64,000 nt of DNA from a virus (IMGVR_UViG_3300012007_000007:35434-99433); one strand, 5' to 3'; shown: positions 1-64,000, numbered from the stretch's first letter. Notes: generated by a model not told the origin, from the letters alone. A program made the numbers and translations.

Positions 1-124
1 GTTCGGAGGTTTCCGGGCAAGAAGGCAATCAGAGCACTGCATACTCGCTATGGAGTAAAAGTAGTCTGTGAAATTGAAGAGTATACCAAGAACAAGTACT
101 TGGCCATATCCAGGGAAGAGAATT

Positions 125-577
125 ATGGAAAGTAGCTACGTCATAGCGGCATCCGCAGCCGTGCTGATACTGGCAATGCTGGCCATAGTGCATGTCCGCC
201 GGAAGAACCGGGAGGACCGAATCATCATGCCGTTCACCGCGGAGGACTTCCGGGAGCTCGGCCATGCGTCCAGGAACCACCAGACCAAGCTGCAGCTGCA
301 GAAGCTGTACCGTAAGGTGAAGCACGAGATAAAGAGTGCAGCCAACGACGGCAACTTCAGCACCGTCGTCCACATATCGAAATCATTGCCCAAGAAGTAC
401 GGGAACGACTTCAGCAAGGAATTCGTCCGTCCATTCAGGAAGCGCCTGGAGGACGAGGGGTTCACCGTGGAGTTCCTGGCAAAGGGCACGCTATACATGC
501 AGCAGAACTACAATTCGACCCCGGCATTCAGGATTTCCTGGGAATCGGGCGAGGAGGAGAACGATGGCGAGGATTAA
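125..577 (+). CDS. hypothetical protein with N-terminal TM helix; small phage IxxAAxxG-type family
   Basis: ORF 68..577, likely ATG at 125; hydrophobic N-terminus; resembles the N-terminal part of 2400..3674 and 56930..57190. Confidence 0.6.
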   Translation: MESSYVIAASAAVLILAMLAIVHVRRKNREDRIIMPFTAEDFRELGHASRNHQTKLQLQKLYRKVKHEIKSAANDGNFSTVVHISKSLPKKYGNDFSKEFVRPFRKRLEDEGFTVEFLAKGTLYMQQNYNSTPAFRISWESGEEENDGED

Positions 578-1907
578 CCTTAAAACAATAACAATCGACC
601 ACCTGCTCAGCGTCTCCACGGACGACTACCTGAGGGAGACCCTGGCTAACGGTGACAGAGACCAGGCATCCGAAGCATGTCGCGCCATGCTTGCCGTGGC
701 GGACAATGCCGACATAGTGAAGCTCGCAAGGGAAAGAATCTTCTTCGCCTGGGACCACCGGGATGCAACCGAGGTGTCCGTCAGGTACTACCTGGAACCC
801 AGGGACCTCTTATCCAACCAGAACTGCGGACCTACCGTAGGTCCCCGGTTCCTCGACCGTCACGTCGCATATCCAGGTTGCGAAGTCAGCTTCCATGACG
901 GAAATGCCCTTACGGCGGAAGAGCTCAATCTGGCAAACAGCGTCGAGGTGGCCAGGGTATCCAGCAAGCAAATCAGGTTCAAGCCGACATTCGCAGTAAG
1001 CAGGCCTGACTACAGGGAATACAAGTCCGATGCGGACCAGCCCTACTACGGGAACTTCCGCATCGCCACTATGTACAGCACGTCCACGCCCAACCTTGCC
1101 CGTCTGACCGACTTGGCCATGGAAGGCAAGGAACGGTACCTGTCGTCGCACAACAAGATGCTGCGCAGGGTAATCGGGCTCCGCTTCATGCATGCGGCCA
1201 ATCTCCCGGGAACATCCGGGGGGCACGGGAGGAAGGTGCAGGACTTCTACCGGGCTTTCATCAAGAATACCGTAAGAGAACTGAGCAGATTCGAGTTGTC
1301 CATAACGCCGCTCCGGTTCCGCCTCGGCAAGCACGAGCTATACACCATGAAATTCATGGGGGCGTACTACGTCCATGTCAGCGGTGCTCCCGGATGCTTC
1401 GTGCATTTCCCGGAAGAAATTGAGGGCGTTCAAGGGGGCACTTACGAGTTCAACAAGGACACAACATTCGACACCTTCCGCAGGTTCCTCGAGTTCGCCA
1501 ACAGGGCGGACAGCCTTTGCGAACACATGAACCGGGCAAGCATGAGCGCAGTGTTCGAGGCGTTCGTCGTCCGAGGCATAACGGTGAACGTAGGCGCCTT
1601 CGGGGAGTTGCACGGAAAGGACACCGTAAGCGAGATTCTGTCCATTACGCCGGACAGGGAAAAGAAGTACGGATGGACCATGAGGAAATATGCCTGCACT
1701 GTCGAAGGCCATCCGGTAAGGGTATGCTACGGCAAGGGAGAAGCGGGTGCATTCCTCATGCCAAGGCCGCTGAATTCAAACCTGGTCGCCCTAATGGATT
1801 CAATATGCGGCACCCCGGAACCTCCGGGAGGAATCCGGGCACGCTACCGCAGGCTCGCCGCGACAGACAACTTCCGCGACCTCTACGAGGGACAGACGAC
1901 TGCATGA
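564..1907 (+). CDS. hypothetical protein (~447 aa)
   Basis: long ORF; GGAG RBS before ATG 564; ATGA-coupled to next gene. Confidence 0.7.
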   Translation: MARINLKTITIDHLLSVSTDDYLRETLANGDRDQASEACRAMLAVADNADIVKLARERIFFAWDHRDATEVSVRYYLEPRDLLSNQNCGPTVGPRFLDRHVAYPGCEVSFHDGNALTAEELNLANSVEVARVSSKQIRFKPTFAVSRPDYREYKSDADQPYYGNFRIATMYSTSTPNLARLTDLAMEGKERYLSSHNKMLRRVIGLRFMHAANLPGTSGGHGRKVQDFYRAFIKNTVRELSRFELSITPLRFRLGKHELYTMKFMGAYYVHVSGAPGCFVHFPEEIEGVQGGTYEFNKDTTFDTFRRFLEFANRADSLCEHMNRASMSAVFEAFVVRGITVNVGAFGELHGKDTVSEILSITPDREKKYGWTMRKYACTVEGHPVRVCYGKGEAGAFLMPRPLNSNLVALMDSICGTPEPPGGIRARYRRLAATDNFRDLYEGQTTA

Positions 1908-2305
1908 GAACGTTGCTTGACATACTGAAGTCGGCATCGCTGTACCGGTGCTTCTACCTGGCCATATGCATATGGTTCGTCAGGCGCATGCTGCGCAAGC
2001 TGATGCCGGAATCAGGCAACTATCTCCACCTGTACGTGGACGACTGCAGCAGGAAGGGTTTCCGGTTCAATATACACATGGCATCGGCCAGGTACCGTTC
2101 GATACTCGACCCCATGAACATAAAGCTGGACCGCCTCGGCTGGAAAGGCTGCATATGCATGGGCGAATTGGATAACGGCTTGCCGAACCTTGACATCAGC
2201 TCACCTATGCTACGGGAATATTTATCCTCGCAGGAAATATTCGAACTGGAGACCGCATACGATGGAATCAGCAAGAAACTATTCTCGAAGGAATACCGCC
2301 CATGA
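1904..2305 (+). CDS. hypothetical protein, divergent member of the AAYIAIALHFLRK leader family
   Basis: FYLAICIWFVRRMLRKL segment; ATGA overlaps on both sides. Confidence 0.6.
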   Translation: MRTLLDILKSASLYRCFYLAICIWFVRRMLRKLMPESGNYLHLYVDDCSRKGFRFNIHMASARYRSILDPMNIKLDRLGWKGCICMGELDNGLPNLDISSPMLREYLSSQEIFELETAYDGISKKLFSKEYRP

Positions 2306-2388
2306 ACGACATGGATGGCATTCTGGCAAAGCTGGCCATCGCGGTCACGACAATCGCACTGATAGCCGCAATCCACATCTGGTTTTAA
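2302..2388 (+). CDS. small membrane peptide (28 aa)
   Basis: MNDMDGILAKLAIAVTTIALIAAIHIWF; ATGA-coupled; not in the ORF track. Confidence 0.5.
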   Translation: MNDMDGILAKLAIAVTTIALIAAIHIWF

Positions 2389-2399
2389 GGAGAAAACGC

Positions 2400-3674
2400 A
2401 TGTCCGAACTTATTGAAGATACAATAATACCGAGCGCCGACGAAACGCTGAAGGTTACACTCAGAAAGATTACCAACGAAATCGTCTCAAGAATCCGTGA
2501 GGCTTCAGCCAACAGCCACATGCACGTCGACCTGCTAGACACCGGTGACAGGTTCCTCGATGCGGAAATCGACTACCTGCTATTGAAGCTGGCCGATTAC
2601 GGGTATACCTGCGAAAGGATAGTTACTGACGAGGGAAAGGAGGCTGTCCGAATATCCTGGTACAAGGTGTCGAATATCAAGCTGGACATCTCGACGGACC
2701 TCCCGTTCGGCAAGCAGGAACCCAGGAAATGTTCCGTGGTCGACAGGCTCAATCGGCTGGCCGACTGTTCCCTTGTCGGCCCAGTCGAACCTGTGGGCGT
2801 CAGTTCTGAACTTATCGACGATTGGCGTTTCTTCGACACCCTAATCAGGACAAATATCGAGGAGAAGCTCAGGTATCTCCCCAACTGGTCGCAGGGTCTA
2901 AACGACCACCAGATGGAAGTCGTACGTTTCTGGACCAGGAAAAAGGTGTGGGAACGTCTCCATGACAATCTTCGCGATGCCGTATCCGGTCTGTTCAAGT
3001 CCGATAACATAGGTCTAAGAGCAAACGACAGCGGGTTCATTTGTTCCTTCATCGGGAAGAACACCAAGAAACTGCTGAAAACTTACCTAAGGGCAATCCG
3101 ATACACCGAGACTGGACCGTTCGCCGAAGGGAAGGCACCAACCCTTCCGGTCCAAGTGGACAACATGGACTGCATATATGCATGGCAATACCCGAAGGTA
3201 GACGAGCTGGTTGAGCAAATCAACTACCTGACGGCATACAAGCTGTTCTTCGGGAAGGAGGACAAGTGGTTCCCGGGAAGTACCGAGTTCATCAAGGTAG
3301 TAAAGCGCTTCAACATGTATCCAACGGGACGATTCATCGAAGACAATATGGTACGACTGTGCCAGCTTCTCGGCAGCCTGTGCCATCGGACCGTACGATT
3401 TATACGGAAGGGGGATATGGTGCATCGCTGGACGAACGATGAATGCTGGAAGTCGTTGGAATCGGCTATGCACCATAGACTGATGGACCGAATTGCCATA
3501 CCAGATGAACAGGCGAATGGAAAATTCATTCAGCTGGCATATGAAAAGCTAACCAAGCGCGATGCTTGGTCAGTCTCGGATAAGACCAAGTGGGATACCG
3601 TTAAGGAAGTGATGCGTCTAGTCAGGGAGTCAGCAATAGAAGCTGTGTACCAGACAAGGACCACAATGCCGTAA
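2400..3674 (+). CDS. hypothetical protein (~424 aa)
   Basis: AAGGAG RBS, ATG 2400, long ORF. Confidence 0.7.
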   Translation: MSELIEDTIIPSADETLKVTLRKITNEIVSRIREASANSHMHVDLLDTGDRFLDAEIDYLLLKLADYGYTCERIVTDEGKEAVRISWYKVSNIKLDISTDLPFGKQEPRKCSVVDRLNRLADCSLVGPVEPVGVSSELIDDWRFFDTLIRTNIEEKLRYLPNWSQGLNDHQMEVVRFWTRKKVWERLHDNLRDAVSGLFKSDNIGLRANDSGFICSFIGKNTKKLLKTYLRAIRYTETGPFAEGKAPTLPVQVDNMDCIYAWQYPKVDELVEQINYLTAYKLFFGKEDKWFPGSTEFIKVVKRFNMYPTGRFIEDNMVRLCQLLGSLCHRTVRFIRKGDMVHRWTNDECWKSLESAMHHRLMDRIAIPDEQANGKFIQLAYEKLTKRDAWSVSDKTKWDTVKEVMRLVRESAIEAVYQTRTTMP

Positions 3675-3683
3675 CCTACGCGC

Positions 3684-4028
3684 TCATTTCAGGTTTGCCC
3701 GTATCGTATTAACGTAGCGGCCGGCCGCATACTTTCCATAATCGGCAGCATCCTGCAAAACGATGTATTTCTCGTACATCTTCCTGGCCCGTTTCCGGTC
3801 ATTCCCGGAAACGGCCTTTCTGGTTTTCGTGTAATAATTAAGGTCGTCGACTATACAGTCGTATTCCAGCTTGCTATGCTGTCCTGATATTGTTGAGTGT
3901 GACCTCGACGTACCTTGCCGCCACTTTCGGCCGGCAGGCGAAGTCGATACGGATAACTTCCTGGCCAGCTTCCGCAACATGTGTATCGCGATAGATACGT
4001 ATATTGCTATCCTCAAGTTTCTGGACAT
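3684..4028 (-). CDS. leader-family paralog
   Basis: MSRNLRIAIYVSIAIHMLRKL. Confidence 0.6.
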   Translation of the reverse strand: MSRNLRIAIYVSIAIHMLRKLARKLSVSTSPAGRKWRQGTSRSHSTISGQHSKLEYDCIVDDLNYYTKTRKAVSGNDRKRARKMYEKYIVLQDAADYGKYAAGRYVNTIRANLK

Positions 4029-4245
4029 GCATCATCTCCGCTAGTATCTGCCGGTCTATCTCATCCTGCACTTCGTGCTGGAGCCCTTCCAGCAAAAGCT
4101 TCTTCAAGTGTTCACCCTGGGGGTCTCCAGGTTTCATCAGGTCGTTGTGGCACGGGACTGGTTTTGCCGCATGTTCCTTGTGCAGTATCTTCCTGAGGAA
4201 GTACAGTACCATCGACACATATATGGCATATCTTATCGATTTCAT
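3874..4245 (-). CDS. leader-family paralog (overlaps neighbour by 155 nt)
   Basis: MKSIRYAIYVSMVLYFLRKIL. Confidence 0.55.
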   Translation of the reverse strand: MKSIRYAIYVSMVLYFLRKILHKEHAAKPVPCHNDLMKPGDPQGEHLKKLLLEGLQHEVQDEIDRQILAEMMHVQKLEDSNIRIYRDTHVAEAGQEVIRIDFACRPKVAARYVEVTLNNIRTA

Positions 4246-4556
4246 TTGGTCGACCGGAAAAGTACTTTATGGCTGGAATAGAACTCGGCTTGCTTAATGA
4301 TTGGATTTTGACGGCGTCGCTCGGCAAGTTCTTCGCATATTCTATACGCATCTGCCGATTCCATCAAGCCAGGTGGGACCCCCATCTCCTTGTACACGTA
4401 TTTTCTGAAGAATGCGAAGTCATCGCAGCACATCCTCAGTGTGCTGTATTTGTCCTTCCCTGGCGCTCGCTCGTCACGAGCAAAAGCCTTCCCGAGGACC
4501 TTCCTCAGGAAATGCAGTACCAACGCAAGATACACAGCATGCATAATTGGCTTCAT
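4242..4556 (-). CDS. leader-family paralog
   Basis: MKPIMHAVYLALVLHFLRKVL. Confidence 0.6.
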   Translation of the reverse strand: MKPIMHAVYLALVLHFLRKVLGKAFARDERAPGKDKYSTLRMCCDDFAFFRKYVYKEMGVPPGLMESADAYRICEELAERRRQNPIIKQAEFYSSHKVLFRSTK

Positions 4557-4915
4557 TCGGACCACCGCTTGCTATTGATGCCGTCCGGGCATGTATTGAT
4601 GACGTACGGGCATTGCATGACGCCTTCTCCCAAGATAGACGGTGTCAGTTCCCGGTCACGGTACCTGTTGTACTTGGATATTGCCAAGTCGTAACGTGCC
4701 AAATCTTCGGGCCTTATTTCCACAACCCAGCGCATGTCCTTCCCGGGTACCCGCCCGTCACGCGCAAAAACCTTCCCGAAAATCTTTCTCAGGAAGTGCA
4801 GCGCGATTGCGGCGTATATTGCGTACCGTAGTTCGGCAACTACATGGTCTTCAGGGCGAAAAGCCATTCCAGGTTGTTCCCGATGAACATCAACTCCTCG
4901 CGCCTGGTGCCACAC
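4553..4915 (-). CDS. leader-family paralog, start uncertain
   Basis: AELRYAIYAAIALHFLRKIF; no clear ATG at the motif. Confidence 0.45.
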   Translation of the reverse strand: MWHQARGVDVHREQPGMAFRPEDHVVAELRYAIYAAIALHFLRKIFGKVFARDGRVPGKDMRWVVEIRPEDLARYDLAISKYNRYRDRELTPSILGEGVMQCPYVINTCPDGINSKRWSE

Positions 4916-5211
4916 GGGATTCCCTGCGCATTCTTGTTGACGAGCGAATTGATGTTGAGGGTAAGTTCCGGCGTCCTGTTCTTATGGTAGACCACCGTGG
5001 CGGCCATGACCTCGTTGTCGATGATGGCATCCTCCGGCTTGCCGGAACTGGGTGCCAGTACGACCACGCGAACCATCTCTATGGAATCGGGAAGATTGTC
5101 CCGCTTTGTTTTCACAAGGACATGCCCGCGGCTCTTCGCCTTGCTGAAGTAGTTTACGACCCGCTGCTTGGTTTCGGTGTCGATTTCCGGAAGGGTAACT
5201 TGAATGTTCAT
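4840..5211 (-). CDS. hypothetical protein
   Basis: GAGGAACAAC-ATG; 123 aa. Confidence 0.6.
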   Translation of the reverse strand: MNIQVTLPEIDTETKQRVVNYFSKAKSRGHVLVKTKRDNLPDSIEMVRVVVLAPSSGKPEDAIIDNEVMAATVVYHKNRTPELTLNINSLVNKNAQGIPCGTRREELMFIGNNLEWLFALKTM

Positions 5212-5315
5212 GTTGTTCCTCTCTGTTGAAAAAAGTTCCTAGTCCACCAGTCCCACCAGGTAGAACATGGCTCCGACAATAAGCGCCGTCACTGCGCACA
5301 TGATGTATGCAAGCT

Positions 5316-5693
5316 TCATTTCTTCGTCTTCTCTGCTATTTTACGTTCCGTCCGTAGGGTCTGCCTCACGAAAAGCTCGCTTGGATTGGTTATTACCCTC
5401 TGCAGGCCGCCATTCACGCGGTTACAGTCGAAGGTTATCACGCCAACGTCGGATACATGCAACGCGATGTCACCGAGACATATGAACAGGGAATCGTCAA
5501 TCTTGACGTATGAGCGTTCCACCGTATGGGTATCGAGGCTGTCCGGGTCACCGGTAATGGCCTCATTCTGGTCATTCGATGACGGAATCTCCCGGTTTCC
5601 CGGGAGGTAGAATATGGTCACCAGTATCAGCCATCCGATGAAGGCCAACGCGAAAGCCAGGATTCCCCAGGCAACCGACCGTTCAATCCGCAT
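5316..5693 (-). CDS. hypothetical membrane-anchored protein
   Basis: N-terminal TM helix; GGAGG RBS. Confidence 0.6.
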   Translation of the reverse strand: MRIERSVAWGILAFALAFIGWLILVTIFYLPGNREIPSSNDQNEAITGDPDSLDTHTVERSYVKIDDSLFICLGDIALHVSDVGVITFDCNRVNGGLQRVITNPSELFVRQTLRTERKIAEKTKK

Positions 5694-6438
5694 CTGTCCT
5701 CCTGCGCTTGACCATCATCACGACCCAGTCGCTGGGCAGCATGTCCATCTTGCCCTTGTTGTCCACGTAAACCAATGAATCGCCGTACTTGTGCAGCTTC
5801 ATCATGAGCACCACCGGGTAATGCCTGCGGAATTTCCCGGTATACACCATGGCCTGCACCGGCTTCTGCTCCACTCCGCCAGATACCATCGCCTGGATGC
5901 TTCGTGTGATATCGTTGTATATCCTCGGGTGGCGCCGCATCGTCTGGTACACGTACCGGGTGAACGAGTCGAGTACCTTCCCGTGTGAATCCTTCTTGAA
6001 CCGGCGAATCACCTCGTCGCAATCCGTCCACACGAACCAGTTCGCCAGGTTTCCGATATCCTTGCTGTATCCGGGCAAATCTGACTTATTGTCCATGCTT
6101 CCGCAGGTCATGTGCGTACGGCACATGCAGAAATTCTCATACAGCTCAATCACGAGCTCGTAGAACCTGACCTTGTCTATGGTCTTCCGGGAATACCTGT
6201 CATAGTCCCTCTTGAACACCCGGTACAGCCTGTCCGTGTTCAACCCGCCATACTTCCCGAGTATGAGGTCCCCATGGCCAGCCAGGTTCTTTATCTTGTC
6301 CAGCTGGACCAATTTGCCCCTCATGACATACTTGATATGCCTAAGGTTACGCACTGCGTCCTTGTGGGTGCTCGCCCCGTGGCTTACCAGGTAGTCAACG
6401 GCCCGCTGGATATTGTACAGACTATTCTTGCTTCGCAT
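5683..6438 (-). CDS. hypothetical protein, likely leaderless mRNA
   Basis: 251 aa; ATG 4 nt after the TATATTTA promoter element. Confidence 0.65.
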   Translation of the reverse strand: MRSKNSLYNIQRAVDYLVSHGASTHKDAVRNLRHIKYVMRGKLVQLDKIKNLAGHGDLILGKYGGLNTDRLYRVFKRDYDRYSRKTIDKVRFYELVIELYENFCMCRTHMTCGSMDNKSDLPGYSKDIGNLANWFVWTDCDEVIRRFKKDSHGKVLDSFTRYVYQTMRRHPRIYNDITRSIQAMVSGGVEQKPVQAMVYTGKFRRHYPVVLMMKLHKYGDSLVYVDNKGKMDMLPSDWVVMMVKRRRTDAD

Positions 6439-6471
6439 GTCATAAATATAGCAAAAAGTGCATAAACTGAC

Positions 6472-7922
6472 GAACCGGCGGTCGCAAGCTCACGCCCTTT
6501 AGGGCGTGGGTAAGACCCGCCGTATTAAATGTAAGAAATAAATAAGTTTCTAGCATACGAATTATTTGTATATTTATTGAGTAAAACTACTAAACTATAA
6601 GTGTAGTAAAAAACTTATTATGGAACTTGTAAGAAGCGAAGATACGAAGGCGAAGATTAAGGCGAGCATGGCTGAGACGCATGCCCGTCGTAAGTCGCAG
6701 ATATGCCGTGTCTTCGAGCTTAAAGTCTCCATACGGCACAACCCGAAAGAGACCTTCCAGAAACTGGCCCAATGTTTCAAGGAGGCGAAGTGGGTAATCA
6801 ACGACATGCTGTCTCTGTCCAAGGACAATCCCGACAACAGCATGTTCGACTACAAGTACACCGAGCACAAGGATGTAGTCCACTACGACAAGGACAAGAA
6901 CCCGGTCACATCAACAATAACCTTGCCATCTGTTCTACATAGAGCTACAGTGGCCCAGAAGAAGACCGACATTGTCAACCTCGCCAAGGCCAAGAAGAAA
7001 GGCATCAAGGTCGGCGCGTTGAAATTCAAGTCAGCGGTAAACTGCATCCCCATCATTACGGGTTTCACGAAGATTTTGGATGCAAGCCATATCACAGTTC
7101 CCGGTTTCAGGAAGCTGAAGGTGAACGGCTTGCACCAGATAGAGTTTGAGGAATACGAGATAGCCGACGCCAAGCTAATCCGCAAGGCATCCGGTTATTA
7201 TGTAAAACTCACAATTATGCTGCCGAAGGAACCGAGAAACCGCACTCACAGAAGTGTCGGCCTGGACTTCGGCATCAAGAACACGATAACGACATCGGAC
7301 AACAAGACCTACGATTGCAAAGTGCAAGAAACCGAGTACCTGAAGTACCTGTCAAAGATGTTGAACAGGCACAAGACGCAGAAGGACTCCAAGCGGCGAT
7401 GGAACTGTAGGAAGCAGCTTGCCCGTGAGCATGAACATGTCGCGAATATCCGAAAGGACATCTGCAACAAAATCTACCACGACCTTGTGTCCAACTACGA
7501 TGTCATATACATACAGGACGAGCAAATCAAGAACTGGCACCAGACCTGGTTCGGAAAGCAAGTGCAGCACTCTTGCATGGGAGCCCTTAAACAGCGCATC
7601 AAGATGCTGGTAAAGGCAGACCGTGCATTCGTGTTGTCAAAGTGGATGCCGACGACCAAGATGTGCCCAGCTTGCGGTGCTGTCAATCAGATAGGTTTGG
7701 AGGAACGTACATATCACTGTGATTGCGGTTATACCAAGCCGAGGGACTGGCATTCCGCCTGTAATGTACTCTTGTTTGGCACGACTAAACGTGCTGAGTG
7801 TGTGGAACACGCCTCCGCTGAGGTAGCCGCCTCTATGCCTCCCGGTTATACTGGGTTGGTACAAGTGGCTCCGTCGAAGCGAAAACTAGAAGCTCACCGC
7901 CTTTAGGCGGTGGGTAGTTCAC
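6472..7922 (+). mobile_element. IS200/IS605-family non-autonomous element (TnpB only)
   Basis: left-end hairpin CACGCCC-TTTA-GGGCGTG; right end AGCTCACCGCCTTTAGGCGGTGGGTAGTTCAC; left boundary inferred after TGAC. Confidence 0.8.
6620..7906 (+). CDS. tnpB: TnpB RNA-guided endonuclease
   Basis: RuvC motifs VGLDFG, IQDEQ, RDWHSACN; Zn ribbon CPACG...CDCG. Confidence 0.9.
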   Translation: MELVRSEDTKAKIKASMAETHARRKSQICRVFELKVSIRHNPKETFQKLAQCFKEAKWVINDMLSLSKDNPDNSMFDYKYTEHKDVVHYDKDKNPVTSTITLPSVLHRATVAQKKTDIVNLAKAKKKGIKVGALKFKSAVNCIPIITGFTKILDASHITVPGFRKLKVNGLHQIEFEEYEIADAKLIRKASGYYVKLTIMLPKEPRNRTHRSVGLDFGIKNTITTSDNKTYDCKVQETEYLKYLSKMLNRHKTQKDSKRRWNCRKQLAREHEHVANIRKDICNKIYHDLVSNYDVIYIQDEQIKNWHQTWFGKQVQHSCMGALKQRIKMLVKADRAFVLSKWMPTTKMCPACGAVNQIGLEERTYHCDCGYTKPRDWHSACNVLLFGTTKRAECVEHASAEVAASMPPGYTGLVQVAPSKRKLEAHRL

Positions 7923-7925
7923 GAA

Positions 7926-8918
7926 ATGGAGAGCGAAATGACAGACTTCATATCATCACTGGAAGACTCCGGTATACCGGAAACCATGCTCGAGGCCACC
8001 CGGAACGCCTTCGGGACCATGTTCGGCCTCCCGGAACCGCCTGTCCACACGGCGAACATCGTCCAGTGGATTGTGTCGGAGTCCGCGCTCCCCATGACCC
8101 AGGTGGACAACTACGTCAGGTCCATGAAGAAAAGCGACCTGGTGAAAAGGGCATCCAACGGCGACTACATCGCCAGGGCCACCCTGATGAAGCGGATTGG
8201 AGATGCCCTTGGCATTCCCGTGTTCGAGAAGGCGAATACCGTGGAAGAGATAATGGACGCGGCCAGGAAGAACCGGGAGCGGCCTACGGACGAAGCGGCG
8301 GAAATCCACGGAAACCCATTGATAGAGACAGTATGCTACCGGGAGGGGCATAAGAATTCCAAAGGCGAACCTGCTCCATGGGTTATTGTATCGCACAAGA
8401 CCGGCAAGATTCTCTCCTCCCACAAGTCCGAGAAGAAGGCGAAGGAGCACCTCCGCCAGATGGAATACTACAAGAACCTGAAGGAATCCGCGGATTTCCC
8501 GGGAAATCCGCTCATGGAGGGCCACTTCGACGACCCGAAGATGGAGAAGGCCATAGGCACCGCCTGCAGGATAGCCGGCGTGGACGACGAGGGCGACCTT
8601 TCCGACGGAAACCACACGTTCAACGACCTGTACCACCAGCGCTGCATGCTCTTCGCCACCCTGGTAAACATGTTCCCGGAAATCTCCTGGAAGACCAAGA
8701 GGCACGACGACGGGGAACTCTGCTTCGGCGGGAAGAACTTCCTTGTCTGCATCGACACTCCCGCAGGACCCTACTCCTACCATTATCCTTTAGAGGACTG
8801 GGACAGGTTCAACTGCCAGGAAATCGAGAAGGCGAAGCCATTCGATGGGCATACGGACAAGGACGTCGAGCGTCTGCTCAGCCTTGTTGACCTTAAAAGT
8901 AAAGGAGGCAAAACATGA
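7926..8918 (+). CDS. modular hypothetical protein with repeated GNPLxE motifs; C-terminal phage domain ending FDGH
   Basis: GNPLIE and GNPLME separate distinct segments. Confidence 0.6.
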   Translation: MESEMTDFISSLEDSGIPETMLEATRNAFGTMFGLPEPPVHTANIVQWIVSESALPMTQVDNYVRSMKKSDLVKRASNGDYIARATLMKRIGDALGIPVFEKANTVEEIMDAARKNRERPTDEAAEIHGNPLIETVCYREGHKNSKGEPAPWVIVSHKTGKILSSHKSEKKAKEHLRQMEYYKNLKESADFPGNPLMEGHFDDPKMEKAIGTACRIAGVDDEGDLSDGNHTFNDLYHQRCMLFATLVNMFPEISWKTKRHDDGELCFGGKNFLVCIDTPAGPYSYHYPLEDWDRFNCQEIEKAKPFDGHTDKDVERLLSLVDLKSKGGKT

Positions 8919-9355
8919 CAAAGGCCGAACTGTACGAGGAATTCCACAGGATTCACCGGGAGCTATCCCCGTCCGAGCTGGAAGCGCTCACTGACAGGAA
9001 CTACATACAGGGCAGGGCGATGCGGTTCCGCAGGAAGAACATCCTTTCGCACCTATACGCATGGCTCGCCGGCGGCAGCATCGGTTGGAAAATCAGGAAG
9101 GTCGCCTGCTTCAGGTCCAGGCTGTTGTCAAGGCTGGATGCCTGGATTATAGACCGCGCCGACTGGAAGGTGTCCGACGCCAAGGACCTGTGGGCAATCA
9201 GCGCCAGGAAATTCCGCAAGTACTTCAAGACGCAGGCCAAGGCAACCCGGTACATGTCCAAGGAACGCGCGGCCATGTTCGTTAGGGACCGGTACCTGGA
9301 CTGGCTCGGGAACCGCACGGTCAACTCCTGGTTCGATAGTTTCCAATTTCAATGA
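8915..9355 (+). CDS. hypothetical protein, C-terminus possibly altered by the adjacent IS
   Basis: AAGGAGG RBS; ends at the presumed IS end. Confidence 0.6.
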   Translation: MTKAELYEEFHRIHRELSPSELEALTDRNYIQGRAMRFRRKNILSHLYAWLAGGSIGWKIRKVACFRSRLLSRLDAWIIDRADWKVSDAKDLWAISARKFRKYFKTQAKATRYMSKERAAMFVRDRYLDWLGNRTVNSWFDSFQFQ

Positions 9356-10766
9356 AAACCAATGAAAGTGGTTTACTTACGCGACTATAGCACGTAGTGG
9401 CGGAACTATAACCGCCTCTATCCCCTCGGTAAATGCGTTGGGGATTGCTTTTCTTATGATGTTGAGGGCACCGTTCAGGTCGGCATTGACGAGTATCCCC
9501 TTCGCAGTCCTGAACAGTCCTCTCTTGATTCGTCGTCCGAGATACTTCTCGTGATGGCCCATCTCCTCGCCATCGACAAATGAGCACTTGGACGTATAGG
9601 ACTCCTCGACGGTCAGGAACGCGATTCCGCGTTCCCTCGCCTTGTATGACAGCATGCCGATGAACCTGGCGTGTGGAATCTGTACGAAATTCTGGGTATC
9701 CTTCTTCCGCATGTCGCACTCTTGCTTCCAGCCTACATTCTTTCCGACCACTATAGTGGTGATGCCGCCTTCCGCTACGAAGTCGAATATACGACGTGCA
9801 GCCTTGTGCAGGTAGTCCCTTATCTTGTACTTTCGTTTCCTGAACAGCCTCTCGATATTCCTGGTAGTCCAGTGCCTCTGGGTCTGAACTCCTCGCTTGA
9901 TTTCCTTCTTTAGTAATGTGTCGTTTTCTGACCGCATCGTGGCCAGCTTCTTGTTGAAGAACTGATTGATTGACTTCAACGGCCTGCCATTGACAATAAT
10001 TCCGCGGCCGAAGTTCGTCCCGCAGGTCGCCAGGTTGTTGACTCCCAGGTCGATGCCCATTACGCGCCCGTTGTCGGCCTGCATGTCACATAGGTCGACC
10101 TTGTATATGAACGTTACTCGGATGTAGTCGGCACCGTCCGGCTCTATAATCAACTGCTGTATGCGGTTCGGGGCGATGAACGGGGGGATAGTAAGCCCTA
10201 CGTCAATTCCGCTAGGGGTTACCTTCCCAGGATATTTAACGAACGAAATCGCCTGCTTGGTGTACCGCAGTCGAGCATAGCCGTCCTTGTACTTGTACTT
10301 CGGCGGGTTTATCTGCTCCTGTCTCTCCGGGCTTCCTACGGGATACGACTTGTTCCTTACCACATGGGCGACATAAGACGTCCAGTCCGACTGGACGTCG
10401 CGGAGCACCTGCTGGCTTACCTTCTGCGGGAGGTCGAAGTAGTTAATCTGCCTTTCATCGCGGAACTTCCGTTCCATCTTGTAGTAGTCGGGATATTCGG
10501 TGAGCGGGTCCCGTCCTTCCTCCTTGGCCCTGTGATGCTCGTCGAGCACATGCCTGTAGTACCACAGTGCCGCGTTGTAGAGGGACTTCGCCTTGTGCAT
10601 CGCGCATAGGAGCACCTCGTTGCCCTTGAAGGGCAACGAGTAGCTGCATGCATATACGTTTCGCTCTGTCTTACTCATTCGACACGTTTAATTAATCAGT
10701 TGCCGTTAAATGTATATAATTTTTCTCTATTTGGCTTGCATTTTCTTTAATATATGGTTATTTTTG
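9339..10766 (-). mobile_element. IS200/IS605-family TnpB-only element, ends approximate
   Basis: tnpB with AT-rich upstream region; boundaries inferred only. Confidence 0.55.
9377..10678 (-). CDS. tnpB: TnpB with rearranged RuvC-II
   Basis: GIDLGVNN; IVVGKN in place of the canonical E; VEESYTS; NADLNGALN. Confidence 0.9.
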   Translation of the reverse strand: MSKTERNVYACSYSLPFKGNEVLLCAMHKAKSLYNAALWYYRHVLDEHHRAKEEGRDPLTEYPDYYKMERKFRDERQINYFDLPQKVSQQVLRDVQSDWTSYVAHVVRNKSYPVGSPERQEQINPPKYKYKDGYARLRYTKQAISFVKYPGKVTPSGIDVGLTIPPFIAPNRIQQLIIEPDGADYIRVTFIYKVDLCDMQADNGRVMGIDLGVNNLATCGTNFGRGIIVNGRPLKSINQFFNKKLATMRSENDTLLKKEIKRGVQTQRHWTTRNIERLFRKRKYKIRDYLHKAARRIFDFVAEGGITTIVVGKNVGWKQECDMRKKDTQNFVQIPHARFIGMLSYKARERGIAFLTVEESYTSKCSFVDGEEMGHHEKYLGRRIKRGLFRTAKGILVNADLNGALNIIRKAIPNAFTEGIEAVIVPPLRAIVA

Positions 10767-10831
10767 TTATACAAGCGGACTCCCATGGATGATGTGAAAT
10801 TGCTATATTTCCTCATAGAGAGGTAGCACCT

Positions 10832-11230
10832 ATGGAAATCATCACGAAAGGCGGAAACGTAATCACCTGTACTCCGGAAGAGTACGCCAAGATGGTACAG
10901 CTTGACGTAATGCCGGGAAGTGGCTCCGGAACCCCAGTCGCACCAAACATAGCGACAACGCTGAATATACCCGGGAATACCGGGAAACTTCTACTCGAAA
11001 CCGGGAGTCCCGGGAATATCCAGAAGCTACCGGATGACATCGTTCCACTGCCGGAAGGCGGCTCCTCGTGGAAGAAGACCATCGAGGTGGAACCATACAG
11101 CGCAGTCGAGAAGCTTCCCGACGGAAGCACCAGGATTAAGTCAACCGACTGCGACGCCAACATCGCTGGCATCCGCAAGCAATACAGCGACTTCATGGAC
11201 AACCTCACACGGGACGGTAACCGAAAATGA
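10832..11230 (+). CDS. hypothetical protein
   Basis: GAGGTAG RBS after promoter 10799..10810. Confidence 0.6.
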   Translation: MEIITKGGNVITCTPEEYAKMVQLDVMPGSGSGTPVAPNIATTLNIPGNTGKLLLETGSPGNIQKLPDDIVPLPEGGSSWKKTIEVEPYSAVEKLPDGSTRIKSTDCDANIAGIRKQYSDFMDNLTRDGNRK

Positions 11231-11427
11231 ACGGAGAAGCCAGCGCCGCAGTACAGATAGCGATGGCCCAGAATGCCGGTTCCGGATACGGCGCGGAGGC
11301 CATGATGTGGCCGGTAGTTGTCGTGGCAATCCTGATGGTGGCACTGGTCGTCGCAGTCGCCATCCTGAAGGACGCGATATTCGGTTCCCGGGATGAACAT
11401 GACGATACATACAACTCGAGGCTGTGA
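11227..11427 (+). CDS. small membrane protein
   Basis: one TM helix; ATGA-coupled. Confidence 0.6.
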   Translation: MNGEASAAVQIAMAQNAGSGYGAEAMMWPVVVVAILMVALVVAVAILKDAIFGSRDEHDDTYNSRL

Positions 11428-11654
11428 TGAGCATTTGTTTCAACGGGATGTCGGATGACCGGTACTGGAACCAGGAGCCGGTTCTGCTGCTCATAAACGG
11501 CCGTGTACACGAGGCTATCTTCGAGAATAGCCGCGGCTGGTTCTACCTGTACAACAGATGGAATGGCGAGGAAAACGACGAGCTTCCCGAGTTCCTGATG
11601 GAAGACGATGAGCGTCTGGAAGGTTGGTGCTTCGCCAAGATAGACGAGAACTAG
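11424..11654 (+). CDS. hypothetical protein
   Basis: coupled to the previous gene. Confidence 0.55.
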   Translation: MMSICFNGMSDDRYWNQEPVLLLINGRVHEAIFENSRGWFYLYNRWNGEENDELPEFLMEDDERLEGWCFAKIDEN

Positions 11655-12112
11655 GGCAGTTCCCCAAGCAACTTGTATAGTTCTTCCCTATATACTGGCG
11701 AGTCGAACTGGTCCAGCCAGTCCACGTTACCGTTGCAACACTTGGTTTGGGCACGCTCGATATATTCAACAAGCGATTCTACCGAGAATCTCCCGCTATC
11801 CATAGCGCGGCTTATCGATGGAAGTTCCGGAAGCCATGTCGTCTCGTGGCCTACGCATGCCAGCATCTTCCTGGCAACGAAGCACTGTACGGCCTTGGTG
11901 ATGTCACATCCGGGCTTACTCTTTGACGCTTCCCGTCTGTCCAGCTCATTGAGTATTTCGAATACTATCTCCGAGTGCATGCCGGGACTAATGACATCAC
12001 CTTGATGGCGGCCGTATATTCCTTCCATGGTATACCGTATGCAGCGGTTAATCTGCTCATCAAGATAATCATCCCGTATTTCCGTGTGCGGCACTTCTAT
12101 CGTCACTGCCAT
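11651..12112 (-). CDS. hypothetical protein
   Basis: GGAG RBS, MAVTIEV start. Confidence 0.55.
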   Translation of the reverse strand: MAVTIEVPHTEIRDDYLDEQINRCIRYTMEGIYGRHQGDVISPGMHSEIVFEILNELDRREASKSKPGCDITKAVQCFVARKMLACVGHETTWLPELPSISRAMDSGRFSVESLVEYIERAQTKCCNGNVDWLDQFDSPVYREELYKLLGELP

Positions 12113-12129
12113 ATTGCTATCTCCTTCCC

Positions 12130-12447
12130 CTAGGCGGCATTCAGCAGTTTCTTCCTGGCCTTGTACTGTCTCTGGCGTTCGCGCTTCTTCTCCATCCTCA
12201 CCGGGTCTAGCTTCATCTTTGCGTAGCACCTGTCGCGCTTCGCCTTGACCTTGTCCGGGTTTTTCTCCTCCCATGCCTTCTGCCTGGCATGGCAGTGTTC
12301 CAGGTTATCGTGATAATGATTGTTCCAACGGTCGCGGTCCTTCTTGCGCTTGCGCTCCAGGGCTTCCCGGGACGGCGCGGGAGGCACTATCACCGGGGTC
12401 AGGGCGATGCGCCTGCGGAGTTCCTTCCAGTCTATAAGGTCGGCCAT
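12130..12447 (-). CDS. basic helical hypothetical protein
   Basis: 105 aa, K/R-rich. Confidence 0.55.
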   Translation of the reverse strand: MADLIDWKELRRRIALTPVIVPPAPSREALERKRKKDRDRWNNHYHDNLEHCHARQKAWEEKNPDKVKAKRDRCYAKMKLDPVRMEKKRERQRQYKARKKLLNAA

Positions 12448-12458
12448 CTACATCACCC

Positions 12459-12695
12459 CTATGGATTCAGCTTCTTTGCTATGACATCGCCGCACTTCTT
12501 GCATCTCAGCACAAGCACCTTTCCGCACGGTATCGTATCTTCAGTAACTTCGCCAGGTGGGTAAACTGTATACTCATCAACTGTCTCAAATTCGTGTCTA
12601 CAGCTCAGTTCAAGAAACTTGAATACAATGGCTGCTATACATGCCAGTGATGACACACCGAGTACTATTACAACAAAATAAATCGGTTCCATCAT
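12459..12695 (-). CDS. small membrane protein with CxH...CxxCG zinc-ribbon-like motif
   Basis: TM helix, then CRHEF...CKKCG. Confidence 0.6.
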   Translation of the reverse strand: MMEPIYFVVIVLGVSSLACIAAIVFKFLELSCRHEFETVDEYTVYPPGEVTEDTIPCGKVLVLRCKKCGDVIAKKLNP

Positions 12696-12823
12696 ATCCT
12701 CCTGTCGGAAAACGCCATTCTGGGCGTCATGAATACATCAAGCGCCTTATTGTTGTGGTTCCATACTTCCCGCTCGCCCTTACGCTCGTCCTTGCCGCGG
12801 AATTCCTTTCTCAACTTCGCGTT

Positions 12824-14212
12824 GTCAACTACCCACCGCCTAAAGGCGGTGAGCTTGTACGGCTCCCGGTGTTTCCAGAGGGAGACTGATGTACGATTGG
12901 GTGGTTGACTTACACCCTGCCTTCCAAGTTTTCAGCGTACCGTCTAGCGGCATCTTGAACGAGAAAGGATGTTTGCTCTTTTGAGCGATATTGACTGCAC
13001 CGTTCCAGTCGGCATCAAGGACGGTTCCATTCTTGCAATAGAATCTACGATTCTTTCGAGTACCTTCCTTCTTGCCAGTGGTGCAATCTGTTTGACTTGT
13101 CATGAACGGAGAAACTGTTTCTACTCGCTTTCCATTGAGTAGTGCCTTGTATGACAAGATTTGCTTGAATTTATAGAACGGCACCTGTCCGATTCTACGG
13201 TTATGATTTTTCTTCTTGAACCCTTCCTTGGACTTGGAAGTATTCTTCTTGATATTGCTTAAATCTTCAAGGATGATGAAGCTATCCGTTGTGCTGTCAA
13301 TGATTGCATTGGCAACCTTGTAGCACATATCCGTGGACTGGTTCATCTCCTTGATTGATAACTTACCCTTATGTCGTCTAGCAGACTTTGTTCCCTTCTT
13401 CTGCAAGCGACGCTTCAGATAGCGGATTTTGCGTCTTCGGGCATTATATTCCTTGTCGTTGAACATGATACCATCCGAAGTAATCGCAAACCTACGCTCG
13501 CCCAAGTCCACTCCGATACAGTTGTCGTTCTGCACCGGAATTTCGGGTACTTCAAACGGAATTGAAAGATAGAACTTGCCATCACGATTAAAGATTAGCG
13601 GGTCTTGCGTTGGATATTTCTTGAACAATTCAATCAGTCGTGGAAACTTAACGATTTCGGCAGCAGCCCTATGATTGGATTTCTCCGAGCACAACGATAT
13701 TCCATCAATGCTCATCTTGGAGTACAACCGCTTGTCCAACCGCATAGACAGATTCTTCTTGGTCGGAATCTTATGTTCTATATGTCCGTTGGAGTTGATT
13801 GAGCGGAATGCAGATATGCATTCCTTGTATATCTTGATAATGCCTTGCGACGGTATTGTCGGAAAGTCTTCCCTCAAGATATAGTATACTGCGTGGTGTA
13901 CGGACTTCAAGTCCAGGTGTATCTTGTTGGAATCTAGTATGTTGGCACATTCGTTATATGCAAGTCTAGCCGTTTCAAGAAGACTAGACCAGTATTCTTG
14001 GTCTGCCCTGTCCTTGAAGCGGAGTTCTGCATTATAAGTTATCGTACACATACTTTCACCCGTGTTCATCTTAAAGTTTATAAAATTCTTGTGGCAGATG
14101 CAACCGTTTTGTACTCATTTCTCTACAAGAAACCAAGAAAGTGTTCCCAAAATGTTCTCGTGGGCATTCCTAAGCCACCCTAAAGGGTGGCATCTTCCTG
14201 CCCACTCTTTTT
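12824..14212 (-). mobile_element. IS200/IS605-family TnpB-only element inserted after TTCAC
   Basis: right end AAGCTCACCGCCTTTAGGCGGTGGGTAGTTGAC; left hairpin GCCACCC-TTTA-GGGTGGC; removal restores an ORF. Confidence 0.85.
12840..14069 (-). CDS. tnpB: TnpB RNA-guided endonuclease
   Basis: GVDLGERR, IILEDL, DADWNGAVN. Confidence 0.9.
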   Translation of the reverse strand: MNTGESMCTITYNAELRFKDRADQEYWSSLLETARLAYNECANILDSNKIHLDLKSVHHAVYYILREDFPTIPSQGIIKIYKECISAFRSINSNGHIEHKIPTKKNLSMRLDKRLYSKMSIDGISLCSEKSNHRAAAEIVKFPRLIELFKKYPTQDPLIFNRDGKFYLSIPFEVPEIPVQNDNCIGVDLGERRFAITSDGIMFNDKEYNARRRKIRYLKRRLQKKGTKSARRHKGKLSIKEMNQSTDMCYKVANAIIDSTTDSFIILEDLSNIKKNTSKSKEGFKKKNHNRRIGQVPFYKFKQILSYKALLNGKRVETVSPFMTSQTDCTTGKKEGTRKNRRFYCKNGTVLDADWNGAVNIAQKSKHPFSFKMPLDGTLKTWKAGCKSTTQSYISLPLETPGAVQAHRL

Positions 14213-14228
14213 GTGAATGTGATTAACC

Positions 14229-14567
14229 CTATGGTCGATATAGTGGAACCCGACCTTCCAGGCACCCATCTTCTTGCGTCCATACCTTGAATATATCATT
14301 GTTTTCCTCCGATTCTACGGGATACTGCTCGCATCCTGTAGCGTACATTTCAACTATATGCCTGAGCCTATGTACCTCAGCATTCCGTTCCTTGATTCTC
14401 TGTTTCAGATAGTCCCATGTCTCAGCCGATATACGGTAATATACCGGGCAGTCCTTGATGGGAACCCATTCATGCTTAGGTTCGGCATAATGCTCCCTGT
14501 ATATCAGGTAAGCGACTACGGCAACCAGAAGCATGAAGGCAAGTATGACAGCTACACATTCCATCAT
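14229..14567 (-). CDS. hypothetical membrane-anchored protein
   Basis: N-terminal TM helix. Confidence 0.55.
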   Translation of the reverse strand: MMECVAVILAFMLLVAVVAYLIYREHYAEPKHEWVPIKDCPVYYRISAETWDYLKQRIKERNAEVHRLRHIVEMYATGCEQYPVESEENNDIFKVWTQEDGCLEGRVPLYRP

Positions 14568-14844
14568 CTAGGCACCCCCTCAATCGAATAGCGCATGTCG
14601 CGCAAGAATTTCCGGTATGCTCCGTTTCACGAAATCAACAGTCGCTGCCATCGACACCTCGACTTCCTCGAACAGGTATTCCTTTTCACGAAAGTGATAT
14701 GAATTATTGGAGCAATTTACCACCAGTATCTTCTCACCTTGGTGGGCCCTTTCTTACATCCTACCGACTCAGCCTTTGCTAGGTTGATAATGGTAACGTC
14801 AGTCTCGTCCTTCTTATGTGTAACCTTTATCTTCATAATTTCTT

Positions 14845-15177
14845 CTACCAAAATAATGGACTGTTCTCGAATCGAGGGTCACTACGCTCGTTCACATGGC
14901 TGGGAACATGGCCTCCCTCGGCACGCTTCTGCCACTCGAACACCTCACACGGCCCTTCTATGTAGTTTCCCCGGTACACCCGGATATCCCCGTTAGTATT
15001 CCGGTACACACCCTTCTGCACCCGGTAGTCCTTCTGTATACGGAAGGCATAGTCTACCGCCTCGTCCAGGGTACGGAACTTCAGTATGTGCGAGCACGTC
15101 CCTATAGGATAGTGCCCGCTACCGTATGTGTACTCGTAGTACATCAGCTTGTATGACTTTTCTTCGGCTGTTTCCAT
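14845..15177 (-). CDS. hypothetical protein
   Basis: 110 aa ORF within an operon. Confidence 0.55.
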   Translation of the reverse strand: METAEEKSYKLMYYEYTYGSGHYPIGTCSHILKFRTLDEAVDYAFRIQKDYRVQKGVYRNTNGDIRVYRGNYIEGPCEVFEWQKRAEGGHVPSHVNERSDPRFENSPLFW

Positions 15178-15181
15178 AAGT

Positions 15182-15496
15182 TCACCACCTAAATGTTAAG
15201 GTTCCGTTCCCAGGCGCCCTGCAATAAGTCAATTCCATAGATAGTCCTTCTTTTTTGAAGATGTTTTCAACTGCAGAGAGGTCTTCAATAAAACACGTGG
15301 GATTATTATATAGGGGATTTTTACAGAAAATTTTTCCTCCGACAATAGTAAATGACACCTTAGAGTCTTTTTGACCGATGCCATTTACCACACAAGTTTT
15401 AATTGCCTCCTTAAATTCCGCTACTATATGCAAGACGTCTCTACCGAAATTGATTGTCTGCTGCTGTTGTAGTGCAATCAGTTCATCCTTAAACAT
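15182..15496 (-). CDS. hypothetical protein, paralog of 18888..19199
   Basis: MFKDxL...HIVAEFKE...CKNPLY...IEDLSAVE shared. Confidence 0.7.
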   Translation of the reverse strand: MFKDELIALQQQQTINFGRDVLHIVAEFKEAIKTCVVNGIGQKDSKVSFTIVGGKIFCKNPLYNNPTCFIEDLSAVENIFKKEGLSMELTYCRAPGNGTLTFRW

Positions 15497-15501
15497 TTTA
15501 G

Positions 15502-15858
15502 TTACTCCTTGTTAAGTTCTGCAATAACATCATCCTCGAGCTGGCTGATGGCCACCACATCTTCTTGTTCCAGGATGAGGCGTGCCAAGTGATGGACGTC
15601 GAACATGGATGACATGTTGAACTTCTTGTACCTGTCTGGGTGCGACTGGGAATCCCATTTGGCGAGGATGCCGACAGCACACTTGCTTGCTTCATTGCGG
15701 TCGGTGGAGAAGTTCTCCGCGACATACCGAATGAACTCCTCGCCCTCTTTAACCAACTGGGTAGCCATCCGCAAGGCGTTCTCTTGCTTGAGCAAGTGAC
15801 CATAAATGCGGGAACGCACTTCTGCCGTGAATGCGGCCAAGTCCGATTTAACCATCAT
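15502..15858 (-). CDS. hypothetical protein, paralog of 19741..20091
   Basis: DLAAFxAEV...KCAVGILA...QLEDDVIAELNK shared. Confidence 0.7.
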   Translation of the reverse strand: MMVKSDLAAFTAEVRSRIYGHLLKQENALRMATQLVKEGEEFIRYVAENFSTDRNEASKCAVGILAKWDSQSHPDRYKKFNMSSMFDVHHLARLILEQEDVVAISQLEDDVIAELNKE

Positions 15859-16054
15859 CTCTTTCCTTTTTTTCCATTTCATTGTACAGGAGTTTTTCAA
15901 TGTGTTTGACCTTTCCGCTTACAACGGGGTGCAGGTCGCCGTAAGAACCATCGAGTTTCAGATACGCATACTGAATACGGTCAAGCAAGTCGAGCATGGC
16001 ATTGACCGCTTCCTTAGGTACGGTGTATTTTTTATCAAAATCTGTCCAAGCCAT
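15848..16054 (-). CDS. hypothetical protein, paralog of 56737..56937
   Basis: DLLDRIxYAYLKxDGxYGDLHPVV shared. Confidence 0.7.
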   Translation of the reverse strand: MAWTDFDKKYTVPKEAVNAMLDLLDRIQYAYLKLDGSYGDLHPVVSGKVKHIEKLLYNEMEKKERDDG

Positions 16055-16278
16055 ACTATTGGCCCTCCTTTACATCATATATTGCCGCGTTGTCCCGGCT
16101 AGTGGACTACTTCATACCACAAATATAGCAAAATATGGCAGTTGAGGCTGCTCCAATACCGAAATGGCGTATTTTTGCTATATTTATGTCATGATTGACC
16201 AAATGTAACTGGGCCTTTTATATGCAAATAGCAGAAGCCCTGGGAATTTCCCGTGGCTTTCTCTTTTCATTCAGCACA

Positions 16279-16668
16279 TTAGCCTTCTCGGCTAACGACT
16301 TCGCTGTATGTCGTGGGAACCGCCGGTATTTCCCGGGGTTCCTGGCGGAGATACCGGTTGAAGAATTCCACGATGTGCGTGGAAGAGAACTCGGCATCGT
16401 ACCGGTCCACATCCAGGGTCACTTCAACTTCCAGCGTTTCGCTTGGCCTGAAGTATCCCTTGAACACGAAATGCCCAGTTAGATTGCTGGACGTATCGCA
16501 CGATACATAATCAAAGCAATCAGGCAACATTTCGCCAATCTTCAGAGCGGCATCGAGGTCCTTTGTTATATCATGCGGCTGGGAGGATGACTCCCCGTGC
16601 TTGAAGTAGGGGAATCCCTTGTTGCAGGCATCCTCGGCCGCAGCCCTAATCTGTTCAGGTGTAATCAT
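16279..16668 (-). CDS. hypothetical protein
   Basis: GAGG RBS; promoter at 16713. Confidence 0.6.
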   Translation of the reverse strand: MITPEQIRAAAEDACNKGFPYFKHGESSSQPHDITKDLDAALKIGEMLPDCFDYVSCDTSSNLTGHFVFKGYFRPSETLEVEVTLDVDRYDAEFSSTHIVEFFNRYLRQEPREIPAVPTTYSEVVSREG

Positions 16669-16834
16669 ACTATTGGCCCTCTTCTAGTTCGTGCATTATC
16701 CTATTCATGATACAAATATAGCAAAAATGCTCCGGCACGGGGCCGGAGCATGTCGAATACCTATTGGGCCACTTGGCACAATCGGCTATGCACCGTAGGA
16801 TACAGGCCAAGCCATTGTGCGTGGCAGCCATCAA

Positions 16835-18436
16835 TCACTGTCCATCGTATGCGGTTGGGTCCATCTGCTGGCAGAACTTATCTAACGCGGTGACACATGC
16901 GGTTTCAATCTTGGCCAAGCTGTCATTGACAGCCGATTTTATGCTAGTTTCGAACATTTCGGTAAACGCTTTCGACCATCCGTTCGGTTCGAACCGGTCT
17001 CTTTCCAGTCTCAACGCTTCCTCGAGCTGCTTGATTCTGTTTGCTTGCCAATCCATATACTTGTCAGCTTCGACTCTGGAATATACAGAATGTTCCATGG
17101 TCGGCTCCTTTGCCTCTACAAGCGTATGGTCAATGAATGATACCGGGCGTTCCGGTTGTGCTTCCATACTATACGGAACAGCCGTGTCGATGCTCTGGTC
17201 CCATTCGCATTCCGGTATTGCATGGTATGGAACATCTCGAAGCGCCATATCAGATGTGATTGTATATTTTACAATCAACGCCTTCTCTGGGACATACGGT
17301 GTACCATCGGGATTCTTGACATCCGGCTGGTATTTCTCCATGACACATTCACAGATGGCAGAATTGCCGACAATATTACTCAGCATGCTGACATGCGGAT
17401 GACCATAAGGACGGAATTTCACTTGGTATTTCTTGCCGACTTGCAGAATATCCTTCCAAGACAGAGGCAACGTTCTAGCATCCGGCATGGCCTTATATTT
17501 TTCAACGACCTTTTCAAGAAGCTGACACTGGAGATTGCCATCAGAGGCGGGCTGGATGGGATACGCTGCAGGGTAAATATTGCTTCCTACCAGTTCAGGA
17601 TACGCTAAGTACATACCATCCTTACAGAACATTGGTAACGTTGACGGAGATGCAGCATATAGTCTGATTCCGCGAATGACCAGTCCGTCGTTTATTACGG
17701 CGACCACGTCAGCCAGCCTGCCCGGGTCATCCTCCATGGAGCATGGTACCACATCGACTTTAGTCACGCGTAACTGGGCATTTTCCAAATAGTTGATGTA
17801 TGCATAGGCTGCCTTTAATTCTAAACGGCATTTTTTAAGACAATCGTGGACATCCATGTTGTCTATGTCGAAATGTGCAGTAATCGCCGGGAGAATCTCG
17901 CCATATTCCTTCCGGTCGATGCTCGTAGCTGTAGCGAGCTTTTCAAGCATTTCATCTGAATGCTTTATTTGTTCATAACGGGCCGCAACCGCATTTGTCA
18001 CTGCTATAAGTGTAAGGTTATTCATACACACGCCGGATTGAGTCTCCGGCTCGACAATATTGTAGATTCCCGTAGCGTCGTTATACCTGAGGCCGAGGCC
18101 ATTGACTGTCAGGGACGAGGAATCGCTCGAAGCCTCGACATCGGCCATGGCGACAAGCTCCGGGTCATCAGAGGCCTCGCATAAGTCGAGACGTAAAACC
18201 TTGACCTTAATATTGTCAAGAGCCTCCCGGGCACTCATGGTTGCCTTCATCCGGGTTTTCATCTTCTCACCTTCCAAGGACGTACTGGTCCAGCCACCTT
18301 CGTCGTTCACGTACATGACATTGACACCGTCCGTTGTGCCGTTTGCAATGCATGCTTCAAGGTCTCTATCGCCGATGTATTCCTTTAACTCGGCGAGCTC
18401 GTCAATTATCTTACTGATTTTCATGGTTTCTTTCAT
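16835..18436 (-). CDS. mosaic protein with a central SpoVG-like domain
   Basis: LRVTKVDV...LADVVAVINDGLVIRGIRL...YLAYP resembles SpoVG. Confidence 0.55.
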   Translation of the reverse strand: MKETMKISKIIDELAELKEYIGDRDLEACIANGTTDGVNVMYVNDEGGWTSTSLEGEKMKTRMKATMSAREALDNIKVKVLRLDLCEASDDPELVAMADVEASSDSSSLTVNGLGLRYNDATGIYNIVEPETQSGVCMNNLTLIAVTNAVAARYEQIKHSDEMLEKLATATSIDRKEYGEILPAITAHFDIDNMDVHDCLKKCRLELKAAYAYINYLENAQLRVTKVDVVPCSMEDDPGRLADVVAVINDGLVIRGIRLYAASPSTLPMFCKDGMYLAYPELVGSNIYPAAYPIQPASDGNLQCQLLEKVVEKYKAMPDARTLPLSWKDILQVGKKYQVKFRPYGHPHVSMLSNIVGNSAICECVMEKYQPDVKNPDGTPYVPEKALIVKYTITSDMALRDVPYHAIPECEWDQSIDTAVPYSMEAQPERPVSFIDHTLVEAKEPTMEHSVYSRVEADKYMDWQANRIKQLEEALRLERDRFEPNGWSKAFTEMFETSIKSAVNDSLAKIETACVTALDKFCQQMDPTAYDGQ

Positions 18437-18887
18437 GGGTTCTCCTTTGGAATTTTCACCCATTTATAAAACTATTCCATTTCCATACCACCAGTATTCT
18501 TTTTGCGGCATTGCATGCGATATTTTGCCATCCGTTTAACCAGATTACTTTGCATTCAAGAAAATCATCGTCCCGACAAAAATCAATACGCCACCGATGG
18601 CATATTGAATGCTGCAACTCCAAGGCATAACGGTGCCAGACAATGCTAGCAGGAATCCACCCCATTTAATCACATTTACCCCCCTAGCATCCTAATAGAT
18701 ATGCTCCTGCAAATATAGAGAAAAATACCCATCCTGCCACTGCAAGGACAAGTCCTGCAGCGATACCCGTGGAATTGACATCAAAAAGCGGTGCGGGCGG
18801 TAGGTCGCATACATAAAAAAAGAATTTGCCGAGTGCGACCGTATATAATACCCACAGAATAACTAGAATTATGCAAGTCACTATAGT

Positions 18888-19199
18888 TTACCAACTAAAG
18901 GTTACGGTTCCGTTCAAGTGCGTTCTGTCATAAGACCACTCCATATCTATGCCTTCTTGTTTGAAGACTTTTTCAACCGCAGAGAGGTCTTCAATAGAAC
19001 ATGTTGGCTCATGGTATAGGGGATTTTTACATACAATTTTCCCATTGACAATATCAAATACCACTTTATTGTCATTTTTACAAAAGCCATTCTTCACCCA
19101 ACTCTCAATTTCCTCCTTAAACTCTGCAACTATATGCTGCAAGGTATTGCTGCGAGGATTGGCTTTCTCTTGTAATGCAAGCAGTTTATCTTTAAACAT
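18888..19199 (-). CDS. hypothetical protein, paralog of 15182..15496
   Basis: protein similarity. Confidence 0.7.
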   Translation of the reverse strand: MFKDKLLALQEKANPRSNTLQHIVAEFKEEIESWVKNGFCKNDNKVVFDIVNGKIVCKNPLYHEPTCSIEDLSAVEKVFKQEGIDMEWSYDRTHLNGTVTFSW

Positions 19200-19342
19200 T
19201 TTTAGTTCTCCTTTATTCAATGCTTTGTCCATCCAAGATGTTGTTCGGACATTTCACTACGAAATGAACGGGACTCAGCCTAGTTCAAATATAGCAAATT
19301 GTTGATTATATGTCGACGGCAACACTTTGGGTGTACATAGCC

Positions 19343-19732
19343 TTATTCAACCGCCACATGGTCGAACTTCTCTAAACACAAGTTTACATTCTCACATACC
19401 CAGCGGCCACGACAGTAACCTATGATAGTGACATCGTGCTTATATCCTGTACGGTCATTGTCATTCCAGGCTTTTCCAGATACTGGTTTACCATTCCAGT
19501 CTTCAAAGAATAGTTCTCCAGGCATCTTAACTGCCACTATGTCATACTTGTCACCACGCTGAAATCTATGAATCAGCTTCAAATCGTCATCATATTCTTC
19601 TTCATCTACGAATGAGCCATCCCAGTTTTTACCAAGCTGTCTAAATTCGGCTCTTTTTCCTTTGACGGTATATACATTGCCACTATTGTCAATGAGCTGA
19701 TATCCGTCTTTCCAGTAAGTTTTCTTGTCCAT
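19343..19732 (-). CDS. hypothetical protein
   Basis: 129 aa ORF. Confidence 0.6.
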   Translation of the reverse strand: MDKKTYWKDGYQLIDNSGNVYTVKGKRAEFRQLGKNWDGSFVDEEEYDDDLKLIHRFQRGDKYDIVAVKMPGELFFEDWNGKPVSGKAWNDNDRTGYKHDVTIIGYCRGRWVCENVNLCLEKFDHVAVE

Positions 19733-19740
19733 CGCACTAC

Positions 19741-20091
19741 CTACTTGTTAAGTTCTGCAATAACATCATCTTCGAGCTGGTTGATGGCCACGACATCCTC
19801 ATCTTCCAAGATAAGTCTAGACAAGAAATGCACATCGAACCCGGAGGCCATGTCATATTTCTTGTACTTATCCGGATGAACTTGGGAGTCCCGCATCGCA
19901 AGAATACCGACGGCACACTTATTAGCCTCCTTATGGCCAGTCGGAAAGTATTTCGCAACATACTGGATATACCCGTCGTAGTCCTTTACCAGCTGGGAAG
20001 CCATCCACATCGCGTTCGTGTCCTTGCACAAACGGCTGCAGATTAAGGATTTCACTTCGGCTTTGAATGCTGCCAAGTCTAAATTGCTCAT
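19741..20091 (-). CDS. hypothetical protein, paralog of 15502..15858
   Basis: protein and DNA similarity. Confidence 0.7.
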   Translation of the reverse strand: MSNLDLAAFKAEVKSLICSRLCKDTNAMWMASQLVKDYDGYIQYVAKYFPTGHKEANKCAVGILAMRDSQVHPDKYKKYDMASGFDVHFLSRLILEDEDVVAINQLEDDVIAELNK

Positions 20092-20357
20092 TGTCTTTTT
20101 TCCTTTATATGCAAAAGTTCTTTCAATATGTCTGGTTTAACGGCAACTACATCAGTGATGGATTCAATCCCGTGTGCATCAATCATTCGTCTAGCTACAA
20201 CCGAGTCATTGATTATTTTTGCTTTCAAATCATTTAGATGAGCCTCACACACCCAGTGCTCTATTCCACTATATGTAAACCCTCTAATGAGTCGTACCGA
20301 GTGAGAATCACAATAGCAACAATGCTGTTGATGACCAATTTTACGTTTTGAGAACAT
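20088..20357 (-). CDS. small Cys-containing hypothetical protein
   Basis: CCYC...WVCEAH. Confidence 0.55.
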   Translation of the reverse strand: MFSKRKIGHQQHCCYCDSHSVRLIRGFTYSGIEHWVCEAHLNDLKAKIINDSVVARRMIDAHGIESITDVVAVKPDILKELLHIKEKRQ

Positions 20358-20382
20358 AACACAACTCCTTTATCTAGCCGAT

Positions 20383-21000
20383 TCACTTCTTCACTTCCGG
20401 CCACGGAATCCACGCCAGCGCTTTCCACTGTTCCATGTCGAACTTGTAGCCGTGCACGTCGGTGAAGCCGGTTCCGTCGAAGTTTATTCTCAGTGGCGAC
20501 GGGCATGCCTCAAAGATAAACACGTAGTCACCGGGGCCGGCCACCTTCTTCCATTCGTCCAGTCCGGGGAAAGCGTACCAGGTAGGACGGATGTTCAGCT
20601 TGATTTCGAGGGCAACCTTCTCGGCATAAAGTTTGTTCTCGCGTTCAAGTGCCGCATCCAGTTTCCTCTCACAGATTTCTAACCGCTTTTCCGCAGATAC
20701 CGTGTTCTCCTGGTCATATTCGTCCAGCTCGGACGCCATCGGGCCCCACGGATTGCTGTCCGCTGTATAACCTACTAGGACGCTGTCGCGGTCATCACCC
20801 GGGAAGGCGATGAGGAACCCCTCCATATCGCCGGATTTGTATGCCTCCAGTGAGAACGCGATTGTTCCGAGCCACGTATCCGTGACATCGATTTCCTTGA
20901 CCCCGTCCCTTTCCACCACGGACGACGCATAGCGGTCCTCGTAGCCTTCCTCGATAAGGAAGTCGAACGAGTCCTTGATTTCTTCCATTGTACACGTCAT
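20383..21000 (-). CDS. hypothetical protein with C-terminal DUF551-like AWxPxP motif
   Basis: WKALAWIPWPE. Confidence 0.55.
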   Translation of the reverse strand: MTCTMEEIKDSFDFLIEEGYEDRYASSVVERDGVKEIDVTDTWLGTIAFSLEAYKSGDMEGFLIAFPGDDRDSVLVGYTADSNPWGPMASELDEYDQENTVSAEKRLEICERKLDAALERENKLYAEKVALEIKLNIRPTWYAFPGLDEWKKVAGPGDYVFIFEACPSPLRINFDGTGFTDVHGYKFDMEQWKALAWIPWPEVKK

Positions 21001-21058
21001 AACCTATCCTTTCAAGAACATGTCGGTAAGAATTTCCATCGTATCTCCGTTATCTGGG

Positions 21059-21604
21059 TTAGTGCAAATTTTCAAGTTGGGATTTCAGCCGACGAAGCAA
21101 ATCGTCGAGCGTGTGGAAATTTTGTGGGGACATGGTGGTAACATCGCCGCAGCACAGGATATTGTACATGCCCTTGTTACGAAACAGCGGCTTGCTCTTG
21201 TTGACCCATACTGCACGGCCGTCTCCGAGTCCGAACATGTAGTCATCGCGCGAACGGTCATCCTTCTCACACTGCTTTTCGCTCGCGTCGGGGAAAATGC
21301 CGGTAACCGTCTCCCGGACCTGCTGGATTTCACTCTGGTCGAATTCTACCTGGCGGCACAACTTTTCGTACTGGCGCCCAAGTATCAGATATCCGTCAAG
21401 CTTATCGTCCGGAATTCCCTTGAGCTGTTCTATTACCGTATCCAGCATGTCTGCGTCGTATTTATCGGGTTCATCCTCGACAAGCTTCCTTGCCGAGGAA
21501 ATCGCGTCCTCACGCAGTTTCGCGATACGCTCTCGTTCCTGTTTCGCCGTACGCGGCCCGTCCAGGCCGATTGCCACAATTTCGTCATCATTGTCTTTGC
21601 TCAT
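21059..21604 (-). CDS. hypothetical protein
   Basis: GGGAG RBS, MSKDND start; promoter at 21640. Confidence 0.6.
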   Translation of the reverse strand: MSKDNDDEIVAIGLDGPRTAKQERERIAKLREDAISSARKLVEDEPDKYDADMLDTVIEQLKGIPDDKLDGYLILGRQYEKLCRQVEFDQSEIQQVRETVTGIFPDASEKQCEKDDRSRDDYMFGLGDGRAVWVNKSKPLFRNKGMYNILCCGDVTTMSPQNFHTLDDLLRRLKSQLENLH

Positions 21605-21660
21605 AATTTTCTCCCAAAATGGTTGCATGGCTTCTATACCAAATATAGCAAATCCAGTAG

Positions 21661-21933
21661 TTATGGCCATTCATCCGGCGCAAATCGGTCGGAGAATGAC
21701 TTGTAGTAGTGCCATCGGGCACGCTCGGCATCGATAACCTTCTTGGCCCGTTCCTCGGTTGAGAACTTGGTTATTCTGCCGTCATAGTTTTCCACTGAAC
21801 CGGTGAGCCTTCCTTCGACGTAGCGTTTAAGCATCTTATTCCATACAAGCGGCCTGGTGGCTGCTATCAATGGGCCTGCTTTCAGAATAATGTGCCGACG
21901 GATATCTTTATTTAATGATGGCGCCGTAATCAT
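21661..21933 (-). CDS. hypothetical protein
   Basis: AAGGAG RBS; promoter at 21985. Confidence 0.55.
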   Translation of the reverse strand: MITAPSLNKDIRRHIILKAGPLIAATRPLVWNKMLKRYVEGRLTGSVENYDGRITKFSTEERAKKVIDAERARWHYYKSFSDRFAPDEWP

Positions 21934-22281
21934 TTACCTATCCTCCTTAGTCCGGAATCGCTGTTTCATAATACCTCTCTGGTTCAAATATAGCAAATTC
22001 CGCCGCCTGGGGACTAGCAGTCGGATATCTTGAAGTTGGTTATACTGGCGATACCGCCGTGCTTCCGCTGTTCCCGGTCGATTTCCCGTTCGGATAGCTG
22101 GACGGCCAGGTTGAACAGACGCATTATCTCGAACAGATGTCCGTTCTTCCTGACCATTGCGCCTAGCCAGTCCGCACTCGATAGCACGGTCGCCACGAAC
22201 TTCTTGAATCCATCATCGCCGAGTACTCGAGTTACCGTGGCCAGCATGTGTTTAGCATGTTTGAATACATAGTACCGTTGG

Positions 22282-24264
22282 CAAAAATCTAACAAAATCT
22301 ACAAGTAGTAGACAATTGCTGATTTTCTATGGCTTGTTTAAACAAACCATCGCAACGGCATTTTTCCAGACACTTCTTCACCTTCCACCTAGGAAGGAGT
22401 CCTTTCGGAATGAAGTACCTGTATTCGCTATCCCCTGCTTGAACTAGCAAGTTCCCTCTTAACACGGTCGAGGTAAGGCGAAATTTAATGTTCTTCGAGC
22501 TGTGGGTGTCGGCATTCTCGGAATGTCCGCACTCAATACAGCAAAATTCTTCTTGGGTCTGACGATTGCGGTCGTCAATGCAACCGCAATGTCCACACAT
22601 CTTCGATGTGTATTCGGCTTGCACAAGCGAAACTAACAGCCCGTAATGAGGTGCAATATGGATGAACTCGTCCTTCAAGGACGATAGTCCAGTCCGCAGA
22701 TGCAACCTACCTAGATTAAATCCGTTTGAGTCATTAGCATGGAGCCTACTTCCTTTGAAGCCGTTAAGGTTCTCCATTGCGATGTGCTTAATCCCCTTAG
22801 CAGCAAAGGACTTACAAAGCAGAACGATGGTTCGCCTGTTAGATTCGTTCAGCTTTAAGGTGATTGCATCAATGCGAGCCTTGTCCTTCTTGGAAATCTT
22901 GAATGCATCATGTTCTTCATCCTTGTCAAACCTGGCATTGTAGTTCTTCTGCTTCCGGTCTATCTTGAGCAGTTCGGTTTCTAGGTCAGTTATCAAGGCA
23001 TCGTCGTTCGGAATGAACTCCCCTGTGCTCAATGCGAACATGTTGTGCTTGGAATTGATATCTATGCCGACGGTATTCTCTTCGGTTATCTCATCGTCAT
23101 TCTTGTAACGATAGCCGTCCCTAGCGAGACCTACATGGATGTCCTTGCCCCTAACAACCATCGTATAGGATGTATCCGTTCCGTTGCAGTATCGGTTCAG
23201 CGAGCGATGGTATGCCTTGTTGTACTTGAACGGCATACACAGGGTATTTGGACTATCGCCACGGTAGCCTTGGTTGTACCAATCCCAAGAAACCTCGATG
23301 AAATAATCGAACTTGCCAGTCTCATTCCTTCTAGCATCCACGATAGGACGCTTGATACGGCTACGACCACTGAATGTAAGTGATTCGAAGGTAATCTTTC
23401 CACGCTTCTCGTATTCGGCAAATACGGTGGTTCTCCTAGATAGAGCCAACCTCATAAGGCGTTCAAAGCCGAACTTCTTAATCTTCTCCAAGATGACTCG
23501 GTAGAACTTCTGCTTGGATTCTATCACGGTAGGAATTACTGATTCCAGCCAGTAAACGGTTTCATCCTTGCCGTATCGAGCAAGCCAAGTCAATACCTTC
23601 GTAAGTTCGGTTTTCTTGGTATGACTTTCTATAGACTTCAATTCGCCTTTCTTATGCCCATGCGAATTTATCTTATAGAACGATGGAACAAGTTCTTCAA
23701 CCTTGACGAACTCTATCTTTTTCCGAATGGCTTCGAACCGGAGCTGATAGGCTCGCCACACATCCTCGATTGCCTTCTTCAAATAATGACTCGATAACCG
23801 AGTATTAAAGGTAGGATTGAAGAAGTTGAACGCTTCGAACTTCGTCATGTCCTGGAAGCCGAGCATAACCGAGAAGAACACTTCGGATATGTCGTTCCTT
23901 ACGGCACGGATTTCCTCTGCACGATGGATGATTTCGGCTCGCTTGGTGTCGGACATCATAATCGGATAGAACGCAGCGGAGAACTGCGACTCAAACCTAT
24001 TGCTTAATGTCCAACAATGCTTGCTCATACAATACAAAAATGGCTCGTAAGGAACTAAGTGTCGAGTTCAATTCCAAACGAGCCATCATAAATGGTTTCC
24101 GCTCAGTCCAATGAAGAACTCGACTAATTCATTGAACCTCTATACATCAAGTTTATAACAATGTACAAAATTTTATGCCGATTTTCAAACTATTTTTCAA
24201 AGAAAATGCTAGTAGAATTTGGTAGATTTTGCTAAATTTAGATAGATTTTATGCTAACTGTTGG
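22282..24264 (-). mobile_element. IS607-like non-autonomous element carrying a large TnpB
   Basis: GTTGG at both junctions (GG core); AAAATCTA-type ~10-bp repeats at both ends, inverted relative to each other; no serine recombinase. Confidence 0.7.
22289..24037 (-). CDS. tnpB: large (582 aa) TnpB-family nuclease
   Basis: VGIDIN, IAMENL, CGHCG...CIECG, NADTHSSKN. Confidence 0.85.
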   Translation of the reverse strand: MYCMSKHCWTLSNRFESQFSAAFYPIMMSDTKRAEIIHRAEEIRAVRNDISEVFFSVMLGFQDMTKFEAFNFFNPTFNTRLSSHYLKKAIEDVWRAYQLRFEAIRKKIEFVKVEELVPSFYKINSHGHKKGELKSIESHTKKTELTKVLTWLARYGKDETVYWLESVIPTVIESKQKFYRVILEKIKKFGFERLMRLALSRRTTVFAEYEKRGKITFESLTFSGRSRIKRPIVDARRNETGKFDYFIEVSWDWYNQGYRGDSPNTLCMPFKYNKAYHRSLNRYCNGTDTSYTMVVRGKDIHVGLARDGYRYKNDDEITEENTVGIDINSKHNMFALSTGEFIPNDDALITDLETELLKIDRKQKNYNARFDKDEEHDAFKISKKDKARIDAITLKLNESNRRTIVLLCKSFAAKGIKHIAMENLNGFKGSRLHANDSNGFNLGRLHLRTGLSSLKDEFIHIAPHYGLLVSLVQAEYTSKMCGHCGCIDDRNRQTQEEFCCIECGHSENADTHSSKNIKFRLTSTVLRGNLLVQAGDSEYRYFIPKGLLPRWKVKKCLEKCRCDGLFKQAIENQQLSTTCRFC

Positions 24265-24459
24265 CGACCCTTTACAGTCGACTGCGTAGCCGTTCTTTAG
24301 AAACTCATCATAGTCGAACTTGGACATGTACATGTACCGTGCATGCCCTATTCTCTTGTTGCGCTTTGGCTCGATGACGATGCTGCTCATGCCGAAGGCG
24401 TAGCCGTACGTGTCAATGATAATCGCCTTGCATTTGGATAGTTTCCACTTCTTGGTCAT
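24238..24459 (-). CDS. hypothetical protein; last codons supplied by the IS end
   Basis: empty-site reconstruction gives ...KGSPTVLCIQTC-stop. Confidence 0.5.
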   Translation of the reverse strand: MTKKWKLSKCKAIIIDTYGYAFGMSSIVIEPKRNKRIGHARYMYMSKFDYDEFLKNGYAVDCKGSPTVSIKSI

Positions 24460-24489
24460 ACTTCTGTCCTTCAATCAGTCATGTAATGT

Positions 24490-25386
24490 TTAAGGTCCAA
24501 TTCTACCCGGAAAATCCCGTATCAGGACGGATTCGTCCGACCAACCACCGGTCAAGCGTCCGTCGGCATGGAGTACGAAGTTACGGATGTACCCGCCTTC
24601 CGTTTCCAGCCGTTGTTCCAGGGCGCCACCCACCTCACGGTATTCGACTTTAACGCCGGAAACGTTTCCGTACACGCACCTGCACTTGGTCGATTCCTTG
24701 CGTCCGCCCAGCAGGTCTCTGAACATGCCAGCGAGCACGGGGTCCGGCGTGGAAAAATAATCCGACCTGAACAGGATGCTTGAAATACCGGCATCTGCGG
24801 CAGCCTGGATATATCTGTTTACAAAGTACGCATCCGCACCCGGATACAGTGTACAGTTCAGCCGAAATTCCAGAGGCTTGTCACCGAACAAACCGAATAT
24901 ACCAGTTATTTCGTCCAGTCCGGGAATTTTTCTGTCCCCAAAGATGTGCCGGTTTGCCTCGTCGTCGTAATGATGCCGGCTGACATTCAGGTATTTCAGC
25001 TTAGAAAGCGTATCGAGCATAACGAAATTCTTGGCCAGGTACCTTCCGTTCGTGGTGAGCGCGTAATAGTCCACACCGCTCTCATCCAGTTCACTGAACA
25101 GGCGCGATAGCGTAATGTGGTCACCGACGATGAGCGGTTCCCCGCCGGTAATTGAAACCCGGTCAATCGCCCCGGCAGCTACCAGCTCGTCCAGACATGC
25201 CTTCAGGATATCTGGGGAAAGGACGCCTGCACCTCGGCTCGATGAACAGAACGGGCAATGCGCATTGCAGATGTTCGTGAATTCCACGTACAGCGTGCGC
25301 CGATTTGAAACCGTCGAGCAGCATGCGCCCGAATACACGCGATATTCCTTCCCGAATATAGATAATGTTCTCGTTTGCAAATCCAT
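24490..25386 (-). CDS. radical SAM protein, likely leaderless
   Basis: CNAHCPFC (CxxxCxxC), SITGGEP, TTNG; ATG 4 nt after TATATTTG. Confidence 0.85.
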   Translation of the reverse strand: MDLQTRTLSIFGKEYRVYSGACCSTVSNRRTLYVEFTNICNAHCPFCSSSRGAGVLSPDILKACLDELVAAGAIDRVSITGGEPLIVGDHITLSRLFSELDESGVDYYALTTNGRYLAKNFVMLDTLSKLKYLNVSRHHYDDEANRHIFGDRKIPGLDEITGIFGLFGDKPLEFRLNCTLYPGADAYFVNRYIQAAADAGISSILFRSDYFSTPDPVLAGMFRDLLGGRKESTKCRCVYGNVSGVKVEYREVGGALEQRLETEGGYIRNFVLHADGRLTGGWSDESVLIRDFPGRIGP

Positions 25387-25542
25387 GCCACAAATATAGC
25401 AAAAACACCGGTCGGCTACCGGTTCCTTCCCCTGGATAACCATATAAATGCCACACAAATCCGTTCCCGTTTTCACAAAATAGAATCGATTTTGCAAAAA
25501 ATGATATAATTTATTGAACAGATAACACATACGAGGTGAAAA

Positions 25543-26616
25543 ATGTACAGAGGAATACAGAACGTGCGGTCGGCCGACGATGACATCCAGACAACACCGG
25601 CCCAGGAAGAGGAAATCAGGAAATGCAAGGAGTCCCCCGAATACTTCTTCAGGAACTACTGCTACATCCGCAATGCCAAACAGGGGCGACACCTGTTCCA
25701 GCCACGCCCACGGCAGGTCGCCGAACTGCCGGTGCTTTCGGGGGAGAAGCTGGTGAAGTCCGACTGGTACCGGCAATCCGGGTACACTACGCTCGTAATG
25801 GCCTTCATGCTATGGAAGGCGATGTTCACTCCACGGACATCATGCCTGTACATGGTACCCAAGAAAGAGCTGGCATATGAGAACTTCGACGAGAAGGTAC
25901 GAAAAATGTACCTTGGACTGCCGCTGTGGCTCCAGACCGGCATAAAGGAATGGACCGAGAAGGGGATACAGTTCGCCAACGGGAGCATATACTACGCCAG
26001 GGCCGCATCGGCGGGAAATGCCCCGGGAATCGGCTGGGACTACATCTTCATAGACGAGTTCGGGTGGATTAAGGACAAGGCGATGCTCGAGATAGTGAAC
26101 ACGGTGTTTCCCGTAGTCCACTATTCCAAGAATAAGCACCTGATACTCGGGCAGAGCCACCGCTTCGGCAGGCAGACCCCGGCAAACCTGATGTTCTGGA
26201 AGAATACGACCATGCCGTTCCACGTGTCCGAGTTCACGTGGGACCAGGACGAGCGGCTGGACAAAAAGTGGGCCGATGCTGAAGTCATGCGTATCGGGAA
26301 AGCCAGGTTCGACCACGAGTATGGCGGGGTAATTACCTTGTCCGACCCCGGACTCGAGCCGCCGGAAAGGTTCGGACAGTGGACCGTCTGGAAGGAAGGC
26401 CTGCACCCGAATGTAAAGGAGCAGCAGTCCGCCGAATACCTGTGCGCGGTCGCCGTAATTGACCGGGTCACCGGATTGCCGGTCGGCAAGCCGTTCCGGA
26501 AAGTGTTACCGGTAGACGGTAACGGGGGTTTCAACGGCTTGATAGCCAATGACGAGGTCTACCAGACGGTCGTCGCCTGGATGCCGTTGCCGGAACTTCC
26601 CGTTTTCCACCGGTAG
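25543..26616 (+). CDS. degenerate T4 gp17-like terminase ATPase domain without nuclease domain; DUF551-like tail
   Basis: CKESPEYFFRNYCYI, RQSGYTT (Walker A Lys to Tyr), LPLWLQ, FANGS, IFIDEF; ends VVAWMPLPE. Confidence 0.75.
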   Translation: MYRGIQNVRSADDDIQTTPAQEEEIRKCKESPEYFFRNYCYIRNAKQGRHLFQPRPRQVAELPVLSGEKLVKSDWYRQSGYTTLVMAFMLWKAMFTPRTSCLYMVPKKELAYENFDEKVRKMYLGLPLWLQTGIKEWTEKGIQFANGSIYYARAASAGNAPGIGWDYIFIDEFGWIKDKAMLEIVNTVFPVVHYSKNKHLILGQSHRFGRQTPANLMFWKNTTMPFHVSEFTWDQDERLDKKWADAEVMRIGKARFDHEYGGVITLSDPGLEPPERFGQWTVWKEGLHPNVKEQQSAEYLCAVAVIDRVTGLPVGKPFRKVLPVDGNGGFNGLIANDEVYQTVVAWMPLPELPVFHR

Positions 26617-26631
26617 ACTCCCGCTGACTAT

Positions 26632-26644
26632 TTTGCTATATTTG
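26632..26644 (+). promoter_or_regulatory. TAnnTTTG-type promoter driving array 1 (identical copy at 28395..28407 drives array 2)
   Basis: TTTGCTATATTTG, the motif that recurs upstream of operons across the window. Confidence 0.75.
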
Positions 26645-26648
26645 AGGT

Positions 26649-26759
26649 ATCGACACCGGAAAAAATGAGCGAACCCCGGAATAACCGGCAACCATAGTGC
26701 ATTTTTCTGGTGTCGTGCCACAACCAAGCCCTTGTGGTTCAACGAGTTACCGGAAGTAC
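26649..26759 (+). ncRNA. putative structured leader RNA, copy 1
   Basis: starts at the predicted TSS; stem ATCGACACCGGAAAAAATG/CATTTTTCTGGTGTCG; hairpin CCACAA/TTGTGG. Confidence 0.5.
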
Positions 26760-27520
26760 GGTTTAACGGGGCTCCCAAAGCGAGGAATTAAAACTTGAGT
26801 TACTAGAAGGTGGATTTCATGGAAAACAGTCTGTCGATGCAGTGGTTTACCGGTGCTTCCAAAAGCAGGTTTATGACGTTGCAAGATAAAATCAATCAGT
26901 TTGGCTTGCTGAAAAGAGATTGGAATGGCTACGATGCCGCTCCTATTCCATCTTCTGTTTTAGATGACGCGAAGCTGTTTTTGCAAAGCCTTAGAGATGG
27001 CAACATAGACCTCAATGGATGGGAAGTTTTCCCGACTGCTAGAGAGACGATTCAGTTTGAAAAGACTGTTGGCGAAAATTACATCGAAATAGAAGTTTGT
27101 TCGAACGGACGGTTGACTTATTACTCAGAAGGTCATGAAAACCTAGAAATAGAATCTATCGGTATGAAAGAAGTGATTGAGAAAATTTCGGATGTCTTTG
27201 GATAAAAGAGATTTGTCGGTTTAACGGGGCTCCCAAAGCGAGGAATTAAAACAAAAAATGACCGAACTGAAAGCACACAGAATAATAGGCCTGAATGAAG
27301 AATGTGCTAGTGTTGACAATGATTACTACCTCAAGTCCGAAGCCGACAAGGTGATTGCGGAAAAGGACAAGGAGATTCAAAGGCTTGAAAACTTATGTGA
27401 ATCGTATAGAATAGATTGCGATAATCTTGCTATTCGTGAAGCAAACGCTTGTAAAGAGATTGAACGAGACAACAAGCAACTCCGTGGTTTAACGGGGCTC
27501 CCAAAGCGAGGAATTAAAAC
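26760..27520 (+). CRISPR. CRISPR-like array 1: 35-nt repeats at 26760, 27218, 27486 and a degenerate copy at 26844; gene-sized spacers; no cas genes seen
   Basis: three identical GGTTTAACGGGGCTCCCAAAGCGAGGAATTAAAAC copies after a leader. Confidence 0.5.
26873..27205 (+). CDS. hypothetical protein inside an array segment
   Basis: MTLQDKINQF...WNGYDAAPI. Confidence 0.6.
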   Translation: MTLQDKINQFGLLKRDWNGYDAAPIPSSVLDDAKLFLQSLRDGNIDLNGWEVFPTARETIQFEKTVGENYIEIEVCSNGRLTYYSEGHENLEIESIGMKEVIEKISDVFG

Positions 27521-27536
27521 CCTGTGCATGGATTGA
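27258..27536 (+). pseudogene. phage coiled-coil protein (YLKSEADKVIAEKD type) running into repeat 27486
   Basis: last codons GLTGLPKRGIKT are the repeat itself. Confidence 0.55.
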
Positions 27537-27594
27537 GCCATTGCCCATACTGCAATCGCAGGCTGGTAAAGACACTGAAAGAAAACGACCATAA

Positions 27595-28056
27595 ATGAGG
27601 ATGGATATGTCCAGAATCTACGCAAACGAAGAAAACAGAGAACACCTCCGACAAAAACTCGGGGACCGAGGAGTCGAAATCTTCGACTACTTCAAAGACC
27701 ACGGCTTCGATTACATGGGGTTCTATACTGGATTCATCATTACACGGAATTGCGAATACTTAAAGGACCCTCCGTACGGATACATCATCTTCCCCAAGGG
27801 AATGCGCGACCCGCATGTAAGTGGATGCTTCGGATACATGTACAGAGTTCAGTGGGGCGTTGACCTTGACGGGAACGAAGACTTTATCCTCTATACTTCG
27901 TTTGCTCCGCAGGACGAAATGGTACCGAAGTACCTGCTGGGCAAGCTGGGCGACAAGGAATTGCAGCTTCTCGTATCGGAACGGGCGAAAGACATGTTCA
28001 AAACGTGGAAAAGGGTTCGAACAGTAGAAATGAAACGCCAGGACGTGACCATATAG
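27595..28056 (+). CDS. hypothetical protein inside an array segment
   Basis: 153 aa; ATGA-coupled to an upstream CPYC-containing gene fragment. Confidence 0.6.
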   Translation: MRMDMSRIYANEENREHLRQKLGDRGVEIFDYFKDHGFDYMGFYTGFIITRNCEYLKDPPYGYIIFPKGMRDPHVSGCFGYMYRVQWGVDLDGNEDFILYTSFAPQDEMVPKYLLGKLGDKELQLLVSERAKDMFKTWKRVRTVEMKRQDVTI

Positions 28057-28345
28057 GACAGATATTAACTCGAAATTTATAGGTCTTGTATTTTATGGAC
28101 GGAAAGCAATTCCTCAAAGAAGCCAAGGAAGCATGTTCGGAACACTACAAAGTGAAAAATGCAAAGAAAAAGTAAATTTATTTAATGCTTATGTATATTT
28201 TGGTCCAGGCTGGATTAGATGGGAGTCTCCAAAATGTAATTATGCACTGAATTATGAAAGAATTGGCATTAAACCGGCATGACATACGGCGACTGGATGT
28301 ATGATGAAGATGATGACGCACCATGCACACAATATCAGTAATCTA

Positions 28346-28558
28346 CCGTTGCCGGAACTTCCCGGTTTCCCCCGGTAAGCCACCGGTGGATATTTTTGCT
28401 ATATTTGAGGTATCGACACTGGAAAAAATGAGCAAACCCCGGAACAACTGGCAGCACTAGCACATTTTTTCTTGTGTCGTGCCGCAGCCAAGTACCTGTA
28501 GCTCAACGAGTTACCGGAAGTACGGTTTAACGGGGCTCCCAAAACGAGGAATTAAAAC
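28346..28558 (+). repeat. promoter-leader-repeat unit, copy 2
   Basis: homologous to 26584..26794. Confidence 0.9.
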
Positions 28559-28593
28559 GAACAGGTGAAGTATTGCAAGGAGCAAGGATACTT

Positions 28594-28815
28594 ATGATAA
28601 TCACGTTTAAGAAGACCATCGGAACTGCCGCCTATGACAGCGATGCCATCGTTAAAATGGAATTCAGCCCAAACTGCGGCATGGTAATCACCTATGCCGC
28701 ATCCGGTAAAGGTAACGCCGCGCCTGTCATCCAGGCCGACCGTCATTACATAACCGAAGCGGAATACGAGAAGGTTCTCGAACAATGGAAGAAATCGAAG
28801 GAGACCTCCAAATGA
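28594..28815 (+). CDS. hypothetical protein inside an array segment
   Basis: MIITFKK; ATGA-coupled to fragment EQVKYCKEQGYL. Confidence 0.6.
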   Translation: MIITFKKTIGTAAYDSDAIVKMEFSPNCGMVITYAASGKGNAAPVIQADRHYITEAEYEKVLEQWKKSKETSK

Positions 28816-29183
28816 TGAAGAAGGTACTTGACAAGGTGGAGGACCTGGTCATGTTCAAGGCGAAGCCCACCCCGTAACAGCAGGTCAAGGAACTCGACGA
28901 GCAAATCGAGGACCTGAAAAAGAAGCGCCAGCTCGTCCTTGACGGGGTGGAGAAGAAGTACGTGAGCAAGATGCTATCCCGCATAATGGGCCAGTGGGTC
29001 ATCGTGGGCGGGTGGAGCGATGACGACGAGCATCCGTTCCACGGGCAGCATTACACCATCTACAAGGTCGTGAAGGCCCTGCAGTGGGAAGGCGGGAACA
29101 GTTTCCGCATCATCGCGAAGCACATGATGTACCTGTCCGCCGAAGGATACCGGTTTAACGGCGCTTCCAACACGAGGAATTAA
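28812..29183 (+). pseudogene. gene with in-frame TAA at 28875, running into repeat 29152
   Basis: MMKKVLDK...KPTP-stop-QQVKELDEQ continues in frame into ORF 28947. Confidence 0.65.
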
Positions 29184-29228
29184 AACAATATGTCCATTGG
29201 TTCAACCGCTAATAAAGGAGCAGGGTAC

Positions 29229-29408
29229 ATGAAATACCGGGCAAAATATACCCGTATCGTAGAAATAGATGCCGATGGCAATACGGCCGAGAAAGCGCTC
29301 AACACGTTGCGGGCACAGATGATGGAGGACATTGCCGACCCAGGACGCGGCAGCGGCTTCACTGTGATACTGGTCGATGAGCGCCGAAGCCCCCGAAGAC
29401 GGCGGTAA
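29229..29408 (+). CDS. small hypothetical protein inside an array segment
   Basis: AAAGGAG RBS, MKYRAKY. Confidence 0.55.
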   Translation: MKYRAKYTRIVEIDADGNTAEKALNTLRAQMMEDIADPGRGSGFTVILVDERRSPRRRR

Positions 29409-29481
29409 CGGAAGTGGTGGCGTTATTTAGGGTTTAACTGTGCTTCCAAAAACACGAGGTCAAACATAAAACGGTATGGTT

Positions 29482-29802
29482 ATGAGTGACGCGCAACATC
29501 AAGGATATTCTATCGCGGAGATGCTAGAGCCCAGTCGGATTACTCGGCTGGCCGTTTCGTGCGAGCCCGCTCCCGAAGAACTTGAAGAATTTCATAGACT
29601 ATTTATGAATATGGATATACGGACCTGTGATAGAAAAACAGTGGACGCATATCTTAAAGAATTGGGGAATATGGCTCACGGACTCTCCAAGGATGGCGAT
29701 GAATCCAGGGCTTCCATTTTTATGCTGGATTCTCTCGGTCCGCTGATGGAAGACCACCAGATACCAGAAGATGTGCCTGTAGATACCGGCAAAATGGAAT
29801 AA
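29482..29802 (+). CDS. hypothetical protein, paralog of 31697..31990
   Basis: PEE...TCD...FMLDSL shared. Confidence 0.6.
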   Translation: MSDAQHQGYSIAEMLEPSRITRLAVSCEPAPEELEEFHRLFMNMDIRTCDRKTVDAYLKELGNMAHGLSKDGDESRASIFMLDSLGPLMEDHQIPEDVPVDTGKME

Positions 29803-29806
29803 GAAA

Positions 29807-30151
29807 ATGACCAACATCTCCCTTATTGTCCATCTGGGTGACGGGTGTGTCATCGTGGGCACGCTCGTATCATTCAAGCAGAACCTTCCCGTGCCTACCT
29901 TCTTCGATTGTGCCATCCACCAGTTACCGGAGGCATCATGCAGTGTTTCCGTCATGACCGATACCATGGGGACCCTCGACTTCGACGCCAGACACGTAGT
30001 CAAGATGGGGACCGACGAGGGCCACATGGTCGAAATCAAGGCAGCGATGGATGTCGTACTGTACCTGGAATCCCTGCTGGCCTTGGACCGCAAGGTCGAA
30101 GGTTCCGTTGAACAACTCTTACAGCAAATCTGCGAGGATGCCTCCACATGA
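29807..30151 (+). CDS. hypothetical protein
   Basis: 114 aa ORF. Confidence 0.55.
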   Translation: MTNISLIVHLGDGCVIVGTLVSFKQNLPVPTFFDCAIHQLPEASCSVSVMTDTMGTLDFDARHVVKMGTDEGHMVEIKAAMDVVLYLESLLALDRKVEGSVEQLLQQICEDAST

Positions 30152-30618
30152 CACGTATAGACCTTGAACAGATTGCTTCCGAATTCGGACTGGCTGTGGA
30201 GAAGAGCGATGTCGGGACCTACAAGCAATGGAAGAATGCGCAGATGGACCTGTATCTCCCCGGAAACAAGGAAGCCGGCTACCTGGTGCGAGGGGTGTAC
30301 CCGCCCGTGGAGAACTATGTCCATTATCCGTGCATAGACAACCTATACCTGCCCGCCGGGGTGACCAGGTACAACGGCAAGCCAACGTTTAGCGGACGGC
30401 AGCAGATATACAACGACGATTTCAACGAGGGATGGCTCCGGAGGGAGCTCGGGAAGCTGATTGAAGAATACAGGAGAAGCCACGATGGCCAAATACCGCA
30501 GAATGACTGTTCCGGGCTACGAGAGCCCGTTCATCGCCGTGATACCTGGGATACCGGCGTCCATGGAGTCCGACAGGGAGCCCGAGTACGAGTACAAGGA
30601 CAAACTGGGCAAAGATGA
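30148..30618 (+). CDS. hypothetical protein
   Basis: ATGA-coupled; C-terminus overlaps the next gene. Confidence 0.5.
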   Translation: MTRIDLEQIASEFGLAVEKSDVGTYKQWKNAQMDLYLPGNKEAGYLVRGVYPPVENYVHYPCIDNLYLPAGVTRYNGKPTFSGRQQIYNDDFNEGWLRRELGKLIEEYRRSHDGQIPQNDCSGLREPVHRRDTWDTGVHGVRQGARVRVQGQTGQR

Positions 30619-30667
30619 CGACATCTGGGAATGGGAAAAGTGCGAAAACGAGGACAATGATGCGTAA
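30485..30667 (+). CDS. small acidic hypothetical protein
   Basis: AGGAG RBS, MAKYRR. Confidence 0.5.
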   Translation: MAKYRRMTVPGYESPFIAVIPGIPASMESDREPEYEYKDKLGKDDDIWEWEKCENEDNDA

Positions 30668-31364
30668 GAAGTTTATCCAAGCAAACCCGTTCCTCAAACA
30701 GAGCGAGATTTCTTCCAATTTCCATGGGGAGGAAGTGTATAAGTCTCACACATGGCATCCGTATTATCGTTATGAAGAGCGTGATGAACTTGGGAGACTT
30801 ACCGGTGTATACTATGCCGATGAATACAAGAAGCCAAGGCCGAGGAGACTCGTAGTCAAGTATTCAGATGACAGCAAGCGTCCCTATGCAATATGGTTCT
30901 GCCACGATGGCTCAGAAGACATGCACTTCTGTTGTAAGTACAAGAAAAACGGAGACCTTGACACGATTTACTTCTGGGGCAACGGTGGAAATACATGCAA
31001 CGAGTTTCATTACAAAAAGGCGATACAGACGACCACTATTAAAACAGGTCGCCGAGTTGAATACAAGGAAAGTTGGCCATCAATTACAATCAACGGTCAC
31101 CCGGCATTGCTCCTCCGTAAACTTCCAGACATGACCAAGGTTACTGGATTCTACTATATCCACGAGAAAGACCCTCTATTTCCCCAGCCCCTAATTGAAA
31201 ACGACTGGGCAATCCACGACTGGCTAGGTATCAGTGCCGAAACCCTGTACGACAAGTACCCAAAGGAAAAGCCACGCCCCTTTGACCCTAAAATGGACGG
31301 ATATTGCATAAATATGATGATGAAAACCCAGAACGCGATTAACAGACCACAACTCGGAGAATAA
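30657..31364 (+). CDS. hypothetical protein
   Basis: GAGG RBS, 235 aa. Confidence 0.6.
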   Translation: MMRKKFIQANPFLKQSEISSNFHGEEVYKSHTWHPYYRYEERDELGRLTGVYYADEYKKPRPRRLVVKYSDDSKRPYAIWFCHDGSEDMHFCCKYKKNGDLDTIYFWGNGGNTCNEFHYKKAIQTTTIKTGRRVEYKESWPSITINGHPALLLRKLPDMTKVTGFYYIHEKDPLFPQPLIENDWAIHDWLGISAETLYDKYPKEKPRPFDPKMDGYCINMMMKTQNAINRPQLGE

Positions 31365-31457
31365 AATAATCTATGCGAACAGAACTAAAAGAAATGCTGC
31401 AAGGTAAGCTCGACGCTTTCGGGTTTAACGGCGCGTCCAAAAACACGAGTTCAAACA

Positions 31458-31703
31458 TCATGCATTCTCATCTGATGGGTCGGTTATCTCTGTCAACCCC
31501 GGCTTCAGCGACGGCGGGTTATTGCGCAGCTTCTCGTAGACGGTACGGTTCTCCTTGTGGAACACGCACGGCTTGGTCTGCTTACGGTATTCGAGCAGCG
31601 AGCACATCTCCTGCCACTCATTCGGCGTCAGGGTGATGGTGGTATCCTGGAAATCGCCATGCATGGCGATGCGTTCTTTTCCGTCCGCATCTTTAATCAA
31701 CAT
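31458..31703 (-). CDS. hypothetical protein ending next to the last repeat
   Basis: stop codon 1 nt from repeat 31422..31456. Confidence 0.55.
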   Translation of the reverse strand: MLIKDADGKERIAMHGDFQDTTITLTPNEWQEMCSLLEYRKQTKPCVFHKENRTVYEKLRNNPPSLKPGLTEITDPSDENA

Positions 31704-31990
31704 TTCTTGTTCTCCAGGGCGCTTAGCGAGTCCAGCATGAACACGACGGGTTCCCGTGATTTCCCGGATGCAATCGGTACGGCGGTCAGCTTCGCCAGCT
31801 TCTCGAATATCGTACTTACGTCATCAAGTTCCGTGCCAGTGTTCCTGGCAAGTACCTTTAGGGAATCCTCGTCGCAAGTATCCATGTAGCAGTTCTCCAT
31901 CGCACATTCGAATGCTGCCTGCTCTTCCGGCGAGAGGACGCACGGTAGTGCTATAGAATCGAATTTATCCCGATTGTCTGGCATGTTCAT
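31697..31990 (-). CDS. hypothetical protein, paralog of 29482..29802
   Basis: promoter at 32015; MNMPDN start. Confidence 0.6.
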   Translation of the reverse strand: MNMPDNRDKFDSIALPCVLSPEEQAAFECAMENCYMDTCDEDSLKVLARNTGTELDDVSTIFEKLAKLTAVPIASGKSREPVVFMLDSLSALENKKC

Positions 31991-32277
31991 ACCTTTAGCT
32001 ATGGTTTCTGTATGCAAATATAGCAAATTTGGGACTATCGGTGGCGGTCGCACAGGTCGGAAGTGTGGATTCCACCGGCGTTGGTCCGGGTCATGCCGGA
32101 AATGTGGCAAATGGGGATACCGGGGATACCGAAATGTCCCCAGTTGCAGCCGTTCGGAAATCAAGGCAAGTATGGTATTCCGGCCTCTCCCGGCAGGCAC
32201 CCAGTCGTTGTGCAGGTGTACTTGGAGGTCAATGAACTATGACCCGAAGTCGGTGACATTGAATCCGCGATTTCTGC

Positions 32278-32976
32278 ATGTCTTATAAACTTATAAATAT
32301 GCAAAACATTAATAGTGAAATAATTGGAACCAATGGAAAACAATATAATGGTGAACGAGCAATTATATCACTTACATCATGGAAAGCGCGTATTACAACC
32401 GTTGGATTAACCTTATTCAGCCTAATATCACAGTGTCCCGGATTTCATATCGTGCTGGTATTATCAAAAGATGAATTTCCTAATATGATGTCGGAAATGC
32501 CAGATGATATAAGTCGTTTAGTAAACTCTAAAGTCATTGAAATTTTATGGGTGAAAACGAATTGTAAATCATTCAAGAAAGTGTGTTTCACCATGTACGT
32601 TTACCAATCAGTTCCTATTATTAGTGCCGATGATGATTGTATATATGTATGCAATTATGCACAAGAATTATATGAGATATACTTGAAACATAGACAATCC
32701 CCAATAAATTATCGTAAATCAAAAATTCCATTTTGCACGTGTGGACCGGCAACGTTATATCCACCATCGATATTTAATTATATTCTGCATGAATTTGAAC
32801 AATACACCGCACCAAATTATCAAGATGATGGTTTCTTTACCAACATATTTCAAGCAATTCAACTACAGCCACTGTCATTATCGGATAAATTTCCATGTTT
32901 TTTTCATAATGAAACTAGTCCACTTACTGGGTCGGCAAAGGTGAGTGAGTGGGTTCGAGACCAGAGGTTTCATTAA
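32278..32976 (+). CDS. putative GT-A glycosyltransferase
   Basis: IISLTSWKARI...FKK...ISADDDCIY; low GC. Confidence 0.7.
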   Translation: MSYKLINMQNINSEIIGTNGKQYNGERAIISLTSWKARITTVGLTLFSLISQCPGFHIVLVLSKDEFPNMMSEMPDDISRLVNSKVIEILWVKTNCKSFKKVCFTMYVYQSVPIISADDDCIYVCNYAQELYEIYLKHRQSPINYRKSKIPFCTCGPATLYPPSIFNYILHEFEQYTAPNYQDDGFFTNIFQAIQLQPLSLSDKFPCFFHNETSPLTGSAKVSEWVRDQRFH

Positions 32977-32978
32977 AA

Positions 32979-33638
32979 TCATTTAATATTAATTGCATAT
33001 TTATGCATGTTATATGAGTCGGCAATAAACAATTCCATGTAAGTTAAATTTTCATGCGTACAAAACGCATCAATATGAGAAGCGTATGAGCGGTCGGTTC
33101 TATTATCTAAGATTAAAATATTAGCAAAATTATGCATTAAAAATGGCATTAATGGAATTGACATAGAGTCGGTATTTAATAGAAGATTGCGTTGTGTCAT
33201 ACTATATTTATTTGATATATGAGCACATCTATGAGCGCAAATAAATAATTTATGATAATCCGTAAAACAACCTAAATATGATTTATAGTTTTTATTATAA
33301 GCAGTTTCAGATATCTTCATGTTCGTTGCGATATCATAAAACAAATCATGTACTGCAACCATTTCATCCGAAACCGGAATATAATAACTAAGGTCAATTT
33401 TATCCGTTACATGATTTATCCTATAAAAATCACTTGGATTAAATTGTAACAATAAATCAGCGGCCAACCTTGGAATAAATGTATGCCAGACATAATATGT
33501 TGTCCAGTGATGTTCATTAAATTTATAATTGCTATAAACGTCAGGAATTTCATTTGTTAAATCTATAACGCCTGGCATTTTGTTAATAAGATTACAATTT
33601 GGTGAATGAATAGCATATCTAACTATCTTATTTACCAT
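32979..33638 (-). CDS. possible DHHW/AlgX-like polysaccharide O-acetyltransferase fragment
   Basis: NEHHWTTY and LLNTDSMSIPLMPFL...ILILDNR resemble DHHW-family motifs. Confidence 0.45.
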   Translation of the reverse strand: MVNKIVRYAIHSPNCNLINKMPGVIDLTNEIPDVYSNYKFNEHHWTTYYVWHTFIPRLAADLLLQFNPSDFYRINHVTDKIDLSYYIPVSDEMVAVHDLFYDIATNMKISETAYNKNYKSYLGCFTDYHKLFICAHRCAHISNKYSMTQRNLLLNTDSMSIPLMPFLMHNFANILILDNRTDRSYASHIDAFCTHENLTYMELFIADSYNMHKYAINIK

Positions 33639-34320
33639 AATATCTCCTAATAGCTTTAATGCACGCTTCACGGCGCTTTTCATAAGGAATGGCTGTATAT
33701 TGTTTGCTCAATGCAGTATCATGCTTATGCATATCAAGGAAAAAATTAGTTAATTCCGGCACAACCATTGGCACAATTTTTTCATGCGCCAATACATCAC
33801 TAAGCCACAAATCGCTTGAACATATTTTATCCATATCCGATGGTAAAAGACTGTATAGTAAATCATCAGTAAACCATTTTGGGTTATAAATCATTGCATA
33901 ACCATGCACATGTTTACCCCACGTTCCTGGTGTAAAATACTTTTGTGGATGCGAATTAAGCAGTGATAACATAAATTCAGCATACCTAGGTAAATATAGC
34001 ATATCATCATCACCAGCAAGTATTGCATAATTATCATTCCTATATCGTTGAATAGTTGGTATAACTTTTTTGAACGCCTTGGTGTTGACGCCGGTAACCC
34101 AATTTATCTCAAAATATGGAAATAAATGTTGTGATAATAATTTAATATCAGTAGGAAGAGCATCTATCGATGCAAATTCTGCAGTAGACAGATTCAAAAT
34201 TATTTTTTTAGGTCGTATCGATTGTCTCAAGAAACTAAAAATTGTTAGTCCAACATCCTTAATGCGACCTTTCCACGATGTTATTGATACAATATAATCT
34301 TTCATGTGAATATCTCCCAA
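33628..34320 (-). CDS. putative GT-A glycosyltransferase
   Basis: IVSITSWKGRI...FKKVIP...LAGDDDMLY. Confidence 0.7.
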   Translation of the reverse strand: MGDIHMKDYIVSITSWKGRIKDVGLTIFSFLRQSIRPKKIILNLSTAEFASIDALPTDIKLLSQHLFPYFEINWVTGVNTKAFKKVIPTIQRYRNDNYAILAGDDDMLYLPRYAEFMLSLLNSHPQKYFTPGTWGKHVHGYAMIYNPKWFTDDLLYSLLPSDMDKICSSDLWLSDVLAHEKIVPMVVPELTNFFLDMHKHDTALSKQYTAIPYEKRREACIKAIRRYYGK

Positions 34321-34974
34321 TTACATGTTCATTAAATCGTGTTCAGATATCTCTTCCACACCTAAGTAATTATGCACGGATGGTTCGCTTATAATGCGGC
34401 AAGGGGCACCAATCCACCTAATCATTCGTGCTTGTTCTTGCAACGAAGTCTCATTGAAGTAGTGAAGATTTAACAGTATCTTGCTCCGCAGTATCCACTG
34501 GTCAAGTTCGTTTCCGTCCCAACACTTAGTCAGAATCTTTACTTGATGCCGTTTACTCAGTTCATCTAGTATCTTCTTCCGATGTTCGTTCATAGTTCCA
34601 TAGAATAGGATATCAATATCCTTACTGTATTCCTTCGGCCATACTTTATACGGTTTCAACACATGAAGCTTCACATCCGGCCTAATCAGTTTCAATACTC
34701 TGAGATTTTCCTCATCGTAATCCCATACCTCGTCTGCTTGTGAAAGCCATGCAAAGTACCCTATGTGCATGAAGTTACGCTGTTTGGCGAGCAATGGTTC
34801 CTGATTGAACACTATCACCTTATCATACGTTTTCTTATAGTCTTCCAATGATTTCCAATGGGAAAGGTCATGCGCTCCGCAGATAATGACCGTATTTGAC
34901 CGGTCATCACAGAATTCATACTTCAAAGAATCTATGGTATCGTTAAATGCGGGATGTGATTGCACAAAGTGCAT
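34321..34974 (-). CDS. putative GT-B-type glycosyltransferase-like protein
   Basis: DIDILFYG...HRKKIL...SKILLNLH...IISE. Confidence 0.55.
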   Translation of the reverse strand: MHFVQSHPAFNDTIDSLKYEFCDDRSNTVIICGAHDLSHWKSLEDYKKTYDKVIVFNQEPLLAKQRNFMHIGYFAWLSQADEVWDYDEENLRVLKLIRPDVKLHVLKPYKVWPKEYSKDIDILFYGTMNEHRKKILDELSKRHQVKILTKCWDGNELDQWILRSKILLNLHYFNETSLQEQARMIRWIGAPCRIISEPSVHNYLGVEEISEHDLMNM

Positions 34975-35056
34975 TTATGTATCCTCCTTCCCGCGATGGA
35001 GTGTCCCTTGTTCAATGTGTTCAATCATCACCAATGTCTCCTTTTATTACCCTATG

Positions 35057-35818
35057 TCACTTCCACCGTTTCATCATGTGGGCATACGCGTCACCGTTGT
35101 CCCTGCACCACCGGATGCACCTTTCGTAAGTCCCCTTGCAGAGAGGCCTATCAGGATTCTTGCCGATGACCTCGTACCGGTCGACCAGTTCATGGTCGTT
35201 TTCGTCATCGACGGTATCGTTCTCCCACGCCCTGTGGTTGACGTTCCTAATCCAGAAGCACCCTTCCGGGGAATCCTTGTCGAATATCACCTCGTCCTCC
35301 CGGTCGCCCTTGTGGAACGCCGTGACGCCGGATGTCTTGAACACTATCGAGCCGCCAACGTCGAATGTGTCGCAGTACGGTAGCAGCCGGTTCTCGTCGA
35401 AATTGGGTGGAGTCGCGTTCTCCAGCGGCGTGGCGAAGGCGAACCTTCCGCTGCCGTAATGGTCGGTATACGCCAGATTTCCCGGTTCGGACCCGTACAG
35501 GAAGCCGTTCTCGTATATTTCCAGCGCATTTTCCGTATTGTGGACTACCCAGCGGTCGAAATGCGGGTTGGACCCGGTGAATACGTCGCCATCCATTTCC
35601 GAGAACCTTTTCGGCCTTCTGGACGGTTTGAGGTTACGGAAATACCTTACCAGGTCGAGGTTTCCCGGGGTCATTCCTTCCATCATTGCCGAACCAGCAG
35701 TTTCATGGGCATACAACAGGTCGAATCCCTCCCGGAGAGGCCTGGCGAGGCCAGGCCATCCCAGTTCCCTGCAGGTGGACTCGATGAATATGCCGTACTG
35801 TTCCTGAATCCGGTTCAT
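35057..35818 (-). CDS. hypothetical protein with YxxFIES leader
   Basis: MNRIQEQYGIFIESTCRELG. Confidence 0.65.
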   Translation of the reverse strand: MNRIQEQYGIFIESTCRELGWPGLARPLREGFDLLYAHETAGSAMMEGMTPGNLDLVRYFRNLKPSRRPKRFSEMDGDVFTGSNPHFDRWVVHNTENALEIYENGFLYGSEPGNLAYTDHYGSGRFAFATPLENATPPNFDENRLLPYCDTFDVGGSIVFKTSGVTAFHKGDREDEVIFDKDSPEGCFWIRNVNHRAWENDTVDDENDHELVDRYEVIGKNPDRPLCKGTYERCIRWCRDNGDAYAHMMKRWK

Positions 35819-35831
35819 CTCGGCTCCCGTC

Positions 35832-36398
35832 TTAGCCTATGCCTTCTTCAGCGTAGGGGTCGCCGTCACCGAAGGTCTTCCTCTCGCATTCCTGGCAGAA
35901 CCCGTCGGACAGGTGCGGGTACAGGCCCGGACACTTCCTGCCGCATGACGGGCACACGTCGCTGTACCTGCTGCAATCGGGGCAGTACCCGTTTTCATCA
36001 GCTTCGCCCGGTTCCAAATCGCAGCCGCAACCTGCACACTTGTCAAGGTTTTCCCTGTCCTGCTCATACTGGTGCTCGTACCATAATTCATCATCGCTCG
36101 CGCAGTCAGGACATAGCCCGCTAGTCAAGTTAGGATATAGTCCGCCGCATAGCTTGCACCTGTCGGCGAGGTGATAGCAGTCCGGGCACAGGCCTTCCTT
36201 GAACTCCTCACCGGGTTCTAGCTCACGGTCACATGTTCGACAGTATTTCTGTACCCCGTTCCTGTACGCTTCCTCGTCGAACTCGGCCTCGCACATGGCG
36301 GCGAAGCCTTCTTGAAGTGGCTTGATTACGTCCTTGCAACCGAGTCTTGTACACTCGGACTCGATGAATGCGTTATACTGTTTCTGTAGTGAATTCAT
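35832..36398 (-). CDS. multi-CxxC zinc-ribbon protein with YxxFIES leader
   Basis: at least eight CxxC pairs. Confidence 0.7.
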   Translation of the reverse strand: MNSLQKQYNAFIESECTRLGCKDVIKPLQEGFAAMCEAEFDEEAYRNGVQKYCRTCDRELEPGEEFKEGLCPDCYHLADRCKLCGGLYPNLTSGLCPDCASDDELWYEHQYEQDRENLDKCAGCGCDLEPGEADENGYCPDCSRYSDVCPSCGRKCPGLYPHLSDGFCQECERKTFGDGDPYAEEGIG

Positions 36399-36402
36399 CG
36401 TG

Positions 36403-37686
36403 TTATTCCCTCCCTGAGCGAATCATATCCTGCTTGGCCATGAGGTCATATTCGGAACGGTCCTCTGCTATGGCGCACTTCATGTCGGTGATAATCTCGT
36501 CGGTGGACTTCCCGGCGAGCTCGCCTTCGTCGACCACGTCGAAGAACTTCCTGTACAGGAAGTCCCCGAACTTCGCCCGGATTCTTTCCCGGTCGCACCT
36601 CGCCCGCCCGGCTTCCCTGGCCTGTTCCTGTGCATTCTCCCGGGCTTCCCTGGCGAGACCCTCCTTCTCGATTTCGCATGCCTCGCGGAACACGTCGTCA
36701 CATACCTCCTTCCAGTTATCCTCGGTGATGAGCACGCTGCCGTAGTCCACTTTCTCGGACGCCCCCACGAGTACCAGCGCCCCGTTTGCCGTGCACCTCA
36801 GGGTGTAAGGCCAGTGGTTTGCGCCCTCTCCGTGCTGGCATACGATGTCCATCTTGTTGATGCCGACCTTGTTGAGTTCCCTGCCCGGGGTTATGCGCAC
36901 TCCGTGCTCGTTGTACTGGTCGCCGAACACGCTCTTCCAGCTGTACACCGGCTGGCTCTCGGAGAGCTCGGTGAACCGGTCGACGAACTTCTTCCCCAGG
37001 GGAAGGTCGGCGACGTTCCTCGCCCGGTGGGAAAGCCACCTTCGGTGCATGCTTACCATTGACGAGACCGCGTCCAGGTCAAGCTTGTTGTCGTTGTACC
37101 ATTGGACGCGGTCGACGATTTCCCGCACGGCCTCCTCCATGTTGTCCCTGCCGACCGTGATGTTCCTGGACGCCGGGATTGTCTCGTTTCCCCTCTGTGG
37201 CCCCGGCATCCACCTGATTACGTTCCTTATCTCGAAATTGTTTCCTAGCGGACGGAGACTTCCTATGCTTATATCGGCCAGCGGGCATTCCTTTCCTCGT
37301 CCGGTTACGGGGACAGTGATTCTCACCTCAGGCCATTCCGCTGTTTCCCTGTTGGCTTCCAACCCGCCCATGCGTATGCAGTCTACCATGCGGTCCCCGA
37401 CCCTTACCGGCTCACCGTAGGTGAGCGTGCCGAGCTCCATCAGTGAGGACTTGAGCATGTCGAAGAATTCGCGGGCGTAAGGGCACTTCGGGAACCTTGC
37501 GGCGTAGTCTGTCTCCATGAACCGCTCCGGCCATCCCGGTTCTATGGTCAGTTCTCCCACTCGGTCGCCTGCCGCCTCGCACATGGCGGCGAAGCCTTCC
37601 TGGAGCGGATTGATTACGTCCCTGCAGCCGAGCCTGGTGCATTCGGACTCGATGAATTCGTGGTACTTCTTCTGGAGCTGGTCCAT
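36403..37686 (-). CDS. hypothetical protein with YxxFIES leader
   Basis: MDQLQKKYHEFIESECTRLG. Confidence 0.7.
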   Translation of the reverse strand: MDQLQKKYHEFIESECTRLGCRDVINPLQEGFAAMCEAAGDRVGELTIEPGWPERFMETDYAARFPKCPYAREFFDMLKSSLMELGTLTYGEPVRVGDRMVDCIRMGGLEANRETAEWPEVRITVPVTGRGKECPLADISIGSLRPLGNNFEIRNVIRWMPGPQRGNETIPASRNITVGRDNMEEAVREIVDRVQWYNDNKLDLDAVSSMVSMHRRWLSHRARNVADLPLGKKFVDRFTELSESQPVYSWKSVFGDQYNEHGVRITPGRELNKVGINKMDIVCQHGEGANHWPYTLRCTANGALVLVGASEKVDYGSVLITEDNWKEVCDDVFREACEIEKEGLAREARENAQEQAREAGRARCDRERIRAKFGDFLYRKFFDVVDEGELAGKSTDEIITDMKCAIAEDRSEYDLMAKQDMIRSGRE

Positions 37687-38075
37687 GGGGTTCTCCCGGT
37701 ATTTTCCGGTAGTTTATACAGTTTGGAACACTTGAAGCTTATCCTTTCCGGCTTCCTGGTGACAACCACGTCACGTTCCAGGTTCTCCCGGGAATTCCGG
37801 CCACTCCCCAGGTTCTCCCGGGAAATCCGGATGCGCTCCACGGAATAGATGTTCCGTACGCTGTCGGCAATCGTGGATTCGGCCTCGTCCTGGCTCTCGT
37901 ACCATACGGCGTCGAACCAGCTGTCGTCCATTACGGCACAGAGGCATTCTCCGCCCGGCCCGGTCATCGGAGACGAGTATTCGATGGTCCCGTCATCCTT
38001 CCGGTGGGTGACGACGAACACTTCCGCGGGATTCTTGGCCAGGAGAGCCATCTTCTGTTCCATTGTCCTAATCAC
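37614..38075 (-). CDS. hypothetical protein
   Basis: 153 aa ORF, GTGA-coupled. Confidence 0.5.
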   Translation of the reverse strand: MIRTMEQKMALLAKNPAEVFVVTHRKDDGTIEYSSPMTGPGGECLCAVMDDSWFDAVWYESQDEAESTIADSVRNIYSVERIRISRENLGSGRNSRENLERDVVVTRKPERISFKCSKLYKLPENTGRTPWTSSRRSTTNSSSPNAPGSAAGT

Positions 38076-38881
38076 GGCTTGTCCTCATTGAACTCGTCTA
38101 CCAGTTCGAACCGGTACTTCTGCTTGGCATCCGGGTATTTCTCATGGTCCACCTCTGACAGGAACATGCCCATAGGGCGTACGCACAGTCCGCCGTTCCC
38201 GTACAGGTGGCGGTACACTACCATGCGCTCGCCCGTTTCGGAGTGGGTGGCGCAGTCTTCAACGAGATAGTACTTCCCCTTGAAGTGCCGGTATATGCCG
38301 TGCTTCGTCACTCCCCTGATTGGTGTATCGGCGGCCTTGCGCCTGCGCTCGGCCAATTCGCTCATTACCATGCCGAAAATGGCGTCGTATCCTTCTAGGT
38401 CGCCGTTTGCGACGCTGAACGGAATCTTGTAGTTCTTCAGCATGCAGCGGACGACCTCGTCGATTCCGTTCGCCTCTGTTTCCGTCTGGTTGCGTCCGTT
38501 GGAGTTGTACGGCTTCACCCTGTTCAGCACGAAGGTCATGCTGTTCCCCTCGTACCGTTTCGCCTCCTCGACGCAGGCGTTGCCGAGTGCCGGGCGCCCG
38601 ATACGGTCGGCGTAGATTTTCCCGAGCATTATCGGCGAATCGGTGACGATGACGTCGACCTTGCCGAAGCACCGGGAAATCCTGAACGCCTGCTTGCCGG
38701 TGATGTAGAACTGGCACTTGAACGCCTCCGCGCTCTCCTCCCAGACCTTGTCCTTGGCGAACTCGGTGACGTACTCGGCATCCACGCCGGCCATCTTCAG
38801 TTTCGAGAATATGTAGGCCGCGCCCGTGCTCTTGCCGCACCCGGGGCCGCCGTAAAGGTTCACGATAAGCGTGTCTTTCAT
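38072..38881 (-). CDS. NadR/AAA_28-like P-loop protein fused to DUF1653
   Basis: NLYGGPGCGKST; GIYRHFKG...HSETGE...VVYR..LYG...VRP. Confidence 0.8.
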   Translation of the reverse strand: MKDTLIVNLYGGPGCGKSTGAAYIFSKLKMAGVDAEYVTEFAKDKVWEESAEAFKCQFYITGKQAFRISRCFGKVDVIVTDSPIMLGKIYADRIGRPALGNACVEEAKRYEGNSMTFVLNRVKPYNSNGRNQTETEANGIDEVVRCMLKNYKIPFSVANGDLEGYDAIFGMVMSELAERRRKAADTPIRGVTKHGIYRHFKGKYYLVEDCATHSETGERMVVYRHLYGNGGLCVRPMGMFLSEVDHEKYPDAKQKYRFELVDEFNEDKP

Positions 38882-39162
38882 ATCTTACCCATTTCAATTC
38901 CGTTTGCAAGTATGGTATACAGGTCTTCCCGAAGGTCTATCTCCATCGGGCCTTCGCTCGTAAACACTTCGATGTGCGCCGGCCAGCCATAGCCGTCATG
39001 CGGAGGACAGTAGCGCATCACGCATTTCTCGAATTCCCCATCCTTGACATAGCATTCCGTAAACCGGCGGTCACTTAGTTTCGACTTGTCGAACTTTATG
39101 GCATGCTCCGGGAAGAACTTCTCCGCGGCCTCGTAGAAATCTGCCTTGTCTATATCTGCCAT
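38878..39162 (-). CDS. hypothetical protein
   Basis: GAGG RBS; promoter at 39184. Confidence 0.6.
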   Translation of the reverse strand: MADIDKADFYEAAEKFFPEHAIKFDKSKLSDRRFTECYVKDGEFEKCVMRYCPPHDGYGWPAHIEVFTSEGPMEIDLREDLYTILANGIEMGKI

Positions 39163-39200
39163 CTTTACCTCTTCTCAATAATCCAAATATAGCAAAAACA

Positions 39201-39683
39201 TCACTTGAACAACCTGTCCATGAAGGCAATTCCCTCATCGCACAGAGATTTCGCCTCGTCGAACATCCAGGTTCCCTTCAGGCAGTCAGGTACCGTCATC
39301 GACTTCCGGATTTCTTCGTCGAAATGCCCCGCGGAAAGGAAGATTAACTTCAGCCGCAGCCCGTTGATATTGCGTGTATACCGAGGAAATCTTTTGTCGG
39401 CCATGATTCGGTCGGCATCGCGCCTGCATATATCATAAGGTCCGCCTTTCACGCGGTACAGGAGGGGTCCCGTATTGACATGGTCCACGGACATCACCAT
39501 CCCCAGCTCCATTTGGAAGCATGTGTCGAACGCTAAGTCATACCCGGCCTGCCCCGGGTGTTTCCGGATGCTTCCCCGGAACGACTTGTAGTTGCCCCGG
39601 AGCTTCATCAGGAGTTTCCGGAGGAACCACAGGAATATAGACAGGTACAGGGCAATCTTTACACTTTTCATACCAGGCTCCAT
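39201..39683 (-). CDS. leader-family paralog
   Basis: MKSVKIALYLSIFLWFLRKLL. Confidence 0.6.
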   Translation of the reverse strand: MEPGMKSVKIALYLSIFLWFLRKLLMKLRGNYKSFRGSIRKHPGQAGYDLAFDTCFQMELGMVMSVDHVNTGPLLYRVKGGPYDICRRDADRIMADKRFPRYTRNINGLRLKLIFLSAGHFDEEIRKSMTVPDCLKGTWMFDEAKSLCDEGIAFMDRLFK

Positions 39684-39890
39684 AAGTAAACAACGGCGTT
39701 GGCTCATTCGGCGGACTCCTCGTACCGCATCGCTTCGTGAGCCTCCTTCCTCTTGATTGAGCGCCGGAGCCTCTTGCGTCCCTTGTTGTGCTTTGGGGTA
39801 GACGGGTCACGGAAGTGCTCGATGGAGTCGTTCTCGAGTTCCCCGCGGAGAATCTTGTTCGTCATACTATTGCCTCGTGTACACTGCGGC

Positions 39891-41009
39891 CTACCCGCCG
39901 AGATTTTCGGGGTTCAGGCACTTGAGCTCGTCGGCCACGAACAGGCCGTCCTTGCGGACGAGCCGGTCGTCGAACCAGATTTCACCCCCGCCGTATTCAG
40001 GGCGCATGATGAGGACCATGTCCCAGTGCACGGCGCTTTTGTTGCCGTTGGGCGCGTCGTCGTAGCACTTCCCGGGGGTGAAATGGATGCTCCCGGCAAT
40101 CTTCTCGTCGAACAGGATGTCGCACATCGGGTTCAGCACGTGCGGGTTCAGCCCGATTGCGAACTCGCCCACGTAGCGCGCGCCCTCGTCGGTGTCGAGC
40201 AGCGCGTTGAGGCTCCGGGGGTCGCCGGACTCGCAGGTGGCGTCGACAATCCTGCCGTCCTTGAATTCCAGGCGGATTCCGCTGAAGTACTTGCCCCCGT
40301 AGATGGTTGGTGTGTTGTAGTGGATTACCCCGTTTACGCTGTCCTTCACCGGTGCGGTGAACACCTCGCCGTCCGGGATGTTGAAGTTGCCGCAGCACGG
40401 GATTGCCGGGATGCCCTTGATGCTGAACGTGATGTCGGTCCCGTTTGCCACGAGGCGCACCTTGTCCGTCCGGTTCATGAGGTCCACGAGATTTTTCGCT
40501 GCTTCGGCCATCCTGGGGTAGTCGGCCAGGCATGCCTTGAAGTAGAAGTCCTCGAAGGCCTCGGTGCTCATCTTTGCGCCCTGCGCCATGGATGGCGTTG
40601 GCCATCCCAGGATACACCATTTGGTGTTGTTGACACGGTAGTTGACCAGCGGCCGGCGAATCGTGCGGTTCAAAGCCTGCTTCTCGTCAGCGATGTCGCA
40701 CCCCTCGAGTGAGTTGTCCGCCCCGCGGATTGCGACGTAGGCCTGCATCAGCTTCATTTCGGCCATGTCCAGTTCCGTCTTGGCGGCCAGGGTTGCCTCG
40801 GATGACGAGATTAGGGCCTGGCGTTCCACCCGGCTGCTCGATGTGCGGACGAAGGCGTTGCCCCCCGCCCTCTCGACGGCTTTCACAAGTTCGATTGCCA
40901 TTTCGGGAGGCGTATCGGTCAGCTCGATTAGGATGTTCTCGCCTTCCTTGAGGGCGACCGCGTCGTTGATGATGTTGTACGCCAGTTGCGTAATGCGTGG
41001 GTCTGTCAT
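39891..41009 (-). CDS. M29 (AmpS/PepS-like) aminopeptidase
   Basis: NIPDGEVFTAP, GEFAIG, LFDEKIAGSIHFTPG, SAVHWDMV. Confidence 0.9.
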   Translation of the reverse strand: MTDPRITQLAYNIINDAVALKEGENILIELTDTPPEMAIELVKAVERAGGNAFVRTSSSRVERQALISSSEATLAAKTELDMAEMKLMQAYVAIRGADNSLEGCDIADEKQALNRTIRRPLVNYRVNNTKWCILGWPTPSMAQGAKMSTEAFEDFYFKACLADYPRMAEAAKNLVDLMNRTDKVRLVANGTDITFSIKGIPAIPCCGNFNIPDGEVFTAPVKDSVNGVIHYNTPTIYGGKYFSGIRLEFKDGRIVDATCESGDPRSLNALLDTDEGARYVGEFAIGLNPHVLNPMCDILFDEKIAGSIHFTPGKCYDDAPNGNKSAVHWDMVLIMRPEYGGGEIWFDDRLVRKDGLFVADELKCLNPENLGG

Positions 41010-41020
41010 TTGGTAATTCC

Positions 41021-41971
41021 TTATTTAGTGTAAAGTTCTTCAAGTTCCTCGGATACTTCCCGGACGGTGTGACCGGCAATCCATTCTTTCTGCGTGTCGA
41101 TGAAACCCCGTACCAGTCCGGACTCCTCGTATGCCTTCCTGGCGAAATTCATCTTCCCGTCCAGGCAGTCCAGGACGATGACATCCGGCTGGGCCTCGCT
41201 GTCCTTCCAGAAGCAGTACAGGCATCCGTGCGGGCACCTCCCGGGCTTCACCCCGAGAATCTGCTGCTTGGCCAGGCACATGCAGTCGCCACGCTGCTTC
41301 CTTTCCGGGCGTCCGTAGGTTATGCACACGGATTCCGGGAGGCCCAGGAGTTCCAGGTCCCGGTAGCTGGCGCAGCCCTGCTGGGTCACCAGTGACGGCT
41401 GGAGCTTGGTTTCCGCGCAGCACTCGAAGAAGAACCCGGACTTGTCCGGCGTGGCCGAATAGGGGGAGAGGATTTTCTCCACCCTCCTGAACACCGCGTC
41501 TGGAGCGGTGAACGTGTCGTAGAACACGGAAACCCCGGCGGCTTCCAGGCGTGCCTTCACGTGTGGATACAGGTCAACAACGGAAACCCGGCACCTGATG
41601 GCGTTCCTTGATGCCGTCGCCACGGAATTCCACAATTCGAGCACCTTGATGACGTTGTCCTGGGTCTCCTTGGACCACAGGATGATGGGGTCGAGCCGCA
41701 GTACGTAGTGGGTGTACGGGAAGCCGCGTTCCAGAAGCTTCCGGTATTGCTCGAACTCGTGTTCCGGCGTCTTGACGTTCGGTTCGAGGACGGTGCCACC
41801 CTGGCCGGTGACAGTGTGGTGAAAGATGACCCTGTCCTGCGTGACCAGGAGTTTCTCAATCATCTCGTCGTTGAGTTCCTTCGAGATGACGATGTTTGCG
41901 TCGAGCAGATTCATTTCCCAGTCGGGAACGAAGCACGGGTCGTAAGTTTCGGTGATACCTATTTTCCGCAT
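41021..41971 (-). CDS. DUF1848-family (radical SAM-like) protein
   Basis: LRLDPI, CAE, CxC...CPHGCLYCFW. Confidence 0.7.
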   Translation of the reverse strand: MRKIGITETYDPCFVPDWEMNLLDANIVISKELNDEMIEKLLVTQDRVIFHHTVTGQGGTVLEPNVKTPEHEFEQYRKLLERGFPYTHYVLRLDPIILWSKETQDNVIKVLELWNSVATASRNAIRCRVSVVDLYPHVKARLEAAGVSVFYDTFTAPDAVFRRVEKILSPYSATPDKSGFFFECCAETKLQPSLVTQQGCASYRDLELLGLPESVCITYGRPERKQRGDCMCLAKQQILGVKPGRCPHGCLYCFWKDSEAQPDVIVLDCLDGKMNFARKAYEESGLVRGFIDTQKEWIAGHTVREVSEELEELYTK

Positions 41972-41980
41972 ATTTTCTCA

Positions 41981-42394
41981 CTAAGCGTTAAGCTTATCAA
42001 GCGCAGTGACTTCTTGCATCAGGCGCTTCCTGATTCTGGAAATGAAGCGGCTGGCCTGTGTCTTTGTAATGAACTTGATTCCGTACCGGCAGCTTTTGTT
42101 GCCATCGGCCTCGATGGCATACGGGTTATCTTCGAACACCGTGCCCTGTCCGGTCTCCACGATGCTCCCAAAGGAAAGAGGCACGTCGATGTCGTTCACG
42201 AACCGTGTAACCCGTATGGCAAGCGGAAGGCTTTCCAGGTCCCCGGGCAGTTCCATGCCGGTATCCCCGGTGAACACGATGCTGTCGACCGGGAAGATGT
42301 AGGAATTGTCTTCCGACGACATCCATTTTCCGGCAAACTTGCGGTTGGCCTTTTTGAGGATTTCTTTGATTCTCTGTGAGTTATTTTTCTTCAT
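41981..42394 (-). CDS. hypothetical protein
   Basis: AAGGAG RBS. Confidence 0.55.
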   Translation of the reverse strand: MKKNNSQRIKEILKKANRKFAGKWMSSEDNSYIFPVDSIVFTGDTGMELPGDLESLPLAIRVTRFVNDIDVPLSFGSIVETGQGTVFEDNPYAIEADGNKSCRYGIKFITKTQASRFISRIRKRLMQEVTALDKLNA

Positions 42395-43394
42395 TTTTCT
42401 CTCCTTCGGCCACATGCTCGTTGATTCCGATGCCAACCGAACAGTTTCCCGTTGCGTTCAGCAATGAAGGAATCGGGAACGCCGGACAGCACTTCAGCGA
42501 GAACTTTGATGCAATCGACGGATACCTATCATCGAACTCGCTTGCGCCGCTTCTGCGCAGGGCATTGTCTACCTCGCTGGTCTTCAGCTCGAATAAATGA
42601 GTGATGAAGTCGAATTTACCCTTGTAGATTGGCTTGCCTGACGCATCGAACCACTTGACGATTGTCAGGAATTCACCGTCGTACGTCTTTCTTACTACGC
42701 CCTTACCGTCAAGTAGGCACACCACCTGGTTTCCGGGCTGATGTCTCACGATAAGCGAGTCATTGGCAAACACGGAATAGCTTTCCCTGTAGTAGTCATA
42801 TTCCGAACAGCATCCCTTACTGTAGGTGACGATGCCTTCTTCAATGACCTTGTTGCGCTCGGTTGTGTATGTGATGGTAACCTTGCCTACCTTGGTTCGG
42901 TTATGATTGCCACTCGGCATATCTTCAATGAAGTATGCCTGCTTGAGCGACTTAGGCTGTCTCCCGGTAGCCCCCTTGAAATGCCATTCCTCCACTACGA
43001 CGCCTTTAACCACTACGTCGTCCGTACGCCTTACGGAAATATCCCCAGGCATCCTGGTGTAGACAATCCCGTCATCCTCGGTGGACAGGATAAACAGCGG
43101 AAGGCGGGTATTCCCGTGGAACTGGGTGACAAGCATGTAGCCGTCCTTGCTTTCGACTATGGAGCGCTTTGCCGGGCATATAGTAATTCCGAGTTCCTGG
43201 ACATGGATAATGTCATTCCCTTTACCATCCGTGTCCGCGGCATGGGGATAGCACGTTGCGAGCTGCAGTATTTCCCCCCAGCTGTACGCGGCGTACGGCT
43301 CGTCCACGTAGGTCGTGGGGAAAGAAAAGCGTTCGTCGCAGCGGGTATCATAGTGGAACGCGTTGAGTCTTTTAAGTGCGGTTTCTATGTACAT
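42381..43394 (-). CDS. hypothetical protein
   Basis: 337 aa; AAGGA RBS. Confidence 0.65.
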   Translation of the reverse strand: MYIETALKRLNAFHYDTRCDERFSFPTTYVDEPYAAYSWGEILQLATCYPHAADTDGKGNDIIHVQELGITICPAKRSIVESKDGYMLVTQFHGNTRLPLFILSTEDDGIVYTRMPGDISVRRTDDVVVKGVVVEEWHFKGATGRQPKSLKQAYFIEDMPSGNHNRTKVGKVTITYTTERNKVIEEGIVTYSKGCCSEYDYYRESYSVFANDSLIVRHQPGNQVVCLLDGKGVVRKTYDGEFLTIVKWFDASGKPIYKGKFDFITHLFELKTSEVDNALRRSGASEFDDRYPSIASKFSLKCCPAFPIPSLLNATGNCSVGIGINEHVAEGEKNEEK

Positions 43395-43403
43395 ATGTTT
43401 CCT

Positions 43404-43616
43404 TTATTTGCAGAGTAATGCTAGAAGAACGAATCCAAGGAACGAGAGTATCGCACCAGGAACGGTATCGACAAATCCGCGACGCCTCTTGCTCTGATAG
43501 TCGCGTTCGGCAGCTTCATGGGTATCGAACGCCTTGCCGTTTCCAAGTAAGTGGTACCACTTGCCGTCGCGCTCCCAGTACATTTCTTGTGGTCCTTCCC
43601 CGATATAACGCGGCAT
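43404..43616 (-). CDS. small protein with C-terminal TM helix
   Basis: GGAGG RBS. Confidence 0.55.
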   Translation of the reverse strand: MPRYIGEGPQEMYWERDGKWYHLLGNGKAFDTHEAAERDYQSKRRRGFVDTVPGAILSFLGFVLLALLCK

Positions 43617-43902
43617 GCCTATGCCTCCTCCTCCAATATTTTATGCAACGTATTGGAGAGCCACATCTCATCCCTGCGCCTCCAGGCGTCTTCCAATGTA
43701 TGTCTGGCCATGGTTACTCCTTGAAGTTCCTGTACTGCACGTCTATCACCTCGTACTTGAACGAGAGATAGATGAACTTACAGATAAATTTTACCAGCGA
43801 ATTCGTCGACCAGTGCTCGCAGAACACGTACATGCCTCTAGGATTACGCCAGTCGTACGAGATGAGATACTTGTCTTGGCCCATGTGAAGGTTCCTCCTT
43901 GA

Positions 43903-44829
43903 TTAGTTGAATTCAGTAAGGCAATGGTTGATTTCGTCTATGACTTTCTTGTACTTCCTGTTCATCGCGGCACGCCCCTTGCGTCTTTCTTCCTCAGCGC
44001 GTTTGGCCATGATGGATTCCATATGCTCATCGGCAAAATCCTGGTATACCGGTACATTGACTTCCGGCCAATCATATTCAATCTTCATATGCGCACATGC
44101 CGGATTGAACTTACTCTTCGAAGCAAGCTCCCGGATGATGTATTGACGGTACTCGTCAATGAATTCCGGCTTGGCCCCACCGTTGCTTGTCATAATCGCA
44201 TCGCCAATCGCGTCGCATATGGCATCGACACGTTCCGGCGTTACCTTCTGGAACAGCACGCGGTCAGTGTTGAAGTCGACGTAGCAGTATTCCCGCACTA
44301 TCAGTGCCGAATTGGTAAGTAGGCGATTGGCCCTCTTAATCTTGTTTACCATCTTCGCCGCCACTTCTGCAACATTATTAATGTCACGTGAATCATATAG
44401 GTTGAACCGGAACCCGTAACACCGTAACTGCTCCGCAAGACTCTTTGACGGGGCGTCACCACCCAAAGTGCTAAATGGGAGATTGTAGGCGCCATCATTG
44501 ATATCGAACAATGGTCCGGTAAGCAACGCCTCGTCCGATATTACACAACGCCATTCTGTACCGTACCTGTCGCCTCCGTTAAATATAGGGGTACCATCCT
44601 TCCAAATTAAGAAATGGTCGGCAAGTAGTCCAACTCCGTCGACTAGAATCGTCCCTACGGTAGAGATTACCTCTCTCCATTCCCGCGTAATACACGAGTC
44701 ATTCAGGTCATAGGATATAGTGCGAAAATAATCGAGGCAGCGGAAGCGGTTGTCCAGGCGCCCCTCGCAAAATTTGTCGATGAGCTCGTCTACCGGGTCG
44801 CGGGATAGTTTCTTGAAAAACCCGAACAT
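43903..44829 (-). CDS. hypothetical protein
   Basis: 308 aa; AGGAGG RBS. Confidence 0.65.
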   Translation of the reverse strand: MFGFFKKLSRDPVDELIDKFCEGRLDNRFRCLDYFRTISYDLNDSCITREWREVISTVGTILVDGVGLLADHFLIWKDGTPIFNGGDRYGTEWRCVISDEALLTGPLFDINDGAYNLPFSTLGGDAPSKSLAEQLRCYGFRFNLYDSRDINNVAEVAAKMVNKIKRANRLLTNSALIVREYCYVDFNTDRVLFQKVTPERVDAICDAIGDAIMTSNGGAKPEFIDEYRQYIIRELASKSKFNPACAHMKIEYDWPEVNVPVYQDFADEHMESIMAKRAEEERRKGRAAMNRKYKKVIDEINHCLTEFN

Positions 44830-44844
44830 TGTTCCTCCTGCCCG

Positions 44845-45159
44845 TTAGTCAAAAAATCCCAGCTCGTCCAGTTTCTCGAGCGTCTTGGTTGATTCGATTT
44901 TGTACTTGTCCAGTAGTTCCTTCGCCAGATTGGCGTTGACGAACACGGGGTACAGACCGTGTTCCTTGTCCTCGTCGGTGTCCGGGCCAGGAAGGGGATG
45001 CCCGTCCAGGTACGCCTCCAGGGTAAGCTCGAGTGCCTCCTTGGCCATCTTGAGTGCTTCTTCCTTGGTGTCCCCCTGGGTGATGCACCCGGGGATGTCC
45101 GGGAAAGTGACGGAGTATCCGCCCGAATTCTCCGGGGTGAGTTTCGCTACGTAGAACAT
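44845..45159 (-). CDS. hicB: HicB-family antitoxin-like protein, no adjacent HicA
   Basis: GGYSVTFPDIPGCITQGDTKEEALKMAKEAL. Confidence 0.85.
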   Translation of the reverse strand: MFYVAKLTPENSGGYSVTFPDIPGCITQGDTKEEALKMAKEALELTLEAYLDGHPLPGPDTDEDKEHGLYPVFVNANLAKELLDKYKIESTKTLEKLDELGFFD

Positions 45160-45160
45160 A

Positions 45161-45484
45161 TCAGTCCCTTCCAGGTTTCCACGGTTTGTTAAGTGACACT
45201 ATTGACAGGCTGCGCGATATTGGAAAGTCAGTAACCTCGTATTCTTCCACAGCATGTTGTAATTTCTTGATTTGAACATCAATTTTGGGCTGCATCGGAA
45301 AGTCGTTTCCGGCTTCGTCATACCCGACATTCCAGAACACATAAGTGTATTTCCCTAGCGTGCGGCTGAAATGGCCGGTAGGTTCTTTCCTGGATTTCCT
45401 GCGGAGGTACGATTCCACCGCTTCCTGGCCGAGGTCCCGGTAGAACTTCGGCACAGCGACTGTCTTTTTACGGGTCTTGCTCAT
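45161..45484 (-). CDS. hypothetical protein
   Basis: MSKTRKK; promoter at 45492. Confidence 0.55.
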   Translation of the reverse strand: MSKTRKKTVAVPKFYRDLGQEAVESYLRRKSRKEPTGHFSRTLGKYTYVFWNVGYDEAGNDFPMQPKIDVQIKKLQHAVEEYEVTDFPISRSLSIVSLNKPWKPGRD

Positions 45485-45561
45485 AGTACTACAAATATAG
45501 CAATTTTTCCACCGGAATTTGCTATATTTGTTGTACGACGAAAAGGAAAAGGAGCCTATAT

Positions 45562-45972
45562 ATGCCATACCAGCCACTTGATACACCATTCCTTGTACAG
45601 CTATTCTGCATCATGTGCAGGGCATTCTTCCCGGAATGCGAACTGGATATTCCCGGGGACGGCACGGTGTACGTAAAGTTCGGAAGGCTTGGCTACGCAG
45701 AGATGTACCCGTCAGTTCCCCCGGACGGCGTCCAGTCAGACCCCGGGCAGATGTTAATGCTCATGTATTCAGGGGAAATGTTTGGTACTGATACCCATCT
45801 GCTGTGGAGCGGATATGATGAGGACAAGTTCAGCGAAGTATTGCGGCAGTTTTGCAATGGCCCGGACAGGACGGCAAATTTCTACATTACGAAGAACCGA
45901 AGGTCCTTGCTTGCCGCAAAAAACGGCGCGAGGCCAGCTACAATAAGTAATCAAACAAAGGACCGGTTATGA
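45562..45972 (+). CDS. hypothetical protein
   Basis: promoter at 45518; AAGGAG RBS. Confidence 0.6.
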   Translation: MPYQPLDTPFLVQLFCIMCRAFFPECELDIPGDGTVYVKFGRLGYAEMYPSVPPDGVQSDPGQMLMLMYSGEMFGTDTHLLWSGYDEDKFSEVLRQFCNGPDRTANFYITKNRRSLLAAKNGARPATISNQTKDRL

Positions 45973-46412
45973 TAGACTACATGGACGAGATACTAAACAA
46001 CCACATCACGGAGCTCAGGTTCACCATGAACGGAAAGGCCCTGCGCGTGAAGAAGACCGCCATAGTCGACGGGAATTGCATGGAATTCTCCCTCGTGAAC
46101 GACAGGAAGGAAGTCCGCGGAATCCACCCAGACTGGAAAATCGACCACAGCTCCACCAAGACACAGCAGGAGCATATCAGGGAATATCTCGAGTCCGGAC
46201 GTGCCATCACGACGCTGGAGGCACTGGAGATGTTCGGGTGCCTGCGCCTCGGCGCACAGGTTTTCGCCCTCAAGAAGAAGGGGATGCCAATCGAGATGCG
46301 GATGAAGAAGGACGAGAATACCGGGAAGCGCTATGCTGTCTACTTCATCGCCCCCGGAAACCAACGCCGTATCGCCTGCAACCGTCTTGTCGAAGAGATT
46401 CCCCATGATTAG
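45969..46412 (+). CDS. winged-helix/HTH DNA-binding protein
   Basis: YLESGRAITTLEALEMFGCLRLGAQVFALKKKG. Confidence 0.75.
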   Translation: MIDYMDEILNNHITELRFTMNGKALRVKKTAIVDGNCMEFSLVNDRKEVRGIHPDWKIDHSSTKTQQEHIREYLESGRAITTLEALEMFGCLRLGAQVFALKKKGMPIEMRMKKDENTGKRYAVYFIAPGNQRRIACNRLVEEIPHD

Positions 46413-46779
46413 CCCGTTCTTCTACCTGCAGAAGCAGAAGGCGACCGAGGAGGAACGCATACAGTTCTACCAGGAACGCATGGCCGAGGTAAAGGACTGG
46501 CTCATAAACGACTTCGTCCGGGAACGCCCCGGGAAATACAGCTACGCCGACCTGGATGGAGACATACTCTTCTGGAAGCTTATCGTGACCGACGACCACA
46601 GGGTATCCATAAACCGAAACTGGTGGAACCGTTCCGTGGACTGGTTCTGCCGGGAACACCGATGCAAGCTGGAGGAAATCGACCTCCTGTACATCATCAT
46701 GCAGGTGTACCGCAGTATGGGTTACGACGTGAAGCCGGTCGACGGCTCCCTGTGCATCACGCTGTTCGAGCCGGCGTGA
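46405..46779 (+). CDS. hypothetical protein
   Basis: coupled ORF. Confidence 0.55.
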   Translation: MISPFFYLQKQKATEEERIQFYQERMAEVKDWLINDFVRERPGKYSYADLDGDILFWKLIVTDDHRVSINRNWWNRSVDWFCREHRCKLEEIDLLYIIMQVYRSMGYDVKPVDGSLCITLFEPA

Positions 46780-46983
46780 CGCTGCCTACGGCGTTCTCCA
46801 CGGCAATCCTCCCGGATTCCCCGGCAGCACATCCGACATACGGGTTGAAATCCTTTGGCACTATCTCGTAACCGGGTTCCATGCCCTCCTCGTACAGATA
46901 CCGCTTCGCCGTCACCACCTTGTACGGCCTTCCCTCGTATTCGTTTCCGTTGCACATATCCGCCTCTCTTCCCTAAAACTAAA

Positions 46984-47658
46984 TCAAGCCTTCCACTCGC
47001 GGGCAAACCTCCGCAGCATCTCCACCGGGTCGGTCTCCAGATACTTGCCACTCAAAGCTGTATCACCAATCCTTACCTGCTCGACAAATGGCCAGCTTCC
47101 CAGCTTCCTGTGCCTGGTTCCCACAAGGCATGCCCTCAGCCCGTTCCACACGTCGTCCTCCAGTCCCCTGAAGTACTTCATGAACAGGGAATCCGGTAGT
47201 TTCGCAAGGCAGTCCGCCGGGAACAGCCGGGCCCACCCGGTAATGTCGAATCCGCACGGGTGGAACCATACCTCGGCACCTATGATTTCCCGGGGATGCT
47301 CCCGGTGAACCCTCCAGAAATCCTCGACGAAGCTGTCCTTGACCGCTATGTCGTCATCCGTGGTCAACACGGGATGCCCCGGGAAAGCCATCTGTGCCCC
47401 GGTCAGCTTCTTCAGTGCCCTCGTGTTGGCCTTCTGCCATACTATGGAGAACCTGGGGTCGGACTTGGCAATGTCCAGGATTTTCCCGGGAACCTCCCGT
47501 TCCTTCCCGGGAAACTCGTCCGTAGACAAGACCAGGACTACCCGGTAGTCTACGCGGGTCTTCTGCCGGAGAAGCCGGGAGATGTTCTTCGGGACCGTAT
47601 CCGAGCGGTTGCGGCCCTTCCAGGTAGTAAGGCTCACTATGAGGGGTTTCGTCTCCAT
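46984..47658 (-). CDS. putative GT-A glycosyltransferase (third paralog)
   Basis: LIVSLTTWKGR...LKKL...LTTDDDIAV. Confidence 0.7.
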   Translation of the reverse strand: METKPLIVSLTTWKGRNRSDTVPKNISRLLRQKTRVDYRVVLVLSTDEFPGKEREVPGKILDIAKSDPRFSIVWQKANTRALKKLTGAQMAFPGHPVLTTDDDIAVKDSFVEDFWRVHREHPREIIGAEVWFHPCGFDITGWARLFPADCLAKLPDSLFMKYFRGLEDDVWNGLRACLVGTRHRKLGSWPFVEQVRIGDTALSGKYLETDPVEMLRRFAREWKA

Positions 47659-47683
47659 CGAATGGAGTTTATTAAAATAGACG

Positions 47684-48127
47684 TTAAAAGCGCCATTCCG
47701 AGTTGGACAGCCAGTCGACTTCCCCGGTACTTGGTGTAGGACATTCCTCTACGCCGTTTTCTATGGATTCTCGCCACGTAGGACACAATCCGTACATTAT
47801 TAATCCATAATACGGCATCTTCTTGTAGATAACCCCCGTGTCCGGGTCGGTACCGTTGTACATGGCATAGGCCAGCTTGTACGGGTCCGGGATTTCATTG
47901 TCGCAGTACCGTTCATCGATGTATATCAAGATTACGCCATCAATTGCAGGCCATGCCCCCAGAGCCCTGTATGTCCGGTCCGGCGGAATATAGTCGTATT
48001 CCCGCGTATCGTCGTTCCTGAAATAAGTACCGCCGTTCAGCCGGCACAGCGCGTCATGCAGATTGTCGGCTACGCTACCGGAAGCATTACCGGATATATG
48101 CTCGAATTTCAGTTTTCCATAGTCCAT
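47684..48127 (-). CDS. hypothetical protein
   Basis: AGGAG RBS. Confidence 0.55.
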   Translation of the reverse strand: MDYGKLKFEHISGNASGSVADNLHDALCRLNGGTYFRNDDTREYDYIPPDRTYRALGAWPAIDGVILIYIDERYCDNEIPDPYKLAYAMYNGTDPDTGVIYKKMPYYGLIMYGLCPTWRESIENGVEECPTPSTGEVDWLSNSEWRF

Positions 48128-48225
48128 ATAGTTCTCCTGCAGAATGGCATACCGCTCGGTGAGACATTGTACTCGTCATCAAGTCTGAAACGCATAAGTG
48201 TTATATGTTATCTTTGGAAGCACCG

Positions 48226-48699
48226 TTAAAGACCAAGCTCCTTGGCCGTTTTGACGATAGCCTGTACCATGCCGTCGTACTTTCCGTTTGAGTCCATTTT
48301 TTTACCGCGTCTCAACTCATCCATAATTTCGGCATCAATCGCTGCTGCACTACTATTGCACATATCTGGCCTCCATAGCTTCCTGCAACCGCTGTTTATC
48401 CCTCTGGCTATGCTATATAGCAGTTCGTCGGGCTCGCGAGTGTATATCCTAAGCTCATCTACAATCTTCTCATCAATGTTCGCTGGACAACGGCCACGAA
48501 AAATTTCATTTAGGAGAAAATGCGAGGGGACTGCAAGCATGTCGAAACGGTGTACGTATTCTCTGACCTCGGCAACAGTACGCCAGCACTCGATGAAATC
48601 GTCGGTTCCCCTGTCCGATTTCCGCCACCTTTCAGCAGAGTTGTCTTCATACGCAGCATCCAACAGTATGACGAAACGGGCTTTCGCATGTATGCCCAC
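48226..48699 (-). CDS. hypothetical protein, start uncertain
   Basis: 157 aa; overlapping ORF 48510..48779 may be a frameshifted N-terminus. Confidence 0.45.
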   Translation of the reverse strand: MGIHAKARFVILLDAAYEDNSAERWRKSDRGTDDFIECWRTVAEVREYVHRFDMLAVPSHFLLNEIFRGRCPANIDEKIVDELRIYTREPDELLYSIARGINSGCRKLWRPDMCNSSAAAIDAEIMDELRRGKKMDSNGKYDGMVQAIVKTAKELGL

Positions 48700-48778
48700 T
48701 GTATGGTACCAAATTTCGGAACCTTAACGTGTACAAGGGCACTCCAGTTGAAATCGGGCTTACATTCTTTCGTTTTCA

Positions 48779-49126
48779 TTATCGCTCCTCCATGTGTTTA
48801 ATAAGTTCCTTGGGGAACGGCTTGATGATTCGGTAGTCGCAATCGTATGGGTGGCACGCCAGCCCTGTTTCGGTAAGTAGTCCTGTATCGGTAAGGTCCA
48901 ACCTGACCCCACTTGGAAAGTTCCACACTGAATAGACTTCGAATCCCGGGGGCACGATATAGAGGTTGTGGTTCCATTCGGCAAGGGAAGCGCCGTGCTT
49001 ATGCAGGACGGCCTTGATTTCCTCGGCTATTGCCTTGCTCTGTTCTACGGCTTCGGCTATGGAGCGGAGCCTAAATTCTTCCCGTGCGAGTTTTTCCTTG
49101 ATTTCAAGTTCTGCCTGTTCGGTCAC
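48779..49126 (-). CDS. hypothetical protein
   Basis: 115 aa. Confidence 0.55.
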   Translation of the reverse strand: MTEQAELEIKEKLAREEFRLRSIAEAVEQSKAIAEEIKAVLHKHGASLAEWNHNLYIVPPGFEVYSVWNFPSGVRLDLTDTGLLTETGLACHPYDCDYRIIKPFPKELIKHMEER

Positions 49127-49854
49127 TTCGGTTTCCTCCTATGTGTGCGACGCCATTCATTTGATTCGTGTGCAAAATTCCTTACAATGACTGCGAAATT
49201 TTGCTTGTTGTAGTAGAACTGCCACCGTCCCCAGAGTCCAATCCAGTCGAACACGGTGACAAAAAAGATTAGCCATACGTGTTCCTTGAAAAAATCACCG
49301 ACTGCCAAGGCGGACAAGGCACCGACTACAGCGCCGATATTACCCATCAGACGCTCGGCGTTGGAATGGTTCTGATAGTCTATCTGGTTCTTGTACAGGC
49401 TCTGCTCGAAAACGTCCCCTATGCTCGGTATTATCATTTCGGTTATAAACCGCACTATCCTCAGTAGCAGGTCATGCACGAAGAACAGCCGGCATACGCC
49501 TTCCCAGTCCACGGTAGGGTCATACTTGCCTATCATGTAAGCCGAGAAAAACGACAATTCCACCACGGTGAAGAACAGTGTTTCCGAAATATCTATTGCC
49601 TTGAAATGACAGAATACCCAGCGTTTCTTGTTGACGTCGCTGGCTATGTAGGCACTTACCAGGCCGATAAGGCAGCTGACTATTAGCTGGATAGAGTATA
49701 CCCTGCTACCTAGCCCTATGTCCAGCATAAGGAAAGTCGGCATGAGCATGCCGTATACCACGCAGTTGAGCATCAGCGTGGCCAAATATACCGTTTGCTG
49801 CTTGCTCATGAAAAGCGCATGTATTCTGCTGCTACAATCAATCACAGTCACCAC
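49123..49854 (-). CDS. multi-pass membrane protein
   Basis: several hydrophobic helices. Confidence 0.65.
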   Translation of the reverse strand: MVTVIDCSSRIHALFMSKQQTVYLATLMLNCVVYGMLMPTFLMLDIGLGSRVYSIQLIVSCLIGLVSAYIASDVNKKRWVFCHFKAIDISETLFFTVVELSFFSAYMIGKYDPTVDWEGVCRLFFVHDLLLRIVRFITEMIIPSIGDVFEQSLYKNQIDYQNHSNAERLMGNIGAVVGALSALAVGDFFKEHVWLIFFVTVFDWIGLWGRWQFYYNKQNFAVIVRNFAHESNEWRRTHRRKPK

Positions 49855-49879
49855 CTATCCAAGGCATACTAGGTTCTCC

Positions 49880-50137
49880 TTATCCTAGGCAGACTATGTT
49901 CTCTATGGTATATATGCACGAACCTGGAATCTTGTCGCGCAAATCTCGGTAGAGTGCCTCCCCGGTACATGACGATTTAAGGACTGCTGTATCGTGGGAG
50001 AACGTTTCAAAGTACTCCCCGGACCGGTAATAGCATACCAGATAGGCCTTCTCCACGGGTTTCCTGCGTTTCCCCCGGCGCAACCTAGAGGGTTTCCCGG
50101 CATCTTCCCGTACTTTCCTAAGTCCGTTCTTGGTCAT
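49880..50137 (-). CDS. hypothetical protein
   Basis: ATGA-coupled. Confidence 0.5.
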   Translation of the reverse strand: MTKNGLRKVREDAGKPSRLRRGKRRKPVEKAYLVCYYRSGEYFETFSHDTAVLKSSCTGEALYRDLRDKIPGSCIYTIENIVCLG

Positions 50138-50805
50138 TCGTCATCCCCCTTGCCGTCAAGACCGACCCTCTCGCGGAATTCCGCAATCACGGAATCCAGC
50201 TTCTCCCGTATAGCCTCTGTGGACATGACGTACAACCAGCGCTTCTTGTAATCGAATTCGTCCTTCCCGGTAACCAGCAGCCCGGCGCAGTCCACCGTGA
50301 ACATCTTGAAGCTAGGGAACAGCTTCTCGCCATCTAGGTTAGTACCGGTGAACTCGCCGAATCCGGGACCGGTAACCCATACCTGCAATCCCCCGTATAT
50401 GCCATCTTGTGCATGCACCTTGGTAACCTTGATGTACTTGAACTCCCATGGACCGGTTTTGATGCAGATGAACCTCCCGAGAAGCTCCCTGTCCAGGATT
50501 GGCTGTAGCTTCTTGATTACTGCCGCGTACACCTCCTCCTTCGTCATGTTGTAGGTAGGGGAGGAGTCAGCCTTCAGGCAATCCTCGGCAATCTGCCTGG
50601 CCATGGCGGCGACCTCGTCGAAGGACGGGTTATCGTTTCTTACACGGCAGATTCTCTGTTGCAGTTCGTCAGCTGCCTTCAGGATGCGCTTCAGCTTGGC
50701 TTCCGGGTCGAAATAGACCCCAACCTCGGCTTTCCTGGTATCTTCGTATTCCTTCACCAGGGCAGCGCCCTCGGGTGATATATTGAAAAGTTCCATCTTC
50801 TTCAT
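50134..50805 (-). CDS. hypothetical protein, likely leaderless
   Basis: ATG 4 nt after TATATTTG. Confidence 0.6.
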   Translation of the reverse strand: MKKMELFNISPEGAALVKEYEDTRKAEVGVYFDPEAKLKRILKAADELQQRICRVRNDNPSFDEVAAMARQIAEDCLKADSSPTYNMTKEEVYAAVIKKLQPILDRELLGRFICIKTGPWEFKYIKVTKVHAQDGIYGGLQVWVTGPGFGEFTGTNLDGEKLFPSFKMFTVDCAGLLVTGKDEFDYKKRWLYVMSTEAIREKLDSVIAEFRERVGLDGKGDDE

Positions 50806-50880
50806 GCTCCAAATATAGCAATTTTCACACCACACGGATAAGAATTTGCTATATTTGGTGCAACGACAGGAGAATTTGGT

Positions 50881-51648
50881 ATGATAGTATGCGACAAGTG
50901 CATGACTAACCCGGCTGACCTCGGGACCATTTACGTAGAGGTAGCCGGCAATCGCCAAGGGATTGACATATGCCGTGACTGCTTCAGAGCGATGTTCTCC
51001 GGCATCGAAGTTGCCAGGAAGGCCTTCTGCGCACAGGTTCGCTTCGATGAAGACGACCGGGGAAGCGTGGAGAAGAAACTGCTGGCGGAGAAGAACCGCG
51101 AAATGCTGAAGGACGCGCCTACATATCCGGAACAGGAATCTACCGCGCCAGAGCGCCAGCGCTGCATATCGGACTTCCACCCACGCGAGGTGACCGTCGG
51201 GGGAATGACCTGGATGGCCGAGAACCTCATTCTAACCGATGACGGCGAGGGAATCTACCGCGACGACGGTCTCCAGGAAGTCTACTACACTTACGACGCC
51301 GCTGAGCGGATAGCCGGCAAGATACCAGGATGGCACCTGCCTAGAATGGATGAATGGCACCACGTGGTCGCATGCTATGACGTTAATAATCTGCTATCAT
51401 ACGGCACGAACAGGTCCGGTATGTCCATCAAGCTCTCGGGCTCGATAGCGAAAGACCTCACAAAAGCAACCAGCGGCAACCTCACCCTGTACGAATACGG
51501 AATGACCGCCAGGTTCTGGTCCTCGAATGAGAACGTGGACCGCCCGACCGACGCATGGTACCGGTATTTCGACAAAACAGATTTCGAGAAATTCACCGGC
51601 AGCAAGTCCGAGAACATGCTCTCCGTGCGCCTGGTGAGGGACACCTAG
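50881..51648 (+). CDS. CxxC N-terminus fused to a FISUMP (Fibrobacter major paralogous) domain
   Basis: VTVGGMTWMAENL, YYTYDAA, GWHLP...EW, FWSS, AWYRYF, SVRLVRD. Confidence 0.8.
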   Translation: MIVCDKCMTNPADLGTIYVEVAGNRQGIDICRDCFRAMFSGIEVARKAFCAQVRFDEDDRGSVEKKLLAEKNREMLKDAPTYPEQESTAPERQRCISDFHPREVTVGGMTWMAENLILTDDGEGIYRDDGLQEVYYTYDAAERIAGKIPGWHLPRMDEWHHVVACYDVNNLLSYGTNRSGMSIKLSGSIAKDLTKATSGNLTLYEYGMTARFWSSNENVDRPTDAWYRYFDKTDFEKFTGSKSENMLSVRLVRDT

Positions 51649-51911
51649 GCAGGCTGGCCCAGGTCGAACAGCCGCAGGACGCCGGAACGCACCGCGCCCT
51701 GCACCGGCACGAGTACCCGGTCGAACCCGAGGCACATGCCGTAGCACATAGCAACCCAGGCGAAACCTCCCAGGTCACCGAATCCACCAATCAGTACTGT
51801 CCCGATAAGCATGAACAGTACCGACAAGCCGACAAGCATGGCGAAACCGACAATGGCCTCCGCGTAAAAGCAGAACCACACCCTAGCAACACTGTAATCG
51901 AAATTTTCCAT
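51645..51911 (-). CDS. small membrane protein
   Basis: two hydrophobic helices. Confidence 0.5.
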   Translation of the reverse strand: MENFDYSVARVWFCFYAEAIVGFAMLVGLSVLFMLIGTVLIGGFGDLGGFAWVAMCYGMCLGFDRVLVPVQGAVRSGVLRLFDLGQPA

Positions 51912-51962
51912 AGGATTCTCCCGGGAATACCCGTCCTTTCCCTATGGAAACTATTGCATTTC

Positions 51963-52214
51963 CTAGAAACCGTGCGCCTTCCTGGCCTTCCTTTCCAGGT
52001 CCCTGAGCAGACGCATGTCGTCCTCGTTTTCCGGGTCCAGCAGGTATGCCGTACCCCTGTGCTCGCAGTACAGCGTACGGCAGAACGCATTCGGCCTGGT
52101 TATCTTGAGTTCCTCATACTGTGCCGGCGACATTGGGACTTCCACGTGCGGCAGCAATACCGGCTCGCACACCAGCTCTTTCCCGTAATTTTCCACCCAT
52201 TCCGTATATCTCAT
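51963..52214 (-). CDS. hypothetical protein
   Basis: GGAG RBS. Confidence 0.55.
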   Translation of the reverse strand: MRYTEWVENYGKELVCEPVLLPHVEVPMSPAQYEELKITRPNAFCRTLYCEHRGTAYLLDPENEDDMRLLRDLERKARKAHGF

Positions 52215-52495
52215 TGTATTGCTCCCTTGGGCACCTTCAGGGCTTCCGGGAACTCCCGGCCTCTATCGAAGGGAAGCTCGTAGTGCCAGGCCATCACCCG
52301 GCTGTCGGTAACCTTCCACGGGATGGCATCACCGCGGACCTTCCACCACCTTGCCACGGTACCGTCCTCGTCGTTGGATTCCCGGCACAGCATTGCGTCC
52401 TCGACTCGTCGGCCGTAACGGTCCGCTACCAGAATCCGGACTTCCGTATTGTAGCGCGGAAGCTCGTCAGTTGGACTTATCCATACGATATTCAT
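52211..52495 (-). CDS. DUF551-like phage protein
   Basis: WISPTDELP...VMAWHY. Confidence 0.6.
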   Translation of the reverse strand: MNIVWISPTDELPRYNTEVRILVADRYGRRVEDAMLCRESNDEDGTVARWWKVRGDAIPWKVTDSRVMAWHYELPFDRGREFPEALKVPKGAIQ

Positions 52496-52794
52496 TTGCA
52501 ACCATCCATAAGTTCCCGTTCCATTTCCTTCTGGTCGAACACGCTCCAGTACCATATGCGAAATCCGGCAGCATACCGTACCTCCCGGGGAATATCCCAG
52601 TACCACTCGGTGCACCACCCAAGGTCCACCCGGTACCGCCTGGCCTTGTGTATTTCCGTCCTGAACCTGTCGGTAACTACAAGCTCGGCATCCACCTCTC
52701 CGGTAGCGCACGGTTTCCGGGTAGGTTCCAGTGTCTTCACCGGGAGCAGGTCCTCGGGCATGCTGCCCCGCATCGCATCCTTCCAGTCGTACAT
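52492..52794 (-). CDS. hypothetical protein
   Basis: promoter at 52812; GAGG RBS. Confidence 0.55.
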   Translation of the reverse strand: MYDWKDAMRGSMPEDLLPVKTLEPTRKPCATGEVDAELVVTDRFRTEIHKARRYRVDLGWCTEWYWDIPREVRYAAGFRIWYWSVFDQKEMERELMDGCK

Positions 52795-52812
52795 AATCTG
52801 TCCTCTTTCGCC

Positions 52813-52837
52813 AAATATAGCAAAAATTGCTATATTT
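52813..52837. promoter_or_regulatory. back-to-back divergent promoters forming an inverted repeat
   Basis: AAATATAGCAA-AAA-TTGCTATATTT between divergent operons. Confidence 0.7.
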
Positions 52838-52857
52838 AAGGCAGCGAGGTTTATAGC

Positions 52858-53388
52858 ATGATTACACCAAAATTCTTCAAAGACACGTGCGAGGACTTGT
52901 TCGGAAAAGAAAATTGTACTTTCTCTGAAATGTGGGATAACGACTCGCTGCCCGATTCGTCGTTGTTTTGCCGTATCAAGTGCATAGCATTTGGTAGACT
53001 TGTCGCACGCCTATCCGTATTCACGGACTACGATTCTCTATTGACGGTGTACCCATATAACAGCGAGATGCCAGACAAGACTACCCGCTTTAGTTTCCGG
53101 GTGAAAAGACTTCTCAAATGGGCAACTCACCAGGAACGTTGCAGGAACAATATTCTCGACGGACTCGTAAAGCAGTTCAACAACCAATTCTACAGGCACT
53201 CCGCCGACCTTAGGTATCTCATAGACAAGATGACAGATGATGTATTCTGTGTGGATATACGGAACATAGCCCAGATGCTCAACGACAAGGCCGACATGCT
53301 CCAGTACGGCCACACGTTCCGTGACGGAATTCCTGTAACTGACCCCGCGCAACCCGCAACGAGTTCACGTGCGGAAGGAGTCGGGTGA
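52858..53388 (+). CDS. hypothetical protein
   Basis: first gene of a + strand operon. Confidence 0.6.
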   Translation: MITPKFFKDTCEDLFGKENCTFSEMWDNDSLPDSSLFCRIKCIAFGRLVARLSVFTDYDSLLTVYPYNSEMPDKTTRFSFRVKRLLKWATHQERCRNNILDGLVKQFNNQFYRHSADLRYLIDKMTDDVFCVDIRNIAQMLNDKADMLQYGHTFRDGIPVTDPAQPATSSRAEGVG

Positions 53389-53720
53389 TGAAGCTATGTA
53401 TACACGACTTCCTCGTCTCGATGAGGGTCATATTCTCGTTCATGCTGTTTATCGCAGGTAAATTCCTGTGGTGTTTCTCCGTCTGCGCCGCCATACTGGC
53501 ATTCAACATAGTCATTCCCGACTACGTCATCACGGCAATCGACGTGGACAGCAAAATGCTCCTCGCCGGGATGGTCATTCTCTGGCTGTCCTTCTCGATG
53601 CCGGTGACCTTCAGCGTGATATACGCCTACCTCGAATACCGGAAACGCAAGTTCATGACAAGCACACTGAGTAAAACACAGGAAACCAAGGTTCCTGGAG
53701 AAAAGGAGGAAACCAATTGA
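53385..53720 (+). CDS. membrane protein
   Basis: two or three TM helices. Confidence 0.6.
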   Translation: MMKLCIHDFLVSMRVIFSFMLFIAGKFLWCFSVCAAILAFNIVIPDYVITAIDVDSKMLLAGMVILWLSFSMPVTFSVIYAYLEYRKRKFMTSTLSKTQETKVPGEKEETN

Positions 53721-54043
53721 CCGACATATACATCAAGTACATCGCCATAGTAATCCTGGCCGCTGCCGGACTGCTGCTGGTTTTCCTCTTCAAGCGAAAC
53801 GGGGACAAGGGCGCCCTAGTCTGGGGAATCATCATGCTCGCGCTCTCGTTCATACTTGCATTCGCCCTGAAACTCAGCTACGAGAAAGAAGTCATAAACG
53901 CCGCACAGAAGTTCTTCGACTCAAGGAACGAAGTATACTCATGTACCGGACTTGGCGACCTCCAGTGCTCATACTCCATAAAGGAATGGACACGCGACTC
54001 CATGGAATGGGCCGAGCAGGTGAAGGAAATACTCGAACGATGA
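53717..54043 (+). CDS. membrane protein
   Basis: two TM helices; TTG start with GGAGG RBS. Confidence 0.55.
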   Translation: MTDIYIKYIAIVILAAAGLLLVFLFKRNGDKGALVWGIIMLALSFILAFALKLSYEKEVINAAQKFFDSRNEVYSCTGLGDLQCSYSIKEWTRDSMEWAEQVKEILER

Positions 54044-54459
54044 CCCTCCGTACAGCGGCATACATGGCCATCGCCCTGCACTTCCTCCGGGAACTCTCCC
54101 GGAAAATCCTGTCGCCTTCCCGGAAAACTCCCGGGAGGACCCTGGAACGCGACCAGGTACTAGTCGCAACAACGACGGTCGGTGAATACAAGACGATACG
54201 GGTGGCGAAGATAGCAAAGGGGGCCGACCTGTATCAATACTATTCATTTGTGAGGGAAGCGTACAGGCATTTTAACAAGTGCTACGTGAAGGTGATGTTG
54301 CCTGACGAGCTGGAAGATAGGGCAAGGAACGCCAGGATATGGAATTACGGCCATGTCCACGAGTCCAACATGTCAACCGACTGGAAGAATACCTTCTACG
54401 TATCCAAGGTCCTCCGAGATATGCCCCTGTCATTCCTAACACACCTGGAGATGTACTGA
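54040..54459 (+). CDS. leader-family paralog
   Basis: MTLRTAAYMAIALHFLRELSRKI. Confidence 0.75.
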   Translation: MTLRTAAYMAIALHFLRELSRKILSPSRKTPGRTLERDQVLVATTTVGEYKTIRVAKIAKGADLYQYYSFVREAYRHFNKCYVKVMLPDELEDRARNARIWNYGHVHESNMSTDWKNTFYVSKVLRDMPLSFLTHLEMY

Positions 54460-54875
54460 TGAGAATACAGACAGCGGCATACATCGCAATCGCGCTACAT
54501 TTTCTACGTACGATATACCGGAAAATTTCAGTGAAACCAACCTGGTTTCCCGGAGCCGCATGGCGGGCAGACAGGTACATACTGGCCAGAACATACGCCA
54601 CGCCAATGATAACCGTTCTAGTTGCCAAGGTCCATAAAGGCGCCGGCATCCAATACACGCTCCAACTAAAAGAGCTGATAGATTCAAGCCTGGACAAGTG
54701 CCATGTCGAATATGCCACGGAACATGACCTGGAGGCAATCAGGTCCAGGGAAACCGTATACACTTACAGCGAAATTCCCGACTGGGACATGTCGCACTCG
54801 CATCGGCTCAACCTGGCCGGCCACATATACGCAAAGCTCCCGGCATCATTCCTCCACCAAGTGTACCTCTACTGA
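54459..54875 (+). CDS. leader-family paralog
   Basis: MRIQTAAYIAIALHFLRTIYRKI. Confidence 0.75.
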   Translation: MRIQTAAYIAIALHFLRTIYRKISVKPTWFPGAAWRADRYILARTYATPMITVLVAKVHKGAGIQYTLQLKELIDSSLDKCHVEYATEHDLEAIRSRETVYTYSEIPDWDMSHSHRLNLAGHIYAKLPASFLHQVYLY

Positions 54876-54877
54876 CA

Positions 54878-55303
54878 ATGAAACTCAGGACTGCAGCATA
54901 CATAGCCATAGCGCTCCACTTCATCCGCTCCATGTACCGGAAAATTTCCGCCCCTTCCCGGAAACTCCACGGTAACTCCACATCCAATCCATGGCCCTAC
55001 GACATGCTGCTCATGCTGAGGACCAGGGATGCGAACCGCCACGTGCTGGTCGCTAAAATATCCGCCGGGGCGGAAATGGACCAGTACTCCTCCCTCCTCG
55101 ACAAGGCAAGGAAACACTTCGACAAGTGCAACGCCTGGTTCATGTACCCGGAAAACATGGAAGACCTCAATAGAGCCAACCGGGTATACTATTACGGCAC
55201 CGTATCGGAAGCCTTCCTCTCATCCGACTGGGCACACCCCTTCTTCTACGGGAGCTTCCGGGAACTCCCGCTCTCCTTCCGCAACCACGTGCATAAGTAC
55301 TGA
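54878..55303 (+). CDS. leader-family paralog
   Basis: MKLRTAAYIAIALHFIRSMYRKI. Confidence 0.75.
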   Translation: MKLRTAAYIAIALHFIRSMYRKISAPSRKLHGNSTSNPWPYDMLLMLRTRDANRHVLVAKISAGAEMDQYSSLLDKARKHFDKCNAWFMYPENMEDLNRANRVYYYGTVSEAFLSSDWAHPFFYGSFRELPLSFRNHVHKY

Positions 55304-55304
55304 C

Positions 55305-55724
55305 ATGAAACTCCGTACCGCGGCCTACATCGCTATCGCCATACACTTCCTCCGGAAAACCGCCAGGAAACTATCCGCCACTACCGGGAAATACCGGAGG
55401 TTCCCGGGAGCTTCCAAGACCGATTCCGGGGAGGACGGGATATTCATCGCCATGCCGAAAGGCAGCGACAAGATAGTCGAAATCATACGGTACCGGCACG
55501 ACTGCCCGATGAGCACAGTATTCGCGGCATTCGACTACATAGAGAAAGTCCTTGACCGCTGCGAAATCAGGTACTGCCCGCATCCGTCCAGGACAGACAT
55601 CTTTACCAACGGGCACCTTGTCGATTACCTCTTCTACCCACACCTGGATGACCTTATGTCAAACCCGCGCGCGCTGCTATACCCGCATCTCCATGAGATT
55701 CTGGGGCCGTACGCACGGTACTAA
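55305..55724 (+). CDS. leader-family paralog
   Basis: MKLRTAAYIAIAIHFLRKTARKL. Confidence 0.75.
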   Translation: MKLRTAAYIAIAIHFLRKTARKLSATTGKYRRFPGASKTDSGEDGIFIAMPKGSDKIVEIIRYRHDCPMSTVFAAFDYIEKVLDRCEIRYCPHPSRTDIFTNGHLVDYLFYPHLDDLMSNPRALLYPHLHEILGPYARY

Positions 55725-55736
55725 AGGAGAACCAAC

Positions 55737-55958
55737 ATGAAGTACGAAATAGCAATGTCATTCATTTTCTTATCAGTTGCTATCATTTTCCTCGTCTTCT
55801 GGACACACCCGTCTCCTACGGAAGGAACCCTGGTACTAGACGGAAAGGATGTCTGCCACGGGGAACTCCACAAGAGAAGGCTCTACGCCACCGAGTACCA
55901 CTTCCAGTGCGAAGACGGGAGGACCATCCAGAACCTTACCAACTTCTCCATCAAGTAG
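55737..55958 (+). CDS. small membrane-anchored protein
   Basis: AAGGAG RBS; TM helix. Confidence 0.6.
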   Translation: MKYEIAMSFIFLSVAIIFLVFWTHPSPTEGTLVLDGKDVCHGELHKRRLYATEYHFQCEDGRTIQNLTNFSIK

Positions 55959-56138
55959 GCTTTTGCTATATTTGGTATAGAAACGCTTGAAAAGATAGGC
56001 TATGTACACCCAAAGTGTTGCTATTGTCAAATAGACAAGAATTTGCTATATTTGAACTAGGCTGAATCCCGTTCATTTCGTAGCGAAAAATGCCCGAGCA
56101 ACATCTTGGGTGGACAAAGCCAAAAGATAGGATAACTT

Positions 56139-56489
56139 ATGCCCTTTAAACACATTGCGATGAGAAGACTGGAAGGCAAAAAGCGCACATTTTATATGGA
56201 CGAGCACGGCGGCTATCGCCACGAATACGTTGACTTTTACCCCGCCGACCTGGTCGAGAGAATCATCGCCGACCTGTCCAACCAGGTGCTTGAAGAACGG
56301 AAGAAGTGGACTTCTATGTTTGACCATTTTAAGGTGAAGCGCAAGGAGCTGCGGGATGCCCGCCACGCTGCCGTCCGCGAGAAGGACAAGTATGCGAAGT
56401 GTTTGAACCTGCTGGTCTCCCATGATTTGATTAAGGACTGCCCGTATAAGGCGGCAGTAAAGAACCTTGCGAAAGGGAAGGAACTATGA
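56139..56489 (+). CDS. phage coiled-coil hypothetical protein
   Basis: 116 aa. Confidence 0.6.
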   Translation: MPFKHIAMRRLEGKKRTFYMDEHGGYRHEYVDFYPADLVERIIADLSNQVLEERKKWTSMFDHFKVKRKELRDARHAAVREKDKYAKCLNLLVSHDLIKDCPYKAAVKNLAKGKEL

Positions 56490-56683
56490 TTGACGGCCAG
56501 TTCGAGATGGCTTTCATTATGCCCTACCGTCCACGAATACTTGATAAGGATACCCAGCTAGTCCCGATGGACTACAATGCCAGGCCGGGCGAACGGGTTA
56601 TTCGCTGTGTGGATACAAGCGGACTAAATCCACCGGAAGTACCATTCGGACTGAAGTGGCTGCTTAGGTTTAACTGGGCTTAA
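56486..56683 (+). CDS. hypothetical protein
   Basis: ATGA-coupled. Confidence 0.5.
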   Translation: MIDGQFEMAFIMPYRPRILDKDTQLVPMDYNARPGERVIRCVDTSGLNPPEVPFGLKWLLRFNWA

Positions 56684-56736
56684 CAAGATTTTGCTATCTT
56701 TGTGTAAAATTCAATAATCATCCGGGAGTATCCAAT

Positions 56737-56937
56737 ATGAGCTGGTCAGAATACGACACCCACAACGAAGTACCGCAGGAAGTTGTACACGCGTTCTTCG
56801 ACCTGCTGGACAGAATCAACTACGCCTACCTGAAGATAGACGGAACCTACGGGGACCTGCATCCAGTAGTCCGGGACAAGGTGAAATACATCGAGAAAAC
56901 CCTATACAAGACAATGGAGGACAGACAAAATGCTTGA
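56737..56937 (+). CDS. paralog of 15848..16054
   Basis: protein similarity. Confidence 0.7.
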   Translation: MSWSEYDTHNEVPQEVVHAFFDLLDRINYAYLKIDGTYGDLHPVVRDKVKYIEKTLYKTMEDRQNA

Positions 56938-57190
56938 CGCGAAGGAAGCCAAGAACATTACGTTCGACTCAATCAACACCTACATCAAAGATATCGAGGA
57001 CGGCATCAGGAAGGACGCCTCGCTCGGAAAGTACAGCCACGAGCACATACTTGACGCCGACAGTGAAATCGCATATTCAGTAATCCAGGCGCTGCGCGAC
57101 GCACACTACGACGTGAAGGACGAGTCGATTTTCGGCATGGACTGCAACTGGCGGTACCGCCTACTTATAACCTGGAACAGCAAAGGATAA
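56930..57190 (+). CDS. small phage protein
   Basis: GGAGG RBS; IEDGIRKDASLG. Confidence 0.6.
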   Translation: MLDAKEAKNITFDSINTYIKDIEDGIRKDASLGKYSHEHILDADSEIAYSVIQALRDAHYDVKDESIFGMDCNWRYRLLITWNSKG

Positions 57191-57192
57191 CC

Positions 57193-57411
57193 ATGACGCA
57201 TGGTGAACTCTACGATTCCCTGCTCGGGCCCAGGAAGAAAGTCAGGTGCTCCCGGTGCCACCGGGAGTTCGACGAGGAAACCGCCGACATGGAACCGGAC
57301 GACTACGGTGGACTGCTGTGCCATTCCTGCAGGACGTCTACCATGGCAATCCACATTCCCTGGTGGATGATGGAGGATTCAATGAAAGAAACCGAATGGT
57401 GGAGAAATTAA
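57193..57411 (+). CDS. small zinc-finger-like protein
   Basis: CSRC...CHSC. Confidence 0.55.
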   Translation: MTHGELYDSLLGPRKKVRCSRCHREFDEETADMEPDDYGGLLCHSCRTSTMAIHIPWWMMEDSMKETEWWRN

Positions 57412-57525
57412 CATGGGTATTCAAACTCAAAACAATGATGCAGCCAAGCTGGCCGAATACTACGACCTGCGCACTCCGGTCGTGTTCAGAATGCCGGACG
57501 ACGCAATCTACTTCATCAAGCACCT

Positions 57526-57873
57526 ATGGAACAGGGAAACTCCCTCAACCACGAAAGTCGTCTGGACCGGGAAATAACCCAAATGCCTTCAGAACTATCA
57601 ATCTGCCCGATACACTGGAAACAGTACCACTACAATGTCGAGACCGCCCTCGGCATCATCTCCACCTCCAAACTCGACCCAGATACCAAGGAAAGACTCG
57701 AGGAACTCCTCCGGGTCGACGGCATCTCCGCCTACCCGGAACCCTACATCGATTCCTGGGAGGACACCGCCAGCAACATCGACATAATCTGCCCTCCCAA
57801 CGCATCCCTCCCGGAAGTAGACTGGCTAAGGCAGCAGGTCGACCTCCTCCGTACCGGGAGGTACCGACAATGA
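57526..57873 (+). CDS. hypothetical protein
   Basis: 115 aa. Confidence 0.5.
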   Translation: MEQGNSLNHESRLDREITQMPSELSICPIHWKQYHYNVETALGIISTSKLDPDTKERLEELLRVDGISAYPEPYIDSWEDTASNIDIICPPNASLPEVDWLRQQVDLLRTGRYRQ

Positions 57874-58166
57874 AAATCTACATCGTATCCCTGGAATCAA
57901 CCCACACCAACGGCGCCACCGCATACCAGCAGAAGGCCTTCTCCGTCCAGAAAGCCTTCTTCGCCTCCCGCGAGGATGCCGACCGCTTCATACAGGAAAA
58001 AATCGACCTTACAGAGAAGATGTGCCGGGAAGCCCCGGCAATCCATACCGGATTCTCCCGGGAGGTACGCTCCTGCGAATGGGTGGACAACTTCTCCCTG
58101 GACCGGATATCCACCATCCAGCAGCACATTCTGACCGAATTCACGATAACCGAGCTCGACATCTAG
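57870..58166 (+). CDS. hypothetical protein
   Basis: MKIYIVSLE; ATGA-coupled. Confidence 0.6.
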   Translation: MKIYIVSLESTHTNGATAYQQKAFSVQKAFFASREDADRFIQEKIDLTEKMCREAPAIHTGFSREVRSCEWVDNFSLDRISTIQQHILTEFTITELDI

Positions 58167-58203
58167 GTTTCCCGGGAATCCCCATTTTTGCTATATTTGT
58201 GCC

Positions 58204-58884
58204 ATGAAGTACGAGATGATTCCATCCAAGACAGTCAAGAGGCTATGGGACGCCTTCACGGACCTGGCCATGGCCAACAACGAGCACTACATGTCCTTCC
58301 GTACCCAGAACCGGTACTGGTACACCGACCGTGACCGGCTCGTTGGCAGACTCCTCGCCAAATACACGGACAAATACATCGTCCTCATCGACAGGACCAT
58401 CCTCGGCTACACCATGGACGGCTTCCTCTCCCAGTGCGACCCGGTCTCCATCTACGACCCCCACCCGCACGAGTACCACTATGGCGGCGAGCCCCTAATC
58501 GCAACCTCCCGGAAATACCTCCACATAACCCACTTCTCCGCAGTCAATACCATGTACGGCTCCGGATACATCGCGATGGCCACCCAGGACCACCTGGGGC
58601 AATCCTTCCCGGTCCGCCTCGACTACGAATCCCTCAGGCAGCTACAGTTCCGGGAAATCACCAGGGAAGAATTCGACTCCATATCCGAACTCTTCTCCGA
58701 CGACCGGGAACCAATACCCTTCCAGGTAACCAGAATCATACCCTTCCAGGAACTCAAGGCCCGCAGACTCCTCACGAAGGCCAGGCGCTCCCGGGAGATG
58801 CTACAGGAAACAGTCACGGTCCAGGCCCGGGACCCCCGGGAGGCCTATTCACTCACCGAAAACGCAATTTCCGTGGATTTCTAA
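58204..58884 (+). CDS. hypothetical protein, likely leaderless
   Basis: ATG 4 nt after TATATTTG at 58199. Confidence 0.65.
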   Translation: MKYEMIPSKTVKRLWDAFTDLAMANNEHYMSFRTQNRYWYTDRDRLVGRLLAKYTDKYIVLIDRTILGYTMDGFLSQCDPVSIYDPHPHEYHYGGEPLIATSRKYLHITHFSAVNTMYGSGYIAMATQDHLGQSFPVRLDYESLRQLQFREITREEFDSISELFSDDREPIPFQVTRIIPFQELKARRLLTKARRSREMLQETVTVQARDPREAYSLTENAISVDF

Positions 58885-58893
58885 AAAGGAGAC

Positions 58894-59745
58894 ATGCCCA
58901 TGTCCGAAACCAAGACCACCGAAAAGGTAACCCGCCTGAACCTCAACGACACCGTGTTCTTCGAACTCAACGACGTCTCCCTCAAGCTCCTCGCACCAAC
59001 GACCGAGGAGCAGGTCCGCCTAATCCGCGACAACGTCTCAGAACATCAAGTCGACGGACAGACCCGCCACCTCGCAAAGATGCAGCTCCACGACTTCATC
59101 CGGAAGTTCTCAAAGGTCATTGGCCCGGGAAATCCCGCGCCAATCGCCGGGAACGACCTCTACGTCATAGAGAAGACCACAACCGTATCCGGCCAAATCG
59201 AACCTCCCGCAAAATCCCTCAAGGAACCAAGGGACCCCCGGGAGGTATCCCGCCAACTCGAAGAATTCCTCTCCGCCCACTACGCCAGGGAGGGACAACA
59301 GACATGGTCCTCCCGGAACCTCGCCATCTCCGACGGACTCCCCGGGATTACCGCCGACCTCTCCACGGGCGACGTCTACTACACCTACGAGGCCGCCCTC
59401 CGCATCGCATCCTACGCTCCACAAGGCTGGCGCCTCCCGTCGAAGTCCGACTGGGCCTTCCTCTTCGCCACGGCCTCCGGCCGCTTAGTTGTCCCCTACC
59501 CGGGAGAACCCCTAACCTTCCCGGGAGCTTCCCCCGTAATCCGCATGTCCGGCCTCTCCATCCACGCCACCGGGATGATGCTACCTCCCGACGACCCCTA
59601 CAGCCCGGACGTCGCGGCGTTCTGGTCATCGACACCGCATTCCGAATACCTGGCGTGGTACGCCAGCCTGGACGCATCCGACGACGCCACCATTGCCTCG
59701 ACGGGGAAATCCTGGCGCCTCCCGGTCAGACTCGTTCGCGACTAG
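58894..59745 (+). CDS. phage N-terminal domain fused to a FISUMP-like domain
   Basis: YYTYEAA, PQGWRLPSKSDW, FWSST, AWY, PVRLVRD. Confidence 0.75.
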   Translation: MPMSETKTTEKVTRLNLNDTVFFELNDVSLKLLAPTTEEQVRLIRDNVSEHQVDGQTRHLAKMQLHDFIRKFSKVIGPGNPAPIAGNDLYVIEKTTTVSGQIEPPAKSLKEPRDPREVSRQLEEFLSAHYAREGQQTWSSRNLAISDGLPGITADLSTGDVYYTYEAALRIASYAPQGWRLPSKSDWAFLFATASGRLVVPYPGEPLTFPGASPVIRMSGLSIHATGMMLPPDDPYSPDVAAFWSSTPHSEYLAWYASLDASDDATIASTGKSWRLPVRLVRD

Positions 59746-59782
59746 GCAATTCCTTACATTTTTCTTACAAGGATATCCAACC

Positions 59783-59950
59783 ATGTCCAACCCCAGCTCC
59801 CATTCCTCCCAGACCGGCTGCGGATGCACCACCATCGGAATAGTACTCGCTGTCGTCCTGTCCTACTCCCTGAACCACTCCATCCCATGGGCAATCCTCC
59901 ACGGCCTGCTCTCCTGGTTCTACGTCATATACTACGCAATCGTGCACTAG
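59783..59950 (+). CDS. small membrane protein
   Basis: NHSIPWAILHGLLSWFYVIYY. Confidence 0.65.
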   Translation: MSNPSSHSSQTGCGCTTIGIVLAVVLSYSLNHSIPWAILHGLLSWFYVIYYAIVH

Positions 59951-59972
59951 CCCTTCCCGGGAGATTCCCGCC

Positions 59973-60395
59973 ATGAACGTACGGACGGCAGCATACCTGG
60001 CAATGGCTCTCCACTTCGCCAGGAAGATTCTGCGCAGGGTCCTCTCCCCGCGCTCCCGGGAATCCCGTGCCGGGATTATCCAGGTCGACCAGCTCGTCGT
60101 CGCCGTTCCCGCGGATGTCACCCCAGGACTCGTCGTCCCCGTGGCCGTGGTCCGCTCAGGGACTCCCTGGAAGGACGCCCTGTTATTCCGGGATGCGGCC
60201 GAACGCCACCTGGACAAGTGCACCGTCAGCATCATAGACCGGGACGCCCTGGGAACCTTCTGCGCCGGGAGGAAGGCCATGAACTACAACTCCGTCCCGG
60301 AACACATGCTCTCCCGGCGACGACCGCGCGAGTTCACTGCCGAGCTGGACCGCCTCCCACCACGAACCCGGCTTTCTTACTCTTTTCTTACGTAA
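59973..60395 (+). CDS. leader-family paralog
   Basis: MNVRTAAYLAMALHFARKIL. Confidence 0.7.
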   Translation: MNVRTAAYLAMALHFARKILRRVLSPRSRESRAGIIQVDQLVVAVPADVTPGLVVPVAVVRSGTPWKDALLFRDAAERHLDKCTVSIIDRDALGTFCAGRKAMNYNSVPEHMLSRRRPREFTAELDRLPPRTRLSYSFLT

Positions 60396-60453
60396 GTACC
60401 TGCACCACGTGCCCACGTAAACTTTACCGGGAGTTTTCCATAAACTCCCAGTC

Positions 60454-60990
60454 ATGGAACCGACTCTCGCCAAATCACTCCTCCTAGGATACAAGGCATG
60501 CCTGGAAGCCCAGGATTCCCCCATCCAACTCCGGGAGATGTCCAGGGAAGAATTCGACTCCATACTCCTAAAGGCTTTCCGGGAAGAAGCCGGCTCCTTC
60601 CACCGGGATGACCCCGGGAGGTTCATCGAAGACGGACTGGAAAAGGCAGGCCATACATGGAACTCCCGCATACACGCCTATACCATAGACGGCACCCAGG
60701 GCCTCGTGACCACCAGGAACAAGGACGGCTCATCCTACATCTACCTAGTATACGTCCCGGAAGAACAGCGCGGCCAGGGCATAGGCTCGGCACTTGTCTC
60801 CAGGGCAGTCCAGGACTCCCCACAGGGAATATCCCTGCATACAGCCAAGGAAAACACCGGAGCCTACAACCTCTACCGAAGGCTGGGTTTCCGGGAATAC
60901 CCCTCGGTAGACCCGGACGAACGGTTCATGGCCACCAAACCCAATATAGGCGGGAACGAATGGTGGACAGACGAGGAGAAGGACCTATAA
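60454..60990 (+). CDS. GNAT-family acetyltransferase
   Basis: VYVPEEQRGQGIGSALV...NTGAYNLYRRLGF. Confidence 0.85.
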   Translation: MEPTLAKSLLLGYKACLEAQDSPIQLREMSREEFDSILLKAFREEAGSFHRDDPGRFIEDGLEKAGHTWNSRIHAYTIDGTQGLVTTRNKDGSSYIYLVYVPEEQRGQGIGSALVSRAVQDSPQGISLHTAKENTGAYNLYRRLGFREYPSVDPDERFMATKPNIGGNEWWTDEEKDL

Positions 60991-61899
60991 TAAGGGAAAC
61001 CTCCCGGGATATACCCCCATACCCCCCATACCCCCAAAACAAAAATCGCGAAGTACCCCAATGTGCTTTCCGGGAGAAACCCGGGGTATACCCCCAGAAA
61101 ATTTTCTATTAAACCGGTACATATGCCTTTTACAAAAAATGTAAAACTACGTACCCACTTTTTTTCTTTAATTTTCGCAACAGGGCAGCCAGCCCTCCCG
61201 TAGACTCCCATGACTTACCACGGGAGTATCCCGGGAACCGCACTGGGGAATACCGGGAGTGCCCGGGAGCACCCGGGAGGAACCATAATACCTGCACCGA
61301 ATCCACCGGGAGCACCCGGGAGGAACGGGCGTAGAGCCATTACAAATTAACGGGGCATATATGCCCTTATGGTCACTTGCCCAGAAGGTCACCCTAGTCC
61401 GGGGGTGGGCTACCGGCACTGTGGCAGTCGCTCTGAACCTCCCGGGCCAGACACGAGGCTGCCCGGTACCTCCCAGTGGTTCCTCCCGTCCTCTACCGGG
61501 CCGGGGATGGGTTCCCCGGGAACCTCCCGTAGTCTCCCTGGGTCTCCCTGGGTCTCCCGGAGTCTCCCGGCAATACCGGCGGGCCCCGGGCCAGACACGG
61601 TCCTGTTCGAAGCTTCGCCGCGTGCCCTCCCGTCCTCTAACGGGTCCGGGATGGGTTCCCGGGGGCGACTGCCGTAGGCCGTCCGGGCAGCCGGCGGGCT
61701 CCAGTGGAGTCCGCGGCGTCTCCCGTCCGCTACCGGGCGTGGGATGGGTTCCCCGGGGGAACCTCCCGGGTGGACTCCGTCGTGCCCCCTGAAGCCAGGC
61801 ACTGTCCGGCCCGAGGCATCCTCCCGGTATCTACCGGGTCGGGGATGGGTTCCCCGGGAGTACCGGGGGAGTGCCATAGCCGGGAGTGGAGGTAACTAT

Positions 61900-62109
61900 A
61901 TGAGAGAGGTAAAGGTCAGCAAGATAGAGTTGAGGGGAGTCAACCGCCCGGCGAAGCGGTCAGTCAAGGTAACCCTCACCAACGGGACGAGAATCACCAT
62001 TGTCCCCTGCTGCGAGAGCTGGGAACAGTACGGGGGGACACGGGATGAGCTGTACATCACTGTCCCGGTAGCCGAGCGGTTCAACGCCTGGCTCCACGGG
62101 GAGGGGTAG
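61900..62109 (+). CDS. hypothetical protein
   Basis: GGAGG RBS. Confidence 0.6.
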   Translation: MREVKVSKIELRGVNRPAKRSVKVTLTNGTRITIVPCCESWEQYGGTRDELYITVPVAERFNAWLHGEG

Positions 62110-62132
62110 GCGAATTTCCTTTCCTGCACGCT

Positions 62133-62156
62133 CCCCGGGGGAAACCCCGGGGTTTT
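62133..62156 (+). terminator. intrinsic terminator
   Basis: CCCCGGGG-GAAA-CCCCGGGG-TTTT. Confidence 0.6.
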
Positions 62157-62310
62157 CCCGTATCCTTCCGGTCCTGGAATGTGGAAACCGGGGGAATCCC
62201 GGCCGCGGAGGGACTGTGCACCGGTTCGCCATCTATCGGGTACGGGATGGGCTGGCGGGGGACTGCGTGTTATTTCCACCTGGACAATGTAATCTCAAAG
62301 GAGGCAATTT

Positions 62311-62643
62311 ATGAGAAACATCAGCATATTGGCAGGAATCGCACTCTTGACAGGTTCCGTAATGGCGGCAGAGCTTCCCGTCTGCGAGGAGTTCGCCGGG
62401 GAAGAGGCGGTGCACTGCGTGAGCGGGAATGACTTCGCCGTCATCACCACGAAGTCCCCCGAGGGAACCACCTACGAGTTCTTCCAGGGAAGCCGGAAGG
62501 CCTACGTTGAAGTATCCGCCGACGGGCGTCTCTACGCCAGCAGCGGCAGCAGGAGGTTGCAGGTTGCCGCCATCCCGGCCGAAGACCGCGGGGAATACGT
62601 CTGGGAAGTGGTGAAGGCCGTTACCGGGGACATCGGGTTCTAG
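62311..62643 (+). CDS. secreted hypothetical protein
   Basis: signal peptide MRNISILAGIALLTGSVMA. Confidence 0.65.
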   Translation: MRNISILAGIALLTGSVMAAELPVCEEFAGEEAVHCVSGNDFAVITTKSPEGTTYEFFQGSRKAYVEVSADGRLYASSGSRRLQVAAIPAEDRGEYVWEVVKAVTGDIGF

Positions 62644-62790
62644 TCCGGCCTCTCCCGGGAGGGTCGCCCCGGCCCTTCCCGGGATGATATAAACTGTGGT
62701 CAGTTCAACCATTATCTATCGGGCCCAGGATGGGTTCCCCGGGAGTACCGGGGGGAAGCCACCGTGGGCAGCGAAGGGAGGAAAAGATTT

Positions 62791-63049
62791 TATGGCTTGG
62801 TCAGCACCCTACCACTACGAGAAATACCTTGACAGGCTCCAGGACCCGAAGGAGCCGGAATTCGAGAAGGTGAAGCCGCTCAACACCAACGGGACGGCGT
62901 ACGTCGTCCGGGACAGGGCGAACGGGTTCATCTGCCTACAGTCCTACAGCACAATCGTGAGTTTCGTCGTCGACGGCCAGGTAATCGACCTGGGGCGCTG
63001 GAGCGTCACCACGAGCAAGCACCAGGGGCAGTTCCGCGGGGCGGTCTAG
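62791..63049 (+). CDS. hypothetical phage protein
   Basis: GGAGG RBS; LQSYSTIV...WSVTTSKH. Confidence 0.65.
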
Positions 63050-63556
63050 CGGGAAACGCATCAAGCGAAAGGAGATTTTACCATGAAGAAGCACTTCATT
63101 ACAGGCGAATTCGGCCGAACCGGCGGATATCACGGATAGGGAAACTTGATTGCCTCCTAGGGGGCTCCCGGGAAACACCCGGGAGTCCCTTTCTTGTACT
63201 CCGGGGGAAATATTATTTTTTGCCGGGAAGTGCAGGTGGAAGTTTTTTCTGTCGAATGCCATTTCCTCCCTGTGGTTTCTCCCGTATCTCCCCGGGAGTC
63301 CGGCATGTTCGACGGGAGGCGCCGCGGGTTGTGCCAGCCGTCTACCGGGTACGGGATGGGAAAACCGGGAGGTTCCCGGGAGGTTCCCTGGACTACCGGC
63401 GGGCCCGTGGCCAGACCCGGTACGGCGTGCCTGGCTTGGCGTATCTATCGGGGTGCGGATGGGATGCCCGGTAGGGGTGCGGTAGTTCCATAGTAGGTAT
63501 AGGCACGGGCGGTGTCCATCGGCCCCTGATGATGGACAAGAGCAAGGGGTTTACCT

Positions 63557-63757
63557 ATGGTAAAGACACTTGTAGTGACCATCCTGGTGGCGTTCACCAT
63601 CGGTCTGGTTGCGGAAACCGCACTGGCGGTGTGCGGTCTTGCGGGCGGAACCGCCCCCGATTTCCACACCGCCGTTGAACTCTGCGTCTGCTGGGGGGTT
63701 GTCCTCGCGGCATTCGTGGGGAGCGTAGTAAAGACGGCATTCCACCCTTGGTGGTAA
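63557..63757 (+). CDS. small membrane protein
   Basis: two hydrophobic helices. Confidence 0.55.
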   Translation: MVKTLVVTILVAFTIGLVAETALAVCGLAGGTAPDFHTAVELCVCWGVVLAAFVGSVVKTAFHPWW

Positions 63758-63775
63758 GGATTGCCCCCTAGGCAT

Positions 63776-63803
63776 AAGGGCCTCCCTCCGGGGAGGCCCT
63801 TTT
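63776..63803 (+). terminator. intrinsic terminator
   Basis: AAGGGCCTCCC-TCCG-GGGAGGCCCTT-TT. Confidence 0.7.
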
Positions 63804-64000
63804 CCTGTATCCTCCCGGGGAATCCGTCGTCAGGACTGTGGATGCCCGCGGGAGCTCCCGGCGTCTAACGGGTGCAGGATGGGGTGGCCGGGAGTTCCGG
63901 GCTGTAACCACCTGGACATTACTTCTGGTTGGTTGGACGCTCCCGGTGAATGCCGGGGGCGTCTTTTTGTTCCCCGCAGGAACCCGGGAGGTTTTATATG

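Follow-up and report, generated by a model that had tools for sequence, protein, structure and literature searches.

Organisation of the repeat locus

The DNA analysed here (the window, 64,000 nt) belongs to a 222-kb record (G000) of a clade of uncultured jumbo phages that are T4-related via the terminase and come from gut or rumen-type metagenomes. It contains an array of co-oriented 35-nt repeats, separated by segments and preceded by a promoter motif and a structured leader (Table 1). A repeat search of the window recovered on the + strand every copy that a sequence-only reading of this DNA had listed, with the same orientation, identities and gaps (49, 340, 233, 1003, 593, 244 and 1956 nt, as the coordinates imply), and 100 shuffles gave no match. 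The identity of the leader-proximal copies and the decay of the trailer copies were seen in the window and also in the related loci L043 and L040. Six more copies beyond that list were found elsewhere in the record; single copies also lie at ordinary gene junctions on both strands, and the orientation matches that of the flanking genes in all 14 genomic copies.

The promoter-leader proposed ahead of the array was found, and was found twice. The promoter motif is conserved ahead of every array leader in the relatives, and the 3′ arm of leader 1 (GGAAGTAC) pairs with positions 10–17 of the first repeat. In an alignment of eight leader sequences, 94% of cells were paired versus 40–52% in slid controls, compensatory changes were present at seven pairs and the leader–repeat helix was paired in all eight arrays. 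Leader 1 is 93% identical to the leader of L044; the second head is 79–90% identical to the first, and its leader is 95% identical to that of L043. The terminase-like ATPase gene upstream of the first head, ~27% identical to T4-type gp17 of cultured phages, is not adjacent to the array in the relatives L043, L046 and L040. The array in the window is a worn mosaic: its two heads belong to different lineages, and besides two single-gene cassettes that are intact it holds a four-gene segment and several dead fragments of operons.

Table 1. Features of the repeat locus (window coordinates unless given as G000 or L046).
Feature	Position	Strand	Details
Terminase-large-subunit-like ATPase paralog	25543..26616	+	Directly upstream of array head 1; Pfam Terminase_6N, E 6e-8
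Promoter motif TTGCTATATTTG, array head 1	26633..26645	+	One of 45 genome copies, each upstream of genes
Structured leader 1	26646..26759	+	Long stem enclosing 10-codon upstream ORF (26665–26697), plus second hairpin
Repeat copy 1	26760..26794	+	Identical to copies 2 and 3
49-nt segment	26795..26843	+	Final codons of one gene, ribosome-binding site, first 8 codons of next
Degenerate repeat copy	26844..26878	+	3′ end contains ATG (26873) of following gene
Cassette gene, 110 aa (ATG 26873) or 128 aa (ATG 26819)	26873..27205	+	Stop 15 nt upstream of next repeat; no family assignment
Repeat copy 2	27218..27252	+	Next ATG 5 nt downstream
Coiled-coil-like ORF, 76 codons	27258..27536	+	Enters repeat 3 without own stop
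Repeat copy 3	27486..27520	+	
634-nt operon piece	27521..28154	+	Last 25 codons of zinc-ribbon gene; intact 153-aa gene (27595–28056); first ~20 codons of 328-aa gene (from 28095); continuous, repeat-less counterpart in relatives
AT-rich filler	28155..28345	+	Join 28154/28155 away from any repeat
Second array head	28346..28523	+	Duplicated last ~10 codons of terminase-like gene (28346–28379), hairpin (28372–28386), promoter motif (28396–28408), leader 2 (28409–28523)
Repeat copy 4	28524..28558	+	1 mismatch
593-nt operon piece	28559..29151	+	Last ~12 codons of Tpt1/KptA-like gene; intact 73-aa gene (28594–28815); first 113 codons of 167-aa gene (28812–29151); same gene order without repeats in L054
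Repeat copy 5	29152..29186	+	4 mismatches; ATG of 72-aa gene 3 nt downstream
72-aa cassette gene	29190..29408	+	Stop 25 nt upstream of next repeat; no family assignment
Repeat copy 6	29431..29465	+	10 mismatches
Four-gene segment, 108, 114, 156 and 249 aa	29476..31364	+	Coupled stops/starts, repeat-free inside
16-codon gene start	31373..31421	+	Enters last repeat
Last (trailer) repeat	31422..31456	+	9 mismatches; adjoins stop of convergent minus-strand gene
Single repeat copy	48198..48232 (G000 83665)	-	TAA within copy terminates upstream 157-aa gene
Extra repeat copies	G000 126791, 127074, 127533, 129016	+	Genome search
Extra repeat copy	G000 153937	-	Genome search
Five flush pieces	27521; 28559; 29151; 26795–26843; L046 4016–4521		Cut genes at repeat edges

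Structure of the repeat and its putative translation signals

All 35 positions of the unit are conserved across 50 copies and its edges are razor-sharp, the information content being ~0 one base before position 1 and one base after position 35, in line with the earlier remark that the flanks carry no consensus. The ends of the unit are GTTT...AAAC and its tail is ATTAAAAC. The 35-nt unit has no stable fold (−2.4 kcal/mol), RNAalifold gave no consensus structure, and neither a recognisable promoter nor a stem-loop was found in it. Its 3′ half is A-rich, contains GAGGA 8 nt from the repeat end and is predicted to be mostly unpaired (fraction 0.65 versus 0.44–0.48 in the flanks), and diverged copies retain the 5′ half (TTTAAC.G.GCTTCC) best.

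Read in the gene direction, the repeat comes after one segment's stop and ahead of the next one's start, and it supplies TAA stops in two frames. Where a junction follows an ORF of at least 60 aa (~33 junctions), the stop is 3–37 nt upstream of the repeat in about two thirds of cases, and at the remaining ones the ORF stops at the repeat's own TAA or reads through the repeat. The start codon is 0–41 nt downstream of the repeat in most copies. A ribosome-binding site of their own was possible for none of the 14 starts at most 6 nt past the repeat end (two of them within the repeat) and was present for 25 of the 31 starts at least 10 nt past it. Since a start within 6 nt of the repeat has no other ribosome-binding site, the GAGGA of the repeat would serve as the site, as copy 2 would for the ATG that follows it; starts relying on GAGGA in this way would also place the unit within the transcript. 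We infer that the unit acts in RNA form, as a portable start/stop signal for translation. A ribosome-binding role leaves the conservation of the 5′ half unaccounted for.

Origin of the segments and their exchange among related phages

The segments had been described as gene- or operon-sized pieces with ends that often cut genes, and comparison with relatives bore this out: several come from operons that run uninterrupted and free of repeats in relatives, and are cut inside genes flush with the repeat edges. The homology of the 634-nt piece to L064 (92%) and L058 (89%) begins exactly at 27521 and stops at 28154, and the zinc-ribbon ORF extends further upstream in L058. Similarly, the 95% identity of the 593-nt piece to L065 stops at 29151; the homologs P0002–P0011 of its truncated 167-aa gene extend ~55 aa past ...SAEGY and have E at the position where the window carries a GAA-to-TAA nonsense codon (28875–28877). 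In both cases the homologous gene was found to continue past the junction. The 49-nt segment comes from within a two-gene stretch that L046 and L066 carry intact (90% match to L046 4109–4150). Thus the cut genes claimed for the tails after 27520 and 28558, for ...SAEGY at 29151 and for the 49-nt segment stand by homolog comparison; homologs were not found for the other proposed cut ends, namely IKRYGYE (7 codons), the 16-codon start at 31373 and ...DNKQLR. The 16-codon start is probably a remnant, and the coiled-coil-like ORF, for which no homologs were found either, may be a truncated gene. The AT-rich filler had no match in the related loci compared. The 114-aa gene of the four-gene segment is 90% identical to a gene in the L039 array, and homology to L044 restarts 4 nt beyond the trailer repeat.

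The repeat was present in 13 loci among 241 million metagenome records (12 after removing one duplicate), and its spacing in these twelve is 226–2136 nt start to start, gene-sized throughout. A comparison of related phages for segment gain or loss precisely at the repeats had been put forward as a check; the relatives do differ by whole segments exchanged exactly there. The only segment in which L043 and L046 differ is the leader-proximal one, homology being lost at the end of repeat 1 and back at the start of repeat 2 (99.5% over 1063 nt). A repeat-segment-repeat unit is shared by L044 (4063–4474) and L039 (275–686) between unrelated flanks, and a 9.2-kb stretch with 99.97% identity between L039 and L043 lies alongside arrays with nothing in common. 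Among 1176 copy pairs, the flank identity past the repeat was at chance level except where a whole segment is shared, and in pairs with a shared segment the opposite flank diverges within 0–1 nt. Variant bases within the repeat travel with the flank nearer to them: among pairs shared on one side, the clearest have differences confined to the unshared side, although one pair with a common leader has a differing repeat 5′ half. Because these polymorphisms follow the neighbouring segment, the crossovers would be placed inside the repeat, which speaks against the integrase-type insertion suggested earlier.

Exchange inside the repeat cannot alone produce the junctions where the repeat cuts a gene, at least five of which are flush with the repeat within 0–2 nt. 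A short-homology origin of these junctions is weakly supported, with P 0.018, 0.13 and 0.13 at the 5′ repeat edge and no signal at the 3′ edge.

Alternative explanations

The five flush operon pieces, all repeat-less and continuous in relatives, fit a joining process specific for the repeat edge, in which DNA of a co-infecting phage is integrated at the repeat with repeat duplication, by the logic of CRISPR adaptation without a length ruler, or in which a mobile 35-nt unit inserts into operons and recombination then deletes between copies. Such a process agrees with the lack of bases hitch-hiking past the repeat edges, with the gradient from identical leader-proximal to decayed trailer copies, with the leader-proximal position of the L043/L046 difference, and with the leader–repeat hairpin, a feature described for CRISPR arrays in the section cited (PMC13187072). 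However, no Cas1 was found in the genome, none of the seven ORFs upstream of other arrays matches a Pfam family, recombinases included, and all five pieces, dead fragments too, are co-oriented with the array, for which random integration would give ~1 in 32. The junction at 28154 is away from any repeat, L039 and L044 share a segment whose neighbours differ on either side, which is unexpected from polar growth, and the repeat variants follow the adjacent flank. A simple insertion with both flanks contiguous in a relative was not found among the compared loci, and natural gene ends account for about two thirds of the junctions. We regard joining at the repeat edge as unlikely.

The repeat could also be a DNA promoter or operator recognised by a phage sigma factor or other phage regulator, a per-gene switch of which the leader–repeat palindrome is the full operator. 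Every copy is upstream of a gene and in its direction; the second repeat cluster begins 26 nt after the end of a gene for a phage sigma factor (PHROG 351, E 3e-14; weak Pfam regions 2 and 4), and no sigma gene was seen in the fragment of a relative without repeats; and the conserved 5′ half contains TGCTT, given in the section cited as the T4 Mot box core of PmSL cassettes (PMC4122927). Against this, all 35 positions are conserved, the would-be spacer included, the starts 0–6 nt away need the GAGGA of a transcribed unit, the leader pairs with the repeat in a covarying RNA structure, and the distance to the start codon varies versus the fixed 4-nt spacing of the phage's leaderless promoters. 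The sigma factor of G002 is 50% identical, yet G002 has no repeats. A search for a MotA-like domain found none, which weighs little as the control was silent. Regulation from the repeat as a DNA site is considered rather improbable.

The array shares with CRISPR arrays a promoter and leader, co-oriented 35-nt direct repeats with GTTT...AAAC ends, unrelated sequence between the repeats, identical leader-proximal and decayed trailer copies, and a hairpin joining the leader end to the first repeat. The tail of the unit resembles the 8-nt handle found in type I and type III repeats, and a TnpB/Cas12f-like gene lies 2.7 kb away. The repeats might thus mimic a host CRISPR repeat, either as RNA anti-CRISPR decoys (Racr/solitary repeat units) or as a degenerate phage array processed by host Cas6. 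However, the spacers are 49–1956 nt and for the most part entire genes that bring their own start signals, single copies occur on both strands at gene junctions, and the repeat variants point to crossovers within the repeat. Neither Cas1 nor Cas6 was found in the genome, and even at E ≤ 10 the Rfam CRISPR-repeat families gave no match. In 185,579 species genomes, two pattern scans returned neither a copy nor a CRISPR-spaced pair and matched only a protein-coding repeat of Vibrio and a 16-nt tandem; a CRISPR-spaced array with this repeat was likewise absent from the 241 million metagenome records, where all loci are gene-sized in spacing. Diverged copies retain the 5′ half and not the 3′ handle. 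Racr candidates are solitary small RNAs with at least 90% identity to a known CRISPR repeat (the SRUFinder criterion; Camara-Wilpert et al, 2023, PMC10651486). Like them, the copies here are short CRISPR-repeat-like sequences in a phage genome with a promoter upstream and no cas, but they match no known CRISPR repeat and are clustered and built into mRNA junctions within an operon, being neither solitary nor small non-coding RNAs. The locus is not a CRISPR array, the CRISPR link drawn in the sequence-only reading is not supported, and mimicry of a host repeat appears very improbable.

Removal or skipping of the units in RNA, as mini-introns or by translational bypass with frames rejoining across them, was tested because excising the copy at 27486 fuses an 87-codon open frame with a 25-codon frame, and can practically be dismissed, since the 25-codon tail belongs to the end of another gene, the zinc-ribbon one, for which L058 shows the true upstream part, no other copy has long open frames on both sides, and most copies come after a stop codon.

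Discussion

We lean towards the view that the 35-nt unit is a PeSL-like standard junction in a hypervariable accessory-gene operon and a recombination patch as well. PeSLs and PmSLs are promoter-early and promoter-middle stem-loops of T4-type phages; in the sections cited, a PeSL begins at the stop codon of the upstream gene, extends as far as the ribosome-binding site and start of the gene that follows, and marks indels between relatives (Arbiol et al, 2010, PMC2839356; Comeau et al, 2014, PMC4122927). Both systems have a repeated intergenic module in hyperplastic regions rich in small orphan genes, with insertions, deletions and replacements breaking at the modules and homologous recombination between modules as the proposed engine, and the phage studied here is T4-related via its terminase. 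Unlike PeSLs, the unit is a fixed, sharp-edged 35 nt without a sigma-70-type or host-type promoter or stem-loop, and it lies within one operon headed by one promoter and a structured leader, which pairs with the first copy. Several segments are fragments that break off inside genes at the very edge of the unit, whereas those PeSL accounts, in the parts cited, describe whole-ORF exchange. The promoter-plus-hairpin modules at the array heads (25407–25423 and 28372–28408) resemble PeSLs more than the 35-nt unit does.

Integron cassette arrays are alike in having a head promoter, promoterless accessory genes, a recombination site per gene and content that varies between relatives. Their site, however, is an attC-type imperfect palindrome, and the site here is a short direct repeat that carries a ribosome-binding site; the segments may be several genes or gene fragments, and no integrase was found adjoining the arrays in the window or among the seven ORFs upstream of three related arrays. 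The start-associated sequences of Cluster K mycobacteriophages and the L5-like stoperators are, like the unit, motifs that are short, conserved and asymmetric; they occur at many gene junctions, follow the direction of transcription and lie near or overlap stops and starts. They differ from it in being 13–17 bp long and genome-wide, stoperators being repressor sites, and to our knowledge they have not been reported as cassette exchange points.

On the PeSL-like reading, transcription of the operon would begin at the phage promoter motif and run through the ~115-nt structured leader, which would pair with the first repeat. Each repeat between segments would then provide a stop for the upstream gene and a start signal for the downstream gene. 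Because the unit is identical at every junction, it would also work as a 35-nt homology patch, through which a phage or host recombination system could swap, delete or duplicate segments between co-infecting relatives, the same shuffling process as proposed for the PeSL cassettes of T4-type phages. The gene-cutting pieces together with the exchange at the repeats suggest that, in a loose sense, the locus collects and expresses foreign operon pieces.

The repeat is a sharply bounded, co-oriented unit

The copies of the 35-nt repeat that had been read from the sequence alone were all found in the window, which contains eight of them on the + strand (Table); three are identical and a fourth differs by one mismatch, none being expected in shuffled sequences. 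The inter-repeat gaps derive from these copy coordinates and were likewise confirmed, ranging from 49 to 1956 nt. The 222-kb virus record to which the window belongs (G000) is 78% complete and holds six repeat copies beyond the window array, and in all 14 copies of this record the direction of the repeat is that of the surrounding genes. A scan of metagenome contigs gave 13 loci with the repeat, of which one duplicates part of another, leaving twelve. The repeat is co-oriented in all the related metagenome loci, with a start-to-start spacing of 226–2136 nt.

The consensus of 50 copies was GGTTTAACGGTGCTTCCAAAACGAGGAATTAAAAC. Nearly all of its positions are 80–100% conserved, and the information content falls to about zero at the base preceding position 1 and at the base following position 35. 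What diverged copies retain is the 5′ half, TTTAAC.G.GCTTCC. The repeat has no stable fold (−2.4 kcal/mol for the consensus), RNAalifold on the repeat copies returned no consensus structure, and little pairing is predicted for the 3′ half.

The window assembly was judged to be sound, because three pipelines gave an identical 17 kb from the same run; besides the Logan contig, two assemblies of this run match the window at 100% over 11–17 kb. The sole contigs with an identical terminase-like protein represent the same sample, assembled three times. The Logan contig of SRR948090 (L070) terminates within the first repeat, at window 26768, and the repeats break unitig-level assemblies.

Table. Repeat copies, array heads and neighboring features. 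Positions are those of the window unless G000 or another locus is named.
Feature	Position	Strand	Remarks
Repeat, identical copies	26760, 27218, 27486	+	
Repeat, copy with one mismatch	28524	+	
Repeat, diverged copies	29152, 29431, 31422	+	
Repeat, degenerate copy	26844	+	
Further repeat copies, cluster of four	G000 126791, 127074, 127533, 129016 (126791–129016)	+	
Further repeat copies, two singles	one at 48198–48232	−	
Promoter motif, examples	25390–25402 (−); 26633–26645; 28396–28408; 32014–32026 (−)		
Head 1, leader	26646–26759	+	93% identical to the leader of L044
Head 2	28346–28523	+	95% identical to the leader of L043
Hairpin before promoter motif	25407–25423 (−); 28372–28386 (+); L043 4620–4680		
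TnpB/Cas12f-like gene, 582 aa	22289–24037	−	Cas12f1-like TNB domain, TnpB family, E 1.8e-10
Radical SAM gene following the TnpB-like gene	24490–25776	−	
Phage sigma factor, ~255 aa	G000 about 125.9–126.77 kb (L049 about 1290–2091)		weak Pfam Sigma70 regions 2 and 4

The repeat forms the junction between genes

Where the repeat is preceded by an ORF of at least 60 aa (~33 junctions), the stop codon of this ORF lies 3–37 nt before the repeat in about two thirds of cases, and in the remaining ones the ORF ends at one of the two TAA triplets of the repeat or reads through it. Most copies are followed by a start codon 0–41 nt 3′ of the repeat. Fourteen genes start at most 6 nt past the repeat end, two of them inside the repeat; a separate site would not fit there, and the GAGGA of the repeat, 8–14 nt upstream, would serve these genes as ribosome-binding site. 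An own ribosome-binding site was found in 25 of the 31 genes that start at least 10 nt downstream. We assign to the repeat the putative role of a junction, or “expression socket,” that is read as RNA. Such a socket would stop translation in two frames, offer an open A-rich stretch and carry a ribosome-binding site, and would be reiterated behind one promoter plus regulatory leader. The conserved 5′ half could serve in protein binding or in pairing with a leader-like GGAAG motif.

Array heads contain a promoter motif and a leader that pairs with the repeat

Every array starts with the motif TTGCTATATTTG, present in 45 copies in G000. An ATG stands 4 nt past the 13-base match in about a third of cases, a spacing which suggests that leaderless messages may be widespread in this phage. 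The promoter motif is followed by a ~115-nt leader that is conserved across eight arrays, in which a 10-codon upstream ORF lies within a long stem, with a second hairpin after it. The 3′ arm of the leader (GGAAGTAC) pairs with positions 10–17 of the first repeat, and this leader–repeat helix is paired in 8 of 8 arrays. In the leader alignment, 94% of the cells were paired compared with 40–52% when the partners were slid, and compensatory changes were found in seven base pairs. The upstream ORFs at 26665–26697 and 28428–28460 encode MSEPRNNRQP and variants, with several synonymous changes among relatives; this ORF may be translated, and the leader peptide may act in regulation. The two window heads resemble the leaders of different related loci, head 1 that of L044 and head 2 that of L043, which indicates that the window locus is a composite of two arrays from different lineages. 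Head 2 also bears a copy of the final ten codons of the terminase-like gene at 25543–26616. Immediately 5′ of the promoter motif, array heads have a small hairpin (CCACCGGT...ACCGGTGG) together with a T-run, and L043 has such a hairpin plus promoter module at the far end of its array as well. When the array was scanned for generic promoters and terminators, the sites were no more numerous than in shuffled sequences.

The main functional rival to a junction read as RNA is that the repeat itself has a promoter role. The second repeat cluster, at G000 126791, begins 26 nt after the stop of a gene for a phage sigma factor (PHROG 351, E 3e-14), and the 5′ half of the repeat holds TGCTT, the core of T4 Mot boxes (PMC4122927). 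However, the conservation extends through the whole repeat, the closely abutting genes require the repeat to be inside the message, and the covarying leader RNA pairs with it. The repeat contains neither a sigma-70 consensus nor a copy of TTGCTATATTTG. Searches of the genome for the MotA DNA-binding domain, RegA, RegB and T7-type RNA polymerase gave no match, and the control genomes were equally silent. The relatives found via the terminase-like gene (G001) and via the sigma factor (G002) are without the repeat family, which has no bearing either way on a link between sigma factor and repeat, and no relative of the gene beside the single minus-strand repeat copy was found in viral contigs.

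Whole segments are exchanged exactly at the repeats

When relatives were compared at this locus, they were found to differ by whole segments located exactly at the repeats, which supports the swapping of segments. The related loci L043 and L046 have the leader and the first repeat in common, all similarity ends at the last base of this repeat, and it resumes exactly where the next repeat starts, with 99.5% identity over 1063 nt; the intervening segments, of 254 and 506 nt, respectively, are unrelated. Similarly, one repeat-segment-repeat unit is common to L044 and L039 (95%) with unrelated DNA on either side, and L039 and L043 are 99.97% identical over 9.2 kb beside the array whereas the arrays themselves share nothing. 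Among 1176 copy pairs, the identity past the repeat edges fits a chance distribution, and where one flank is shared for 47–60 nt the opposite flank diverges within 0–1 nt. In the cleanest of the pairs sharing one side, the variant bases of the repeat fall on the unshared side; for example, a shared downstream segment goes with identity at positions 22–35, and a shared upstream segment with identity at positions 1–12. This placement of the variant bases points to crossover inside the repeat.

Several segment ends lie inside genes

The suggestion that segments often begin or end in cut genes was borne out by homologs, in which the segment ends fall inside genes. The repeat is absent from all the source loci of the cut segments. 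The ORF ...SAEGY ending at 29151 corresponds to the first 113 codons of a 167-aa gene, and ten homologs run on for ~55 residues. At window 28875–28877 an in-frame TAA stands in place of the GAA (Glu) of the ten homologs; the truncated gene is also a nonsense pseudogene. In repeat-less relatives, a Tpt1/KptA-like gene, a 73-aa gene and the 167-aa gene form one tightly coupled operon, and only the final dozen codons of the Tpt1-like gene are retained in the window after the repeat at 28524. The 74 nt past the repeat at 27486 are identical to L058, in which they form the end of a zinc-ribbon gene (CPLC...CPYC) extending upstream, and the homology to L064 and L058 covers exactly 27521–28154, ending within the next gene. 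The 49-nt segment at 26795–26843 is a small piece across the junction of two genes, and L046 and L066 have this stretch intact. Furthermore, the 506 nt of L046 4016–4521, which abut a repeat directly on either side, are a piece of L066 that begins within a 105-aa gene and stops near the end of a 152-aa gene. The repeat-less operon of L066 (NCBI assembly GCA_024712465.1, a 325-kb contig) is of the source type for two array fragments, and this assembly may represent a relative that is nearly complete. An IS30-like transposase (rve domain) was seen among the same accessory genes in another repeat-less relative (L065 1154–2110).

Relation to known repeat systems

Among known systems, the PeSL/PmSL cassette of T4-type phages comes closest. 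The PeSL is a reiterated module running from the upstream stop to the downstream ribosome-binding site/start (PMC2839356), and PeSLs are concentrated in hyperplastic regions and mark indels and replacements via homologous recombination (PMC2839356; PMC4122927). The 35-nt repeat likewise sits between small genes of a hypervariable region, spans from the upstream stop to the downstream ribosome-binding site/start and coincides with the indel and replacement breakpoints between related phages. PeSLs are, however, defined by a functional promoter, early (sigma-70-like) or Mot-type, and by a stable stem-loop that acts as terminator or attenuator. The repeat has no stable stem-loop (−2.4 kcal/mol) and probably no promoter, showing no sigma-70 consensus next to its TGCTT core; the promoter-plus-hairpin modules at the array heads are closer to true PeSLs than the repeat. 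Mini-circles from recombination between adjacent modules are a further criterion of PeSLs. The locus extends the PeSL idea beyond the classic T4-type phages, to a unit that has no hairpin and probably no promoter.

The reading of the locus as a CRISPR-like array did not hold up. Near-identical direct repeats of about 23–55 nt in one orientation are a trait of CRISPR arrays that the eight 35-nt copies share, but CRISPR spacers are unique, regular and short (about 20–70 nt) and the gaps in the window are irregular and gene-sized. CRISPR arrays are also accompanied by cas genes in the genome or built from a known cas-linked repeat family, and neither was found here. In such arrays a Cas nuclease cuts the repeat transcripts to yield guide RNAs. 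Cas1 (PF01867) and Cas6 (PF01881) were absent from the 222-kb record, 78% complete, with positive controls matching, and the Rfam CRISPR-DR families did not match the repeat even at E ≤ 10. The strict repeat pattern had zero matches in 185,579 species (one genome each) and none in IMG/VR viral contigs, and blastn of the repeat against cultured phages gave no match. A looser pattern of two 5′ halves at CRISPR-like spacing revealed no CRISPR array in the species genomes and matched only a Vibrio protein-coding repeat and a 16-nt tandem; the 24 single matches of a loose 15-base pattern were judged to be chance, as none had more than one copy. In Vibrio caribbeanicus (L053 767–3760), the 5′ core of the repeat matches the DNA of a surface-protein repeat (MFNGA.SFNQPIG.WDTS) by chance, and the phage repeat reads FNGAS in one frame. 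A protein family joining a 92-aa ORF of the window to L039 was discarded as an artefact in which the repeat itself had been translated. The TnpB/Cas12f-like gene is on the strand opposite to the array, with two other genes in between, and the seven ORFs upstream of three related arrays matched no Pfam family, so nothing like it was seen beside these arrays.

Racr/SRU elements are solitary and have at least 90% identity to a known CRISPR repeat (SRUFinder rule, PMC10651486). No such repeat was found in the pattern-scanned species genomes or in Rfam, and, unlike solitary elements, the window copies are clustered within an operon and overlap stops and ribosome-binding sites. Integrons have a tyrosine integrase IntI beside attI and Pc, together with attC sites folding into imperfect palindromes, whereas no recombinase domain was found among the array-flanking genes and the repeat is not palindromic.

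Origin and significance of the flush cuts

The locus is a variation on a known kind of system, with the flush cuts as its one truly unexplained feature. Crossovers within the repeat account for the swapping but not for the first placement of a repeat inside a gene. On balance, we favor illegitimate joining of related genomes as a rare first event, after which exchange and conversion inside the repeat would be frequent. When the lost part of the source was compared with the adjacent part of the repeat, short homology gave P values of 0.018, 0.13 and 0.13 at three 5′-edge junctions, a weak signal, and none was found at three 3′-edge junctions (P 0.44–0.75). All five identified cut pieces have the orientation of the array, and the junction at 28154 is not located at a repeat. 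It is improbable, in our estimate, that an active reaction joins arbitrary operon pieces of co-infecting phages to both repeat edges and duplicates the repeat, in the manner of CRISPR adaptation or of target-duplicating integration without a length ruler, by an unrecognized phage or host enzyme; if true, such edge-specific joining would give a virus a genuine gene-capture system. Simple insertion of a 35-nt element is excluded, since in none of the repeat-less relatives found do the sequences on the two sides of a repeat adjoin each other. Translational bypass or a mini-intron, in which 35 nt are removed and the frames rejoin, was rejected because only one copy has open frames on both sides and its downstream frame belongs to a different gene.

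The flush cuts inside genes make dedicated, repeat-directed DNA capture by phages a testable question. For CRISPR finders, the locus is a warning that a leader, a leader–repeat hairpin, 35-nt repeats and trailer decay are possible without a CRISPR system. It also shows how a giant gut phage clade maintains fast-changing small accessory genes, which probably serve host takeover or counter-defence: with one universal 35-nt junction, any inserted gene would become translatable and each junction a crossover point.
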